Positions 1-13,925 of a stretch of DNA of 13,925 nucleotides are shown piece by piece. The notes below the pieces were generated by a model that did no database searches, was not told the origin of the DNA, and saw only the letters and a list, made by a program, of their open reading frames with translations. Positions within the stretch are counted from its first letter, which is position 1. Each line of letters starts with the position of its first letter. A program made the position numbers and the translations under genes. The stretch is from a virus (lineage: Duplodnaviria; Heunggongvirae; Uroviricota; Caudoviricetes): IMG/VR virus record IMGVR_UViG_2684623077_000006; one strand, written 5' to 3'.

Positions 1-7191: not shown

Positions 7192-7280
7192 GCCTGCATC
7201 GGTGTGCATTTCTTTTTGTTCTCGTACCGTGAGTCTTGCCGCGTCCTGGTGTTTTCCTCTTTGCATCAGGACTTTTTTTT

Positions 7281-8450
7281 ATGCCGAGAATTATCGAATT
7301 GCGCCAGCAGAAAACCGCCATCAAAAATCAGATGCGCGACATGCTGGAGAACGCGGAAAAAGAAAACCGCAGCCTTAACGACGCCGAGGGCGCAAAATTT
7401 GACGAATTACGCGCTAAAGCTGAATCCCTCGATAAAGACATTTCCCGCCTTGAAGCCGTTGCCGACGAAGAGCGCAGCAAGCCAGGTAAAGCCAGCCAGA
7501 CCACTGACCCCGCAGAACTTCGCAACTACATCGTAACGGGTGACGTTCGCTCATTATCCACCACCACCAACGGCGGCAAGGACGGTGGTTATACCGTTAT
7601 CCCTGAGCTTGATCGCGAGGTTATGCGGTTACTGAGTGATGAAAGCGTCATGCGAATGATTGCGACGGTGAAACCGGCGAAATCAAACGAATACCAGAAA
7701 CTGGTTTCCACAGGTGGCGCAACGGTGGGGCGTGGCACTGAGGGCAACAAGCGAACCGAAACAGAAACCCCGAAAGTTGAGCGCGTAAGCATCAAACTTA
7801 ACCCGATCTATGCCTACCCGAAAACCACGCAGGAAATCCTGGATTTTTCAGAAGTGGATGTGCTGGGCTGGTTATCGTCTGAAATCGCCGACACGTTCGC
7901 CACGACCGAAGAAGATGATTTTGTAAATGGTGACGGTACTGGCAAGCCGAAGGGTTTCCTGAATTACACCCGTGATACCAACAACGACAAAGCCCGCGCC
8001 TTTGGCACCATTGAAAAAATGGTTACAACAACCGACGCCATTACAGCGGACGAACTGATCGACATCCTCTACAAGCTGAAAGCGAAATACCGTAAGAACG
8101 CCGTATGGGTGATGAACTCGAGTACAGCGGCAGCATTGCAGAAGCTGAAAAACCAGAGCGGTGATTACGTATGGCGTGACAGCCTCAAAGAGGGCGCACC
8201 TGACACATTGCTGGGCCGTCCTGTTTATTACCTGGAAAGTATGCCGGACATCGGCAAAGGCAAAACGCCGCTGGCTGTCGGTGACTTTAAGCGCGGTTAT
8301 TTCATCGTTGACCATGAAACGGGGATCCGTACCCGACCGGACAACATTACAGAGCCGGGTTTCTACAAGGTACACACGGACAAATACATCGGCGGCGGGG
8401 TTGTTGACTCCCGCGCGATAAAAGTCCTCGAGATGAAAAACGGCGGTTAA
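7281..8450 (+). CDS. Major capsid protein, HK97 family (389 aa from ATG 7281)
   Basis: N-terminal coiled-coil delta-like region (ELRQQKTAIKNQMRDMLENAEKENRSLNDAEGAKFDELRAKAESLDKDISRLEAV) and HK97-fold body (GDGTGKPKGFL, VWVMNSSTAAALQKL, LLGRPVYYLESMP). ATG is preceded by a T8 run, not an SD; the TTG at 7236 from the ORF track is rejected. Confidence 0.9.
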   Translation: MPRIIELRQQKTAIKNQMRDMLENAEKENRSLNDAEGAKFDELRAKAESLDKDISRLEAVADEERSKPGKASQTTDPAELRNYIVTGDVRSLSTTTNGGKDGGYTVIPELDREVMRLLSDESVMRMIATVKPAKSNEYQKLVSTGGATVGRGTEGNKRTETETPKVERVSIKLNPIYAYPKTTQEILDFSEVDVLGWLSSEIADTFATTEEDDFVNGDGTGKPKGFLNYTRDTNNDKARAFGTIEKMVTTTDAITADELIDILYKLKAKYRKNAVWVMNSSTAAALQKLKNQSGDYVWRDSLKEGAPDTLLGRPVYYLESMPDIGKGKTPLAVGDFKRGYFIVDHETGIRTRPDNITEPGFYKVHTDKYIGGGVVDSRAIKVLEMKNGG

Positions 8451-8454
8451 CAGA

Positions 8455-8485
8455 AAAAGGGGCTAAAAAGCCCCTTTGGTGTTTT
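8455..8485 (+). terminator. Hairpin terminator/attenuator directly after the capsid gene
   Basis: Stem aaaggggct / agccccttt with loop aaaa, then ggtgtttt; A-run upstream and T-run downstream make it potentially bidirectional. Confidence 0.6.
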
Positions 8486-9061
8486 ATGGGTGAAAAAAAT
8501 ATGAAAAAGAGCATGGAAATCCGGTCATCAGAAATCACCACCAGCGGAGCCAGTACGCTGACGGGTTACGTTGTTCGCTGGAATAACCTTTCTGATCTGC
8601 TATGGGGTGAGTTTTACGAAAAATTCCAGCGGGGGGCGTTCAGTGAGTGGCTGGCGGCGGGTAATGACGTTCGCGGCCTGTATGAGCATGACCACAGCAT
8701 GTTACTGGGGCGCACCCGTTCCGGCACGCTGAAACTGGAAGAGGACGACACAGGGTTACGCTTTGAACTGACCCCACCGGATACCAGCACAGGGCGGGAC
8801 GTTATCGAACTGGTTAAACGTGGTGATATATCCGGCATGAGCTTTGGCTTTCGTTCCCGTAAGGATGTATGGGATACCACAACAGATCCATGCGTGCGCA
8901 CCGTGCTGGTGGCGGAACTGTACGAAATTACCGTTACATCCGTACCGGCTTACCCTGATTCCGGCGTGGATCTGGCCCGCCGTTCCCTGTATGAGCAGCA
9001 CCCCGAAAAAATGCCACGCGCGGATAATCGCCGCTGGTGGGCGGATTTAGCGGGGGTGTGA
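8486..9061 (+). CDS. Prohead maturation protease, HK97 family
   Basis: LYEHDHSMLLGRTRSGTLKLEEDDTGLRFEL...GDISGMSFGF...ELYEITVTSVPAYP matches the HK97 prohead protease pattern. Start could be ATG 8486, 8501 or 8513. Confidence 0.85.
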   Translation: MGEKNMKKSMEIRSSEITTSGASTLTGYVVRWNNLSDLLWGEFYEKFQRGAFSEWLAAGNDVRGLYEHDHSMLLGRTRSGTLKLEEDDTGLRFELTPPDTSTGRDVIELVKRGDISGMSFGFRSRKDVWDTTTDPCVRTVLVAELYEITVTSVPAYPDSGVDLARRSLYEQHPEKMPRADNRRWWADLAGV

Positions 9062-9062
9062 T

Positions 9063-10277
9063 ATGTGGCCTTTCAGACGAAAACAAGAGCATCGCAGCCT
9101 TACGCTGGATGAATTTATGGCGCTGGCTGGCACATCGAACACGGGGGCGGGTGAGTACGTATCATCGGGGACAGCGGAATCACTCCCCGCCGTCATGAAC
9201 GCCGTCACGGTCATCTCTGAGGCGGTGGCTACTATGCCATGCTACCTGTACCTGGTACGCAATGAGAAGGGGAAGGAGGCCCGCGAGTGGCTTGATTCTC
9301 ATCCGGTCGATCATATCCTCAACGAGCGCCCGAACGCGTGGCAGACGCCCTATCAGTTTAAGCGAATGATGGTCCGCCACTGCCTGTTAAACGGTAATGC
9401 TTATGCGGTGATTCAGTGGGGGCGTGATGGTTTTCCGGTGGCTTTGCACCCTTACCCGCCGCAGTCGGTGAATGTTGAGCAGACAGGGGAACATAACTGG
9501 CGTTACCGCATCACTGACGCTTACAGCGGAAACACCCGCAACTATTTACCGTGGGAGGTTCTCCACCTTCGTTACTCCACGGATGACGGCTTTATGGGGC
9601 GCTCACCTGTGACCATCTGCCGCGAATCGCTGGGGCTTGGGCTGGCCCAACAGCGCCACGGCGCGAGCGTGATGCGTGATGGCATGATGGCAGCAGGGGT
9701 TATCACGTCAGGCGAATGGCTGGACGGCGTGAAGGGCAAACAGGCATTAGCCGCACTGGAACGCTACAAAGGAGCCAGAAACGCCGGAAAAACGCCCATT
9801 CTTGAAGGGGGTATGAGCTATCAGCAGCTTGGCATGAGTAACCAGGATGCTGAATGGCTGGCCTCCCGTCGCTTCACCATTGAAGACATCGCCCGAATGT
9901 TCAACGTCTCGCCGATTTTTCTGCAGGAATACAGCAACAGCACCTACAGCAATTTCAGCGAGGCAAGCCGCGCGTTTCTGACCATGACGATGCGCCCGTG
10001 GCTGGCGAACTTTGAGCAGCAGATAAAAAATGCTTTGCTGGTGGCCTCGCCTGTACCTGGTATCCGGTATCAGGTGGAGTTTGACAGCGCGGACCTGTTA
10101 CGGGCCACACCTGGCGAACGCTTTGCCACCTATGAACGCGGCATCAAGTCCGGCGTTATGTGCCCGAACGAAGCCCGCGAACGTGAGGGATTATCGCCGC
10201 GTGATGGTGGCGATGAGTTCAGCCAGGCCTGGAAACAGGAGATCGAAGTAAAGGACGATAAAGAGGGCAAATCATGA
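9063..10277 (+). CDS. Portal protein, HK97 family (404 aa)
   Basis: Size and portal-like features; start overlaps the protease stop; GGGGGT SD. Confidence 0.85.
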   Translation: MWPFRRKQEHRSLTLDEFMALAGTSNTGAGEYVSSGTAESLPAVMNAVTVISEAVATMPCYLYLVRNEKGKEAREWLDSHPVDHILNERPNAWQTPYQFKRMMVRHCLLNGNAYAVIQWGRDGFPVALHPYPPQSVNVEQTGEHNWRYRITDAYSGNTRNYLPWEVLHLRYSTDDGFMGRSPVTICRESLGLGLAQQRHGASVMRDGMMAAGVITSGEWLDGVKGKQALAALERYKGARNAGKTPILEGGMSYQQLGMSNQDAEWLASRRFTIEDIARMFNVSPIFLQEYSNSTYSNFSEASRAFLTMTMRPWLANFEQQIKNALLVASPVPGIRYQVEFDSADLLRATPGERFATYERGIKSGVMCPNEAREREGLSPRDGGDEFSQAWKQEIEVKDDKEGKS

Positions 10278-10612
10278 GAGCGGGGAGCATGAGGGATCGC
10301 ATTGTCATCATGAGCGCGAAACTTTCCCGCCTCCCTTCCGGTGCAATGAAAAGCACATGGGAGGATGTTGCCACCGTATGGGCGGAGGTGAAAGGGATCA
10401 GCGGACGGGAACGCATGACCGCAGGTGCAGAAACGGCACAGGCAACCGTAAGAGTCTGGATCCGTTTTCGTGGGGATGTTACGGCATCCAGCCGGATACG
10501 GGTACTCACGGGGGCTTATTCCGGCAATGAGCTTGATATTGTTGGCCCCCCCGTTCCCGACGGTAAAAGGACTCGTCTGGAAATTCTTTGTAAAACAGGT
10601 GCGCCACGATGA
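10274..10612 (+). CDS. Head closure / head-tail adaptor protein (SPP1 gp16-like family)
   Basis: 112-aa protein with the DRIVI...WEDVATVWAEVKGISGRE...VRVWIRFRGDVT pattern; ATGA overlap with the portal stop. Confidence 0.7.
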   Translation: MRAGSMRDRIVIMSAKLSRLPSGAMKSTWEDVATVWAEVKGISGRERMTAGAETAQATVRVWIRFRGDVTASSRIRVLTGAYSGNELDIVGPPVPDGKRTRLEILCKTGAPR

Positions 10613-10905
10613 CAGCAGAATTAATCACCCTGGAAGAAGTGAAACTCCATTGCCGCATTGATGGCAATGAGGAAGACCAGTTAATCAGCGGATACATCGC
10701 CGCCGCGCTTGAGGTGTGCCAGAAACACATCGGCAGGCGCTTTGATGACGGGCTGGAGTTCACGCCAGCCATAAAGATTGGCTGCATGATGTACGTGTCG
10801 CAACTGTACGAATACAGGGCCACGGTCGGGGATGCAGACACAAAAGAAATCCCGCTGGCTGTAGGGATGCTCTGGTCGGTTTATCGTGATGTGGGGGTGT
10901 ACTGA
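10609..10905 (+). CDS. Head-tail connector protein, gp6-like
   Basis: 98-aa protein beginning MTAELITLEEVKLHCRIDGNEEDQLISGYIAAALEVCQKHIGRRF; ATGA overlap with the previous gene. Confidence 0.7.
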   Translation: MTAELITLEEVKLHCRIDGNEEDQLISGYIAAALEVCQKHIGRRFDDGLEFTPAIKIGCMMYVSQLYEYRATVGDADTKEIPLAVGMLWSVYRDVGVY

Positions 10906-11345
10906 TGCCGTGGCAACCATTAAGGCGATGCACTGAGCCGGGCTGTAATAAGCGCGTGAAGTCCGGCAAGTGTGAAGAGCACAGGCGGGCTGCATGGCGT
11001 GCAGAGGATGCCAGACGGGGACACCGCCGCGCACGTGGGTATTCCCGACAGTGGGACAAATACCGCGCCATGTACCTGAAAAAAAATCCGTTATGTGTGC
11101 GTTGTCTGGCTGAGGGTATTTATACGCCAGCCTTTGTGGTGGATCACATTATCCCCATCAATGGTGGCGGTGATGTTCTCTTCTGGCCTGAGTGGAATCA
11201 CCAGGCATTGTGCCAGACGTGCCACAACCGTAAGACGACGCGGGAAGATCCCGCCACGAAAGCAAACCGTAAAGCGGGCATGTATCGCGAGCAGGAAGAA
11301 CGGGCGGCACACCGTAACGACTGGATGTATGGCGATGATGACTGA
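10905..11345 (+). CDS. HNH endonuclease (packaging-associated)
   Basis: CxxPGC and CxxC Zn-finger-like motifs plus the HNH core DHIIPINGGGDVLFWPEWNHQALCQTCHNRKT; positioned just upstream of the terminase genes as in HK97-like cos packaging modules. Confidence 0.85.
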   Translation: MPWQPLRRCTEPGCNKRVKSGKCEEHRRAAWRAEDARRGHRRARGYSRQWDKYRAMYLKKNPLCVRCLAEGIYTPAFVVDHIIPINGGGDVLFWPEWNHQALCQTCHNRKTTREDPATKANRKAGMYREQEERAAHRNDWMYGDDD

Positions 11346-11514
11346 ACAGGAACAAAACAGGCTGATTCGTGGACTGATAAGGCAGCATGACGCATGGAAG
11401 ACACAGGAGACAGGGCACAAAGCCAACAGGACAGGGCGCACAGAACGCACCACCGCGAAGCGATTAACCGACCGTGACCGCGAGGTCATGGAATGTTTTC
11501 GCAATCGCTGGTGA
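11335..11514 (+). CDS. Hypothetical small basic protein (59 aa)
   Basis: ORF MMTEQEQNRLIRGLIRQHDAWKTQETGHKANRTGRTERTTAKRLTDRDREVMECFRNRW overlapping the HNH stop; start could be 11329, 11335 or 11338. Confidence 0.35.
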   Translation: MMTEQEQNRLIRGLIRQHDAWKTQETGHKANRTGRTERTTAKRLTDRDREVMECFRNRW

Positions 11515-11633
11515 GGCCGTCAGAGGGGGTGGGGGTGGTTTTCAGGACGAAACCGTCCCTGCCGGACACCGACCGCCTCCCCAAATTTTTATGCACGGGA
11601 ATTTTTTGAAAAATAATCTGACGAAAAATAAGC
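11515..11633. other. Structured G-rich intergenic region upstream of terS, candidate cos/packaging recognition region
   Basis: G-runs (agagggggtgggggtgg), hairpin ggacg-aaac-cgtcc, a C-rich partner (ccgcctcccc), then an A/T-rich tract before the terS ATG. Confidence 0.25.
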
Positions 11634-11990
11634 ATGGCAAGACCACCGAAAGCCCCCGCCTACCTGGATGATATCGCCGTGAAGCAGTGGCGGGAAAAAT
11701 CGCGGCAGCTTGCGGAACGGGGAGACCTGACCCCCGCCGACTGGAGCAATCTGGAACTGTATTGCGTCAACTACTCCATTTACCGGAAAGCCGTTGCAGA
11801 CCTTGCGGCGCGCGGGTTCAGCATTGTTAACAGTCAGGGCGGCGAGAGCAGAAACCCCGCATTAAGCGCAAAATCCGACGCTGAAAGAGTGATGATAAAA
11901 ATGGCCTCCTTGCTCGGTTTTGACCCGATAAGCCGCCGTAAAAATCCACCGGAAACAGAAGAAGAGGACGAGCTTGACCGCCTGGAATAA
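11634..11990 (+). CDS. terS: Terminase small subunit, P27 family
   Basis: 118-aa protein with the LDDIAVKQWREKSRQLAERGDLTPADWSNLELYCVNYSIYRKAV...NPALSAKSDAERVMIKMASLLGFDPISRRK pattern. Confidence 0.8.
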   Translation: MARPPKAPAYLDDIAVKQWREKSRQLAERGDLTPADWSNLELYCVNYSIYRKAVADLAARGFSIVNSQGGESRNPALSAKSDAERVMIKMASLLGFDPISRRKNPPETEEEDELDRLE

Positions 11991-13635
11991 GTACGCAGAA
12001 GACGTAAAAACGGGCAAAATTCCGGCCTGTAAACGGCTGAAACAGGCCGTTAAACGGTACTTTTCGGACCTTGAAAGCCCCCTTTACACGTTCGATCGTG
12101 AGGTTGTGGAGCGGTTTATTGCCTTTTCCAGGGTGTGCGCGCACGTAAAAGGGCCGATGCGTGGCAGACCCATTGAGCTGGAGCCGTGGCAGCAGTTCGC
12201 CTTTGCGTGCATCCTCGGCTTTAAGGTTAAGGCCACCGGACGGCGCAAATACACGAGCGCCTTTATCGAAGTGCCGCGCAAAAATGCGAAATCCACGACC
12301 GCCGCGATTCTGGCTAACTGGTTTCTGATTATGGAGAACGGTCAGCAGGATATCTACACCGCAGCGGTGAGCCGTGACCAGGCGCGGATCGTCTTTGATG
12401 ATGCGCGTCAGATGTGCCTTTTATCCCGACCGTTACGCAGGCGGGTGAATATTCAGGCGCATAAGGTGATACACCCGAAAACCAACAGCCTGTTAAAGCC
12501 ACTGGCAGCAAAAGCGGCAACCATTGAGGGGACAAACCCGAGTCTTGCCATTGTGGATGAATATCACCTGCACCCAGACAACGGGGTTTATTCCGCACTT
12601 GATATGGGGATGGGCGCACGTCCCGAAGGGCTGTTATTTGCCATTACCACATCGGGCAGTAACGTCGTTTCAGCCTGTAAGCAGCACTATGATTATTGCT
12701 GCCAGATCCTGGACGGCGAAGAGGTCAACGATTCAATTTTTGTACTGATTTACGAACTGGACGACGAAAACGAGGTTGATGATCCGGCGATGTGGATAAA
12801 GGCTAACCCTAACATCGATGTTTCCGTCGATCGTGAAAAACTGGCCTCAACCATCCAGAAAGCGCGGGGTATTCCGTCGCAATGGGTGGAAATGCTCACC
12901 AAGCGATTCAATATCTGGTGTCAGGGGGCTACGCCGTGGATGGGTAACGGTGCATGGGCGGAGTGTGCCGGAACGTTCGCGGAGGCGGATTTATACGGGC
13001 AGGAGTGCTACGCGGGGCTGGACTTATCATCAACCAGCGATATTTCCAGCGTGTGCTATGCCTTCCCGGTCGGTAAAAAGATTATGCTGGTTTCCCGTCA
13101 CTATCTGCCGGAATTTCAGCTACAGAATCCCGCCAATAAAAACCGCGCCATCTATCGCCAGTGGGTAAAGGCGGGCTGGATACGCACAACACCGGGTGAC
13201 TGCATTGATTATGACCGTATCCGTGATGACATCATGGCGGATGCAGAGAATTTCAATATCAGGCTGGTGGGCTTCGATACATGGAACGCCACGCACCTGA
13301 GGACGCAGTTACAGGGCGCAGGATTTGAGGTGGAGCCGTTCCCGCAAACCTACCTCAGATTCAGTCCGGCGGCGAAATCGTTCGAAGTTTTTGTTAACCG
13401 GAAGGTGATTGTGCATCGTGGTGATCCGGTGCTGGCCTGGTCAATGAGTAATGTTGTGATGCAGAGTGACGCGAACGCCAATATCAAGCCGAACAAGAAA
13501 AAATCATCCAACAAGATAGACCCGAGCGTTGCGGCGCTGATGGCGTTTGGCACATTCCAGGCAGAGCACGAGGACTTTGCATTCGATATGAGCGACAGCC
13601 ACAAAGAGCGGCTTGCGGCGTTTGATGGGGTATGA
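11974..13635 (+). CDS. terL: Terminase large subunit (HK97-like Terminase_1 family)
   Basis: 553-aa protein with ATPase Walker A-like FIEVPRKNAKSTTAA, Walker B-like LAIVDEYH and a C-terminal nuclease region (VGFDTWNA). Apparent TTG start at 11974 with GAAGAGGA SD, overlapping the terS 3' end; the first in-frame ATG is about 60 codons in. Confidence 0.9.
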   Translation: MTAWNKYAEDVKTGKIPACKRLKQAVKRYFSDLESPLYTFDREVVERFIAFSRVCAHVKGPMRGRPIELEPWQQFAFACILGFKVKATGRRKYTSAFIEVPRKNAKSTTAAILANWFLIMENGQQDIYTAAVSRDQARIVFDDARQMCLLSRPLRRRVNIQAHKVIHPKTNSLLKPLAAKAATIEGTNPSLAIVDEYHLHPDNGVYSALDMGMGARPEGLLFAITTSGSNVVSACKQHYDYCCQILDGEEVNDSIFVLIYELDDENEVDDPAMWIKANPNIDVSVDREKLASTIQKARGIPSQWVEMLTKRFNIWCQGATPWMGNGAWAECAGTFAEADLYGQECYAGLDLSSTSDISSVCYAFPVGKKIMLVSRHYLPEFQLQNPANKNRAIYRQWVKAGWIRTTPGDCIDYDRIRDDIMADAENFNIRLVGFDTWNATHLRTQLQGAGFEVEPFPQTYLRFSPAAKSFEVFVNRKVIVHRGDPVLAWSMSNVVMQSDANANIKPNKKKSSNKIDPSVAALMAFGTFQAEHEDFAFDMSDSHKERLAAFDGV

Positions 13636-13925
13636 CGAGAATGAGCGAAACCGAACTACTAAAAATAATCCGCCGTGTTACCGGAGCCAGCCAGACAGCA
13701 GACAAACAGGAGGCCACGCAGCCGGACAGCGTGATAGCCGAAAATTACGCGCGTGTGGTGGCTGAGGTGATGCGCCGTGACGGTATTGAGCTTAACGGCG
13801 TGGATATGCGCAACATACGAACCAGAGTCCTTGAGTTGCTGGCATACCGTCGCCGTTCTCAACAACGGAGGGAGAGCGCGAAAAATACTTATCAGTGGAA
13901 GAAGCCGGAACGGTTGCGGCGGTAA
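13632..13925 (+). CDS. Hypothetical protein (94-97 aa) downstream of terL
   Basis: ORF overlapping the terL stop (ATGA); alternative ATG at 13641; ends with TAA exactly at the window end. Confidence 0.5.
   Translation: MTRMSETELLKIIRRVTGASQTADKQEATQPDSVIAENYARVVAEVMRRDGIELNGVDMRNIRTRVLELLAYRRRSQQRRESAKNTYQWKKPERLRR

Follow-up and report, generated by a model that had tools for sequence, protein, structure and literature searches.

A candidate HK97-type cos site between the HNH endonuclease and terS genes of an Escherichia coli capsid-forming PICI

Results

Gene content of the island

The window analyzed in this study (the whole stretch of 13,925 nt of IMG/VR record IMGVR_UViG_2684623077_000006) is an Escherichia coli capsid-forming PICI (cf-PICI): an integrase, primase/replication genes, and a full capsid and packaging module are present, tail genes are absent, and the island is of about 15 kb. 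Pfam matches were obtained in the window for the capsid, protease, portal, head completion, connector, HNH, TerS, and TerL proteins. In E. coli SB0258h1, gcd and hpt flank a copy 99.5% identical to the window, likewise without tail genes, and the stretch from the HNH gene to terS was found in 514 of 5426 complete E. coli genomes. The genes of the window are the following:

1-1239, integrase
3756-5504, primase
7236-8450, major capsid protein
8486-9061, prohead protease
9063-10277, portal
10274-10612, head completion
10609-10905, connector
10905-11345, + strand, HNH endonuclease, packaging cofactor of HK97-type terminases (Pfam HNH PF01844, E 1.9e-9)
11335-11514, + strand, small basic open reading frame (ORF) of 59 aa, MMTEQEQNRLIRGLIRQHDAWKTQETGHKANRTGRTERTTAKRLTDRDREVMECFRNRW (alternative starts at 11329 and 11338)
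11634-11990, + strand, terS, small terminase of the P27 family (Pfam Terminase_4 PF05119, E 1.3e-23)
11974-13635, + strand, terL, large terminase of HK97 type (Pfam TerL_ATPase and TerL_nuclease)

The island TerL shares 27% identity with HK97 gp2 over its full length (E 2e-48) and the HNH protein 36% identity with HK97 gp74 (E 3e-17), whereas sequence similarity between the island TerS and HK97 gp1 was undetectable. The cf-PICI literature describes packaging by means of HNH, TerS, and TerL and reports that packaged cf-PICI DNA forms cohesive-end concatemers; in the same literature we found no mapped cos of any cf-PICI.

Block organization and conservation of the non-coding gap

Between the HNH gene with its small ORF on one side and terS-terL on the other, which is the placement typical of HK97-type cos sites, lies a non-coding gap of 119 bp (11515-11633) that extends up to the terS ATG at 11634. 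The initial annotation had noted this stretch together with a G-run, a short hairpin, and a C-rich run, all of which were found where it had placed them. The gap consists of blocks in a fixed order, namely the G-run, a variable spacer of constant length, GGACACCGACCGCCTC, CCCAAATTTTT, and ATGCACGGGAATTTTTTGAAAAATAA:

11523-11538, + strand, conserved G-run GAGGGGGTGGGGGTGG, candidate upstream cos subsite, ending 41 nt before the predicted top-strand cut
11539-11563, no strand assigned, TTTTCAGGAC and then a spacer of variable sequence and fixed length (majority frequency about 0.60-0.64, almost no indels across genera)
11564-11579, + strand, C-rich block GGACACCGACCGCCTC, predicted right-end recognition/cleavage block, ending at the HK97/phiE125 junction column
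11580-11590, + strand, CCCAAATTTTT, first bases of the predicted left end, with AAATTTTT as the most conserved block
11591-11616, + strand, ATGCACGGGAATTTTTTGAAAAATAA, predicted TerS-binding box, assigned from its T-tract and its position relative to the HK97 TerS site

The G-run motif GGGGGTGGGGG occurs once in the 13.9-kb window when both strands are counted. The hairpin (GGACG-AAAC-CGTCC, 11545-11558) is located inside the variable spacer, and the C-run CCGCCTCCCC occupies 11573-11582.

Related loci were gathered from IMG/VR, from GTDB (one genome per species, TerS alignment), and from phage records, and 32 lineages were aligned (Escherichia, Klebsiella, Aeromonas, Citrobacter, Winslowiella, Serratia, Rahnella, Erwinia, Xenorhabdus, Photorhabdus, Proteus, Providencia, Kosakonia, Intestinirhabdus, Gilliamella, Frischella, Haemophilus, Avibacterium, Mannheimia, and Pasteurella). 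Across this alignment the block order is kept and the spacing is nearly free of indels, and the same layout is present in related islands of more than 20 genera; in loci that at first seemed to lack the motif, it sits about 230 nt upstream of terS. The majority frequency is 0.43-0.53 in the flanks, 0.76 on average in the G-run (four invariant columns), 0.60 in the spacer, 0.86 in CACCGA, 0.82 in the C-run, 0.96 in AAATTTTT, 0.82 in ATGCACGGGAA, 0.99 in the T-tract, and 0.85 in GAAAAATAA. The 50-nt core (11567-11616) has a mean identity to the window of 79%, compared with 39% in the same loci when four-fold degenerate positions of the neighboring terS are scored, and the non-coding core is thus constrained to roughly the same degree as the TerS protein. 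In one Shigella copy, a deletion has removed the core.

The gap had also been described as a structured region, with the C-rich run as the structural partner of the G-run, and this part of the initial annotation did not hold. Folding of the 119-nt gap did not differ significantly from that of shuffled sequences (z -1.41 as DNA, -1.66 as RNA), and the hairpin, although locally stable in the window (z -2.3 for the 30-nt stretch), is specific to its own lineage, with a mean z of +0.11 over the 32 lineages; since the whole gap folds not significantly better than shuffles and the hairpin is not conserved, the term "structured" is not supported. Minimum-free-energy folds do join the G-run to the C-run; in the 32-lineage alignment, however, the paired share of cells in this helix is 67.5%, close to the 66.1% of shuffled alignments and matched by 45 of 500 of them, the covariation score coincides with the mean of the shuffles, and the RNAalifold consensus amounts to only -1.0 kcal/mol. 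An Rfam search of the gap returned nothing at E<=1. An RNA or single-stranded DNA structure was rejected on these grounds, and so was a promoter or terminator role, as scans of the gap for both kinds of element gave hits at chance level only, with no promoter match on the plus strand and a single weak terminator-like match (11517-11532). Conservation of sequence and spacing but not of pairing is the signature of sites recognized by proteins on duplex DNA.

Homology to mapped cos sites and the predicted cut

The cos site of HK97 is cut between -1 and +1 to give a 10-nt 3' overhang, and its TerS binds at +15 to +29 (PMC11331095; PMC9410871), which corresponds to 11594-11608 of the window. The HK97 record ends with GACCGCCGCCAAA and starts with GTTTGAATTTAACGCTAACCCGATTTTTTT, and the record of the Burkholderia phage phiE125 ends with GGGACCGCCCGCTTC and starts with GTCGAATTTTCACGC; the right 3' overhang published for phiE125 and phi644-2, 5'-CGCCCGCTTC-3' (PMC2920897), is identical to the last 10 nt of the phiE125 record. 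In a multiple alignment of these sites with the island (alignment A4), the HK97 and phiE125 junctions share one column, equivalent to the position between 11579 and 11580 of the window, and the core is gapless; at this column the island reads ACACCGACCGCCTC before the junction and CCCAAATTTTTATGC after it. In both HK97 and phiE125, ACCG precedes the junction by 12 nt and A(C/T)GC ends 15 nt beyond it. The ends of Gordonia phage Zirinka, whose record stops with GCGGACACCGGCTGGGGA and begins with GCTCGCTTTTTACACGC, agree with the register predicted for the island, and this junction likewise falls 8 nt after GGACACCG. At +1 to +11, the island block CCCAAATTTTT is homologous to GTCGAATTTTC of phiE125 and GCTCGCTTTTT of Zirinka.

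The distances on both sides of the junction are also shared. The G-run ends 41-42 nt upstream of it in HK97, phiE125, and Zirinka, and in the island according to the prediction, and a T- or A-tract begins at +23 to +26 in HK97, phiE125, Sfi21, and the island, the T-tract starting at +23 of the predicted cut in the island versus +24 in HK97. Phage Sfi21, which has a P27-family TerS and mapped ends, carries a C-run upstream instead of a G-run and has a 15-nt overhang, and because of this deviation the three-part layout should be called common rather than universal. Overhang length varies among these relatives, from 10 nt (HK97 and phiE125) through 11 nt (PhiS63) to 15 nt (Sfi21). As the island TerS is unrelated to that of HK97, the assignment of the HK97 TerS site is carried over as an analogy.

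HK106, the helper of the prototype cf-PICI, has a cos essentially as in HK97, and a global alignment of this site with that of the island reached a z of 5.9, with none of 1000 shuffles as good; the two sites are homologous yet diverged, in keeping with reports that phage and island are packaged independently.

Besides matching experimentally mapped cos sites in sequence and position, the island encodes a TerL and an HNH protein homologous to HK97 gp2 and gp74. The alignment predicts a top-strand nick between 11579 and 11580 and a bottom-strand nick between 11569 and 11570, and the resulting cohesive end, CGACCGCCTC at 11570-11579, has in our estimate a somewhat better than even chance of being correct to within 3 nt. 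The first pairwise alignment with HK97 (z 5.9 against shuffles) had set the cut after AAA at 11585, 6 nt further to the right. This register was dropped once phiE125 had been included in a multiple alignment and Zirinka had been compared, and the ACCG and A(C/T)GC anchors break in it.

The small basic ORF

The 59-aa arginine-rich ORF overlapping the HNH stop, which the initial annotation had pointed out, was recovered as described (11335-11514, 11 Arg, pI 10.7, an 11-nt overlap with the HNH gene). PGAP annotates a 61-aa version from 11329 as a hypothetical protein in the 99.5% identical E. coli SB0258h1, and the start shared across lineages is the ATG at 11338. The product matches the PHROG 3173 profile (E 1.6e-29, positions 1-57 of 57), a family of unknown function that is also matched by three divergent homologs from other lineages; in a large protein collection, homologs were named solely "hypothetical protein". 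The ORF has a pN/pS of 0.29 (C-terminal 18 codons, across families) and a dN/dS of 0.37 (own family), indels in its central linker stay in frame, and the C-terminal motif RDRE(V/L)(M/R)ECFRNR is kept across genera, with changes at third codon positions in the ECFRNR part. The ORF is a real gene, accessory in nature, located beside cos. AlphaFold2 predicts a long helix at the N terminus and a short one at the C terminus, joined by a disordered basic linker (pLDDT 75.5, pTM 0.36); this two-helix model was judged too simple to make a fold search meaningful, and no match to a DNA-binding domain was found.

Carriers of the ORF are Escherichia, Klebsiella, Kosakonia, Erwinia, Rahnella, Rosenbergiella, Proteus, Providencia, and one Photorhabdus. 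Most Xenorhabdus, Pasteurellaceae, Gilliamella, Serratia, Aeromonas, and one Citrobacter keep the cos layout and lack the ORF, which is therefore not a required component of cos, contrary to its earlier inclusion in the cos determinant; an accessory role is possible.

Ends of particle DNA and a mosaic junction

Particle DNA of Klebsiella pneumoniae DSM 30104, prepared as a Nextera XT library, was the source of the assembled vB_KppS-Ant sequence (LR881103), and its authors reported more than 99% identity to a region of that strain (PMC8006926). Our analysis identifies Ant as a Klebsiella cf-PICI. Over 1400 nt at its right end and 1800 nt at its left end, Ant is 100% identical to the copy in the ATCC 13883 chromosome, the contig is linear and of unit length, and both ends fall at the cos interval. 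The 69 nt missing from the linear contig between the two ends, GAACACGAGGGCGCCAGGCACCACCCGCCCC followed by CTCAAATTTTTTCGCACGGTGATTTTTTTGAAAATAAA, correspond to 11549-11620 of the window, and the predicted cut splits them into 31 and 38 nt. With a transposase-based library, a few tens of bases are expected to be lost per physical DNA end. The depositors may, however, have trimmed or rotated the record.

Two weaker observations agree with these ends. A Pseudomonas phage contig (KM389226) begins some 3 nt into the homologous left end, and in the chimeric assembly PQ569648 the cf-PICI segment ends in the same interval, a loosely consistent observation of little weight. In a metagenome scan, 0 of 75 loci ended at the predicted site. 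IMG/VR locus L144, considered as a cos-ended contig, stops 21 nt past CAGGAC, apparently at a storage-chunk boundary, and was set aside.

The window itself is mosaic at this point. It matches one lineage (L055 type) up to 11577 and diverges from it beyond, and it shows 0 mismatches to another (L010 type) from 11574 to about 12000, with divergent sequence upstream. This places the crossover (11574-11577) within the 10 nt of the predicted overhang, a position that fits a double-strand end or cohesive-end joining there.

Discussion

A probable cos site of the island

The interval 11523-11616 is, with high probability, the cos site of this cf-PICI, of the HNH-dependent HK97 type and acting as double-stranded DNA. 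The proposal of the initial annotation that the interval holds the packaging signal of the island itself is thereby upheld by deep conservation, by gapless homology to mapped sites, and by the Ant ends that bracket the site. Within it, we infer the exact nicks, the polarity of the overhang, and the assignment of blocks to proteins. By extension from HK97, the island TerS would bind replicated concatemers at the box ATGCACGGGAATTTTTTGAAAAATAA, which spans 12-37 bp rightward of the cut. TerL together with HNH would then nick the top strand between 11579 and 11580 and the bottom strand between 11569 and 11570, leaving a 10-nt 3' overhang, 5'-CGACCGCCTC-3'. Packaging would proceed rightward through terS, terL, the joined att site, int, the replication genes, the capsid genes, HNH, and the small ORF, and would stop once the following cos is reached. 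Located some four helical turns before the cut, the G-run would come to lie at the end packaged last and is probably a second subsite, used for positioning or for the terminating cut.

Alternative readings

Headful packaging, in which the interval would be a pac site without fixed ends, is extremely improbable: pac phages too have TerS recognition sites near terS, but the HNH gene and HK97-type TerL are a signature of cos packaging, cohesive-end concatemers have been reported for packaged cf-PICI DNA, and the Ant contig is linear and of unit length with both ends at the interval. It is also very unlikely that the gap serves mainly as an RNA or transcription element, be it a terminator for the upstream HNH gene and small ORF, a terS-terL promoter or leader, or an RNA formed by the G-run and the C-run. 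Such a role would account for the predicted pairing of the two runs with a T-run after them and for the weak terminator-like match at 11517-11532; against it stand fold z-scores of only -1.4 and -1.7, pairing and covariation indistinguishable from shuffles, the negligible RNAalifold consensus, the empty Rfam search, the absence of a plus-strand promoter match, and a pattern in which sequence and spacing are conserved as they would be in protein sites on duplex DNA.

Two further alternatives accept a cos site and modify it. The cut or its polarity may differ from our prediction, with the cut after AAA at 11585, with a 5' overhang or one of another length, or with nicks set by the distance to the TerS box rather than by the C-rich block. 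We regard this as unlikely, since the 11585 register of the first pairwise HK97 alignment breaks the alignment anchors, while the HK97 and phiE125 junctions align between 11579 and 11580 in a gapless core and the Zirinka junction keeps its 8-nt distance after GGACACCG; in its favor, that first alignment did place the cut after 11585, the Ant gap is compatible with either register, and overhang length varies among relatives (10, 11, and 15 nt). The other alternative, that in carrier lineages the small ORF belongs to the packaging determinant as a cos-binding or DNA-bending protein or as a specificity factor of the terminase or HNH protein, needed for efficient or exclusive packaging, is doubtful. 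The gene is under purifying selection, belongs to the packaging operon, and encodes a basic two-helix protein, and its stop codon lies at a fixed distance of 17 nt from GTGGGGG of the G-run in nearly all carriers (14 nt in the window because of an extra Trp codon). Moreover, the cf-PICI paper of Alqurainy et al. reports a severe drop in transfer upon mutation of one packaging-module gene, "hypothetical gene 1792", which may or may not be the small ORF; the ECO95 fragment, checked for mapping the one to the other, is not from EDL933. Yet many lineages have the same cos layout without the ORF, its presence tracks no cos sequence variant, frameshifted and truncated copies exist, and the protein shows neither a DNA-binding domain match nor a compact fold (pTM 0.36).

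Comparison with known systems

The island cos shares with those of HK97 and HK106 its location between the HNH gene and terS, the end of the G-run 41-42 nt upstream of the cut, an ACCGCC-type block ending at the cut, A(C/T)GC at +12 to +15, and a T-tract from +23/+24, and its TerL (27%) and HNH protein (36%) are homologous to those of HK97. The small terminases differ, as HK97 gp1 has no Pfam hit and is unrelated in sequence to the P27-family (Terminase_4) TerS of the island. The predicted overhang (CGACCGCCTC compared with CGCCGCCAAA in HK97) and the TerS-box sequences differ as well, and in contrast to these phages the island is a tail-less satellite of about 15 kb. The Burkholderia phages phiE125 and phi644-2 also possess a P27-family TerS and a G-run ending 42 nt upstream of the cut, and phiE125 GGACCGCCCGCTTC, followed after the junction by GTCGAATTTTCACGC, aligns without gaps to ACACCGACCGCCTC and CCCAAATTTTTATGC of the island; unlike the island, they have an A-tract in place of the downstream T-tract, lack a PHROG 3173 ORF, and are full-size siphoviruses from a different host phylum branch.

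The resemblance to lambda cos (cosQ-cosN-cosB) is a functional analogy only, consisting of a nicking site, a TerS region on the side packaged first, and an upstream element on the side packaged last, and by this analogy the G-run may play a cosQ-like role. Lambda differs in its 12-nt 5' overhang, in needing no HNH protein, in its gpNu1 R-sites and IHF, and in showing no sequence similarity. Among satellites, SaPIbov5, P4 (both with a copy of the helper cos), and classical E. coli PICIs (Rpp) are likewise packaged from cos, but they use the helper terminase, whereas the island has its own HNH, TerS, and TerL and a diverged cos.

A broader reading, which we offer tentatively and consider rather improbable as a whole, is that HK97-type cos sites have a common three-part layout, with a G-run ending about 42 bp upstream, a cleavage block, and an A/T-tract box about 23-26 bp downstream. 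This layout may span elements of Proteobacteria, Actinobacteria, and Firmicutes, even those with unrelated TerS proteins, and the G-run may be a previously undescribed subsite read by the TerL/HNH pair as a ruler for the terminating cut; in the searchable literature we found no description of a G-run at a fixed distance of about 42 bp despite unrelated TerS. Under the same reading, the PHROG 3173 protein would act on the G-run as a specificity or efficiency factor confined to certain lineages, and the mosaic breakpoint would stem from islands having exchanged halves, either by the joining of cohesive ends or by recombination stimulated at cos. The location of the cos site itself will be expected by specialists, and the conserved distances are the sole mildly new element.

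Significance

The predicted site has several uses. A minimal cassette of about 95 bp (11523-11616) is predicted for cos-plasmid transduction and for the engineering of cf-PICI particles, and the conserved core can serve as an anchor sequence for finding cf-PICIs and judging whether they are intact. The prediction also locates the differences between the island cos and that of HK106, namely in the overhang and in the TerS box. cf-PICIs spread across species while packing only their own DNA into their own capsids, and it is the cos site that gives this packaging its specificity.

Mosaic structure and variation of the cos site

Judging from sequence comparison, the window is a mosaic of two E. 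coli cf-PICI (capsid-forming phage-inducible chromosomal island) lineages, one represented by locus L055 and the other by locus L010. Leftward of a breakpoint at window positions 11573-11578 the sequence follows the L055-like lineage, and rightward of it approximately 400 nt are identical to the L010-like lineage; the breakpoint is positioned within the predicted cohesive end (10-nt 3' overhang, 11570-11579). In the lineage of the window, the entire cos core is flanked by a perfect 7-bp inverted repeat, CGTCAGA (11518-11524) and TCTGACG (11617-11623), which is absent from the other E. coli lineage examined.

Altered cos sites were found in two related loci. In the Shigella flexneri SFBU1023 copy (L210), a deletion at approximately locus position 1480-1520 has occurred between short CCCCGCC direct repeats, one located within the cos spacer and the other at terS codons 6-8. 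It takes out the cos core together with the beginning of terS; this copy has presumably lost self-packaging. In Xenorhabdus hominickii (L249), the G-run of cos is enlarged to five tandem GGGGTA units, a tract that could in principle form a G-quadruplex, while the remaining cos is unchanged.

Island copies in genome and phage records

Many island copies occur within single genomes of Xenorhabdus species (L219-L287) and of Pasteurellaceae bacterium Macca (L272-L279), for example six loci each in X. kozodoii and X. innexi and eight in 'Macca'. Several short contigs from these multi-copy genomes end near terS, probably because the island repeats collapse during assembly.

Cf-PICI DNA is also contained in records deposited as phages. 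LR881103 (vB_KppS-Ant, L002), described in its source paper as a filamentous ssDNA prophage (PMC8006926), is, contrary to that label, the cf-PICI found in K. pneumoniae DSM 30104; downstream of terL it has a 765-aa ORF that carries a tape measure protein annotation. Loci L084 and L290 both derive from PQ569648 (Klebsiella phage P12620-1), a 106.5-kb record labelled 'complete genome', which is a chimeric assembly: its final ~15.9 kb are cf-PICI, with the join at base 2 of terS and the end within the small ORF.

Further ORFs of the packaging region

One further ORF of this region was recorded in the window:

13632-13925, ORF overlapping the terL stop codon and running past the window end; match to PHROG 1561 (E 2.8e-50)

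PHROG 1561 is a family of unknown function, and this ORF, besides the small ORF upstream of cos, is a further candidate for the packaging-module 'hypothetical gene'. Small genes may recur at the end that is packaged last. Between HNH and cos, Acinetobacter phage AbIPP1 (L087) has an unrelated 72-aa small ORF, and HK97 (L089) a small open frame, unannotated and likewise unrelated.
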